Of a DNA stretch of 64,000 bases, positions 1-64,000 are shown piece by piece. The notes beneath the pieces were generated by a model. The model searched no databases. It was not told where the DNA came from and saw only the letters and a program-made list of their open reading frames with translations. The position numbers were made by a program, and so were the translations under genes. The stretch is from Entomortierella parvispora E1425. Taxonomy: Eukaryota > Fungi > Mortierellomycota. The stretch lies in the NCBI GenBank assembly GCA_020891255.1, contig BQFW01000012.1, positions 1,860,001-1,924,000 of the forward strand, in the 5' to 3' direction. Position 1 is the first letter of the stretch. Each line of letters begins with the position of its first letter.

Positions 1-1733
1 TTGGCTCAGCTCAAGGAGGAAGATCAATCGCTCGCAGAGGATGCACTCAAGTTTACAATCTTTTTGGCGGATGTGGACCGCCTCTTTGATGTGGCCTTGG
101 GCATGTACGACTTCGCGTTGGTGCTCATGGTTGCCCAATGGTCTCAGAAGGATCCCCGTGAGTACCTGCCGTTCTTGAACGAACTCCGAACTCTTGAGAA
201 GTACTATCAGCGGTTCAGGATCGATGATCACTTGAAAAAGTACGAGAGCGCGCTCAAGAACCTGAGTTTGGCGGGTGAGAAGTACTTTGAGAACTGTGTG
301 TCCTATATTCGTCAACACAACTTGTTCCGACCTGCGTTGAAGATCTTTGGTTCCAATTCTGTCAAGCACAAGGCGATTTTGCAGATCTATGGTGACAGTC
401 TGTCGATGAATGGCGATCATGAACAAGCTGGAGTTGCGTATGCCATGGCTGGAGAGAAGGAGAAGGCTCTCGAGTCATACAAGGAGGCTGGACTCTGGCG
501 TGAGGCCGTTGTGTTGGCACAGCAGCTTCGATACGAGCCCTCGGCGATGTCATACTTGGCCCAAGGATTGGCCGATCGACTTAAGGTTGACAAGCGGTAT
601 CAAGAAGCCGGTACTGTCCTGGCCGAGTATGCCCGGGATTCGGAAGAAGCCATCACTGCCCTCTTGGAAGGTCGCCTGTGGACCGAGGCTATTCGGACGG
701 CTTACTTTTATAACCGCCTGGATTTGATGGATACTCATGTGGCGCCTGGTATTGCAGATGGTCATCATGACCTGATGGAGTCGATCCGGGAAATGCAGGA
801 GCAATTCGATAAGCAGACAAAGCGTTTGAAGGAAGTCCGAGATCTGAAGATCGAGAAGGCTTTGGCAGAGGCGGCCGAGGATATGATGGCGCCAGACGAG
901 GCACTGGATAACGTGGACATGATGTCGGATACCACTTCAATGGCGTCTGGGTTCAGTCGATACACCGCAGCGAACACTGTCGTCTCCAAGGCCTCCAACT
1001 CTTCGCGCTCGTCTTCACAGTACGTGCTTATCATCATTGGACTCTTGTGAGGGGGAATCTTGTCCAGGCACTCTTGAAAACTGACAATCTTGCTTTCCGT
1101 CACCACCCCCCATTTTTTTTCTTTTAATTCCTCTAGATATACCGCTAGACTCAAGAAGAGAGCCGACAAGAAGCGTCAGAGAGGAAAGAAGGGCAGTGTG
1201 TTTGAAGAAGAGTACCTGATCAACTCCCTTAGGAAGCTGATTCTCCGCGTTGACACCACTAAACGTAAGCAATTGAAGTGAAGATGGGGGTTACAAGAGT
1301 GGGACCATAGGAGAGGCGTATCACTAACGGTCTTTTTTTTTTTTTTTTTTTTTTTTTTTGGTATTGTCCTTTAGCCGATGTCCACGCGCTGTTGAAGTGC
1401 TTGGCCGAGTCCATGTCATTGGAGCGTGCCCGTGTGTTGCAACAAGAGTTTTCAAAGTTACTCCAGGATATCGAAGCCCAGGGGCCCATCATTTTTGTCC
1501 CTGCACCAGAGGAATACCTGGCCAAGAAGAAGGCAGCTGAGGATGCCAAGACGGAGCGCAAGAAGCTGATCAAGCAGAACCAAGCCCAGGCCCACTTGAT
1601 GTCGCGCCACGAGGAGGCCGTGGCACAAGCCCAGATTGCTCAGTTGGAGGAGATTGCAGAGCAGGACATTGCCGATATCTATGGCGAGATCCCTGTCATG
1701 TCCAAGGAGACTTGGGACGTGGATCTTGTCTAG
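1..1733 (+). CDS. ELP1: Elongator complex subunit 1 (IKI3/ELP1), C-terminal part; 5' end lies outside the window. Exons about 1-1019, 1137-1264, 1375-1733
   Basis: TPR-like helical region followed by the Elp1 basic motif KKRADKKRQRGKKGSVFEEEYLINSL; GT-AG introns at 1020-1136 and 1265-1374 join the three frames (SSQ|YTARLKK and TK|PDVHALLKCL). Confidence 0.93.
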
Positions 1734-2490
1734 CCAGTGTGCCACTTTTGACCCATTTTTCTCCCCCAAAAGGAACGAAAGGAACAGAAACATCATAGGG
1801 AATAAAAAAAAGTTTTTTTGCATTTTCAACAACACAGTACCCTTCAATCAGAGAAAGAGGGAGGCGCACACACACACACAAAGAGGGAAAGGTCTAAGGG
1901 GTGCTGGAGTAACTCTCAAGACCCTGCTCATCTCCTCTTTTCAATCTTCGAAAGGAGCAGAGACTCCGTCTGAGAGAGAGAGCAAAAATGAAATTGGCAG
2001 GTTACTAAGAGGCCAGTGCTGGCTCTCAATTGGAGGTCCCAGCGGTGTTTGTGTCATACAAAGGACGAGCCCTCCTGCCAGTCAGTGACGGGGTTTGGTC
2101 GGCCAGAGTAGAAAAGAAAGACCGCCCCGTGACTGCGATTGGTTTCCTTAATGAACCTTCCCTTCAAAGGAAAGATGATGATACACACTTTCTCGCTTTT
2201 TTCTGATCAACAGTCGTCCTGTCAAAGGGATGTGCTTAGGATTGCAGCGTGCGAGGCGAACCTTGTTATACACATCGCGCGCCATTGTGGTATTCTGATC
2301 CCCCTCCTTTTTTTTATTTATCTCTCTCTCTTCTCTCTTCGGAGTGTCTGTGCTGAAAAAAAAACCCCCCCGTTGGCTGCTGAGATTTGAGACCCTGTCT
2401 ATTTGAGCGGATTTTAATGTTGTTTGCAAAAAGAGCCAGTTGTGCTTTGTGTGAGAGGTATTGGGCCAGCCTTGCTTTTGTTGGAGCATT

Positions 2491-2616
2491 CTATTGCGAG
2501 ATGATGATCGGTGGTCGATTGACCTTGTTCCTCTGGACTCTCAAGAACAACCAGTCCACTGCATCCTTGACACCGCTCCTATTGTTCACAAAAAGTGTGT
2601 AATTAGCTCACCTTCT

Positions 2617-2647
<31 letters not shown>

Positions 2648-3379
2648 GTGTTTCCATTGTTTCTTACCCCTCTAGTGCAGATATTGGCAAGACTCTGGAA
2701 TCGCGGGCGCCGAGTCGTTCTGCAATCTGATTAAAGATCTCCTTGATCTCCTCCAACTTCAAGGCCGTGGGCACGTCCTGCTTGTTGGCCAGCATCAGCA
2801 CGGGGACGCCCTCGACCGTGTCGTCCAGGATCACCTTCTCCAACGCGTTTTTACATTCCTCAATACGTTCTGGATCTGATGAGTCGACTACGAACACGAT
2901 CGCGTGGCACTCCCGATAGTAACGTTCCCAGATCGACTGTAAATCCGTTTGACCGCCCAGATCCTGAAAGTTTATCCTTGCACCTCCAATATCGATCCTG
3001 CCAACTAATGGGAGTAACCAATTGATATGTTAAATAAAAAACAAAAATAAAACACTCTGCACCGACAAAACAAATGATGAAATACTTACTGTTGAGACCC
3101 ACAGTTGGGGCAATTCTCTCTGGTGGGAGACCAGGAACGCCGAGAAAGATTGATTTAATCCTTTCCAAGAGCGTCTATGCACAAGAAGAAGTAAAAAAAA
3201 TTATCGGCTGGGTGCTTCCAGATATTTTTGTTGCCTGCTTTGCTCAATCGAGAGTGCAGCACAGAACAATGCCATTGGAGACTTACTGTCTTTCCTGCAT
3301 TGTCGAGTCCAATGATGACAATGTAATACGCCTCCCGTCTCGTCAGATGTTTATAGAGTCCACTGAGGAATGAATACAT
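2491..3379 (-). CDS. ARFRP1: ARF-related protein 1 (ARFRP1 / yeast Arl3) small GTPase, 4 exons
   Basis: N-terminus MYSFLSGLYKHL (Met-Tyr, no myristoylation Gly), P-loop GLDNAGKT, DLGGQ, ANKQD, SALEG, and C-terminus GVKDAVDWLF..RNKVNRPP; canonical splice sites join the exons. Confidence 0.92.
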
Positions 3380-3638
3380 TGCTGGTATATTTTTTCGAGG
3401 TTGTCAAGGGGGATGGAGGATGAAATGCGTGTGTAGAATGGCGTCAATGCCGCAAAACAAGTGTTGGGCTGTCCTGTTTCTATATCCCGTAGAGTAAAGA
3501 GGGCTGGCCAGGAAGAGTCCTTGATGTTCCTGGAGTGTTGCTGGCGACAGATGGTTGGCCGTTGAGAGATGGTGCACAAGAAAGCGATGCTCTCTCCGCA
3601 AACAGCACAAAGGAGGAGGTCTCGCCACGTGACCCTTT

Positions 3639-4817
3639 TCACTCGCGGTCTGGCGTTGGCAGCCTTGGTGGGCGAAAAGTGTCCTCAAAGTCCTCTTCCT
3701 CGATGGCCTCGTCCTTCACTTCAGCTTCATGGTCACTGCCATCGGAATCATCGCTGCTGCTGCTACTTTCAACATCATCCAGATCCGTATCCCAGCCCTC
3801 TTCCCATTCTTCTCCCTCGACTTTTACGCCTCGGCTCTTCCAGTAATCGTGCCCGTATGTGCACAGAATCTCTTCGCCTTTTCGAATCCGCTTCAAGACT
3901 TTGCACCCCATACGAACTTGTCCCGTGTCTGCATCTCGGTAGAGATCCCAGCCAACATTTGGCCCTTGTTCCTGGGTCCTGATTCCGCGGAAATCATTCA
4001 CAAATCGACCGTGATTTCCGTGAACAGAAGCGTCCAGATTGAGGTCGTTGCAGAGATATAGCGTATGATCCGAATCTGGGTCCGCAAACTCGTCTGGGAC
4101 AACGAGCGAGATGTAATCCAAGAGATGCAGACCGGGTCGAAGCGTCTTTAACGCAAAGAGCCCATAGGATCCACAAACTGGATGGTCCGGGGTATCAATA
4201 TAACGAATCTCGTACAACTCTTCGTCTGCTGACCTCTCCCCTTTTGCTGTCACGGTAGTCGAGTTGGCTGTGAACTCAAGTCCTGGAATGGCATGACCCA
4301 TGGGTATTTCGTCGTAATCCTGCTCCTCTTGAGTACGACCGTCGGTCACTCTCAGCGCGCTTTCGCCTTTCTCTTCGTTGTCGTCAGCTTCTTTCTCGAG
4401 GAATCCAATATCAGCGACGTCCCTTCTCATCCCCTGCTCTGCTTTCTTTGGATGACATTCCGTATGTTTTCTTCTTCTACCCAGGACGAGATCCAAGGTT
4501 GATTCAGAGATGGAGGGATGATATTCGTAATCCACGAGATACTTGACATGGGCCGGCCAGTCAGGAGGCAAAAACTTTGGCGAGGAGACGATGGTGGGTG
4601 TTCTTGGCTCTGAATCGGCGACTGTTGCCTGCAATTGCGCTTTGAGCGGGGATAGATCAGGAAAAGCCTCTTCTGACTGCGATGGAAACCCTTTCGCCCG
4701 TTGGTGGCGTTGGTGGCGTTGGTGATCGAGGTTATTGCTCCTACTACTGCTACCGTCGTTGGTGCTGCTATTGTCAGCATGGGAAGGGGGAACTCTCAAG
4801 GGGTCCCTGTGGCTCAT
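3639..4817 (-). CDS. Intronless SET-domain protein (putative lysine methyltransferase) with acidic C-terminal tail, 392 aa
   Basis: SET motifs YGLFA, DASVHGNHGRFVNDFRG and IRKGEEILCTYGHDYW in one uninterrupted ORF. Confidence 0.85.
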   Translation of the reverse strand: MSHRDPLRVPPSHADNSSTNDGSSSRSNNLDHQRHQRHQRAKGFPSQSEEAFPDLSPLKAQLQATVADSEPRTPTIVSSPKFLPPDWPAHVKYLVDYEYHPSISESTLDLVLGRRRKHTECHPKKAEQGMRRDVADIGFLEKEADDNEEKGESALRVTDGRTQEEQDYDEIPMGHAIPGLEFTANSTTVTAKGERSADEELYEIRYIDTPDHPVCGSYGLFALKTLRPGLHLLDYISLVVPDEFADPDSDHTLYLCNDLNLDASVHGNHGRFVNDFRGIRTQEQGPNVGWDLYRDADTGQVRMGCKVLKRIRKGEEILCTYGHDYWKSRGVKVEGEEWEEGWDTDLDDVESSSSSDDSDGSDHEAEVKDEAIEEEDFEDTFRPPRLPTPDRE

Positions 4818-5009
4818 GATGGCGTCTATGTGTGTTTTGGTGGATGGCGATTGAGTATGACTTGAGAGAGAACAACAATCACGTTGAAATGAACGAGATG
4901 AATGGAGTAAAGAAAAAAAAATTGTTGTATTTTTTTGCCACTAAAAAGCTTACTCAGTCACGGCAGTGGCAGTGAATCTTCTCTTTTCCTCACCACCATT
5001 GCATTTACC

Positions 5010-5505
5010 ATGGAAGACCTCAAGAACAAGGTCAGTGCTGCCCCTCAGTGCTAGAGCGAAACGGCTCTGTCGACTTCATTGACCCCTCACTGCACTGGAG
5101 CACTGAATGGACCTTTTTTTTTATTGTTGGAATGAATAGATTCATGAATTGGACATCCTGACCGAGGAACTGGCCTCCTTGAGGCCCACAGCCGTACGTC
5201 GCATCTTTCCACCTTTTTTCACTGTGGCCTTGCAAAGTCTGTTTCTGTATTGCTAGAATGCTCATGCCTTTGGCCATTCTTGCTCTTACTAGGCTGTTTA
5301 CTCAAAGCGGGTTCCTTCTTCCAAACTGTTCTTTCTCGAAGACAAGAGCCAGCTGACCACAAACAAGAAAAGTACGTGAAGGGAAAAAAAATAGTGATGA
5401 CTCCACTGACTGAACAGGATTCTAACTACAGGATTGCATTCACCAGAAGAGCTGGCAGACACAAGGGCGCAGATTGCTGCCATTCCGGGACAAGTCCCCT
5501 CATGA
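5010..5505 (+). CDS. ASDURF-like (ASNSD1 uORF / PAQosome beta-prefoldin-like subunit) microprotein, about 70 aa, 4 exons: 5010-5030, 5140-5193, 5293-5371, 5447-5505
   Basis: Hand-spliced with canonical signals (GTCAGT..ATAG, GTACGT..CTAG, GTACGT..CTAAC..CAG) into a stop-free frame: MEDLKNKIHELDILTEELASLRPTAAVYSKRVPSSKLFFLEDKSQLTTNKKKELADTRAQIAAIPGQVPS*. It aligns without gaps apart from one residue to human ASDURF as I recall it ([41 protein letters not shown]). Confidence 0.78.
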
Positions 5506-5624
5506 AAACCGATACCCTTCAAACTTCAAACTCGCATCCCAACCCTTCCAATCGGATGCCTTCATAGCGAATTTCATAGAACCAGAACAAAGACTCGTTG
5601 CAGTAGAGATCGATTCCTTTAATG

Positions 5625-8600
5625 CTATCCGTATGTGGCCATTGCTGTCGGCATCGTGTGGATATTGACAATAGGAAGGCTGTTGTACGAGAGTCGAGCA
5701 TTATCGATTTGCTCCTTGGTGATCTTTCTCAGCACAAATCCACCAACCAAGGTCGCAGGAGTGTCACCCCTGTAAGCCTCCACTTCTCGGATCCAGTCCA
5801 GAAGGATCTGACCCTCTGAGAAGCCCACCATCACAGACTGGATGTCAATGTCGTCGTCGATGATCCCCTCGCCTATCTGGTTTGACTTTGGAGGCGGTGA
5901 GACCCTCGCGTTTTGGTTTGAAGAGGAGGAGGTATCGGCTGCAAGTTGCTCCGGTCCACCGCCCATAGTAAATGTTTCTTCATCAGAATTAATAATGACG
6001 ACGCTACGGGCACCAGCCACCTGCGCGTAATAAGCCTTGAGAATGAAAAGACACCCTCCACGGTCGACCACTAGAATGTTGTCCCGGATTCTCATGGATT
6101 GAGAGCTGGTATATGGACGACATCCCGACACATTTTCCTTTACACGGACCAACTTTGCAGTGTCGATTTGGCCTTGACTAGTATTGCCCGATGGCGAAGA
6201 TGCAGATGAGGTATCCCTGCCCTCATCTCCGAGTGTGGTTTCAAAGGGATTGGTCAACTGCCTATCTTGAGTGTAATCGACAACAAAGGGCTGCCAGTAT
6301 CCAAACTCGGCTGGTTTGATTGACAGATCTCGCTCTGTAACAGTTGGAGCTGCAGACGGCGCATCGACGCGTCCAATGGCTTTGTATATCCGCAGATGAG
6401 CATCCTGTGACAACTGATACGAGTCCCAGAGCGGTCTCATCGAGGATCGGTCGACGTATACGTTACTGTTCAGACTCAGTGGGTGGTCGGCAACCTTCAC
6501 GGCTCTGTAGGCATTTTGGGTGCCGTCATACTGAAGTTGCATCTGTACACCAACGATTCGATTCACAAACACTCCTTTCTTGATTGGAATCACCACCAAC
6601 TTCTTATTCATGCTCTCTCCCTCCTGTTGCTCTCTCCTTCGCCGGTCCTCTGCGCTCTCTTTGTGGCTGGGCGGTGAAATGGTGTGACCGTGCCCTCCGT
6701 TTCCGAGATATGTCTTCTTGGGTGGCCCTGAGAACTCGACAAGCACCCTCTCCACTTCCAGTGATGGCTTATCGCAGAATCCTTTAGGGTCCAGCTCAAG
6801 CAAGTCTCGAGCGTCCGGTCGCGTTCCAACCATCTGGCGAGCAAAGTCCGCATCCGATCGATAAGGTATACTCTTTAAAAAGGTATCCGGCGCCCTGTAG
6901 ACGGGGCATTGGGGCCAGCGCTGCTTCTTTGTACTGGCGTAGAGTGACGATGGCAGGAGTTCCTTGATCTTCTGCTGACCTCCAGCACTCTTCAGCCGGA
7001 GCTGTTGCTCTGATGACATGGCCATCCATAAGTCCTCGTCAGCCGTCTTCTTATTTTGGTGTCCATTCTGCAAGTATTTTGAACCCAAAGCGAGAACATG
7101 ACCTTCGGTCGTAAAGACGAAGTTTGAGTCCTTTAGCTCCTGGTGCAAAACGTTTTCCTCGTCGAATAACAAGAAAAGGTACTTGAACGTTTCCGATAAC
7201 GCAAAGCTCTCCATTCTATCCTCCAGTTTCTTGTCAATCACACTCTTCAGTGAAGCCCAGCCACACTTGGTCCTGGTGTAGGATTGGAGGTCATGGAGGA
7301 TCATCTCTCCAACCTCGAGATAAAAAGGGTCCTTGGTGGCCTACATATCGCAAAATAGGATGAGTGTTGTTTGTTTTACGCTCTGGACACTCAAAAGTTC
7401 ACTGAGAGTCCTACTTACCCTGTAAAGAAAATAATTGGACTCTATAAACTCGGGTCGCAATGGGTAGTTGGAGATATCAACAGTTTGCGTGACAAAGTTG
7501 AAGCGCTCAGGAATCGCTTGAAACTTGCGCCAAATATTATAATAGTACAAGTGGTTTTTGATCGCGCTCTCCAAGTCACCGCCGAGAACCTACGTTGAAT
7601 GGAAGAGGTGGAAGCGCAGAGGATGAGACAAGTGCGTCTCCTGCTGTTTGGTATCTAGCTTGTAGAATAAAACGTACCTGGACACCAGGCATGAATGCAG
7701 ACAAACTATCCACCCAGGTTGCCAGCAAAGATCCATCGTGGAGATGGACATGTTTGTAAAAGTACTTCGAGTCGTGGAGTAGATGCCTCTTGATAGCATC
7801 CTGCGCCGTCTCGTACATGTCCAAGTATTCGCTATCGCCAAACAAGACATATGACTTCAAGAGATACTCGTAGAATGAATCCGTGCCTGCACCGATTCCG
7901 GTCATTAGTGACATCCACTGAAAAGCATGAAGAAAAATACCAATTAGTTAGTACTTTTTTACAACACCGGCTAAACAACACATATTGAGCTTCTATGGAG
8001 CTTGAGTATTACCTCGCCGCTTGTAATGTTGATGGTGTTTCCTACTAAACCTAGATTAGATCTTCTATTCCACAGCTCAAAAAGCGCTTTCTTGGCCGCG
8101 TTCTATATGGTGTTGACAAAGACCGATGCGGAAAGGCGTAAGTAACAAGATCAACATTATAACTTCAAAACCATAACTCTTTGCAGCTTACCTCAAATGA
8201 TGGATCGCCTGTAAGACGACTCAATACCCCAAACTCCAACAGTAAACTTCCTGCTCCAGCCACACAAGTCTCGGACGACTCTTCCCGCAAAACACCCCTC
8301 CGCAAGTTCACTCGAGGCCAAGGAATTCCTGTTGGCGTATTGTCAAAGGCCTTAATTAACCGCGCGCCAAGGTCTTTGGCCATAGTCAGCAGCTCCCCCT
8401 TATAGCCCTTGACAATAGACTTGAAACTCGGATCACTGGCATAGAGATGCCCCGAAAGCAAAGCGCCGAGAACTCGAATGTTGACTTCAAAGACTTGAAC
8501 ACGACTGTCGATATTGAAGTCAAAGACATGCCTCTTGACCAACTTGATCGCTATCTGGAAGAGCTCTGGTTCCCGCATTGCCGCCAATGTGTCGAGAGCG

Positions 8601-9454
8601 TCAATCAAAGTCAATGAGAAATCTCCAAGGACATCGTTCACATTGATGTTATTGGGATTTCTAGTATCAGGACCACGACCTGTACACGCGACTGGGTTTA
8701 ACTCGTCCTTTGGGAAAGCATAGTTCAGGTAACCCTGATATCCATGCAGGAACATGTCCTTGGCCTCCTGTCGAAGAATCTTTCTACGTGATTCAGTCAT
8801 CCGCTTCGTAACAATCATTCCTGGGGCTTTGGAGACATCGATTATTGGTGGTAGGGTTCGAAAATATTGTCTGCTGTTGACGTCTACACCTCCATGAGAT
8901 CCTCCCCGATGGGCGCTATTCCCACTTCCGCCATTGCTGGATTCTGTATTGGAGACTTGGTCTGATTTTGCGTTTACTCCGTTCGAAGGATGAGGTGATG
9001 AGAGCAGGATTTGGATGAGGGCAAACACGGCAAACATAAGCCAGGATCTCATGGATCCATTGACTCCTGTCCCGGCTCCCGCTCCTGCTGCAGCGCCAGC
9101 TCCATTAGATGATGTTGATCCAAGTAACGAAGTAGCAGGGTTGCCAGGATGATGAGTATCTAGGTCTGTGTTGCTCGCGGACTCTGGGCCGGATATAGAT
9201 GATAACGCAGACTGATGAGGATAACCAGAGGTCCCTCGAACGGCTCCAAGGCGAGGTCCATCGTCGAGGCCGGGGGAGCTATCGCCGGCAGATGAAGAGG
9301 GTATAAGGTCGTCGGTGAATTCGTCCTCGGATGAAAACGAGGATGCAATGAGACACTCGTTGAGGTCAAGGGATGAGTTGCTGTCTCCGTACTCGTCAGC
9401 GCGAGCAAAGTCCCCTGTTCGGCATCCAGACCGGGGTGGCGCCTCTGTGTCCAT
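5625..9454 (-). CDS. EDEM3: EDEM3/Mnl1(Htm1)-type ER degradation-enhancing alpha-mannosidase-like protein (GH47 + PA domain), multi-exon
   Basis: GH47 motifs VFEVNIRVLGALLS, AGAGSLLLEFGVLSRLTGD, GIGAGTDSFYEYLLK, YPLRPEFIES, DRMESFALSETFKY, FTTEGH; PA motif ILVVDRGGCLFILKAYYAQVAGARSVVIIN. Start codon ambiguous (9454 or 9052). Confidence 0.92.
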
Positions 9455-9579
9455 GGTGACTTTGGTCGGTCGGTCAGTGTGGGGTAAGCAAAGAAGACGA
9501 GGCGGGGACTGAAGGGCGAAGGGAGGCGGACAGCAAGGGAAACTCAGAGGGAAAGGAAGCCAAGAAGGGCGAAACTGCT

Positions 9580-9606
9580 CAGACTGGCAGACTGGCAGAC
9601 TGGCAG
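9580..9606. repeat. Octamer tandem repeat (CAGACTGG)x3 in the EDEM3/LSM7 divergent promoter
   Basis: cagactgg cagactgg cagactgg cag read directly. Confidence 0.85.
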
Positions 9607-9721
9607 GGTGGCTTAGCCTAATGCTGCATCCATCCTTTGCATGTCCTCGTTTGCCCTTGCGTGCTCTTGCTCTTGCTCTCCATCAACCGGCTTCACTCAA
9701 TCAATCAATCATCTTTGCAGA

Positions 9722-10653
9722 ATGTCAGACAGAGTAAGGAACACCCGCTTTCGCCCGTCGTATCGATACTGCCCTAGCTACAGGCCTAGCCGATCACTGG
9801 ACTGGGACAATTGGTCAAGGAAGAACGAAGTCATCCATCCGAAATCAACACGCGCTGAGGCATAGAGCCCGCCACAATCCGAGGAAACAGCCTCCTTCCC
9901 ACTATCCTAGGAGCAATTGAAATCGATCGACACCTTACTGACTCATGGAGAAGAAAGGATGTAGTTCTCATGGAGACCTCAGAGGAATCGGACCAAGATG
10001 TGTTGTCGCTGTAAGGACAGAATATTTAGACCTTTGTTTCTTTATTGCTCATTAGCCAAGAGGCGGATATAACGGACGTGGAGGCGGAGGACGTGGAGGC
10101 GGCAGCGGTGGTCGTGGAGGTGGTCGTGGAGGTGGACGCGGCGGAGCAAACTCTTCACACACAGAGAGACCCAAGAAGGAGTCGATTCTGGATCTTGGAA
10201 AGTACATGGACCAGAAGATCAGAGTCAAATACAGCGGAGGACGTGAAGGTAAGGCGCTCGATGGTATTGGAACCATCTCAGTTCTGCGGCTTGTTGAATA
10301 CTGACCTTTATTTTCCATGATTTTGAATAGTCATTGGCACATTGAAGGGCTACGACCCCTTGTTGAACTTGGTGTTGGACGAGACTGAGGAGTGCTTGAG
10401 AGGTAAGAAAAGAGAGAGCCCAGGAAGATATATCGCGCACCATGGCTGGAAGCTGCACTGTACTTTTTTTTGACCGTATTCAATAACATCTTTCTCTTGA
10501 ATACTAGACCCCGAGGACGGTCGCCTGTTGGATCAAACTCGCACCCTTGGTCTGATTGTCTGCAGAGGCCCTTCAGTCATTCTGATTTCACCAATGGACG
10601 GCACGCTCGAGATTGCCAACCCCTTCATTCAAGAAGAGGAGGCTGTTATTTGA
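9722..10653 (+). CDS. LSM7: U6 snRNA-associated Sm-like protein LSm7 with N-terminal RGG extension; exons about 9722-9733, 10055-10248, 10331-10402, 10508-10653
   Basis: Spliced product MSDRPRGGYNGRGGGG...ERPKKESILDLGKYMDQKIRVKYSGGREVIGTLKGYDPLLNLVLDETEECLRDPEDG...RTLGLIVCRGPSVILISP matches the Lsm7 Sm fold. Confidence 0.93.
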
Positions 10654-10880
10654 AACTGTGGCGATTTATGGTTGTCAACCAACGATAATAAACAATCCAT
10701 TCAAAAGAAGGTCCTTCTCCCGTTCTCACAACTGCATGTTTTTGACCAAAAAGAAACACTGTGAAAATATCTATGTTTTATTGATCGATCACCGGGGATA
10801 TCGTTCCGTGCAAGCAACATCCATAATGCGTTCTTGCACAATTCTGTCGTTTTTTTTCCAAATATTTCTGTCTCCTTGCT

Positions 10881-11880
10881 TTAGAGATGCTCCTTCTCAA
10901 GATTCCAAGCACTGTTGGTAGAAAATCCTGCAGGCGCAGCCGCTTGATGCTTTGGTAAAGGGGAAATAAATATACAAGAAAAAATGAGTCGTTCATCTTA
11001 ACTTCGATGCATTCTCTATTGCGCCATATCATGTAAGCCACCTACCGATTGACCTCGCTGCGTTCCTGTAAGACGGTAATCGCGCTCCATCATTACTCTG
11101 TCCCAACGATCCATTCCGTATCTTGGGGGCTAGAGTATTATACAATTCAAACGCGGAGCTGGATTAGTGTGGCGCCAATAAACGACTGACTGGGTAACTG
11201 ATCCATGGATGGCACAAAAAAACAGCTACGGTTTCGAACTGTCATTCTACACATCTGTTGCAGTCGCTTTTAGGCTCCACAGGTGCCCTCAATTCAGTGG
11301 AACGAGTTTGATAGCATTGTGGTGGGCCGTGTTTCCATGAAGCTCAAGTCGTGTTTCCATGAAGCTCAAGTCGTGTTTCCATGAAGCTCAAGTCGTGTTC
11401 CTTTCCAAACATCCAGGCGCTGGCGGATCAATAGTATCCTGTCAAGGGCTTTTCATTGTGATTGTTTCCGTGGATAGGTCAAGAGAAAATGGTGGCGTCT
11501 TCAGCTACTCGAGGAAACTCCTGGACCAATTTAAGCACATGAGGATGGGGATCGGCGTACCTGTCCCTCGTTAATGCTAGTCTTCAACTTGTTGAACAAA
11601 ATACCAGAGACTCCGAAGAATCCTGTAATCAATCTACAGGTTATCCAAGACGACAATTATGTTAGTTCCGAGAATGGTAACAGAGAGAAAAGAAAGGGGG
11701 TCTAATGCAAATCAAAAGGTGACAACGGACGAATGCGATCCATCTCGTGTTCATCTTTTGATCCCGGAACGGTGGATGGTGTGTAATGATTTCAATGTCT
11801 TCGTCTTCAGTGAAATGCGCGGTGGTAATACAGTTGTGCACGTACCCCAGGGGAATCAAGGCCTCGAAGGGGACGGGCAT
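10881..11880 (-). CDS. NDUFA1: NADH:ubiquinone oxidoreductase MWFE subunit (NDUFA1), 86 aa; exons 11880-11846, 11633-11561, 11129-11046, 10949-10881
   Basis: Hand-spliced via GT-AG introns: MPVPFEALIPLGLITGFFGVSGILFNKLKTSINEGQPPRYGMDRWDRVMMERDYRLTGTQRGQSHQAAAPAGFSTNSAWNLEKEHL*, matching the fungal MWFE pattern MPVPFEAL..., D.WD..MMERD.RLTG..RGQ, AP.GF.....W..EK. Confidence 0.93.
11329..11399. repeat. 22-bp minisatellite, 3 perfect copies plus 5 bp (GTGTTTCCATGAAGCTCAAGTC), inside NDUFA1 intron 2
   Basis: Units at 11329-11350, 11351-11372 and 11373-11394, then GTGTT. Confidence 0.95.
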
Positions 11881-12012
11881 GGTGAAATGATGGGGAGAGG
11901 AGAGAGGGGAGGTGGTGATGGTGCGAAATGGCAGATGAGAAACGGTTCCCTGTTTGTCTGTCCGTTCGGACATTCGGACATTCCGACAGGAAAGAGATGC
12001 GCCTACTCCATC

Positions 12013-12035
12013 CACGTGACATCATTACGTCACCG
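12013..12035 (-). promoter_or_regulatory. Candidate E-box (CACGTG) plus CRE-type element CGGTGACGTAAT about 145 bp upstream of the NDUFA1 ATG
   Basis: ccacgtgacatcattacgtcaccg; TGACGTAA is an ATF/CREB-type site, and the same 12-mer occurs upstream of COX6A. Confidence 0.5.
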
Positions 12036-14458
12036 TACTTTTGTCTGTGTGTGCTATGCACGGACCATGCCTTTTTGGATTGGACCGTGATCCTCATATC
12101 CAACAGGTCTTCATCGATACAACGGTCGCAAGATGCAAGCCCTCGCTGTGGGGCTCAGTCTGGAGTCCAGATGGCCACTCAACTTCAGGGCCAGAGTTGC
12201 ATCACTCGTTGTAATGGAAATACCATGGATTTTTTTGTCTTCGAGCAGAGTGTGAGGGCATTAAACGTGCGGAAGTTCGCTAAAGCCAACAGGGCCCTTG
12301 GATGATGATAACGTCAATGACAAAGGTCGCGTGCTATTCTCATCGTAGTCAAGCACGCTGCATGCATCCCCGTGACCCCCTGCCTTGAAAACTCGGCCTG
12401 GTAGAGAACTTCTGCTCGATGACATTTTTTTTTTGCCCAGGTCCCAAAGAAGACATGACGACAGAGTCACGGCCTCACACGTTAAGACCGTTCCTTCCCC
12501 CTTCTCTGACTGGAGCAATTGCCCACAGGCCAACACAAAAACCGTCATCGGTTCAATTCAATGGGCAATAGACTAGTCGATAATTGTAAGGATCTGACAG
12601 TTGCCCGATCTCATTTCAAAACGGGTCATAGTTGTCATTAAGCAATAGCTAGGCCATGTCTATTTGAGAAGAGACATTCCCTCTTTGTTTATTCATGCAG
12701 AATCATTGAGCTGGCCTCTTCCAACCATCCAACCGCCGTTCTCTGAAGGCCCATTTGTGGTGACATCTTGCTTCCAGTTATTCCTGGAACCCAGGACACC
12801 CCTACATCATCTGTCTCATGGTTTTCTTTTTTTTTTCTTTTTCCCGTAAGGGTCTGTTTGTTGCCTTTCTACATCATACTAGCATTCCAATATTACGAAA
12901 TAGAGAAAAGAGAAGATGCCCTTCAGACCAACGAGATTAGAGTGTGCAATAAGAGAATAGAGTCGGTATCGTTGCAACCACAGAAGTAACTAAACAAATC
13001 GTCAACACATCTTGTCGATTGGTGCTTTAGTTTTCCATGTTGGAGGACAATATGTCTAATGACGTCCAGCTTTCTCCTCCTCTTCTCCTCCTCTACCTTA
13101 AAGCTCATCTGGAAAGCGGCACACATTTTCTTGTCTTTGCGCGAGTCCACCGGCAGCTTTCGGTATCTCTGCCTGAGCTGAGCACATGCGAGCATAGGAG
13201 GGGCACAGGGCCATTCCTGGGAACAATAAATAAGCAACAAGTGAAAAGAAAAAAGGAGAGTAGTAGAAAACCGTCCAGAGCGATCGACAGACAAACAAGA
13301 TCGGCGATCTGTAATTGCGGGAGCGGCGGGTGTGACGCAGCTTTCAATTGAATAGCAAATGAATATGTGCAACCTGGACTGACCTGTTTTTCCGTCTTGC
13401 CAACAAATCAGAGCGCCAGCTGTGAGGAAATCCCATTTCTCGGGTTCCGTAATGGCGGCAATAATAAGGTCTACCTTCAACGGTCCAAAGGCTTCTTGAT
13501 TCATGCATGTTTTGTAGCAATAACTTGTCCGCCCTTCTTGGCACTCTTAATAACTTGTGTATCCGCGACACCTAAGGTCATAGCCAGATTAAGGTCGTAA
13601 TCCCCTCTCTCAGCCATCATTGCCGAAGGCCAAGGCACACGCTATTTTGGAAAAAGACCCTTTTGGGTGCAGAAGATAGCCTTGCTCTGGGCCCCTGACC
13701 ATGAGGCTTGAAGGCCGAAAGACGCTACGACACACGACACTTCTCGCCGAGGGTGTTCCAGATGTGGGGCCAGATCACACCCTCATAAAAACAATGGCCC
13801 GAGACTTGAGACTGCACCTTCCAATGAGACATCAGGGATCGGGCAAAAGACAGACGGCCATCAAGTTGCTCCCGAGGACGAAGAACGAGGCCGAAGAAGA
13901 AAGAGTAAGTGGAAGAAAGAGAAAGTGGACCCTTTCCGCACGGGTGTGAGCAAGACGCAGACGCCGAACAGACCAAAAGAAGGGCGCAACTGTCTTCAAG
14001 CTTGCAGCGAAAGAACAAACAAATGGCGGGCAGCAGGTGGATCCGTGGATGTCTATTTGACGGTGCCCCGATTCCTCGATTCAATAGCATCACCAGTCTA
14101 CGACCCTTTCTCACACCCCCCCACTCCATCATTGGCCATCAGTGCACCTGCGCTGTATAAATAAGACACGACTCCCCCAGTGCGATTTTGTCCTTCCTTT
14201 TGCGACTCTCCTTCTCCCCTCTCCTTCTCGTTACGTTCTCACAAGCGCATCTTTTCTCACTTTACTCGTGCCCTGTCCTGTCTCTTGTCTCTTCATATCG
14301 TGCTTCCTTGGCTCAACATCCACGCAGCTGCAACGTCCCCTCAACTTCGTATTTGCCCATAACTCTTTGTCCTTCATTCGATTTCGCTTCCCGACTCGCT
14401 CCATCCAACATCCGAGTCACAGTCTCTCAGCCCACAGAACGCTTTCTCCACCGTAGAA

Positions 14459-16186
14459 ATGTCTTTGGAAGCCGACATCCGTAGTGGTAAGTTGAAAGAG
14501 ATCAGGGACCCGACTCGTCCTTGCAGTCCATGACCAAAAAAGAAAAAGAAAATAAAATGAACACAGACACACAGACGCACAGTGCATCCAACAACTTTCT
14601 CCGTCCCCATCCTCGCTCCTTTCCTCGGCGTGCTGTGTGATCTCATTGCCATGCTTGTCGAGAAGTTATTACGCGATATCCTCGAATGCCGCTGATTTGC
14701 ACATACTCACCAGGCCCCAACTCTTTACCCTTCTTTCCTCTTCCCCCTGTCTTCCTTCTATTCACTTTTTTTTTTTTTCTTCTCACCTGCGCCTCCCCCT
14801 CTCTCCTTCACCCCAATGAAACGACGCGCTTCTCTATTCCTTTGCACCCCACCTTGCTGTCCCAAAGACACAAACCTCACCCCTACTCGTTTCTTGCTTG
14901 AATGTGGAGAGCTTACACCATCGATGAGCCTCACATTTGACCAACCCTTCAACCCCTTTGAGGCCAGCTACAAATTTCTCAACCCTGGTACCCCAAAGAC
15001 CGAATCTGATTTTTTCTCAGACTACAAGGCGCGTCCAGACTCAATAATGGAACTTGCCGACTCTCACTCACCGTCGTCGCAGCAGCAGAATCTTGCTTCT
15101 GAACTCCATCACCTCTGGTCAGACATGGTATCGGACGAGGCCTGCATGCCTTTGCGCCAGATGTCGAGTGAAATGTCTTCCTCCTCTTCTCTGTCCACCT
15201 ATCCCGCCTCTTCCTCTTCCTACTCTTCCTCTTCGTCCACTCCTCCTCTCTCCTCTTCTTCTGCACGATCGAGCATATCGGAACACTCTCGGTCTAGGAT
15301 GCAGTCCATGACTTCGGACTACATGTCTCCGATCTCATACTCTACATCCTATCCCCATACTCACGAATTCACTCTTGACACATTTGCTGCCTCTGCCACA
15401 AAGTATTACAGTGATCAAGAACTTCCATCCCTTGCCCCAGACTCTCCAACTCCAGATTCACTCGTCCCTAGTGACACATTCCAACCTGGCTTTGATATGA
15501 CAAAGTACAACCAGACCGCCCTGTACGACCGATCGGCCGTTGGCGACAAGTACGATCAAGAGATGAGCGACCAACACGACAGTGGTATGGACGTGGACTC
15601 GAACGAGTCCCAAGACGAAGACGACATGTCTTCTAAGGGACGGTCAGAGTCGCGTGACCCCATTCCTAGAGAGACGGCTCCCACTACGCGCTCTACCCGT
15701 TCTGGAGCTGCTGCCGCCAAAAAGTCCAAGACCCAGAAAGCTTCGAAGCCCTCAAGAACCAAAAAGTCCTCCAGTAAGACTGAAAAGTCATCCAGAGGAC
15801 AGAGCTCCAGAGCTGCAGCCGGTCGAAGTTCGTCTTCCTCGTCCAAATCGACGACCAAAAGCCCGAGGCTAAACCGCAAGCACAGCTCTCCTGATGAAGA
15901 AGAGTCACAGGAAGTGAAGCGTCAAAGGTTTTTGGAGCGGAATCGCATGGCAGCATCGAAATGTCGCGAGAAGAAGCGTCAGCAGACTCTCAAGACGATT
16001 TCGGATGCCGACGAGATCACGGCACGTAACCATGCCCTTCACAAGTCCCTGGATGAACTCCAGGAGGAGGTACGATCGCTCAAAAACCAGATCCTTTGTC
16101 ATCGCGACTGTGGATGTGATGTGATCCAGAAGTTCGTGCAGACAACCATGGGCGGTGGCTCGACCAAGTTCCCGCGCCAGCGTTAA
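14459..16186 (+). CDS. ATF/CREB-family bZIP transcription factor (ATF2-like); exons 14459-14486 and 14868-16186
   Basis: Basic region and zipper KRQRFLERNRMAASKCREKKRQ...L..L..L...HRDC. An upstream micro-exon MSLEADIRS joins in phase 1 through GTAAGT(14487)..AAAG(14867), giving DTNLTPTRFLLECGE...NPFEASY. Confidence 0.88.
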
Positions 16187-17532
16187 ATCCTGCCCCCCTG
16201 CCGTCTTTTCATTTCTTGTTATCCTTCTTTCACTCCCATTGCCTGCAACACGATACGCACAGTTGAAACTATTCGCTCGGCAATATCAGGCGTGTCCGTT
16301 GCTAAAATTCCTCGCCCATGTACATTTCACAACCTGCCTTCTTTACTTTTTCCATACCAGATTGCTTTCTCTTGTTCCCAATCCCCTTGTAGATAACGTC
16401 CGCGTTGCCCCAGCGCAAAGCTCTTGTACCATTTCTCCTTTTGCCAACTGTTTATCCCTCCAATGTGCTCCTAGTGCTCTAAGCCTTGAACGTCGACTGT
16501 AATAAAGCATCCTTTTTTACTGCAGCTCCTCAAGTAGGGCTTGAAAGATCAAATAACAAAGGCGGTGGAATTTGCAAAAGAGGGGCTCAAGCCAGATTTT
16601 CTTTGACCCGATCGCCACGGCGAATCGCGCTTTTCAAGGAGACAGAAAAAGAGGCAGAGATCAAGGAGGGCAAACACCCCACTGGCATGACATGGATCAT
16701 CTGTTAGTTCGCTGGGGCTCGGGCAAACGATGAAACTTAAAGTGGCAAGGTCGGGAGTCTCCTGTCAAATGTCCGTTGGGGAAGAGAAAAAAAGAACGCG
16801 CGGTTGTACGTATTTTTTGCATGACATGGGCGGGCGTGCCTCTTTTTTTTATTGTTCTATGTTTCCCGCTTGTAGAGAGAGACAGTGCATACGGCCATTG
16901 AAACTGGGCTTGGGTGGTAATGAAGGAATGTCGGATGGACGAATACCCTCAAATAAGCGGAATGTACCTGTGTCCCTGTGAAAAGAACGGTGTGAAACTG
17001 GCGCCAGACAGCCTGGGGCAGAATCCGGTTCAATTTTTTGTTTGCTCCAATGTGCTGTTGGACTCGTGCTGTTTGTTTGTTGCAGGCGATGGAAGGGGGT
17101 CCGAGGGAGAGGAGGCGATTATTAATGAGCAAGGGAGATGAAAGCCCAGGCCGGTGGAACGGCTCCTTCCTGCCCAAGGAAAGGAGGAACGAGGGGACAG
17201 GAGGGAGGATAAGCTGGGCAGGGAAGAACATAGGAATCATCCGTCTGCTGGCTCTGTGTCCAGACGGGAAAGAACAGACGGACCGATGAACAGAGATAGG
17301 CAGCCTCGCTCTTGTGTTCCCCCTCCCCCCAGGCGAGGATATGGCCACATGCAGAGTTGGACACAGAACCATAAAAGAAAGTTGGTGCCTCTTTTTTTCC
17401 TTCTTCTTTTCCTTCCACAACCAAGCCAACTCTCGAACTTGCTCGCTCACTCACTCACTCGCCTCTTTCTCTCGGCGACTTTCTCGCTCCCACCCCATTC
17501 GCATTCACCTTCACCCGACACTCACATTCGCC

Positions 17533-19009
17533 ATGACTGCAGTCGAGCAGACAACGGTAAGGATTCAGGACATCCTTTCCTCAGGACACTGGGCACCAAA
17601 ACCGGACCTTGCCTCTTCCCCACACATGTACTTACAACAAAAACTGTCCCTCGTGTTTCCACGCGTTCTGCCGGATTTTTTCTTTTTTTTAAAAAAAAAG
17701 TGAAAGCTGTTAATGGTCGATGCTTACTCTGAAAACGTCTACCCTTTCTCTTGGGAAATATTCAGGTTATGACCATGCTCAACGGAGAGAACATCTTAAG
17801 CCCAAGTGATCACGACGACGATATCATAAACCACTCGATCTTTGATCAACTACTGGGCATGGACGATGGGGACGACCACGAGTTCTCACGCGCTTTGGTC
17901 TGGGACTTCTTTGAACAAGCAGAAGGAGCTCTTGTGGAAATGGACCAAGCTATGTAAGCCCCAAGTTTTTTTTTCTTCTTTTCTTTCAATTGATTGGAGG
18001 ATTTGGTTAGGAGGTTTCCACTCAAAAGGGGTTGGGGGAGAAGGAAAAAAAAACAGCAAAGGAACACCAAAAGAAACAAGGGTGCATTGGACCTTTAACA
18101 CAAAAGAAAGACGCCCAAATGGTCGACGGAACAGTGAGGACGGGCCTCGCTTACTGCATAAACTTTTTTTCTTTGTTTGAGAGTGTGTGGATAAGGCGAC
18201 GGACATGTTTTAGGGCTGCATATGGTGTTTATGGTGTGGTTTGTGCCATGGTGTGTCTTTGCCCAAATGCCCTTCTTTTCCCAACCTGACTCCTGCCTCG
18301 AATTCATTTATGCAATGCTTGCCTTTTTTTCCCAACCTTGAATCCAATCGATGCATACCCGTTCTCCCGACCCCTCCCCGAGGAGACCTGTGGACGGGAA
18401 AGGACAATGAAGAATTCAAAGAAGAGAACGAGCCAACATGGTGCAACCATGTCAACAATTCTTGTGTACCCGACAGTGTCCCTGTGTCGTTTCCTTTTGG
18501 CGTCGGTTAACAGTCAGACGTTGTTGAGCACTGTTCTCCTCTTTCTGCAATTGCGAAGGGCGCTGATCTTGCCTGGCAAAAGGATTTATATCTCCCTGTG
18601 TCTCCCCTGGGCAGATGCAAAGGACGTGCATGGCCCGGGGTTGGTCATTTTACCGTTGACTGTTCTCCTGGAAGCTTCTCCTTGCTTACGGTACACTCTA
18701 TCCCATCCATCCAAATTTGGCTTCATTTCTTTCTCTAGGACGGCATTAGATTTCACTGAATTATCACGGCTGGGTCATTTCTTGAAGGGATCATCAGCAG
18801 CATTGGGCCTCACAAAGGTCAAACTCTCTTGCGAAAGATTGCAACACTACGGGAATCTGACGGATGAAACAGGAAAGAACTCGATAACGGAAGAAGAGGC
18901 CAAGACCCTGAGCCTGGCGCTTTTGGTCCAAATGCGGAGTGAATACAAGGAAGCAGAAGTTTATCTCAGGGAGTTTTATGAGAGTCAAGAAGATACAGAG
19001 AGTCAGTGA
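17533..19009 (+). CDS. YPD1: Histidine phosphotransfer (HPt) protein Ypd1; 3 exons with a long second intron (about 17954-18738)
   Basis: IFDQLLGMDDGDDHEFSRALVWDFFEQAE and H-box LSRLGHFLKGSSAALGLTKVKLSCERLQHYG. Confidence 0.93.
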
Positions 19010-19224
19010 AAAAAAAAAAAAAAAAAAAAAAAAAGTCTCTTGTTCCCCTCCCTTTTTGTGCGCCAGCTGGATTGTCCCATATTATCATAAAAAAGCCTTA
19101 ATAAAAAATCATAAAAATTAAACCCCATTTTTTGTCGCCGCCAATTTTCCCGAACCCTGTGATTCTTGGAAATCAATATTTCATTTGTTCAGGACTCCCA
19201 TTTCAACAAGACTCAACGCAAACA

Positions 19225-20480
19225 ATGTTCGGATTCGTTCGTCGCTCGCTCAATGCCATCGGCCAGGAGACAATCAAAGGTCAGTTCACATTGGGATTCA
19301 GAAACGGAGACAGAGAGTTCTTTCATGTCGCCACAATGGCAGAGAGTGAAAGCTACATTTCAAAAAAAAGAAAAAATAAGAAGAAAAAAAAACTCGTGGA
19401 GGAAGTGGATACGTGAACAGGATCAGAGAATGGTCGCAGATACCTTGAAACTCTGCACTATCCTTTTTTTGCTTGTTGACTCCAAGAGATCGGAGCGGAT
19501 CATGATTGTCGATGGTTTATTAACAGCAGCTGTTTCGACCCTTCAAATACATAGTGGCCCAGATGGATCATTCTCCTTGGAAAAGATCCATGACTCTGGC
19601 TCAGCTGAAATCACAGGAAGACTTGAAGGGATGGATCGTCGGATGTGACAAGGATATCGGAGGATTCTCTGATGCAAAGCTTGAAATTACAAAGAATGGC
19701 ACTGGTAAGAGAAAGATCGGCCAAAAAATTGGCAAGAGATTGAATGAAATTGGCAGTGATGGGGCAGATCATTGACCGTGAATATCTTCGATAACTCTTG
19801 CTCTCTACAGGTCGATTCTCTGGACATCTTTCTTTGGATTTGCCAGATAACGAGACGGTCGAGAAAAGTGGATATGCGGGATTCAGAACGAAGGTAAAAA
19901 AAGGGTCGAGGAGAAGGAATCTTTTGACTGAATCGCTCGAAGTGAATCCTGGGTTGATATTAATTCCAACGTTTTCGTATCTATTTTAAACTTGTGTATG
20001 AAAGACGAGACCAAGCTCGATCTTCGGAACACCAGTGTGGGATACATGCCTATATGAGTACCTCTCACTGCGGGTCAAGGGCGACGATCGCAAGTACTTT
20101 GTGAACCTTCAGACAGATGGCTTTGTGCCAACAGATCTCTATCAGCATCGCCTGTTTTTGAAGACTCCTGGCGAGTGGGAGACGGTATTGGTAAAGAGTG
20201 ACGACATTGCCCTTGCAAATCATTCGCCTATATCACATTTGCTTTTGATGTTCTGGCCTAGATCTGACATTGTCTTTTCTAGATCCCATTCAAAGATTTC
20301 ATTCTTACAAACCAAGGATTTATTCAGGAAGAGCAAGTGGAGATCTTCAGAGAGCGCGTGAAGAATGTGGGCGTGTCCATTATTGACAGAGTATCAGGAC
20401 CTTTTGAGCTTGAGATTGAAGAAATTTGCGCTGTCAACACAGGACCAGACCCTAATGCCAGGCCAGAAGACGACGATTGA
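19225..20480 (+). CDS. CIA30: Complex I intermediate-associated protein 30 (CIA30/NDUFAF1), multi-exon
   Basis: WIVGCDKDIGGFS, SGYAGFRTK, LRVKGDDRKYFVNLQTD..VPTDLYQHRLF, IPFKDFILTNQG, VGVSIIDRVSGPFELEI. Confidence 0.9.
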
Positions 20481-20767
20481 AGGGACCCTATAGTCTTGAT
20501 CAAGTAATAAAGCCAAGTCCATGTTCTCTCCAGGGTGGGCAAAAAAAAAATGATCAAATTGCGGGATAAAGAATTTATTGTACAAGAATAGCGATCTCTG
20601 GTCAATGTCATGGGAATGGAGGCTTTGGCTTTGCTGGTAGCAGTGCAGTGAAGAAACAAAAAAGAGGAGTATAAATGAGAAGGATACGCCGTAATGCAAG
20701 TGAGTGGATGTAGGTGAGTGGGTAATAGAAAAGAAACGGAAAACAAAAACAATCTAGAGGGAATGAT

Positions 20768-23100
20768 CTACTGGCGACGCTTCTTGCCCTGATCTCTGAG
20801 TCTCGTGGCCATCTTGTGGGGATCCTCAGGCTTGACCTTGTTGCGGTTCTTGTTCTTGACGTTAGCAGTCTCATAGTAATGAGTACCGACCTTGCCCTTG
20901 TTGGTGGTCATACGAGCCTCCTTCACGGGCTTGGCGGGCTCCTCAGCCTGGTCTTGCTCAACAGTCTCCTCAGCCTCCTCGACATGCTTGCGCTTAGTCG
21001 TCCTCTTTTCAGTCTTCTTGACCTCCTTGACCTCGAATTCGGTCGCACGCTTGGCGGCGGCGGCACGCTTCTTGATCCTCTGCTTGCGCTCAGTCTCCTC
21101 GTCCGAGAGCTCCAATTCACTGTCAACATCCTCATCAGCGTCCTTGGCAGGCTCCTGTCCAGGGATAGAGTCAACAGTCTCACCAACAACGTTGGCAAAG
21201 ACATCATCCCAATCCAACTTCTCTCCTGACAAGGCGTTGCTGGACTTGGACTGTGCCGCCTTAGCCTCCTTCTTGGCCTTCTTCTCTTGGCGAAGCTGAG
21301 CCTTGCTCTTGCGGACCTTGACAGCAGAAGAGTCGTTGTTCTCGTCCTCATCGTCAGTCTTGTTGATGTCATCCTCATCAATCTCCTCGGGCAAAACACC
21401 CTCGGGAAGATTGCTCTCGCGCATGTTCTTCTCCTCCTCCAACAAGGCGGCGTTCTTCTCCAAATCCTCGGCCATGAACTTCTGCATAACGGGAATCTTG
21501 GAGAAGATCTGCTCGACCTGGGGCAAAGAGGGATCAATGCTGTTGTGAGCAGGGGCCTCCTCGATGGCCTCACCTCCAACTCTCTCGCCCTCAGGAGGAG
21601 CGGTGTAGTATGGGATCTTGCCACGGAGCCAGTCGTTCAAAACCATCTTGGCTACACTGCCGAGATCAGCCTCTCCTCCCTTGATCAACTTTCCGGTACG
21701 CTTGGCAAGTTGAGTCAAGAAGTCGACAGAGTCCTCCCAGTGATCGAGCTCGTAGGTACGCTGGATGTATTCGGGGCGAACACGCTTAAGCAATTCGGGG
21801 ATATAATCGTCAGGCTGCTTAATGTTCTCCACACGAACAACTCCCTTGAGAACAATGTCCGTCTCGGTATCCGTAGTCGAAGGATGAACGACACCAGGGC
21901 AATCGATCAAGTAGATACGCTTCATGAGGGTGATGTACTGCCAGACCTTGGTCTCACCAGGGATGGGGGCGACGTTGCAGACCTTCTTTCCACGAAGAGT
22001 GTTGATGATGCTGGACTTTCCAGTGTTGGGGTAACCGATGAAACCGACAGAGATTTGCTTCTTGTCCGAATGAAGGGTCGAGAATTGACGAAGGAGCTGA
22101 ATAAGCGAGCCTTTACCGAAAGAGTTGTTGATGGAGGCGTGGAAGGCAAGGGTGGGGTATTCCTTGGAAAGAGTCTTGACCCACTTGGCAGTGACCCAGG
22201 TAGGGACGAGATCACACTTGTTCAAGACAAAGATCAACTGCTTGTGGCGAGCCTCCTTCTTGATGTGGTATTCAACGTTTGAGCAACGGGTGCCCATGGG
22301 GTCACGAGCATCCAAGACGTGAATAACAACATCCGAGGAATCAATAACCTTGTACAACTCTCCCCAAATACGCTTGGATTGACCCTTCTGGAAGACACTG
22401 TCTCTAGCCTCCTCAATCCAGTCCGTGATGTTGTTGGAAATCAAGTTCTTATCGGCCTTCTCATCGTAGGTCTCCAGTGTCGACTCGACCTTGGCAGCCA
22501 AATCCTCCAAGCTGCTCATAGCCAACTTTGGGCGCTTGCGCTGAGCCTTGTTTCCGAAGGTATCGCCAAAAGGCTCAGTCTCCAACACATGCATTTTACC
22601 GACCTAGTTCCAAGAGAAAAATAGCGTTAATGATCATGTTCCTGGGGGGAGATTGGTCGAGTTTGTCAAGTACGGAGAGTGGACATCCTTGATGAAATAT
22701 CCAGTGAGGATAAAAGTTCTTTTCTTACATGAACGGGATCCTGAAGAAGGGACATGGGCAACTTGTGCTGCTTCAAAAGAACCTGGAAGGGATCGTTGAC
22801 CTTGGCGGCCAAGTTCTCTCTGAAGTTCTCCAAGGCCTTCTGACCAATGACTCGGGTGTTTCCGAACCACTTGCGGTTGGGGGCAACACGACCGGGCTCG
22901 ACAGTTTTGCTCTGGAAAGAAGCGGCCTTGATGACCTTGCCCTGAGCGTTGCGGATGGCTCGGCCTCCCTTCAAGAGCTGGACCTGCTTAGCAGCCTTTG
23001 CGTCTCTGTAGAAGTTCTCTCCCTTGACCTTAACGTTGCCAAGTCCGTTGGAGCCGCCAGCAGCGGCGACTCTGTTGTGCTCCTTCTTTAATTGACCCAT
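20768..23100 (-). CDS. NOG2: Nucleolar GTP-binding protein 2 (circularly permuted GTPase), one intron about 22604-22728
   Basis: NGP1NT region ([25 protein letters not shown]), [43 protein letters not shown]. Confidence 0.96.
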
Positions 23101-23283
23101 GGAGGAAGATGTGAGATGGGGGAGATGAAGGGGATGATGAGGGGAAGAGGATGATGGTCGAATGAATGAAACGGATGAAATGCCCTCTCTCTCGGTGGGG
23201 GCAAAAAAAAAAAAAAGAAAAATAAAATAATAACATATGACTGCCATTTTTTTTCAAAAAGAAGATGTGATGGGAAATAAACG

Positions 23284-23301
23284 CACGTGACTTTCACGTG
23301 A
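23284..23301. promoter_or_regulatory. Two E-boxes (CACGTGA) 11 bp apart in the NOG2/COX6A divergent region
   Basis: gcacgtgactttcacgtgat; CACGTG is a bHLH (Cbf1/SREBP/Pho4-type) site. Function is inferred. Confidence 0.45.
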
Positions 23302-23948
23302 TGCACCTTGACTGGATAGTGAGCCCCAGAGTGAGTATATTGCTTAAGAAGGCTGGCTACTTACATGCCAGATGCCCGCACGAGGACCTAGAGGTGTTAA
23401 ACGACGCTGAGCCTTTCCGAACTTTTTGTGCACGCCGCTCCACTCGTCAACACCCTTTGGCCTGGTCCATCCGTCCAGTGCGCCGGTGCCGGCTGAAAGT
23501 GGAGAGCCACTCCTCCCACCACTTCGAACCAACCCCAGGAAGATGATTACGACCTCTTTCACGCCACAAGCGAGAAGAGTCATCGGGAATTGCATCAGGG
23601 TCTTCAAAACGAAAAAATATTCCTTGCTCCCTTGACCATGCGAGGTATACCTTTCATGCTCCTCTCGGTGGGGAGAACTGGGGACGCCGAATGACCAGTA
23701 TCTGTGGTAGGGCCAAGGGAACGGACTTGACCTTCAATGACTTTAACAATATAATGTATTTCCTCTGTGTATTGGCTGATAACCTGCTCATGTCCTATAA
23801 CGTACAGTTCTTTTATTAAAGCCCTTTTCGTTCTCCATATCAACGAGGAGCTTGCCCATTTCTCCAGCGATGAAGTTTCCCAAATACGCGAAGATATACT
23901 CCAAATGCTCAGCTTTTGTTCTAATATTTCAAATTATATCCCCAAATC

Positions 23949-23960
23949 CGGTGACGTAAT
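23949..23960 (+). promoter_or_regulatory. CRE-type element CGGTGACGTAAT about 110 bp upstream of the COX6A ATG
   Basis: Identical 12-mer in the same sense orientation as the one upstream of NDUFA1. Confidence 0.5.
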
Positions 23961-24069
23961 ATCAGCCAAAATTGTGCTGATCCTGGCGGTGATTGTACGG
24001 AAGGTCATATACACACATAGACAGACAATTCCATTCATCATCAATCCATCTCTCAACTCCATCTTCCAA

Positions 24070-24939
24070 ATGGCTTCCAGAATTGCTGCCGCCGCCAAGG
24101 GCATCCGTTTCTCTTCCTCTGTTTCCGCCGCCGCCGGCAACGCCTGGTTGGCCGAGCGCGCTGCCCTCAAGGAGCACGCTGGTCGTACGTTCTTATTACC
24201 TTCTCTTCTGATCAGGATTCACGTCGCGGATTCGAATTCGACCTCGGGACTGCATTTGGGGCGCGGCAAACAGGCATCCGAATCGCGTTCTCACTGGGAA
24301 ACACGATTCCGTAGCATGCCTTTCTCGCACAGCCGCCCGAGATGACAATTTGCAATGGGAAGCACTCAGTTTAGTTCTCAGGAACAGAGATCTCGACCGT
24401 TAGGCACGATTTTTAATTTGCAGGGGCTTGAGTGCATTCCGAAGGGGTCCGAGCAAAGATGTTTGTCGGAATCAAATGCACGTGGCGTTTCCACAGCAGA
24501 ACTAGATCAGGGATAGAAGAAACCGAAGCATGGACCATATGCCAACACAAAGCACCCAAGAACAGCTCTTGATAACATTCGGTTGTTGACCATGGTCTTT
24601 TTTCTGTCTTTTGAATGATCAATAGCCGCTGCCGAGACCTGGCGCAAGATCTCCATCTATGTCTGCATCCCCGCCGTCATTGCTGCCTCTGCCAACGCCT
24701 ACAACCTTTGGGCCAAGCACCAGGCTCACTTGGAGCACGAGCGCCACGAGGGTCACGAGGCCGTCAAGTACCCATACATGCGCCTCCGTTCCAAGGTAAA
24801 GACCTTTGTGTCTATGTTTTTCCGGTTGTTCTAATTTCGTGTTCTATCAAACTCATCTTCCTTATCCTCCGTTCTTCTTTTTTAGGCCTTCCCCTGGGGT
24901 GATGACTCCTTGTTCTTCAACCCTGCCGTTAACATGTAA
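24070..24939 (+). CDS. COX13: Cytochrome c oxidase subunit VIa (Cox13/COX6A), 3 exons
   Basis: NAWLAERAALKEHA, ETWRKISIYVCIPAVI, YPYMRLRSK|AFPWGDDSLFFNPAVN; Ala/Arg/Ser-rich mitochondrial presequence. Confidence 0.95.
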
Positions 24940-25633
24940 AGACCCGTTAGTAGCAGCATAGACGAATTAGAAACCCACCTTGCTTTACAGCACGCACTTC
25001 CATACTAGAAATATTTTACGCCCAAATGAAATCCATAGAATTTTGTTGTTCAAATTTATGTCCTCGGAAAGACTGTTGGAAGCACGCGTGTCCTTTTTCG
25101 CCTCGAGTCTGCAACCCTGAAGGACCTTTTTTTTTTCTTGGATCGTAAAATCCCGCGGAAAGATATGTGATGAGAGCACGGAGATAATTGCTTTGCTAGT
25201 TTGACATCCGATTTCTTAGCCCAATGTTGCTCTCCTCGGGCTGGAGCTCCAAACAAGCGAGGCAAAGCTTTGGGCAATGCTGTCCCAAGCTTCCATTCAT
25301 TCTTTTTGTTCTTTATCTGAATCCCCTGCTGACTCTCATTGAAAGGGGTGCTTGAATGGGGACAATGACTCTTTTACGAGAACCAATCGCCTTTACCATC
25401 AGTTTGTGCACATTGGAAAGCACAGCTTGTAACAAAAAAAAAAAAAAAAAAAAAAACCAGAGACATATAAAGGGTAGCAGTTGGACACAAGCACCAACGT
25501 GCTCTTTATTTGTTTGTTCCTTCCTCTTTCTTCCTCTACCTCTTGTCCATCACAACATCCTCTGCAATCTTCACCCGTCTGAACCTCTCGCGGAACCACT
25601 CTCCAAGAAACTTCCTACTCCTCTCCTTCCATC

Positions 25634-27860
25634 ATGACCCTTGAAAGCCTTAAGGACAAGACCCTTCGAGGCATTCACGATCTTAAGAAAGATATCGCCG
25701 AAACCTGTGCGGCTCAAGAAGCTAAAGTCCACCAACTGAAAGTTGTTGCACAGACAGGTGGACTCGGCGGATTGCTGAACACGATTTTGCACCCTTCCCC
25801 TGCTCCCGAGGGCAAGATCAAGAACGGAACATTTACCAACTGGGGAGGGAATCAATCTTTCAAGCCCACAGAGATCCTGAACCCAGAGACTCTGGAGGAT
25901 CTGGTCGATATTGTTCACAAGGCTCAAAAGACAGGCAAAAAGATCCGCTGTGCCGGATCCGGCCACACCTGGTCCTCATCCTCGGTCACGGACGGGTACT
26001 TGGTGGTGATGAACAAGATGCAGAAGGTCTTTGAGCCAGTCTTTGACAGTGAAAAGGGATGGACGGTCGAGTTGGAGACGGGTGTGTTGGTCAGTGACCT
26101 GGACAATGCCCTGAGAAGACACAACCCACCACTGGCCTTGCCTTCGAATGTTGTCTTGGACTCCGTAAGCAGAAAAAAACACAACCCCCCCTTCCCCATT
26201 CGCTCTCATTCCCATGAGTCTTATGTCAATGCAAATTTGACTTTAGAAGAGGCTAGTTGGAGGACTGACTATCTTACCTTTGATGACTTGCTTTGTGCAT
26301 AGGTCCGATACGGAGGAATCTTGTCCCTTGGATGCGTAAGTTGATCCTTGTCTAAACCGTGCCATTTTTTGTTGCTGTTGGGGAACTGGTGCATGAGGGA
26401 GAAATCATACATTCATTTTTGCCAACTCCAAAGGACGGACGGACGAAAGAAACCTGAAGCCACCTGCATGTTCTCGTTGAGAGCACTCTCTCTCTTGGGT
26501 CCGCTCCAAAAAACACAAAAGAAGACACCCCAAACGGTCGGCTCCCAGTGGTCCTGGTCCGTTTTTTGCTCATAATCGACTCTTTCTTTGTGTAATCAAT
26601 TAGCATGGCGCTGGCACCTACACAAGGACGCTGCCTGATCTCGTCAGCGAGGTCAAAATTGTTGATGCCACTGGTACCTTGAACACCTTTACACCCGAGA
26701 AGAACCCAGAAGAGTTTTCTGCTGCCTGCGTGAACCTGGGTCTGCTCGGACTTATCTACACTTACACGATGCGCGTCGAACCAATGTTCAAGATGCACAT
26801 GGTAAGGAAGAACGCAGTTATTCTTTGACTAAGCCCGAAAAAAAGTTCGGTTACTTTGTTTATTAAGGCTTGAAACTCCACTGCGTCGGATTAGACGGAC
26901 ACATATCCACCTCTGAGCGACTACTTTGCCTCATCAGAGCTTTCTGGACCCAAGCTCAAGGCGATGGTCCTCGCCAACGACTCAACCGAGATCTTTTACT
27001 GGCCCTTCAACACTGCTGGTCTCGGCAGGGCCAACGATCATCTTTGGATCAAACAGTGGCAGCGCACTAAGGATCTTCCTGTGACCGTCAGTCCCTCCAA
27101 GGAGGGTTTTACAAAACTGTGGCAGGGTTACGAAACCGAATTCGGGGAACATTTGTACGAGCATATGGCCACCCATCCTAGCAGTGCCCCGTTTGTCAAC
27201 TGTCTATTGTTCCAGGCTATTGGTGGCAAGGACGCCGAAGTAGTTTTGGAGGCCCCGGATGCAATCCATTACCAGGCTGGAATCGATAACCTGCCCTGTG
27301 TAGATATGGAGATGGCACTGAAGGTCAATGAGGACTTTTCGAACGTGGTTGTGGCCTGGAACTTTGTCATTGATCAGTTGTACGAGTATGCCAAGAGAGG
27401 CGAGTTCCCTTTGAACCTGACGTTGGAGATGCGGTTCGTCAAGGCTTCCAGCTTGCTCATGTCTGCAGCTTATGACGAGGATCCAGAAGCGATCTACTGC
27501 ATGATGGAGATCCTCTCCGTCAAGAACACCAAAGGGTTTGACGAGTTTGCGAGTATGATTGCAAAGTTTTGGATGGATCAGTTCAACGCCAGGTAACAAC
27601 TCGTGAAATGACTCTTCCTTTTTTTATGAACGACTTTCCTCGTACAAAAGAACAGCCTATCTGAACTCGTGCCCCACTTTGTATCTCCAATCCATCGTAG
27701 ACCTCACTGGGCCAAGATGTGGGAGTATGTCCCTGGCATCGTTCCATACCTTCGCAAGCAGTCGGGTGATCGTTACAACCGCTTCGAGACTGTTCGAAGA
27801 AAATATGATCCCTCTGGCATGTTCATGAATGCAACTTTTGCCGGTATTCTTGGGCACTAG
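25634..27860 (+). CDS. FAD-linked oxidase of the D-arabinono-1,4-lactone / L-gulonolactone oxidase (ALO/VAO) family, multi-exon
   Basis: FTNWGGN..KP....P, CAGSGHTWS (His at the covalent-FAD position), GGILSLGC|HGAG, VNLGLLG, PLNLTLEMRFVK, RPHWAKMWE, YDPSGMFMN. Confidence 0.88.
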
Positions 27861-28699
27861 ACTTTGAGTTTTCTCTCACAAGGCGGCAAGACTGAGCTAG
27901 ACCAGACGGGCACGGCCGAAAGATACTAAGCTAGAAATACAAAGAAAAAAAAAGAGGGTCTCATCTGCATGTGTGACGAGCAAGTTGTTCTGCTGGACAA
28001 AGTTCCCCCCCTCCAGGGGGGGAAGGAGGTTTTCGGTTGCGTGGTGTGGCGATCAAGGCGAGGGCGTGAGTGACTTTGTGCCCAAACACAACTAGCGGCG
28101 CATGGAGGGGTGGGAAGATGAAAAATGGAGATGGAAGGCCAGGAAAAACCAAAGGGAAGGAGACCCGAGCGGAGAACAAAGAGGCGCAAAAAAAAAAGGA
28201 CAGGGGCTGGACACGAAGGCGACAAAGATGGACAGACCAGCTGCTGGCTCACATCTGTGGCCTGGCCGAACGTGGGAGGTCCACTTGAAATGCCTAGACC
28301 AACTCTTCTGTGCGACTGATGTGAGAAGTGGTGAAGGGGCCTGCTTTAAAGATGATAACCCTCCCCGGTTCATGCTCGCAAAAAAACACAGCGCCATTCA
28401 GACGATATCAGATGGAGAGAAAAGGAAAATGGTGACGACTGAAAGGGGCAGCCCGGGGTCGTCTGGACACTCTAAATTAAAGTCCAGCAGTGAGGGCGAG
28501 GATCTGATAGGGAAGTTTTGGCGCCATTGGACAGAGAAGCGAACCAAAACAAGACGCTGTCCACAGCGGCAAAACTAATCGCGCACCGCTCGTCTTCTCT
28601 CTGCTAGTGCCACGGACTGTGTCGGGTGAACCCTCATCTCTCTCTGTGCCCCTCCGCCTTGTTCGTTGTAGTCCGATCGGGTCCAGAGTCATCTTTTTT

Positions 28700-28736
28700 T
28701 TATCAGATTGAGGCATCAACAATGGCCATCTGATAA
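28700..28736. promoter_or_regulatory. Pair of inverted SreA/Urbs1-type iron-responsive GATA elements (ATCTGATAA) upstream of FTR1
   Basis: TTATCAGAT at 28700-28708 and ATCTGATAA at 28728-28736; near-matches at about 28405 (ATATCAGAT) and 28502 (ATCTGATAG). ATCWGATAA is the established SreA consensus. Confidence 0.7.
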
Positions 28737-28981
28737 CCTTACCCTGGGTAGCCCCTTGCCTGCTTTCTGGTTGCTTATAAAGAGAAGAGTCAAAGGCCAC
28801 TTTTCTCCTTTTCTTGTTCAATTGCTCTCCTCACGTTGTCTCCACCTCCCCCCTTTCTTCCTCCCCTCCTGATTTATTTCACTTTGGGAAGCAGTTGATC
28901 TCTGCAACGTTCATTCTTTGTTGAGATACTCAATCCACCCCCTCATACCGTCCCTCCCCGACACCCCTCGAGCAATCCACA

Positions 28982-30521
28982 ATGGCAGCTGCAGACTACT
29001 TCTCGTTGCCTATCTTCTTCATCGTCTTCCGTGAGACAACGGAGGCCTCCATTATCGTCTCGGTCCTTCTCTCGTTCTTGAGCCAGGTTCTCACAACCGA
29101 CCACGCTATCAAGAGACGTCTCCAGCGACAGGTAATGTTGCAAAACACACATTCTCGTTCCTTCACCTTATTCTCTGTTTCCTTTGCCCTGTGCAACCTG
29201 CAGACCTCAATCTTTCTACCTCTGTTCCTTTTTTTGCTGATTGATGCACAAACACTTCTCGGAACACCCTCTTCGGTAATAGGTTTGGGCAGGTGCACTT
29301 ATTGGTCTTCTCATCTCCTTGGCCATCGGTGCTGCTTTCATCGTTGTCTGGTAAGTTCAGAAGAAGAAGAAAAAAGATCAAAAGATCTATCGCCCTCTGC
29401 AGTGTTGAAGTGTAGACACATTGCCAGTGGCCACTTTCTTACCAACATTCATTGTTTGGACCTTCTCCTTCAGGAACAAGTATGGTTCCAACTTGTGGGC
29501 CAGCAATGAAAGTATTTGGGAAGGATCCTTCTCTCTCTTGGCCGTTGTCATGATCACCATTATGGGTGTTGCCATGTTGAGAACAACCCAGATCCAAGAG
29601 AAGTGGAAGGGCAAGCTCGCCAAGGCTTTTGATGACGAAGCCGAGCGCGGTTTGGGCAACAACTCGCGTCGCTACGCCTTGTTCATCCTTCCCTTCATTA
29701 CTGTCTTGCGTGAAGGTCTCGAGGCAATTGTCTTCATTGGTGGTGTAAGTTTACCTTTTTTTTAAAAAAAAAAAAAACTCGGACGGATAGGATTGGATGC
29801 TCTTGTTTCTGGCCTCTAATATATATTTTTTTCTCACGCAACAGGTCACGTTCTCTGCGGAAATCAAATCTATTCCAGCTGCTGTGGTCGCTGGTGTCTT
29901 CTGCGGCTTCCTTGTTGGATACATCATGTACCGTGGTGGAAACATGTTGCAGCTTCATCGTTTCTTCGTGGTCTCGACCTGCTTCTTGCTTATTATCGCT
30001 GCCGGTTTGGTTGCCAAGGGCATCGCCGCGTTCGAGGCCAACTACTGGGACAAGTTGATCGACGCCCAAAGTGACGATCTTGGTTACTATGATCCTAATG
30101 TCAACGTTTGGGCTTTGAACTGCTGCAACCCTAACGACAACACCAGCGGTGGTTGGCAATTGATGAACGCCATTCTGGTAAGCTGTCCTATCGTTTTTCT
30201 TCCTTTGAAAGTGCTATCTCACACGTTCTCTTTGTTTACGCGATCGCTGACTATGGTTCCTATCTCTGTATCTACTTTCATTAGGGTTGGAGCAACGTTG
30301 CTGACATTGGTACCATTGTCGGCTACATCCTCTACTGGCTGTTTATTATCGCTTGGTTGGTATTCATGAAGCTCAGACGCCGCCATCGCGCTAACGCCGA
30401 TGCCGCCGCCAAGTCTCTCGAGACCCCCGAGGAGTTGTCCTATGATGAAAAGGAGAAGGAGGTTACTGAGCACCACCATCAGGACCAGAGCGAAGATATT
30501 GAGCCTGCTCAGCTCCAATAA
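28982..30521 (+). CDS. FTR1: High-affinity iron permease FTR1, multi-exon
   Basis: Two RExxE motifs (FRETTEASII and LREGLEAIVF), IWEGSFSLLAV, LLIIAAGLVAKGI, NAILGWSN and the TM pattern. Confidence 0.95.
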
Positions 30522-32795
30522 GAATTTCGCCTTCTCCCCTTCATTTCTCACATCCCCACACATCATTTTCTGTAATATAACTCCTCTAATCGCATCTTTT
30601 TCTACATAATGGCCAGAACCCCTTCCTGGCTTCAGTAGTGTCCCCATCTATAGTAAAGTTGGTCTGGTGACTGGCTGGTGTATGTAGAATACTCCACTGG
30701 CAAGCCACCAGACTACAAAAAAAAAAAAAAAAAAAAAAAAAGATATAACATGTTTATGATATCAAGAACTGAGAAGCAGGTGATAGTGGCGGCAGTCAAG
30801 TGCAAAAAAAAAGTGAGCAGAGTTAAGTGAATAAAGGAAGTCTGAACGAGGGAAATCTTCACGAAGGAAGAGGTTGGAAACAGGAGAGGAAGGGGAAGAG
30901 AGACAGGAGAGGAAGGAGAATAGGGACAGGGGATAGGCTCAAGTTGCGGGCCGCTGTGTGGTCTGTGTGCCATTGCAGCCTTCAGAAACGGGTTGGGAAA
31001 GAAGAAGGGGCTATATCTTTTTCGTGTCAGACCCGGGAGAGGGATCGAGAATCGACTTATTCTTTCAGGACAAGTGACCAGCGGTCCCGCCAATCAACGA
31101 TGGGAAGCAGAAACTGGCGTTTGCCACCAAAAGGGAAGACGTGGCTCATTCGACCGGAGAAAACCCCTCTTTGCCGGGAAGGGCCAGTCCCCATGATTAC
31201 AAATACATCAAAAGCACACTCTTAAAGCTGTAGAACGAGAACGAAAAGGAGGCGGGATCCACAGAAAGCGACCCTGGAGCGACCTTCATTCGTTGTTACT
31301 CCTTGTGCGTATTGAAAATCCCCCGGATGAAGTTTAGCCAGAGAGCTAATGCATTTGTTTACTCTTGCTAAACGTGTTGGCTTTGGGGGTTGGTTGGCCC
31401 TCCCCTATCCCTGCAAAGAAACAGGATTTCACTGAAGGTGGATTTTTCTTGATACCAACCCACACTTGGATGGGAGGATAAAGAAAGAAAAAAATGATAC
31501 AGTACTCTAGGGTTCAAACAAAAGCACAGGAAGAAACCGCATGTTGTGCTGGAGGCACAAAGGTACCCGCTCAACAATGTTTTCTTTGCACCTGTCATAC
31601 CTCTGGCTCCTCGTTCTGTTGTCATTGTGTTTGTAGTCTGCACGGAAGTAACTCGGTCCGAGCTATTCCTGCAAAGCAACATCATTGCTGCTCGCTTGTC
31701 CTTAGCGATCAAACAGCCACAAATCCTCCAACAGATCAGAAAGCGTAAGACTCTCAGGAGGCAGTTGCCCTGTTTGTGGGGGGATAGAGAGGGATGCAGG
31801 TGCAGAGCCATCAAAGGCGCATGGAAAAGAGGGAGTCAACCTTGTTCGCAGGCAACCGAAATCCGGTTGGTTGCAGCTCACGTTCTCCGCTGTTCGCGCG
31901 GGCCATGATTGTGGCGGAGAAAGAAGGGGAAGGGGGACTTTTTGAGCAAAGATGGAATAAGCGTGATTGTCACATACCTCAGTTTGGATAGTTGCTGGTG
32001 CGTCAAACAGGAAAGGACGGTATGAACAGACACATGTTGGTAAAGAAGAGGTCTTTTGAATCATATTGCTGACTGGCTGCGTACGGCTTTACAAGGACCC
32101 GAACTGTCAAATGAAAAGGGCGTTTCGTCTCCTTGTGGTCTTGTTTCCACCATGACAGAATACCATTCTCCCATTCAATACGGCACAACTTCCGTTCCCC
32201 TTTGGTCATTGTCCACCTTTCAGTTGTTGACGGGAGGCAACAGATAGTGTTCAAACGACCATGTCCACTTGCACTGGAGCAGAGCCACGGCAAGATCGGC
32301 AATTCCATTGTCCTTCCCTCCCCTTTCGACCTGTTGACACCACTCTGTTTGAAAGCGAAGCCATCGTGTCAAGGAAGCCAAAGGAATTCGAAGACGACCC
32401 TTTCCCCCCATTTCCGCGATCGAGCATCGACCAGTACCAAGAACTTGTTTGTGTTGTTGATGGTCATTGCTCGCCTGCCCAATCTGCGATTGATCCTATA
32501 TAATGTTCTCAATGTCGACTTCTTTCCTTCGTCCTTCTCTTCTCGTCCTGTTTCGTTTTGCTGCTCCCCTCTCTTCTTCCCTCTCCTTCCCTTCCTCCTC
32601 CTTATTCCCGCGCTTCTTCTCTTCTTAACCCCTCACCTTTTGCACCTCCCTCTTAAAACCTCCACAACACAACACAACACAACACAGCACAACACATCCC
32701 CCCCCCCCCCCCCAAAAAAAAAGGAATTAGAAGGGCGATCGAGTTTCTTCAGTCCTCCTTTTGTTACCGTTCTCTTCACCCACCCTGGAGAAACC

Positions 32796-35700
32796 ATGTC
32801 CAACCCCAGTGACTCCACATTGGGAGAAGGCGCAGGGGCCGCACAGCCTTCTCCGACTACCCTGCGCTACGCCACTCCCCCAAATCCATCCTCCCCCACA
32901 AATTCTTCTGCACGCGCCGCGTCCTCTTCGAAACAAGAGCAGGTCGCTATCCCTCTGGAGGATCTCAACCAAGAAAAGCTCAAAAATGAAGATGACGAGG
33001 CTACCGAGGATGATGAGGCAAACGACAGTTCTCAGCACGGTACCTATGAAGATGCTGTCAGCGGTCGTTGGGGCGAAGGTCCTTCCCACGTCAACATTCC
33101 TATGGCCGAGAAATCGTTCAAGAAATTGGAGCGAAAACTCACCAAGCGTTCTTCCCTTTATCGCATCGCCACCGGTGACAAGGATCCTGAGGATTTCGGA
33201 GGTGATTTCGATCTGACTGCCTACCTCGAGGATGTGATGCCTCAGGCTGCCCAGGCTGGTATCAAGCGCCGTAACCTCGGTGTGGTCTGGGAAGATCTCG
33301 AGGTTCTGGGTGAAGGTGTTGGTGCGCAGTACATTGTCACATTCGGTGATCCCATCTTGGCCATTGTCAATTTGTTCAATCCAGTCTTTTGGGCAAAGAA
33401 GATCTTCTCAAGAGGTCCCAAGGCCCCCAAGACGATTACACGAACGATTATCCATCCCATGAGCGGATACTGCCGCGATGGAGAGATGATCCTGGTTCTT
33501 GGTCGCCCCGGCGCTGGTTGCTCCACCTTGTTGCGTGTGCTTGCGAACGATCGCAAGAACTACAAACAGGTCACTGGTAAAGTGACCTTTGGTCCCTTCA
33601 CGGCCGAAGAGATCACCAAGCACCACCGAGGTGAAGTTCTGTACAACCAAGAAGGTAGGATGTCTCTCACTCAATGCCATTGACGGTTAACATTGTTGAT
33701 TTGTTGATTTTTTTGTTTGTTTGGCAATGACCCGATGCATCTAACACGGTTTAGCTTCTGACTAAACAACAAAACAGATGACTTCCATTACCCTACATTG
33801 ACCGTCCGTCAGACTTTGGAGACGGCCCTCAAGACCAAGACCCCCGGTAAGCGTCTCCAACGACATCGCAGCGAATTCGTTCAAGAGTTCCTCGATGTCT
33901 TGACAAAGATGTACGGACTCACGCGCCAGATCGAGACCCAGGTCGGTAACGCGTTCATCCGTGGTATCTCTGGTGGTGAACGCAAGCGTCTTTCCATTTC
34001 GGAACAGATGGCTATCCGATCCAGTGTTAACATGTGGGACGGCTCCACCCGTGGTCTTGACGCGTCCTCCGCTTTGGACTATGTCAAGTCTGTTCGTGTC
34101 CAAACCAACTTGCTCAAGAAGGCTTCTGTTGTGACACTATACCAGGCGGTAAGCTACCAACACATCGTCATGGCATTGTTCGATACTGTTCACTATCGAT
34201 GATCTAACATGAATCTCTCTCTGTTCTCTTCAGTCTGAAAACATCTACGATCTCTTTGACAGGACTCTGGTGTTGTACGAAGGCCGATGCATTTTCATGG
34301 GACCTGCTGACAAGGCCAAACAGTACTTTATCGACATGGGATTCCAGTGCCCATCTCGTCAGACTACAGCCGATTTCTTGACAGCCATTACGGATCCTTA
34401 TGAGCGCAAGCTTCGCGCTGGATTCGAAGGCCGCGTCCCTCGTACTCCCAAGGAGTTTGAGGAGGCTTTCAAGTCTTCAGCATTCTATGCCCAAGAGGAG
34501 GAACAGCGACTCGCTTATCAAGCCTCAGTTCAACAGTCGAACCCTGCTGAAGAGTTCAAGGATGCCACCAAGCAGACCAAGCAAAAGCACGTCTCGATGA
34601 AGGATCCTTACACGATCAACTTTATTGGACAGGTGAAAGCTTTGACTGTCCGCCAGGTTCAACTGACGCGTGGTGACATGACTTCCATCGTCTCTCGCTA
34701 TGGATCCAACGTAAGTGGTTTCTTTATCAAGACGATGCCCAGCTGAACATAAGTCGCTGTCTTCTAACCCATGCTTTTGTTTATCTTGCGTTATAATAGG
34801 TCCTTAAATCCATCATTGTCGGTAGCGTGTTCTTGCTCTTGCCCCTGAACGCCAGCGGCACTTTCACTCGTGGAGCTGTTCTTTTCTTCTCTTTGCTCTT
34901 CAACGCTCTAATTTCACAGGCCGAGCTCCCAATGGCTTTGCAGGGTCGCCCGATCTTGTACAAGCACAAGGGCTTTGCCATGTATCGCCCTGCTGCCTTT
35001 GCGATCTCTCAGATCTGTGTTGATATCCCTATGGTCATTGTCCAGATCTTGCTGTTCTCGGTGTGCCTGTACTTTATGGCAGGTCTACAACGTACATTTG
35101 CCAAATGGATCACTTTCTGTCTCATTCTCATCGTAACCTCGTTGTGCATGACAGCCTTCTTCAGAATGGTAAGTTGATGACCGCGAGAAGCTTGTACAGG
35201 CCACATCATTCATGAGCAGATCACTCAACCCCACCTTTTCTTTTCATTTTTTTTTTTTTTTTTTAATTAGTGGGGTGCGCTCTCGTCCACTTTCGATGCC
35301 GCCTCTCGAAACTCGGGTCTGATTTTGCTGGCCCTGATCTTGTACTCCGGCTTCATGATTCCGTACCAGTCGATGCACCCCTGGTTCATCTGGATCTTTT
35401 GGATCAATCCGCTGGCGTACGCGTTCAAAGCTCTGATATCGAACGAAATGAAGGGCCTCGAGTTTGATTGTGCCGGTGCGACCATGATTCCGTATGGTCC
35501 GACTTACACCAATGTTGAGAACCAGATCTGCTCTTTGGCAGGATCTGAGGCTGGCAGCTTCTATGTTGATGGCTCTGACTACCTCTATGGTGGTTACCGC
35601 TACAAAACTTCTCAGATGTGGCTCGATTTCCTCGCTGTGGTCCTGTTCTGGATCTTATTTGTCTGTGTCAACTGCTACGCGCTCGAGAAGATTGAGTTTG

Positions 35701-37814
35701 GTAAAGGTGGATTCTCCACTAATGTCTTCAAGAAGGGAGCCGTCTTGCATGATCCCAACCTTGTGAATGACGAAGAGGTCCTCGCCGGTGCTTCCGCCTC
35801 GACCATCAACTCGGCAGTCGAACCGCGAGCTGTACATGAAGCAGGCAAGAACGTCGGCGAGAAGGATGCGCTTGATGTTGAGGTCCGCGACATGGACATG
35901 GCCAAGGGATCGGTGTTTACTTGGGAGAACCTTGACTACGTGGTTCCTTACAAGGCAGACCCCTCGGGAAAGAAGCAGCTGTTGACAAACATTGCCGGTT
36001 TGGTGAAGCCCGGTACTATGACAGCCTTGATGGGATCCTCTGGCGCCGGAAAGACAACTCTTTTGGATGTTTTGGGTCAGCGCAAGAATATTGGTACGAT
36101 CACAGGAACGGTCGAGGTCGATGGCGAGGCCCTTCGCCTGGACTTTCAGCGTACGACAGGATATTGTGAGCAATTGGATGTTCATGTTCCTCAGGCCACT
36201 GTCCGTGAGGCTCTCCAGTTCTCTGCCTACCTTCGTCAACCCGCCAACATCTCTGAGGCCGAAAAGAATGCCTACGTGGAGGAGATTATTCACATTTTGG
36301 AAATGGAGAATATCGCTGACGCTATTATCGGTACAACTGAATCTGGACTTGGTATCTCGGTTGAGGAACGCAAGCGTTTGACGATCGGAGTCGAACTGGT
36401 CGCTAAGCCCAAGCTGTTGTTCCTGGACGAACCTACATCTGGACTGGACGCCCAGGCTTCCTACAACATCATGCGATTCATGAGAAAGTTGACAGATCAA
36501 GGTCAGGCTATCCTGTGCACTATCCATCAGCCCTCATCCCAGCTGTTTGCCTTCTTTGACGATCTCTTGCTTCTTGCCAAGAGCGGTCGTACAGTCTACT
36601 TTGGCGATCTTGGCCCTGATTCCGCAGAGTTGATTCACTACTTTGAGAAGAACGGCGCACCCAAGTGCGCTGCTGATGCCAATCCTGCAGAGTACATCCT
36701 CGATGTCGTCAATGCTCGCCACTCCGGCTTGAACTGGCCCGAGATCTGGGATGAGTCGCCAGAAAAGGTGCACCTTTTAAACACCATCCAGGCTACACGC
36801 AAGAACGTTGGTGCTTCCGGCTCAACCTCGACTACCTCTACAGCCGAGGAGGCTCTCGAGTACGCTTGTGGAGAGCGCCAGCAGTTCAAGTACGTGTACC
36901 GTCGTATGAACAGGACTTTCTGGCGTATTCCTCAGTACAACTTTGGTCGTGTCTTCATGATGATTGTTTTTGCGCTCCTGAACGGATTCTCGTTCTTCAA
37001 GCTGGGCTCTTCCAAGATTGATCTTCAGTCCCGTGTGTTCGTCGTCTTCCAGATCATGGTCATGGCAGCCATGTTGGTCAACATGGTCCAGCCTCGCTTC
37101 CATATGGAACGCCAATGGTACTACCGTGAATTGGCGGGCAAGTACTATGGCTGGAGACCTTTTGCGTTTTCGATCTTGTTGGTGGAGTTTCCTTATGTCG
37201 TCTTGGCCGCCACAGTTTTCTTCCTGTGCTTCTACTGGACCACAGGCATGGTTTCATCCTCGATCCTGACATTCTATACCTGGTTGATGCTGATCGTCTT
37301 CTGTCTATTTGCCATCTCGTTGGGACAAGTCATTGCCGCGTTTACACCATCGAGTCAGGTTGCTGCTTTGTTGAACCCGTTCATTTTCTCGTTCCTGAAC
37401 TTGTTCTGCGGTGTCATGATGCCTTACAGCTCGATGGGTAAATTCTGGAGAAGCTGGATGTTCTGGCTGGACCCTTACCATTACATCATTGAAGGTTTGG
37501 TCGCTGCCCAATTGCACAATGTCCCGGTCCATTGCAACAGCGATGAATACTCGGTCTTTAATCCACCCTTGGGTCAGACCTGCGGTAACTACTTGGCTGA
37601 ATACATGAAGACCGCGACGGGTTATCTCGACAACCCTTCGGCTACAGCGGATTGCCGCTACTGCCAGTACGCGCTCGGACAAGACTTCTACGAAACATTG
37701 AACTTTGACTTTGCACATTGCTGGCGCAACTTGGGCATCCTGTGCATCTACTTTGTCTTCAACATCTGTGCGGTCTTGATCGGCATTCGCTTCCTTAGAT
37801 GGGATCGACGATAA
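32796..37814 (+). CDS. Full-size PDR-type ABCG transporter (NBD-TMD)2, SNQ2/BcatrB-like, multi-exon
   Basis: Degenerate NBD1 Walker A GRPGAGCSTLL with ISGGERKRLSI; NBD2 GSSGAGKTTLL with ISVEERKRLTIGVEL and LFLDEPTSGLD; PDR_CDR extracellular loop CSLAGSEAG; two TMDs. Confidence 0.95.
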
Positions 37815-38223
37815 GTCAGGGATCCCCGTTTTAGCTTCCCCAGACTCTTTCGTTCAATCTCTTTATTATCTTCAAACGCTAGATGACCCCCACACAAAAA
37901 GTACATAAAAATACCAATTGCCGTTGCCAATGCTGTCCGTCTACTATTGTTTGCACTTGCACAAGAGAGGGGGTGCTTGAGTGAGGATTCGACTCTGGCG
38001 ATCGCAAAAGAGAGAGAGAAAAAGACCGACGCTCGAGCACTCACTCGCACACGGTCCACACCCCGGTTGGCTGTGGGTAAAATCAACCGCGGTCCGGAAC
38101 ACAGGGAACGCCAAAGTGAGCAAATCTGTCCCCTGTGTGGGGCGGCATTCCTTCTCTCTCTTCCCCATTCTCTTTCCTCTTCCTTTCATTCTTCTGTTCC
38201 TCCATCCACACCGCCATTCCCTC

Positions 38224-39890
38224 ATGACATCCCTCTCCACCAACAAGCGTCTCGAGCAGATCAAGGACCACATTGCTGGTAAAACCCGTCTCTTGCTCGC
38301 TCGCCGAACGCGATGATGTCGCTGCATTCAAGTGCTCTTCACTAAACAAACTTATTCTTCAACCGTTGTTGCGTTTCTCAGGGCGACACTCCCTTCGCGA
38401 ACGACTTATCCACCACAGACATCCTGATGATGTCGTGATTGTCTCGTAAGGCTACAACTCCCTATACCTTTCTCTCTCTCCTCTTGCTTTGTCTATGAAT
38501 GGTTGCCGAGCGATTAAAACTCACTCACTCAACAACATTCACCGCAACCCTAGTGCTGTCCGAACGGCCATCTGCAGGGCTGGCAAGGGCGGGTTCAAAG
38601 ACATGTACCCCGAAGACCTCTTGGCAGTCATCTTGCGCGCCGCGGCCGAGAAGGCCAAGCTGGACCCAGCCCTCGTCAACGATATTCAGACAGGAAATGT
38701 CCTTCAAGAACTCGGTGGCATCAAGGTCGGTCGTGCGGCTATGTTCTCGGCTGGCTTCCCTTATACCACAACCTACGCTGTCCTGAACCGCCAATGCTCC
38801 TCGGGATTGCAGGCCTGCAGTTATGTCGCAAATGCTATTCGTGCTGGAGAGATTGATATCGGCATTGGAGCTGGTGTGGAATCGATGACCCATGACTACG
38901 GTTCAAAATCCATGCCCAAGAGAATCTCGCCCGCGATCAAGGCGGGACCTGGAGCAGCCGATTGCTTTGTACCCATGGGTATCACCTCTGAGAATGTCGC
39001 CAGCGATTTCGGTATCAGTCGGGAAGACCAGGACAAGTTCTCAGTCGAGTCTCATGAAAAGGCATTGAAGGCTCAAGCCCAGGGATTGTTCGATGCCGAG
39101 ATTGTGCCCGTCAAGGTTCAACAAAAGATTGTCATCAAGAAGGAGGGCGAGCCAGATCGGGAAGAGATTCGCGAAGTGATTATCTCCAAGGATGAGGGAC
39201 CCCGTGCAGGATCGACCGTGGAAAAGTTGAGCAAGCTCAAGCCTGTCTTTAAGAAGGATGGCTCGACCACGGCTGGAAACGCCTCTCAGGTCTCGGACGG
39301 TGCAGCGGCAGTTGTGTTGATGCGAAGAAGCAAAGCTGAGGAGTTGGGTTGCAAGATCTTGGCCCGTTGGTGTGGCGCTCGCGTGGTTGGTTGTCCTCCC
39401 AGAATCATGGGTATTGGCCCAGCGGTTGCTATTCCCGCTGTTCTGAAGGATGTGGGACTCCACGTGGACGATGTGGACATCTATGAGATCAACGAGGCTT
39501 TTGCGTCGCAGGCCCTTTTCAGTGTTCGCCATTTGGATATCAAGGCCGAGAAGGTTAACCCCAAGGGAGGTGCCATCGCCCTTGGCCATGTAAGTGGATG
39601 ATCTGCTCATGATGGTGGCATAATGCTATGGTCTTTTATTGACCAGAATTCCTTCTCTAGCCCTTGGGAATGACAGGCGCGCGCCAAATGGCAACTCTGA
39701 TCTCTCAGTTGCACCACACCAAGGAGAAGATTGGCGTGATCTCAATGTGCTACGGTATTGGAGGGGTAAGTAGCCTTGGCAAGCCTGATCTATGAAAGTA
39801 CGGTGAGGAAGGTATGGACTGACAATCTGTCTATCTCTTTTTTTTTCTTGCCAGGGCATGGCTGCGGTGATTGTCAGCGAACAGGAGTAG
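38224..39890 (+). CDS. POT1: Peroxisomal 3-ketoacyl-CoA thiolase (Pot1/Fox3) with a PTS2-like signal
   Basis: N-terminal RLEQIKDHI (PTS2-like), VVIVSAVRT, NRQCSSGLQA (catalytic Cys), EINEAF, GAIALGH|PLG, SMC.G.G. Confidence 0.93.
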
Positions 39891-40110
39891 GCGAACAACG
39901 CCACCAATTTTGATTTTTCCCAAATAAAAAAAGCGGTTCACATTCATGACTTTGCCTTCATTCCGTCCGTCCATCCACACCCACTGTCTGCTGCATGTCC
40001 ATGCGGTTAGACCTGCCGCATTGCCAGCCTTCGAGTACCTAAACTCACATTCGACCGAGTTTGACTTTGCATTACCATTACCACCCCCTTCACATTAACA
40101 ACCCCTTTGC

Positions 40111-41426
40111 ATGGCTTCCTCGACCCTGGACCTTGTGTCCAACTTTTCTTGCCTCACCTCGAAAAACAACCACGAGGAGGCCATGAAAATGTTGAAAAAG
40201 GTCGCCACAATGGTAAAGTCACTTACTTCCAAGATCACTCTCTCTATCTCTCTTCATCTCATCCTGTCTTGTTGAACTCAAGTTCTTGATGACTGTGTAC
40301 GTTATCTCATTTTGTTTTTCTTTCCAAAATTGCGCAGGTCCGACCTATCATGAAAGCCCACGGCTGGAAGATCACTCATCTAGAAGAGTTTTTCAGGAAA
40401 GGGCTCCTCGGCATGAATACAAACCGTGGCTGGAAGATCCAACTCTGTTTACGATACCACAATGACGAGAACCGATTTTTACCCTGGGAAGAGATCTTGG
40501 GAACCATGTTGCACGAGCTGGCTCATAACATTCGGGGACCTCACGACGAAAAGTTTTACAAGGCCCTGAATGACTTGAATGATGAATATGACAAAGTCGT
40601 CGCTTCTGGATACAAGGGCGAAGGATTCGATGCCGATGGTCACCGGCTCGGTTCTCGAGGATTACGACCTACTACAGGAGGGTTTGGTTCTGGATTCAAG
40701 GATTTGGGCGCTGGCGTTCGTTTAATTGGCGGTCCTGTGGCGGCAGAAGGATTGGTCACAGGAGGCACACGCGCAGCAGCTGTTCTGGCAGCCGAAAAGC
40801 GCAGGCAAAAGAACGAGCTGATGTTGCCAGCTGGAGGAAGACGACTGGGAGGTGGTCCAGGACCTGGCGGAAACGAAAGTCTGGCTGGCTCAGGAGGCAA
40901 GTTGAACGAGAAGGGATTCTGGGAGCAGTGGCACAGTCCAGGAGAGCTAGCTGCACTCGCAGCAGAGCAGCGTGCCAAGGACCAGGTTTGGTGTGGTTCG
41001 TCCAACTCCTCATCCAACAGTGAAGTGGAAGGCGTAACTACTTTCAAGTCTCCATCTCATCAAACATCGACATCGTCGACACCATCCAGTCCGAGATCAA
41101 CTGTCCAGGATAGGAAACCTATTGCCCCAACCACCAAGCCATCAACTGCAACCGCATCCTCCTCGTCCTCTACCACTCCAAGACGACCAGACCCCGTTAA
41201 GCGCGCTGTAGTCCCTGTCGTCGACCTGACAGGAGATGCATCCGCGTCTGCGTCAAATATACCATCGACGAAAAAGCCCAAAATAGCTCCTTCCAGTCCT
41301 CCAAGGCCGCAGGAGCACACTCAGCAGGAGCAGAACAACTGGACTGAGTGGACCTGTCCGGCTTGTACACTCGTAAACCGACCTCTTGCTCTCCAATGTG
41401 AATGTTGTTTGTCAGTGCGGCCATAG
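40111..41426 (+). CDS. WSS1: Wss1 DNA-protein crosslink metalloprotease (WLM domain, Cdc48-binding motifs, SIM, RanBP2 zinc finger)
   Basis: LLGMNTNRGWKIQLCLR, HELAHNIRGPH (HExxH..H), SHP-like GFDADGHRLG, VIM RAAAVLAAEKR, SIM VVDLT, WTCPACTLVNRPLALQCECC. Confidence 0.92.
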
Positions 41427-41879
41427 TCTCTTTAAATATTCCTTGTAACATTAAAACGAAAAGAATGTACGGCGTTCTGGTGACAGTACGAATTCATACT
41501 TTCGCTCCATTCAGTGACAACCCTTGCGGAGCAAACTGTTGGAGGCAAGAGATGACGACTTGTATTCTAATAGACATTGGAATGCTTTTTTTTTTTTGGT
41601 GACATGCTGATTTATTGTTTAGAGTGTCGATAACTCGCAGAGGACGCGGTAGTGGTGGCTTGAGTAACAATGATGAAGTAGTAATATAGTACAAAACGAT
41701 CGTGCTCGATAATAAAACAAAAAGAGAATGCAGGAGAGGGAAATATATAAAACAGAAAATGCGATGGAGGGAGAAACAAAGATACCGATCGAGGGTGTTG
41801 AACAGAAAAGTAAAGAAATGAGGGGAATCATCAGTATCAAGAGTGTTCAATGGAGGAGAGGAGGAGAGGCGACGATGAC

Positions 41880-43017
41880 TTAGAAGGTCTTCTTGGATCC
41901 AGAGAATCCGCCGAAGCCGCCACGGCCACCACGGCCGCCGCGGTCACCACCGAAACCACCGCGTCCACCACCGAAACCGCCACGACCACCACGACCACCA
42001 CGGCCGCCACGGTCACCACCGAAACCGCCACGTCCACCACGGCCTCCACGTCCACCACCGAATCCGTTACCCTCGGGCTTCTTGCCGGCGAAATCCAAAC
42101 GGCAAGGGCGACCAGCGAGCTCGGTTCCGTTGAAGGCAACAGCAGCCTTGGCCTCCTCGACGGAAGAGAACTGGATGTAACCGAAACCCTTGGCCTGACC
42201 GGTCTCGCGGTCAGTGGGGAGACGGACAGAGATGATCTCACCGCACTCGGCGAAAGCGTTGCGCAAATCATCCTCGGAAGCCTGGAAAGACAAGTTACCG
42301 ACGAAAAGGGTGTCGGAAGCATCACCAGTAGGGCCGTTGTTGAAAGACTTGGCACCAGCCTCCTTCTTGGGGCGGGACTCCGAGAGATCAACACGGATGG
42401 CACGGCCATCGATTTCCTTTCCAGCCAAGGCCAAAGCGGCGTTGGCACCCTCAGCGTTGGCAAACTCGACGTAAGCGAAACTATTGTTGTGAAAAAAAGG
42501 GAGAAGTCAGCAATTGGACAATTTGTATGACCAAGCATTCCTCTAAGCTTGGAAACAAAAAAAAAAAAAATCAAAAATTAACTTACCCCTTGGAGCGCTG
42601 GGAGTCGCGGTCAGTGATGACACGGACATCGAGGATCTCACCGCACTCGGTGAACTCGGTGCGGAGCCAGTCGTTGTCGACGTTCCAGGACAAACCACCG
42701 ACAAAGACGGTGGCAGAGGCAGCGGGCTCCTCAGTCTTGGACTTCTTGACGGGGGTCTCCTCCTCAACGGCATCGGCCTTGCGCTTGCTCGACTCGGAGT
42801 CGGAGCTGGCAGCAGACTCCTTGGCCTCCTCCTCATCAGAGTCAGAGTCAGAGTCAGAGGACTCCTCCTTCTCCTCCTCCTTCTCGGAATCAGATGACTC
42901 GGAGGCAGAGGATTCGGAATCAGATGAGGACTCGACGGCCTTCTTCTCGACCTTGGCAGACTTGGTATCAGCCTTGGCAGCCTTGGCGGAGGACTTGATA
43001 GCAACGGACTTGGCCAT
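41880..43017 (-). CDS. NSR1: Nucleolin-like Nsr1/Gar2 (acidic/Ser N-terminus, two RRMs, RGG tail), one intron
   Basis: RNP2/RNP1 motifs VFVGGLSWNV, SKG|FAYVEF, LFVGNLSF and KGFGYIQF; long RGG repeat ending GSKKTF. Confidence 0.95.
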
Positions 43018-44224
43018 TATGTATATATGGAGGGGTGGTGAGGGGAAAGGGGAGGGGAAAGTTGGAAGGGAGAGAGAGAAGGAACAAAATGAAAAGGTCT
43101 ATCAGGCGTATCTTAAGGCACAGGCAGAGAAGGAAAAAAAAGAAAAAAAAAGAAAAATATACGGCAGTCACATGTTGTAAACAAGGGTTGTGTGGTTCTG
43201 CAGCAACCGCGATGTTGTCGTGTACACGACGCGCTCTCTTTTTTTTTTTTTTTTTTTTTTTTTGTGCGAGCAACAAAGAGCACTGGATCCCGAAGCGAGA
43301 GCTCTTCTACAAAGGTCCAGTCTTCTGCAAGTCCACACCCCTGAGCTAACTGATAAGGCGAGGTAACATGGTCAAGGCTAGGAAGCACCAGGAGCCATAT
43401 ATTACTTGAACGCAAAGCTTCCATAGTGGAAAGCACCAAGGGCGAGCGACAAGAGGCGCAATGCCAGAAAGCTGTTGTAGCTTCTCCTCCATCTACAACC
43501 TCCATTAAAGTGCACGATGTTAATAGTTAATATTATCCGTCTTTACCAGATATATATAACAGCCACGCAGAGCGACCGAGTGATAGAGTGATGGACAGTG
43601 GAGTGGAGGGTGGAGGGTGCCCCACGGAGAGGAGAGGTTGCAGTGAAGATGTCGGTAGGTCAGAAACTGGCACTTCCTTCTACAGTGGCAACTTGGAACC
43701 CATTTTGCTAGGCTCCCACCTGCCCTTCAAGTCGTCCACATGACTGGTCAATTGGTGCTCTGATTCGCGCTTTGTAGGTCACGGTGACGTATGACCACAG
43801 TTGCATCCTGGTAGGCACCAGACTCTCATCAAACTGCTGCATCGATTGTGTTCTTGCAAGGGGAGTTCAGAAACAGATATCCATAACGGGCCATACGCGT
43901 CGGTCTGAGGGGGACGGAAACAAGGTAGAGTGGCTGTGCGTCTAAAGCTCGAAGGCACTGACGACATGGTCCCTCAATCTTGTTTTTTGTATGTGTCTCC
44001 GTCCCCCCGATGTATCAGATCTCGACAGCACAGGTAAGCATCTTTCTCCCTTACGGCGTCGCGGATCATCTGTCCGCAGGAGAAGGCCAGGCCAGGAGTG
44101 GGTCAGCGCATTGCCATCCTCGACACAGACAGCTGGCCAGCAACGAGCGCTGACTCGCACTCAGATCCCGTTCCGCACACCCTCGCTCAGATGCTCGCTC
44201 TGCCCATTCCCAGTACGACCCTGG

Positions 44225-44250
44225 CCAATCAGACGAGAGCTTATGACGTA
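44225..44250 (+). promoter_or_regulatory. CCAAT box and ATGACGT (M26/CRE-type Atf1 site) upstream of atf1
   Basis: ggccaatcag...ttatgacgta; a second TGACGTA lies at 43785-43791. Confidence 0.4.
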
Positions 44251-45346
44251 GTTTTTTTTAGCTTTGAACATGGCACACCTTTCCGCACTTTCACACCTTT
44301 GTTCGCTTCTCCTCCCTACATTCACCCTTCCTTCAACCATTCCTCCTTAGCCTTCACTGCATCGCATCGCATCGCATCGCATCTTAGCTCCCCTCTCTCT
44401 CTTTCTCTTCTTCCCTCCTGTCCATTCCAGCTTGGCCTTGACTCTTCTTGTCTTTACTCCTCGACCCACCTTTTGTAGGTAAGAGCTAACTCTCTTATGT
44501 CTCTCTCTCACTTCTGTTTCTCCGAGACAGAAGTTTTGGTCCCCTGTTCACTGCGTTTTGCCGGCCTTCCCGGTCTTGGCTTGTGTTATGGCAACATCTT
44601 GCAGGGGCCATGCATCTCCCCCTGTTTTCTTTCATGGACTGGTCGGATGAATGAATGGATGGTTGGGTACATGTGTGTGTGTTTGTTCGCAGACCGCAAA
44701 ACAAGCAAGAGCGCTCTCGCGTGGAGAGTGTGCAATGAATTCATTTCGTCATTGTGCTTCTGCGCTCTCTTGTGTCTCTCCCCCCTCCTTTCCTGGTTCT
44801 TTCCTCCTTCTCTTGCAACGGACATCATCAACAAAAACACAAACACACACTCTCTCTCTTCCCCCCTCTCCATCCCCCTCTTCTCAATCGCGCAAGGGCG
44901 CTTCGTTCTGCCTCTTTCTCTTCTTTCCCTTTTTCTCCCTGTTGAGCTGAGAGCGGCCTCCTGCGCACTTCCCAGCCCTTACAACTTCATCCTTCTTAGG
45001 TATATGTCATGTCTGTCCGATTGCCTGAAGAGGAAGAAGCAGTAGACTTGAGCATTGCTTTCCTTCTTTTGTTTCTCATTCTCAATTTCTCGGTCTAGCG
45101 AAAGAGAGAAGAAAAAGAAAAAGACGCGACCCCTTCTATCTCTCCCTTTCCCTCCCTCAATCTTCCTTTATGAACGAAACGTAAAGGGTTCATACTTGGC
45201 CATATGACTAACAGCAGATGCTCCTTCTCCTCTTCTGATGATATTGCTAGAACGATCTCTCAAGAAAAAGAAACAAACAAGAAAGCAAACCTCCGTTTTT
45301 GCATCTAGCGTATTTGCCAGGAGAACTCTGAAAACAAAGGAAAACA

Positions 45347-47173
45347 ATGACAACTGTTGGTACTCTCTCTACAGACCTTGGCCCAGGTATGTTTTCTTGC
45401 CGTATTTTTTTCTCTTTTTTTATCGAGAGGGAGAGAGAAAGAGAGAGAAAGAGAGAATGTCAACAACTTGAGAGCTATTACTCAACTTTTGTCCACCGAT
45501 GATTCCTTTAGACGACAACAAGTTGGAAAGGGCTTCAAACAACGCCGGAGGATTCTTGCAAGTGACCACAAAATTGGATATGGAACCCAACCCTTTTGAA
45601 CAAAGCTTTTCTGGCTTGAGTCCTGAGCAACAGCAGGCTGCTACCGCCGCCGCCGTCGCTGCTGCTGCTGCTGCGGGAGGAAACATCAACGCAACATCTA
45701 CTGCTGCTGCTGTGGCCGCCGCCGCAGGGGTCAACTCGGAAACATCCAACAAGCCCGTTTTGCCCCCGATTGAAGCCATGTCGGGTCGATTGGCTGTCTC
45801 GAGTGGAGGGGATCAATACAATGGATGGGATGCTCCATCGTTAAGGATGGGCCCTCTTTCCCCCTCCATGCTGGAGGGTCCTCAAAACCCAATCACGGTC
45901 GTTTCGAGCGGTGCCGCGGTTTCGTCTGCCATCTTTACCTCTGGAGCAGATGGCTTGGCGCCACAGCAGCAACACCATGCGCCCTTACCAGTGACCGTTG
46001 ATAATGGATTCCCGTTCTTGACCAATGCCCCTACCCATGGTCCTCATATTGTGGGTGGAGCCACCATTCAGACCACGGAATCCTATCAGCCTCAAATGTA
46101 CAGTCAAATCTCTCAGATGCGGCAGCAACCCCAAGGAGTATCACGGCCAATGGGCTCAGTTCAGCAACAACATCCGCAGTACGCACAGCATCCAAACGGC
46201 CAATTACAAGAACGCTACATGGCCCCAGCTGCAAATGACCATCACGGGGATTACAGTAACCTTCATCTTTTGAGTCAGGCGACTCAGCGGGAGATGTGGA
46301 TCAAGCGCGAAAGCATGGATGCTGGTCATCTTCAGCAACAGCAGCAACAACAGCAACAACAGCGTCTTGGTCATCCTCAGAATGGCATGCTTGGTATGGC
46401 AGGTGGCCCTCAGCAACAGCAACAACATCTTCAACAGCAACAGAAGCAACAGCAGCCTTCCAAGGAAAGTGTTGATTCTGGGCTAGCTCGTCATACTCGA
46501 ATGCAGTCCGAGGACAATCAAAGCGAGGATTCTGATCGGTCCAGACAATCAAGCGAGGGCGCCACCAGCAGCAATGGCAAGAAGCGTCCCGCAAGCGAAG
46601 ATAAAATGGACGATGAGGAAAAGAGAAGAAACTTTTTGGAAAGAAATCGTCAAGGTAAGGAAAAAAAATCATCTCTTCACAATCCTGGAGTTAGCAAAAT
46701 TGACATGGAGATGGTTGATCATCGTTTTACTAATTGAAACCTCATATACCCTCTCTTTCTCGTTCGTATCAGCCGCACTCAAATGTCGTCAGCGCAAAAA
46801 GCAGTGGTTGTCCAATTTACAGGCCAAGGTCGAGTACCTTTCGACGGACAATGATCATTTGCAGGCCCAGACCGCTTCCTTGAGGGACGAGATCATTCAT
46901 CTGAAGGCACTGCTCCTCGCCCACAAGGATTGTCCTGTGGCCCAGGCCAATGGAGTCTACTCGGAAAACATTCGGCCGCAATCTGGGACCGTCCCTCCTC
47001 CTCCCCATCTTTCGTCCGCGGTGGCAGGTACATCGCAAACACAGCAAAATAACCAGCGAAACACTATGAACGGCCATCGGCCGCCGCCTCAGATGCAAAC
47101 AGGTGGTGGTGGCCTTGTAGTCGGCGGTCATCCTAACATTCATGGACAAGTCCAGGCCAGTGTACGGTACTAA
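45347..47173 (+). CDS. atf1: Atf1/AtfA stress-response bZIP transcription factor; exons about 45347-45386, 45512-46654, 46772-47173
   Basis: Aft1 OSA motif KLDMEPNPFEQSF, HRR-like RMGPLSPSMLEGP, bZIP EKRRNFLERNRQ|AALKCRQRKKQWLSNLQAKVE...LLLAHKDC. Confidence 0.92.
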
Positions 47174-47585
47174 GCCCGCTTTCCTCGTTCTCCTTTACTG
47201 CCAATGAACAAAAGTGATGGTTAAAGCCCTCTCACTCGACATTCATCGGTTGTCTGTGGGCGATTTTCTCGTTTTAGACTCCCAAAATGTATCCTTCTGT
47301 CTAAACGAGATATCGTTGTATGCGTCAACTGCATTCTCCGGTTGCTTCTTAGTCCCCACGTTGTATTTCTATTCTTCCAAAATATCCTTGCATCAAATAA
47401 AAGAAAAAAGTCAGTCAAGTGCCTGCGGTGTTCTGGATGAGAAAAATGTTGAAAACAAGCGTATGGTGGTATCTATTGCAAAGCTGGGGGACAAATTATA
47501 AAGTCTAAGGGGAAAAGCGAACAAAAAAAAGGAACAAGGTGGATGGGATATGTGGGTAGATATAGGATTCTAACAAGAAAAGCAA

Positions 47586-49358
47586 TCATGAAAGGGGAAC
47601 TTCCTCCATGTCCATGGCGGCGGTCTTCTCAGCCGACTCTGCAGTGTAAAGGGTCTCCATCAACGACCCTGATTCACTCAAGGACATTGGCGGGCTTTTG
47701 ATCGTCAAGCTCTCAACAGCCATGGTCTCTGGAGACGTTGGTATCGTCATTGACTCGGTGATTGTGGCAGCGGTCGATATTGAGACCAAGGTGGCAGATG
47801 CAGTCTCAGTCATATCCATTTCCATATTCACCTCCAACTCCATGCTATCCTCATCGGTGTACATGGTCTCATGCTGATGCTGATATTTCTCCAGCTCCTC
47901 CTGAGAGATATGACGGCGTCCTCCATGGGAATAATGATGTCCTCCCTGACCACTTTCGAGATCCACATCTTGATCATCGCTGTCCATGTCGTCCCCATGA
48001 GGATGGTGATAATGGTTGTACGTCTGGCCCTCTTCCTCCTCATCACTGCTGCTGCTGTAATCCATCATCATGAGCTTTCTCCGGCGAAGCGTGCGGCCTT
48101 GATGGTGATCATCCTCCTCTTGCTCCCGTTTTGAGATTTCATTCATCTCATCCTCGTCCACATCCAAGTCCTCGTCCGAGTCAGAATCAGAGATCATTGG
48201 ATCGTGGTGAAGTCTTTGGCGCTGAAGACGGTTTCCGTATTCCAACTCATCCTCCGAAATTTCTTCATCTTCGTCTTCCTCCTCCTCTTCCTCGTCCTCA
48301 GAGAACTGGTCGTCACGGCTGATGCACTGACTTGACAGGGGCGAACGAGGTCTAGGGAACCAGGCTTGAACGTCCTTCCAGGACTTGACTCTGGTCACTT
48401 TTTCGGGCAACTCCTGTCCATCTGCCAGCTTGTTCCACTTGTAGCTTCCATTGAGATCAAACAGCAGGACTGGGATGCCGGCCTTGGAAACCTCAATTGC
48501 ATTCTCGAGAGAATCATCGATCAACAACTGAGCATGGACATCCCGACAAATAACGGACTTTGGCTTTGAGATAAATGTCATTTTCTCCTGCTCAGTCAGG
48601 AAGTGGTTCGCAAAGTAGATCGACTCAAAGATCCCGGGGTAATGACGATCCACAAACTTCTTTGTGAGATCCGCAACGAACTGCTGACGAGCCGTGACAA
48701 TCACAAGGCTAAACCTTCGAGACTTGAGAAGCTACAGAGCCAAAGGACAATAGTAGAAAAGGAGTGGGTGAGCAGCCTGTTCTCTGAAATTGAAGAGTTG
48801 TCGATCAGAAAGATCGGCTGGATGGACCAGCAATCCAGGCACGGAGAGGGAAGCATGATGATTGTCTACTGCAGCGAACCATCCATGCAGATTCAGTCAG
48901 TCTGCTCTCATTCACTCGTCTGTCCTCGCCCATTCCTGTTGTTGTTGTTTGCTAAACTATTCCCCTGCTGACTTGAGCCTCAGTAAAGCTCAGACAAAAA
49001 CATCTTCGGAGACACACACGCACGTCCACACAGCCTTCCATGTACAAAAAGAAGTGTGGGAGAAAAGAGTCGATCAAAAAGAGTTGAATCAATGTACCTT
49101 CAGAGTCTCCAGACTGCCTTCGACTGGCTCGACCTTGAGGAAGTAAGGGGAATCGAAGAAGGTTCTCCATTTGTTGATGGATTCCTCTCGGGTACCTCCC
49201 CAGATCTTTGTGTAGTCGTAGGAAATGAAATCGGTAAGGGTGAGAGTGGTGCCATAGGTAACATTGTGCCAGTCAGCAATGGCCAGCGAGGTCTTGGCCA
49301 GGACCTCGTCCAGGTCGACAGCAATGACCTTGCGAGGAGCGTTGGGCTGGTGGCGCAT
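47586..49358 (-). CDS. HAD-superfamily 5'(3')-deoxyribonucleotidase-like (NT5C-type) protein with a long acidic C-terminal tail; 2 exons
   Basis: Motif I VIAVDLDEVL, VEPVEGSLETLK, motif II IVTAR, motif IV LLIDDS, VTRVKSWKDV. Confidence 0.85.
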
Positions 49359-50016
49359 GAGATGGATGGATGCGCAGAGAAGTGAGTGAGAGGGGGGAAG
49401 GATGAAGAGTGGAGTAGAGACGAGGAAACAATCAAACAATCAGCAATCAAACAATCAGCCGATTGATGGATCAAAGGGAGAGAAGGAGAAGGAGAGAAGA
49501 GAGAAGAGAGAAGGGAAAGGGGGAGGGAGGAGGGATGTTCTCTTTCCTTTCCCCTGCCTGCAAGCCTGTCCTTTTCGTCAAGGGAAAAAACTTTTTTTTT
49601 TTTTTTTTTTTTTGCATATTTCTTTCAGGGACAAGAGACATTGACTGAATGCGAGGTACGCTCTTTCTGTCCCCGCCTCTCTCTGCCCTCTCCGCTTGCA
49701 TCGATTCACTCGGGCCTCAGAATTGGTCTGCTGTGAGTGGTTGCGACTTTGCAAATTATCAAATCATCCATCACACAAATCGCTCCAATTGCTCGCTCGA
49801 ACCCACGCCACGCTGTCCACGCATGACACGCCCATGTGCAGTTGGCTCTCTCTCGCAATGTTGCATCAACACAGCTAAGCAACCACTATTTTCTTTTTCT
49901 TTATTACAAGCACTTTTCAAGTTTCTTCCTCATCATATCTACATGGGATAAACAAACAAGATATACAAACAAATCGCAAAAAGAATAAAATAAAATAAAA
50001 AAACAAAGGGATACTT

Positions 50017-53000
50017 TCACTGCTCCATCACCCCGAGGCCTTCGTACATCGCCCTCATCTGTGCCGGAAAGAGTTCCCGCAGCACTTGGTGGAACCCGTC
50101 TCGAACACCCGCCCCCCAAGACGATCGATCTGCGTCTCGCAAAATACGTATCGTCTTCAGAAGGTTGATCTTGGCCGGTGTCGACAATCTTGGCTCCTCG
50201 TCCAAGTTCACATTCATCAACTGGATCCCTGCTGCCGTCACCAATGAGAACTGGTGCCTCATCAACAGACACGGCTGAATCGTTGTGTCCGGAATGTTCA
50301 TAAGGTACTCGGCTAGAGACGTCATGGCATTAGCCGATTGGGCACACACTGCACTTGCTCGAGCGGGTTGGCAAGGAGGATGACGCAGATTCGTTCTCAG
50401 AAAAGGTCGGTAGAGTAGGATTCGGATCGTGTGGAATGAAATGCCAAGCAAGGTTGACTGAACCACATCTCGACCTTCATCTTGGTTGACAGTCGACGGC
50501 TGAGCGACACTGCTGGCAGTACCGACCCATTCTCGGTCCAAATTTCCTCCTGAATTGTCCTTCGATTGTCTCTGTCCATTCTTGCCTGAGTTCATGATAC
50601 CAGACAGTGGGAATGACTGCCAGTCGGCCAATGCTCGATGCCAGTCATCCAAAGACACGCTCAACTTTTCAAATTCGGCAGAATTCACAAACAGATTATC
50701 TGACCATGAAGCGAGAAAACAGAGAATGTCGTCCAGCAAAAGTGCCTGTCGACATTGCTGATCGAAATAGGCTCGTGCGCGGAACTGTGCCCCTGGGAGA
50801 TTTGGTGATACGCTCGTAGGCACTCCTGAGCCAATAGAGAGAGCATTCAATGTCGATGGTGCCCGCTGCTGTGCAATGTCTGCAGCGCCATCAGGTGTTA
50901 GCCAAAAGTCGGAAGAGAAAATAGAAGGTGTCACCTCGGCATCATTAGCAGGCTGGAAGATCTTTTTGGGCTTCTGTAACGGTCGAAGATGAGTCTTGTC
51001 AAAGATATGGACAGGAATATTCTAAGTAGCAAAAAAAATAGTGAGAAAATAGTCGAAAGACGGACAAATGTCGACATCCGACATACATTAAGACTTACCA
51101 CCGGTCGGTTGTAGGCTACAGACATCCATCGATCTACAATGAAGCAGTGCCACCAACAAAGCCACTGCTCGTCTTCTTGAGCCTTCGTCTCCTTCTTCTT
51201 CTCCTGTTCGGATTTTTGCTCCGCAGAGCCTTCCGAAGGCGAGGTCCGGCCAGTTTCGGCGTTACTAGATGCAAACTGAGTTCGATGCCATCCCAGCTCC
51301 ATGGCCATGGTAATGGCTGTGCCGCCATACATGTATGCCTGCTGATGATTACCAGCCATGATGGCGTATTCGCGGAGTAAGAGCACGGACTGTACCACGG
51401 CCAGCGACGGCTCTTCATACTTCGCTCGCAACAACTCTGTAGCCCAACGGAAATATTGCTCCCCGCGGTCTCGAAGATCCTCGTTATCAATCACATTTTG
51501 TCCGCGCTCGTCTGTTTCCATCAGCTCTTGTAGGCGAGACTCCCAGGCAGCGATTTTACATTGAGACTGTTGTTCCTCTGTCTGATACTCGGCATTGATC
51601 AGGGCCAAGCTTTTTTGTATTCGCCTGTTCTTGTCTTCAGCTGTAGTCTTGAGTGAAGATCGGTCATTGAGGTGTCGCGAAACTAGAGCCAACATGGCCA
51701 GGAGCAAAAGAGGACTCGTCGATGGACTGCTCGGGCTTTTTTCGGTCGAACGGTACCCAAAATCAGAGGGGACTTCCCACTTCTTGTTGTCTGTGCTCTC
51801 CTTGCCTGGACTGCGGCGGTTGAACGCGCAGTTTTCTTGCATGATGTGGATATGCAACTCTCGGGCCTCTGGGAAAGGCCCATAGGTCCCCCAGAACTTG
51901 ACGAGAAACCGATTTTTGTTCAAAATCATGAACTGAGGATGAATCAATGTGAAATACTGCTGCACCAGACTATGAAGGAGACCGGATCGACCCATTCTTT
52001 CCAAACCCTCAATTGATCCAGGGCCCTTCTCGTCGAATGCGGTGCTCTGGTTTCCAGCTGATCCAAGTGTGCATCCTGTAGGCAAATCGCCACTCGCACA
52101 TAAACCTCCAGTACTCGTTGGCTCTGCGTCATTACTTTGATCCACCGGCGCAGATTCTGGATCATCCATATCGACATCCATTTTGCTGAAGGAGGAGAGG
52201 ACATTTTCGGGTATATAGGCGCTCACGGCATTCACTGCTTCCATATCTACTGGCGCCGCTAGAGCTTTGATCTTTGCGATGTATTCTCCATACAGAAGAC
52301 TCGCGCGCTGGATGTTTTCTGTTTCATGGGCATTTTTGCGCGCGCGGATGCTTGCACTAGAAAGCGAGTACAGCGGATCCTTTAGACCTTGAGCTTGCTC
52401 CCTAGCTGCCTTCTTGGTGAACTTCCGCTTGGCTCCAGCATCAACATCTAGGCCAGAGAGGCCAGAGCTTGGTCTGTCAGATGAGAAGGTTCGAGGTATG
52501 ATCGCAGGCTGCAAATGCCTATCGCTGCTAGATTTTGTCTGGACACCATGCCCTGGGTTGCCAAAAAAAAAAAAAAAAAAAAAAAAAAAAACAAGTTAAA
52601 ACCTGGTGGGTGCCTTTTGATCTCTCGGCAAGTGGCTCTTTATCATACCTTGCTGCGACTGTGGAGAATGAGAGGCGCCATTGGACGAGGCAATAGAACT
52701 ACTGCTTCGTCCAGTAGAGGAGCCACGAGAGGTAAGAGTGGAGTTCGACGAGGCTGACGTAGGGGCCGGTAACTGTGAGGCAGAAGACGAGCCCATGGAG
52801 GAGAAGGATGGGAGAGTGATCTTGTGGGCCGCCTGTCTGTTGTTCTGGGTTAACTCCTGGAAAGGAGGAATCGAAATCAGGGACTGGTCAGAGAGCATGA
52901 TCGGAGACGCGATCTGAGGGGATGCTCGGTAGGTGATCTGCTCAAAACCGACGCCAGAAGAGCGTGACCCTATTCCAGAGCTAGACCCGCCACCACCGCT

Positions 53001-54276
53001 GGAGCCAGTAGAACCAGAGAGTGAGGCTACAGAGCCGGAACCAGAGTCCGAGCGAGAGCGAGAACGTGCAAGATGTGAAAGATCGACACCAGATCCAAAG
53101 GTAGCAGAGTGACGCTGACGCTCTTGCTGCTGATGATGTTGCTGCTGCCGGGAATTTTGATGTTGAGAATCATGGTTACCAGAAATGATCTTGCTGTCGT
53201 CGTTGGTAAGGAATTGAGTGGAGCTGTGGAGTCCATCTTCACCTGCTGCGATACCAGTATCAGATAGGCGTGAGCCTGGAACGTTTGGGCCATCGCCTGG
53301 ACCATCGCCAGGCCTAGAGTCCGTGCCCGCGAACAGTGTGTCTGCGGGGTTGTCGACGTCAACTGGAGGGGAATCTCTGAACGGTCGGTCAGCAACCCTC
53401 ACACCACCGCCACTGCCCCTGGAGCCATGGCTGCCTTCAGCAGTGGCACCGGCAGGCCTGAAACGGAAAGCAGGGGATGGCCCAGGAAGTGAAGATACAG
53501 GGACAGATGAAGAGGACGAGGCAGGGGTAGACACGGGGGCGGGGGAGGATGAATCAGAAAATTCTTTGTTACTTACAGACCTGTCGTGATTGTCAGGATT
53601 GTCGTGATTGTCGATGCGATCGTCGCCTTTGCTGCTGCCATTGCTGTTGCCATTGCTGATGTTTCCGCCGCTCTCCAGCTGGAGGGCATCAATCCCAAAG
53701 AACTTCATGTTGTTGTCACCTTCATAATGACATCGTACTCGGCTCTGCAGACACGACTGGCAGGGCGATCCACCATCACAGGGAGTGCGCGACATTTTGC
53801 ACGCGATGCACGGTAAACCTGGTATCCGAGGTCTCGGTAGGAACGTCCCTTGCTCGTTCGGCATCGAATTCATCGAGACCATAGACTGAAACTGCCCGCT
53901 TGCACCTGCACCTGCACCTGCACCTACACCATTTCCAGGAAAAGCCGGCGATGGTTCTGTGCTGTAGTTCCTACTGGGATTGAATCGCACCGAGTACGAG
54001 TTATTTTCCATAGGAGGTCCTCTGCGATGCGATCGAGTGGGCCCTTCCTGACTGTTGTAGTCGTTCTGGTTTCGATACTGCTGTTGCTGATTGTGTTGCT
54101 GCTGCTGTTGTTGCTGCTGATATTGCTGCGGTTGGTGGTGGTGGTGGTGGTGCTGCTGCTGCTGCTGCTGCCCCTGTTGCTGTGGCTGCTGCTGTCGAGA
54201 ATCCTGATGGTAGCCATTGGAATATTCACCTGGCGCAAACTGTCGATTGGGTTGCTGCTGGTACTGCTGCTGCTGC

Positions 54277-54369
<93 letters not shown>

Positions 54370-54914
54370 GGTTGTGATGGCTGCATTATTTGATGCTGAC
54401 GTTGTTGGTCTAGAAACTGACCATTGGAAGAATGCTGGATATAAGGCTGCTGTTGTTCATAAGGGTTATGATACTGTTGTTGTTGCTGCTGCTGCTGAAA
54501 TGGATAAGTGGATGGTTGCTGTTGGTCATTGCTACCTCCTTGGGAGCTGTAAGTGTTGTTACTAAAGTTGCTGTTGCCACTGTTGAAATTGTTGTTGTTG
54601 TTGCTGTAGCTGCTGTTGTTATCATTGAAGTTGAAGTTGTTGCTGAGGGCACCACTGCTGCTACCACCGCTGTTACTGCTGCTATTGTTTCCACTGTTGC
54701 CATAAGGAGTGTTACCGCTGTTATTGCTTTGCCCGTAGTTGCTGCCGTAGCTTCCGTCCAAGTTGCTGCTGTTGGGATTGTTCGCGTTGCCGTTGCTGGC
54801 GTTGGAACTATAGCTGTTGCTATTGTTATTAACGATATCGTTAAAAGAAGGAGCAAAGGAAGACGAAGGAGGAGGGGGGTGGTGATGGGGGTCGGTTCGA
54901 AACTGATGACTCAT
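50017..54914 (-). CDS. Zn(II)2Cys6 transcription factor with N/Q-rich N-terminus and fungal-specific TF middle domain; 3 exons (introns about 52649-52553 and 51097-50979)
   Basis: CIACKMSRTPCDGGSPCQSCLQSRVRC (C-x2-C-x6-C-x5-C-x2-C-x6-C); YFTLIHPQFMIL, SLAVVQSVLLL, AITMAMELGWHR, WWHCFIVDRWMSVAYNRP. Confidence 0.9.
54264..54368 (-). repeat. Coding polyglutamine tract of 35 codons, mostly (CAA CAG)n then (CAG)n
   Basis: 105 nt of CTG/TTG triplets on the + strand, between a Tyr and a Pro codon. Confidence 0.92.
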
Positions 54915-55192
54915 TGTTTAAGTAAATGAGATCATTCTTCAGTGAATGCGATGCGGGAGCGGATGAATAAAAAAAGGAGGATTGAGAGAACCAGACAAAG
55001 CTGACAGGATGGCAGTCGGAAAGCAGGGAGAGGGTTGAGAAGCAGTTTAAGCGAACAAGAAAGTTGGACTGGAGCAAAGAGTGAGAGCGGAAGACTCGAG
55101 GGCGGTTCTCTCACCGAGTCGCTGGGCTGGATGGGACTGGGCAGCGTAAAATGTAAAAAGGGACAGGTGGGCACTTCGATGCGCAAACGAAG

Positions 55193-55240
55193 CGAAGGTG
55201 CGAAGGTGCGAAGGTGCGGAGGTGCGAAGGTGCGAAGGTG
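55193..55240. repeat. Octamer tandem repeat (CGAAGGTG)x6, one copy CGGAGGTG, about 280 bp upstream of the Zn2Cys6 gene
   Basis: Read directly from the sequence. Confidence 0.92.
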
Positions 55241-56152
55241 TTTAGCGCGAAATAGAGCGAAGGAGGATAAGAGAGAGAGGGAGGGAAAGAGACTCGCACG
55301 GCGTCAGGGGTGGGGGCGTGTTGCTGCCTGCAATGTTGCTTGTGTGTGTGCCAGACAAGCTGGTCTGCACCTGCTTTGTTGGCCTTTGGTCTCGCCCATT
55401 ACGCTCAATACGCTCAGTGGGGCCTTTGAGTTTCCTCCTCTCTCGCCCATTGACTGGATCCATGCCCTCGGAACAACAAACCACCTCTAACCGCTTTGTT
55501 GGTCTGACTCGCACTTCCTTTTCTCTTTCCCTCGGTTTTGTCCCGCCCTTCTCTCTTTCTCTCTCTCTCTCACCCAAAGATCAACTTCCATCCTTTTGGC
55601 ACAAGCTGAAAAGAGCAAAAGAAAAAATAATAATGATATCGAGAGTGATATGGAAGAAGGGCCCCCCTACACTCCACCGCGGAAACAGAGAGCTTCCAGG
55701 TTCTGCGCAATGCAAGCTTTGTCCCGCCCGTCTCGTCCCTTCTCAGGTCCGATTGGAGAGGTCGAGGCGGCCTTTCGTGCTCGCCCCTTAATGTTTTAGT
55801 GAGATTCGTATGCTCGTCTCCCACAGCGAAGTGGGATCGGTAGCCAGTCTCGTTGGATCGCTTCGTCTCTTTTATACTGCTGTTTTGGAGACAACAGACA
55901 TTTGTGGGACCAGCCTTCCATTTGGTAGAATCTTTTCAATCGGCCTCATCTCCCAGTCACAGACTTTTGGAGACTTTTTTGAGTCGAAAAGCCACTTTGC
56001 CCTTGGACGCGGTTCCATCCCTTGCATGCCCTCCTCCAAGACAACCTCCTCTTCGCACCATTCCCCTCCTGTTCCCCTCGCCCCTCATCGACGCACGCAC
56101 ACACTTGTAGCAACAGCAATCAAAAAGAATAGCCCAGGACGCACACAACCAC

Positions 56153-57710
56153 ATGAAGACCTCCTCAGGAACGGCCACGAAGGCCTCAGAGTCACTTGCG
56201 TACCTCGATGACTACCTCGACAGTAACGTCCTTCTCCATGACCTTGTGTGCTGGACGAGTCAAAACGTTCAAATTTACAATGTAGTTGTGGGCAAGAAAC
56301 TGACGAAAGCATTGCTCTTCTCCTTTCAAACAACACCCAATGTGGCACTTTAGCGGTCGAGTCCCTCCCATTGGAGTTGCAGCGCCAATTCACATTGATG
56401 CAGGACTTGGATGCGAAGGCACAATGTAAGGACTCTTTCCAAATCACTCAACTGCCCAACACTACCTGACAACAGCCATTCATGAGACTCTTGGATACTC
56501 ACAAAAAGTTCACATTTAACGTTAGCCATCATGGCCGCCGTTGGAACAAAGGCGAACGAATTTATTGAGAATGTTCAGAAATGCACACCACAGGAACGAA
56601 TCAAGCTCTTGCAGTCACTCAACGAGATGCTGGTGGAGAGCTTGCGGCAGGGCGAGGAAAAGGTGGCCTTGGCTACCGCGGCATATGATGTCGTAAGTCA
56701 ACTGTCAACTTAACTGTGGTTCATTCTAGGGGACTATTCGTTTTCTCTTCAGGGCAAACACCTAACAGACTTGGCTCGCTTCCTTGATGACAAATTAGGT
56801 CGATCGACACGTTCGGCGCTTGGATGATGATTTGCAAAAGTACGAAGATGAGCAAATGATTGGACCTGGAAGACTGACTGGAACCAGTGCAGTGAACTCT
56901 GGATCCGCAGCAGCAGACCGAAAGGACGAGGCATCCAAAACAGCTACCTCCACCACAACAAGCTCCAAACAAAAAGGTGAATTTCGACGCGTGCGCCTCC
57001 ACTGCCAGATGGATTTTTGGAAAGAAAAAGACGACTCACATGTGCTTGCAATTACCTAATATACCATATCAGCATCATCCACACAAGACGCACAACCACC
57101 AAAGAGTAAGAGACGGACTTTTCCTTTGCGGATCATTTGACACTCCATCAATATTGAACAACTCTTTGACCTTCAACTACCATTGCTCTTCATAGGGAAA
57201 AAGCCTCACAATGACTCGTCCAACAATGCAGCGGCGACTACGTCATCATCCAAGGACAACAAGGGCAAGTCAACCACCACCACTGGCTCCAAGGGCGGTA
57301 AAAAGCCGTAAGTTCTCCCAGTTGATCAGGATCGAAGTTTGCCACCAAAAACACGTGACCTGGTCAAAACTGACACCCTTCGTTCTTCTAGTTCCTCTTT
57401 CACAGAGATGCCCATCGACCCCAACGAGCCCCTTTACTGTTATTGTCAACAAGTGTCATATGGCGAGATGGTTGCTTGTGACAATGGAGACGTATGTCAA
57501 ACAATCCGGATAACTTTTATGACTATGATATATGAAGAGGAATTGATCCGACAAACTAATGGTCTTTTTTTTTTATTCTTTATTGTATTTCGACTTCAGT
57601 GCGAGATTGAGTGGTTCCATTTGTCTTGCGCCGGTCTCAAGGCACCACCAAGAGGAAAGTGGTATTGCAAGGACTGCTCTCAAAAATCCAAGAAGCCTCA
57701 GAAGAAATAG
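56153..57710 (+). CDS. ING-family PHD finger chromatin reader (Yng2/ING4-5-like), multi-exon
   Basis: YLDDYLD|[20 protein letters not shown]; EEKVALA; [28 protein letters not shown]|[26 protein letters not shown]. Confidence 0.93.
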
Positions 57711-57777
57711 CGCGATGATGCTTGACTAGGAACTCATTCCCTTGAATTGTATTAAAAGAAATCCAAAAACAAAGGAC

Positions 57778-60415
57778 CTATCGTCGTTGGAACACCACTG
57801 GCACTAGTGGTGGACAAGGCGCAGAAGAGAGAGTGTATGTGAGAGTCTGACTGACAGTATCCTTTTTCTTTTTTGTCTGGCAATTGAAAACCCAAGCTCA
57901 CTTACAGACGATACAAATCACCAAAATCATCAGAAGGATGATGGTGCATGGTCGGGGAGTCCTGAGTTCGTGACAAACCACATATTTAGGAAGGCCATAT
58001 CGCCTCGGGTCCCACCAGTTTCTCCAGTTCCTCCCCTCGGTCCCGTCTCTTAGACCTAGAGACGCCAGTCCTTGTGCTTCCAGCTCTCTACGAATTTGAG
58101 GATCCAAGCCATCTGGTCCAGGGATTGTTTGAAGGGGATAGCGTCTCTTTCGGCGTGGCTGTGGCCGTGGTCGCTCTGTCAGATTTTGAACGAATGCCCC
58201 TGGATCTGTGGTACTGCGACGATGATCTCGTAAATGGGCGGGCTCGGGAGTGTCAGGTCCGTCTCCTTCACATCCCCCGGTACTAAGACAGGGCATCTCG
58301 GGAGCCGATGCGGAATGAGAATGCGCCGAGCTGCCATACAAAGAATGGCGAACCTCCCCAGATGGACTCAGAGGCAAGTGAAGACCCGGAGATTGGGAAG
58401 GATGATGATGACGATGATGAAAGAGTCGGGGTAAGGACGTGTGCTGTAGAATTATCCCAGGCAATTGAAGCCCTGCGTTAATGGCCTCTAAAGTCGTGGT
58501 GGCGCTTCGGTGGGCCAGATCAACTGTTGTCGGAACCACTGATTCAGTCAGGTATCCAAACGCAGCCTTTCCAGAAGAAACCGCAAAGGTCGAGATTCGT
58601 CCCACGGCTTCTGCTCCCGCTGAAGTGTGGTGCTGGTGGTGATGGTGGTGGGTGTGGTGGTTGTGGTGATTGTGTTGACTGTTACTGGGAGGGGATGAGA
58701 ACATGGCTACACGGCGCGGCAGGTCCACACCCCGTCTTGGTATCTCCTCACTGTCCTCATCGGCTGCATCCTCCATTCGGACTCTGGTTGACAAAAGAGA
58801 TGCAACTCCATATGTCCTCGATGAGCGGATTGACCCTTCATAAAGAGTGGATGCGTCCCGGTCTGTGTAGATTGACATTGACCGGATGGACGGCAGCATT
58901 TTCCAGTAGGATTCAAGGTGGCCAGGGGCAACCTCAGATGGCGCTAATGCCGCAGGATAAGAGTCTGCCACGACTGCTTCACCAAGATGCCTTTCCCGAT
59001 CCATTCGCCTTCGATTGCAATGTAGATTTCTTGGCGGCGCTTCCAGTTCAAAGGCCTTGTTCTTGGGCTCGAGGGACGAGCTCATCTGCTGCCTGTCACT
59101 GTCCACGCGAGAGTGATCACACAAAAGGGGCGAATTCAGAGTGGGTGAAGTCATCCAATGTGGCAGGAAAGGTGACGCGACTCGAATCGCCACCTCTGCA
59201 AGCGATGTTACAGAGGTATTGGCGCTAGTCTCCCTGGCGTCTATAATCTCCTGCTGTACTTCTTGCTTGGTTTCTGCGTCCTTTTCTACCGTCAATATCG
59301 CCGCTGATGATTCACAATTGGAACAGTCCTTCATCACCTCCGTCACCTCAACACCTTTCAACTCAAAGTAGTCCTCTCTCCCATTTGCTCCTCTTTGAGT
59401 TTCCTCTGGTCCACTTTCTGGAGAGGGATGTTCTAGATCATCGCCAAAGGTACTGGCAGTGATGAAGCTCTCAGCATCGCTGTCGTAGTTGTCATATCCG
59501 GTCGGTACAGAAGGAGCAAAAGCCTGCACTCCATCTTGAATAATGTCGCTTGTCTCGATTTGTGGGCCAGATACATCGACGGCGCCCTCCACCTCTGCGA
59601 CATCATGGTGATCGAGGCGGTAGATGACTAGAGCGTTGACAGAATCTGCTTCGATTGTTGGGGATGGCTCTGATTGGGCTAATGGAGGACTGCAGCAATG
59701 CCCGTGCCTTTCTGTGTCCGCTGGGGGGAACTCTGAGATCATGTCGTGTTCAGAAGTTGAGGCAACGATATCAAGGAAGTACGTGCGTGCGAATCGGGGG
59801 GGTATGCAGTTTGGGTCCGCCACTAAACAGACGTAGTTGTCCTAGCCCTTGATAAAAAAAAAAAGAAAAAGAAAAATACTCCTACTGGGGAAGAGACAGC
59901 TTCTGTTATGAAGAAAAGGAGTTTTGAAAGCAAGAGAAATGAACAGAACATCATGTCAACGTGTTACTCTGCCACGGCACCTCTGATGGGGATAATTATA
60001 AAAGGGAATGAAGAGAGAAAGGCGTTTTCTTGCCTCTGGTTATCTGCACTATCATTACTTAGCGAGACGGGTCATCAAACGTTCTGCTACCGAGCCACAG
60101 CCATATACGTGATCCATGTCGCGTCCACGCATGATGGTCATCCTAGGTAGACTTGATTGACTCACACCTCCTTTTCTCCCCTTCGCGTGGGAGCTCGGCA
60201 CTTTCATCCTCAAAGTTCAATGATGCAACCATTCAGCCAATGGTTTGGGTCCGGGAAGAGTTAAAACGGCGCAAATACAAGGCACAACCACTTCAGTCAA
60301 CAAGATAAGGCAATTAGACAACAAAACAACCTTAGTTTGTACCTGCGTCCTCCTGCACGACATCAACGAGAATGTTGACATCTTTGGAAGTGCTTCCGCT
60401 TCTCAAGACCAGCAT
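57778..60415 (-). CDS. Uncharacterised, largely disordered protein with one C-terminal TM helix (tail-anchored); exons about 60415-60343, 59822-57906 and a short last exon ending at 57778
   Basis: 641-codon open frame. The GTAAGT donor after VICIV and the CTAG acceptor give ...IILLMILVICIVLPVVFQRR*. A phase-1 upstream exon MLVLRSGS...EDA| fits the TTTAG acceptor at 59823. The 5' model is tentative. Confidence 0.7.
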
Positions 60416-62739
60416 GTTGATCAGATCGGAGTTTCTCTGCGTGGACTGGGCACTCTCCCAAGCACCACATTACGCTCGTCCGAGGCCCAAGCGCGTGCAG
60501 TCCACTCTCTTTGAGCTTTGGTCTGTGAGACGCGGTCAGACCATAAATGTCTTGAAAGAGGCTAGGGGTCTTGGACGCGTCCAGCTACAAAAAAGGATAC
60601 CCCTAGAAATGACCTGGGGTGGTGACCCTGCTTTCTTGTTTCGAAACCCTCGACCCTTTGGTCAGCACTCACCCCTTGATCAATGAAACAAGGTGAACTT
60701 TGAGGAAGAATGATAAACATTTTTCTTTGGTCGTAAGCAGGAAAAAAAATGTGTGAGCCCTGTCTTTCGGCGTGGACAGAAAGATCAGAGATGACCAACC
60801 AGACCACAAAATCAACTCTGAATTTGAAAAAAACCAAGTTGGTCTGGGCACCTACCCCATTGCTCATGTTTTTGCCACATGGAGAGCAAACGAGAGCCGA
60901 GGTCAGTTCTCAGCCACGATCTGCTAGAGAAGAGCATGTGGAAGGAACTATGAAGATGCGCACACTCGCCTGCTCATTTTTTTCCAAGCCGCAAAGCCGA
61001 CTGACGAACATTTCCTTCCAACGAGATGACACATCTAAATCCTCCGTCTCTTGAGTAATTTGGATAAATCATCCGCGGATAGTCGACAGGAAGATGGAGG
61101 CATAGACGACACCGATGCCACCACCACCGCCTCTTGCCATGTATCAGCTATGTTGATTATATAGATTACTATGCTACCCAAGCGTTTCTTGATCCAGGGG
61201 CGTTGCTTCCAAGGGGGTATAACATAAATGCATGCACTGAAAAATGATCCCTAAAAAAAAGAAATCTAGGGAATGCAATTGGTGTTGTCCACCATTGAGC
61301 AGCCTGGACCCAACAGTGGCAGGATCCCCAACGCAACTGAGATGTGGCGAACTGTTCCGTCATATTTTCGCTCGGCTTTGTCGATTTTCTCTCAAGACAA
61401 CCACGAGCTGCCCCCCCTCTCGCACGCGCGGCCAAGGCGTTGGGCTACGTATTGATGATTGTGCTCCCGTCCCAAGAATTTTGGGTCTCCTTTTTCTTCT
61501 GGTCGGACTGTTTGTGTGACCAGAGTCTTTAACAAAGAGACAATAATGACCGACCGTTGGATGGATGAAGATGCGTACAAGCGGCGCCAAAGACTGACAT
61601 TTAAAAAAAATTCTCGGCAGTTGTTTGTTTATTTACCATCACTTTTTTTTTTCTTCAAGGGTCCCCATACCGCTAGCCTATGTAGTAGAACTGCGGTAAG
61701 AAAGGCAGCAAAAAGAATAGTGCCTACATTCTCTATGTATCGAAGGGTTGTATAATGCTGATGTGTTTTGGAAAACCGCCAATGATCCATTCCTCTATCT
61801 CAGCCTTTTTCGTCCAAGACAGCAAACAACGATCCAAGCAAGGTCTCGAAATCGACAGTGTAACTAAGCAAGGGCGCTGCATCAACCTTGGTCGCGATTC
61901 ATTGTTATTGAATCGTTGATTCAATCCTCACCTTGTGCCTCAAGAGAGACAAAAGAGAGGCAATGTCCTTTGATCTACCGACAATGATGACGATGCGATG
62001 TATTCCTTTGGACAATGGATCGATTTTGTATTTTATTTTTTTGGAACCCAGCCTGCTTGTTCCGCCGTTTACCACCATCTCCCCTGCGATTATCATTATT
62101 CTCTACACTTGTTCAGCCGTCAGCAGACAATTGGTTTTCTCTCCATCACTTTTTCACTCACTCCACTCACCGGCCATTCCCACCAGACCCTACCGGCATG
62201 CCGTTATTAATCTATGTACAGTGCATACATGTAGGGAAGAAGTATCATCCAAGTGTCCGCAGTGCAGGGAGAGAGACCTATCAAGCGTTGAAATTGAGAT
62301 CGAAAAAAAGAAAAAGAGGCCGAGACAATAGGCAGAAATTAAAAAAATCAAGCTGGGCTCTCAGCACTCCAATTGTCCCGTCCTGCTGCTGTCCAACTCG
62401 CTGCTGGACCACACCTTTCCTTTTTTCCGAGTTCATTTCTCCCTTTTTGTTCCCTTCAGCCCCCGTTCTCTTTGTGTCGAGATTACAGTTAATGCCTGGC
62501 CTGTCATCCCCCCTTGTGTCGCCGTTCAATCTGTGTGTTTCTGAGCGAGAAATGTTTGCCCGAGTAAACGTTATTTGCCTCTGACTCGCCTCCTGTCTTC
62601 TCTGCCCTGCCCCTGCCCCTGTCCCAGGCTGTGTTCCCCTGACCAGGAGGGGAGGGGCAGGGCCCTGGACAATCCGGACTTTTGTGGCATTGACCCGGCA
62701 CACGCCCCTGCTCAGCAATTGCTCTTTCATGGCCACCAG

Positions 62740-62746
62740 TATAAAA
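62740..62746 (+). promoter_or_regulatory. Candidate TATA box (TATAAAA) for the DPBB gene
   Basis: TATAAAA about 200 bp upstream of the ATG, followed by a pyrimidine-rich leader. Confidence 0.45.
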
Positions 62747-62947
62747 ACCTAGGGGTCGTCCTCACTTTTTTTTTCCTCCCTCCTTCTTCACTCTATCATC
62801 TTTGTCTTCACTTCTCCCCTCCCTCGCGCACACAGCTCCACTCCACCCCCTGGAACTCTTCCTCTCCTTCTTTAACCCTCTTCACTCAACTACACGCGCG
62901 CGCACTCACGCTTTCACAGCTTCATCAAAAAAATACATATAACAAAG

Positions 62948-63421
62948 ATGCACTCCACTTCCTCCTTCCTCTTGGCGCTCTTCGCCGTCTTGGCCCTCTT
63001 CTCCATCACAGCCGAATCAAAAATGTCGATCAAGTTTGGCAAGAGCTTCAGCGGCAAGAACACTTGGTTCGCAGGAAAGGATGCCCAGTCCGTGGCCTGC
63101 TACGGAGATCTCGAAAACAACTCTCATGTGAACGCTGAGGATTCTTGGCACATTGGCGCCGTGAACATGGACTCTTACTCTGGAGGAGAGAAGGCCGCTT
63201 GCTTCGAATGCGCCAAGATCACCTACAAGAAGCGCTCGGTCATCATCCGCATCATTGACGACTGTGCAGGCTGTGACTCGAACCAGATCGATCTTTCCAT
63301 GGATGCCTTCACCTCCTTGGCCCCCGCCTCTGTGGGTGAGATCAACACCAGCATCCAATGGGTCAAGTGCCCCACCAAGGGCATCAAGTGGCCCAGTACC
63401 CCCAAGGTCAAGAGCTCGTAA
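62948..63421 (+). CDS. Secreted RlpA-like double-psi beta-barrel (DPBB) protein, loosenin/expansin-related, 157 aa, intronless
   Basis: Signal peptide MHSTSSFLLALFAVLALFSITA; G..T.F, AC, CF.CAKI, V.IRIIDDCAGC...IDLS..AF..LA...GEI...IQW. Confidence 0.85.
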   Translation: MHSTSSFLLALFAVLALFSITAESKMSIKFGKSFSGKNTWFAGKDAQSVACYGDLENNSHVNAEDSWHIGAVNMDSYSGGEKAACFECAKITYKKRSVIIRIIDDCAGCDSNQIDLSMDAFTSLAPASVGEINTSIQWVKCPTKGIKWPSTPKVKSS

Positions 63422-64000
63422 AGGAAGAGCAAACAGCCTTTTTTTTCCGACGCGACCTCTTTGGGGGCCGCACAGTTGAACCCGGCCCACAGAAACGAAT
63501 CTACACTACAAAAAAGAACGAGTTGAAAGGTCTTTCCCTTTCTTTTCCTTCAGAGTCATGAGCAAAAAAATGTCTGCCGAAAACAAAAAGAGGAATGATT
63601 CTGGTAATCGTCCCTCATATACTTGTACCTATCCTCTGTATCTAATTTGTATCTACAACCACCTACCACCATGCATCTCCATAATAAAAAAAAAAATACA
63701 AAAACATGCCTTCCAATACTCGTGCTACCATCGATTTGCTTTGCTTTTTCAAAGTGAGCTCTTTTGTGTATCCTTCCTGTGATAATATTTGAAGATAGAA
63801 AAAAAAAACTGCATGCGCACAGGGCACCGCCCAATTTCATCGAATCGGGAAGTGGTTTTGTCCAGCTGGATCCCATCTCGATCAATTTAATTTTTTATTA
63901 AGATTTTTTTTCCCCAATTCAAGCCAGGAATGAAGAACCTATGGGATGCAATGAATAATATCCAATGTGATGAGGGCGTTTATTAACATTGTAATGAGGC

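Follow-up and report, generated by a model that had tools for sequence, protein, structure and literature searches.

A conserved four-exon gene of Entomortierella parvispora for a predicted beta-prefoldin of the ASDURF family

Prefoldin-like complexes have been described in humans and plants, and the literature searched here treats fungi through budding yeast only. Human ASDURF is a small beta-type subunit proposed to complete an alpha2-beta4 prefoldin-like hexamer with URI1, UXT, PDRG1, PFDN2, and PFDN6. In the PAQosome, the human hexamer is combined with R2TP, RPB5, and WDR92. According to one review, the place of ASDURF even in the human complex is unconfirmed. A first-pass annotation of genomic DNA from the fungus Entomortierella parvispora E1425 proposed that a short gap between two larger genes holds a free-standing gene for an ASDURF-like protein. 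The locus raises three questions: whether the gene is real, whether its product belongs with ASDURF, and what such a protein would do in a fungus. The window analysed is a stretch of 64,000 nucleotides from GenBank assembly GCA_020891255.1 (contig BQFW01000012.1, positions 1,860,001 to 1,924,000 of the forward strand), and coordinates below are those of the window unless another locus is named.

The locus and its gene model

The gap runs from the start of a SET-domain protein gene (3639-4817, reverse strand, 392 aa) to the stop of an EDEM3-like gene at 5625 and measures 807 bp, in agreement with the roughly 800 bp first given. The SET gene lies head-to-head with the small gene, and the reported 192-bp spacing of their start codons (4818-5009) is confirmed from the coordinates. 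This shared spacer includes an A/T-rich tract near 4910-4950 and presumably holds a two-way promoter and both 5' leaders. On the other side, the EDEM3-like gene, which encodes GH47 and PA domains (5625-9454, reverse strand), converges on the small gene, with the two stops 119 bp apart. As the first-pass annotation stated, no ASNSD1 ORF follows the small gene; the next gene is this antisense GH47/PA gene. Further along the window, positions 9722-10653 on the forward strand encode a GenBank protein of 140 aa without a Pfam match on record.

The small gene occupies positions 5010-5505 of the forward strand and is divided into four exons. Exon 1 (5010-5030, 21 nt) holds the ATG, in an ACCATGG start context, and six further codons. 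Exon 2 (5140-5193, 54 nt) encodes the base of the predicted N-terminal helix and the turn that leads to the hairpin, and exon 3 (5293-5371, 79 nt) encodes the beta-hairpin, with the VY and FFL motifs of the family, followed by the start of the C-terminal helix. The coding part of exon 4 (5447-5505, 59 nt including the stop at 5503-5505) encodes the C-terminal helix and tail and is the least conserved. The introns lie at 5031-5139 (109 nt, phase 0, GTCAGT..AG), 5194-5292 (99 nt, phase 0, GTACGT..AG), and 5372-5446 (75 nt, phase 1, GTACGT..AG), on the same strand. All three begin with GT and end with AG, and two of the three begin with GTACGT. When rebuilt by script, the joined coding sequence is 213 nt long and specifies 70 residues with no internal stop. 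An exhaustive search of GT/GC..AG models for the GenBank protein yields exactly the exon set 5010-5030/5140-5193/5293-5371/5447-5505. The rebuild and the model search agree on the four small exons, three canonical introns, and stop-free frame of 70 residues that had been read from the window. In the incoming frame, introns 1 and 2 contain two stops each, and intron 3 contains five or none depending on the frame numbering; the gene is therefore unreadable without splicing.

The first-pass annotation described the exons as invisible to the ORF track, but the gene is not invisible to annotation. Assembly GCA_020891255.1 calls a gene over 496 bp of contig BQFW01000012.1 that corresponds exactly to 5010-5505, and the 70-residue product matches, in 100% of its letters, the GenBank "hypothetical protein EMPS_08949" of E. 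parvispora, for which this contig is the sole encoding contig.

The acceptor of intron 3 had been placed at either 5431 or 5446, in the same frame. Both are indeed in frame, the alternative AG at 5430-5431 lying 15 nt upstream of the annotated acceptor and adding five residues to give a protein of 75 aa, but the two are not equal. Acceptor 5446 is favoured because the five extra residues, which include a proline, are found in no orthologue, and because the intronless ORF of Podila humilis, which likewise lacks them, is collinear with the 70-residue form. A CTAAC branch-point-like motif at 5422-5426 precedes the 5446 AG by 21 nt but the 5431 AG by only 6 nt; the corresponding distances from motif to acceptor in two orthologous introns are 24 and 32 nt. 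The spacing of 6 nt, compared with 21-32 nt for annotated acceptors, also counts against the 75-residue form as the main product, as does its Pfam score, which is below that of the 70-residue form. Among the three loci compared, the alternative AG is present only in E. parvispora, where use of the 5431 acceptor could yield a minor 75-residue isoform whose helix 2 begins with an insert that contains a proline.

Conservation within the Mortierellaceae follows the exons. A homologue search returned eight further small proteins of 68-71 aa from Linnemannia, Mortierella, Gamsiella, and Podila (E 1e-11 to 1e-18), a later profile search returned additional Podila and Mortierella entries, and orthologues are found in more than 15 Mortierellaceae assemblies. 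In the alignment of nine sequences, the invariant residues lie mostly at 7-43. Linnemannia gamsii and Gamsiella multidivaricata have the same four exons, with exon 2 of 54 nt and exon 3 of 79 nt in both. Compared with these two orthologous loci, exons 1-3 are 68-79% identical at the DNA level, whereas the introns and 200-bp flanks are 42-51% identical, which is background. Synonymous sites are saturated (pS 0.67-0.80), pN is 0.19-0.29, and dN/dS is 0.07-0.22 where dS is computable. Judged from these substitution patterns, the 70-residue protein is under strong purifying selection. The sequencing runs catalogued for positions 4700-5900 include no RNA run, and those for the SET gene are of DNA or unspecified type. 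In a comparison of four runs of unspecified kind, a genomic contig of a relative (less than 90% alike) matches exons 1 and 2 and has a different intron, of 88 nt, between them.

The orthologue of Podila humilis is one uninterrupted ORF of 207 nt that is collinear with the spliced product of the window over all three junctions. This collinearity supports the splicing independently of the habits of gene-calling programs. The four-exon gene at 5010-5505 of the forward strand is real and conserved, with its splicing read from genomic sequence.

The surroundings of the gene are less stable than its exons. The SET and EDEM3-like neighbours are not conserved at the other Mortierellaceae loci examined. 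In L. gamsii, Gamsiella, and Podila minutissima, a gene for V-ATPase subunit G and/or ribosomal protein L3 lies directly upstream of the small gene. This neighbourhood, found in three genera, is the older arrangement, and E. parvispora has the gene elsewhere, between the SET and EDEM3-like genes. The P. minutissima orthologue (L006:4001-4429), which follows RPL3, keeps introns 2 and 3. The intronless copy of P. humilis (L004:5001-5207) lies among unrelated genes (CAP, acetyltransferase) and looks like a retrocopy or the outcome of wholesale intron loss and relocation.

Membership of the ASDURF family

The Pfam family ASNSD1-SEP (PF21975) matches residues 2-57 of the protein with an E value of 1.3e-5 and a score of 25.7 bits, 1.3 bits under the 27-bit gathering cut-off. 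The Prefoldin_2 family matches the same protein more weakly (E 3.6e-3). PF21975 is matched by all nine of the nine Mortierellaceae orthologues at E<=0.01 (best E 3.4e-6), and precomputed matches to it are on record for EMPS_08949 and most of the orthologues.

Profile comparison connects the fungal proteins directly to animal ASDURF. A profile made from the nine Mortierellaceae proteins only was scored against 1.84 billion representative sequences and gave 36 matches at E<=1e-3, nearly all of them proteins of 60-110 residues. Among them are proteins from fish, axolotl, and Lingula that bear the name ASNSD1 upstream ORF protein (E 4e-6 to 8e-4), and its other named matches include Capsaspora (Filasterea) CAOG_04800 and Trichoplax. 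Its fungal matches come from Geosiphon, Gigaspora, Rhizophagus, Funneliformis, Basidiobolus, Absidia, and Mucor. None of the named matches bears the name of a specific canonical subunit (PFD1, 2, 4, or 6), the Capsaspora match having the automatic UniRef label "Prefoldin subunit beta". No Dikarya protein is among the named matches, which is not proof of absence from that group. Aligned by hhalign with eight animal ASDURF sequences, the Mortierellaceae profile gives a probability of 98.1% and an E value of 9.2e-14 over 64 columns. A feature search of the ESM Atlas places two "ASNSD1 uORF protein-like" clusters at the top and a plant cluster with PF21975 and PF01920 third. Searches of the PDB by sequence, whether with the single protein or with the fungal or animal profile, gave chance-level matches only and no ASDURF chain.

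The predicted structure is of the same kind. AlphaFold2 models reach a pLDDT of 79 with the nine-sequence alignment and, with an alignment of 34 sequences, a pLDDT of 89.5 and a pTM of 0.68, with five of five models in agreement. The models give a helix at residues 2-20, strands at about 27-29 and 39-41 that form a beta-hairpin, and a second helix at 43-63, which as a prediction is exactly the helix, hairpin, helix layout proposed from the peptide beforehand. The best match among the AlphaFold models of Swiss-Prot is human ASDURF (L0R819; E 1.6e-3, TM 0.79 by query, rmsd 1.0 A, 32% identity). The next matches are beta-type prefoldins only (PFD6, PFD1, PFD4, and archaeal beta subunits), together with one uncharacterised archaeal protein; their E values are weaker by roughly tenfold or more, and their identity is 15-23%. 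The solved structures most similar to the model are archaeal beta subunits (1FXK, 2ZQM, and 2ZDI) and two human chains of 6NR8, PFD6 and PFD1.

The resemblance to ASDURF that was first noticed in the peptide is thus upheld by the retrieval of animal proteins with the fungal profile, by the hhalign comparison, and by the structural match; the profile check against ASDURF and prefoldin gives an ASNSD1-SEP score just below its gathering cut-off. By these comparisons the protein is homologous to animal ASDURF and is placed as a predicted member of the ASDURF (ASNSD1-SEP) branch of the beta-prefoldins.

Several gene models of other fungi contain the same segment in unusual form. In Mucor ambiguus, a 129-aa model named "60S ribosomal protein L38" (P0065) carries both PF01781 and PF21975 and is probably a gene-calling fusion. 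The small gene of Phycomyces (L008:3253-4469) lies just downstream of that for ribosomal protein L38, as in Mucorales. Absidia cylindrospora has two entries of 71 aa each (P0012 and P0016) that have the first 50 or so residues in common and differ in the C-terminal helix, and these may represent alternative last exons or two annotated isoforms. A Funneliformis geosporum protein of 215 aa (P0035) has an ASDURF-like segment at residues 15-63 and represents a longer variant or else a fused gene model.

Gene architecture across eukaryotes

The positions and phases (0, 0, and 1) of the three introns are identical in E. parvispora, L. gamsii, Gamsiella, Geosiphon (Glomeromycotina), Phycomyces (Mucorales), Capsaspora (Filasterea), and Trichoplax (Placozoa). 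The Trichoplax gene carries an unmarked PF21975 match. The Lingula gene for an "ASNSD1 uORF protein-like" product has introns 2 and 3 in common with the window gene, and its intron 1 is four codons away. Introns have been dispensed with in Podila, where P. minutissima is without intron 1 and P. humilis without all three. Of the eight relatives examined that contain intron 1, all but Lingula (66 nt) have an exon 2 of 54 nt. Since the intron positions and phases are common to fungi, Capsaspora, and Trichoplax, the gene structure predates the split between fungi and animals. This conserved architecture is independent evidence of orthology.

The arrangement as a uORF of ASNSD1 gives the family its name, not its definition, and it is absent at the E. 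parvispora gene. No asparagine-synthase-domain gene adjoins the small gene at four further Mortierellaceae loci or at the Geosiphon, Phycomyces, Capsaspora, Trichoplax, and Lingula loci. At the Trichoplax (L009:8001-9268) and Lingula (L010:10001-11044) loci, no such gene is present within 8-10 kb. Stand-alone genes in Arabidopsis, Capsaspora, Trichoplax, and Lingula indicate that the uORF arrangement is derived, having arisen within animals and not at their base. The first-pass annotation had emphasized ASDURF as an independent gene in this fungal lineage. The gene does stand alone here, but this is not special to it, as the genes of the same four organisms stand alone too and such an arrangement is the ordinary one for the family.

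Proposed role and comparison with known systems

The evidence is, quite likely, best explained by a real, expressed-type nuclear gene for a 70-residue beta-prefoldin of the ASDURF branch that would function in a prefoldin-like complex. Like that of human and Arabidopsis ASDURF, the hairpin of the protein would insert into the double beta-barrel hub of a complex of six subunits. Its partners would be URI1/Bud27 and UXT as alpha-type subunits and PDRG1, PFD2, and PFD6 as beta-type subunits. The complex would dock on the Hsp90 co-chaperone R2TP and may aid the assembly of multi-subunit machines, such as RNA polymerases. Residues 7-43, the most conserved part, comprise the base of helix 1 and the hairpin, through which contacts with other subunits in the beta-barrel hub would be formed; the ends of the helices, short and variable, would then be the "tentacle".

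Such a complex in a fungus is not a given, because reviews describe budding yeast as having Bud27 alone and no prefoldin-like complex beyond it. The protein may instead be a true ASDURF orthologue in a lineage without the full module, where it would act with fewer partners (Bud27/URI1, PFD2, and PFD6) or stand in for PFD1 in variant canonical complexes. A reduced set would resemble the condition of yeast, which keeps Bud27 only and is said to be without UXT and PDRG1, and for animals it has been proposed that ASDURF takes the place of PFDN1 in alternative complexes. However, the protein is strongly constrained and has been kept across three Mucoromycota subphyla and Basidiobolus, and Arabidopsis ASDURF co-purifies with the whole module. 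This reduced-module reading seems unlikely.

It is very improbable that the protein is a shortened paralogue of a canonical beta-prefoldin of the PFD1/PFD6 type that is merely ASDURF-like. The weak Prefoldin_2 match (E 3.6e-3) and a fold that matches PFD6 and PFD1 (TM about 0.77) would suit such a paralogue, but ASNSD1-SEP outscores Prefoldin_2, the fungal profile retrieves ASDURF-named proteins and no named canonical subunit, and the hhalign comparison with animal ASDURF reaches an E value of 9e-14. Identity is likewise 32% to human ASDURF versus 14-24% to canonical subunits, and the three intron positions are common to the ASDURF-like genes of Trichoplax and Capsaspora. A chance gene model or decaying pseudogene, as the very short exons (21-79 nt) and derivation of the model from genomic sequence alone might suggest, is effectively refuted by orthologues in more than 15 Mortierellaceae assemblies, conservation of exons but not introns, pN far below pS, an intact intronless orthologue, and conserved intron phases.

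With the protein taken as an ASDURF-branch subunit of a prefoldin-like complex, a broader proposal can be made, which is about as likely as not. Early-diverging fungi (Mortierellomycotina, Glomeromycotina, Mucoromycotina, and Basidiobolus) may keep the complete plant/animal-type module, which would have been lost in budding yeast and perhaps in all Dikarya. ASDURF would be an ancient, four-exon, stand-alone gene with introns that predate the split between fungi and animals, and its capture as a uORF would be late and internal to animals.

The gene is already annotated, though unnamed, and has a precomputed link to PF21975, so that naming it is useful rather than surprising. A name is given to a "hypothetical protein" that recurs across Mucoromycota. 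No mention of ASDURF in fungi was found in the literature searched; the original ASDURF paper (Cloutier et al. 2020) lay outside that search. The evolutionary point is the retention of the family in Mucoromycota and Basidiobolus, and its significance is modest because plants had already shown both a stand-alone gene and the complex. ASDURF is no curiosity of an animal uORF but a eukaryotic gene of long standing whose exon structure has been conserved. Should the partners prove to be present, conservation of ASDURF in early-diverging fungi would suggest loss of the complex within fungi and not its absence from the outset, and Mortierella-type fungi could serve for studying it. A complete module would provide a tractable fungal system for a complex of poorly understood function.

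Human ASDURF (ASNSD1-SEP, L0R819) belongs to PF21975, the family that the fungal protein matches just under the gathering cut-off, and is 32% identical to it over 59 aligned residues. The two have the same helix, hairpin, helix layout, with an rmsd of 1.0 A between the predicted models, and have in common the motifs that flank the hairpin: E-L..L, then VY, then an NS-IFFL-like segment. They differ in that human ASDURF is 96 residues long with an N-terminal extension of about 24 residues, which the fungal protein is without. In humans, an upstream ORF of the ASNSD1 mRNA encodes ASDURF, whereas the fungal gene lies alone between the SET and EDEM3-like genes. The canonical beta-prefoldins (PFD1, PFD6, and archaeal 1FXK) are of the same fold class (TM by query 0.70-0.79), but at 107-140 residues they have much longer coiled-coil arms, and their identity to the fungal protein is 14-24%.

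Arabidopsis At1g49245 is a stand-alone ASDURF gene, and its product co-purifies (AP-MS) with URI, UXT, PDRG1, PFD2, and PFD6; the plant prefoldin-like complex has the same make-up as the human one. Like the E. parvispora gene, At1g49245 is a small, stand-alone, beta-prefoldin-like gene, a likeness drawn from the literature. Arabidopsis ASDURF is the best model for the probable role of the fungal gene.
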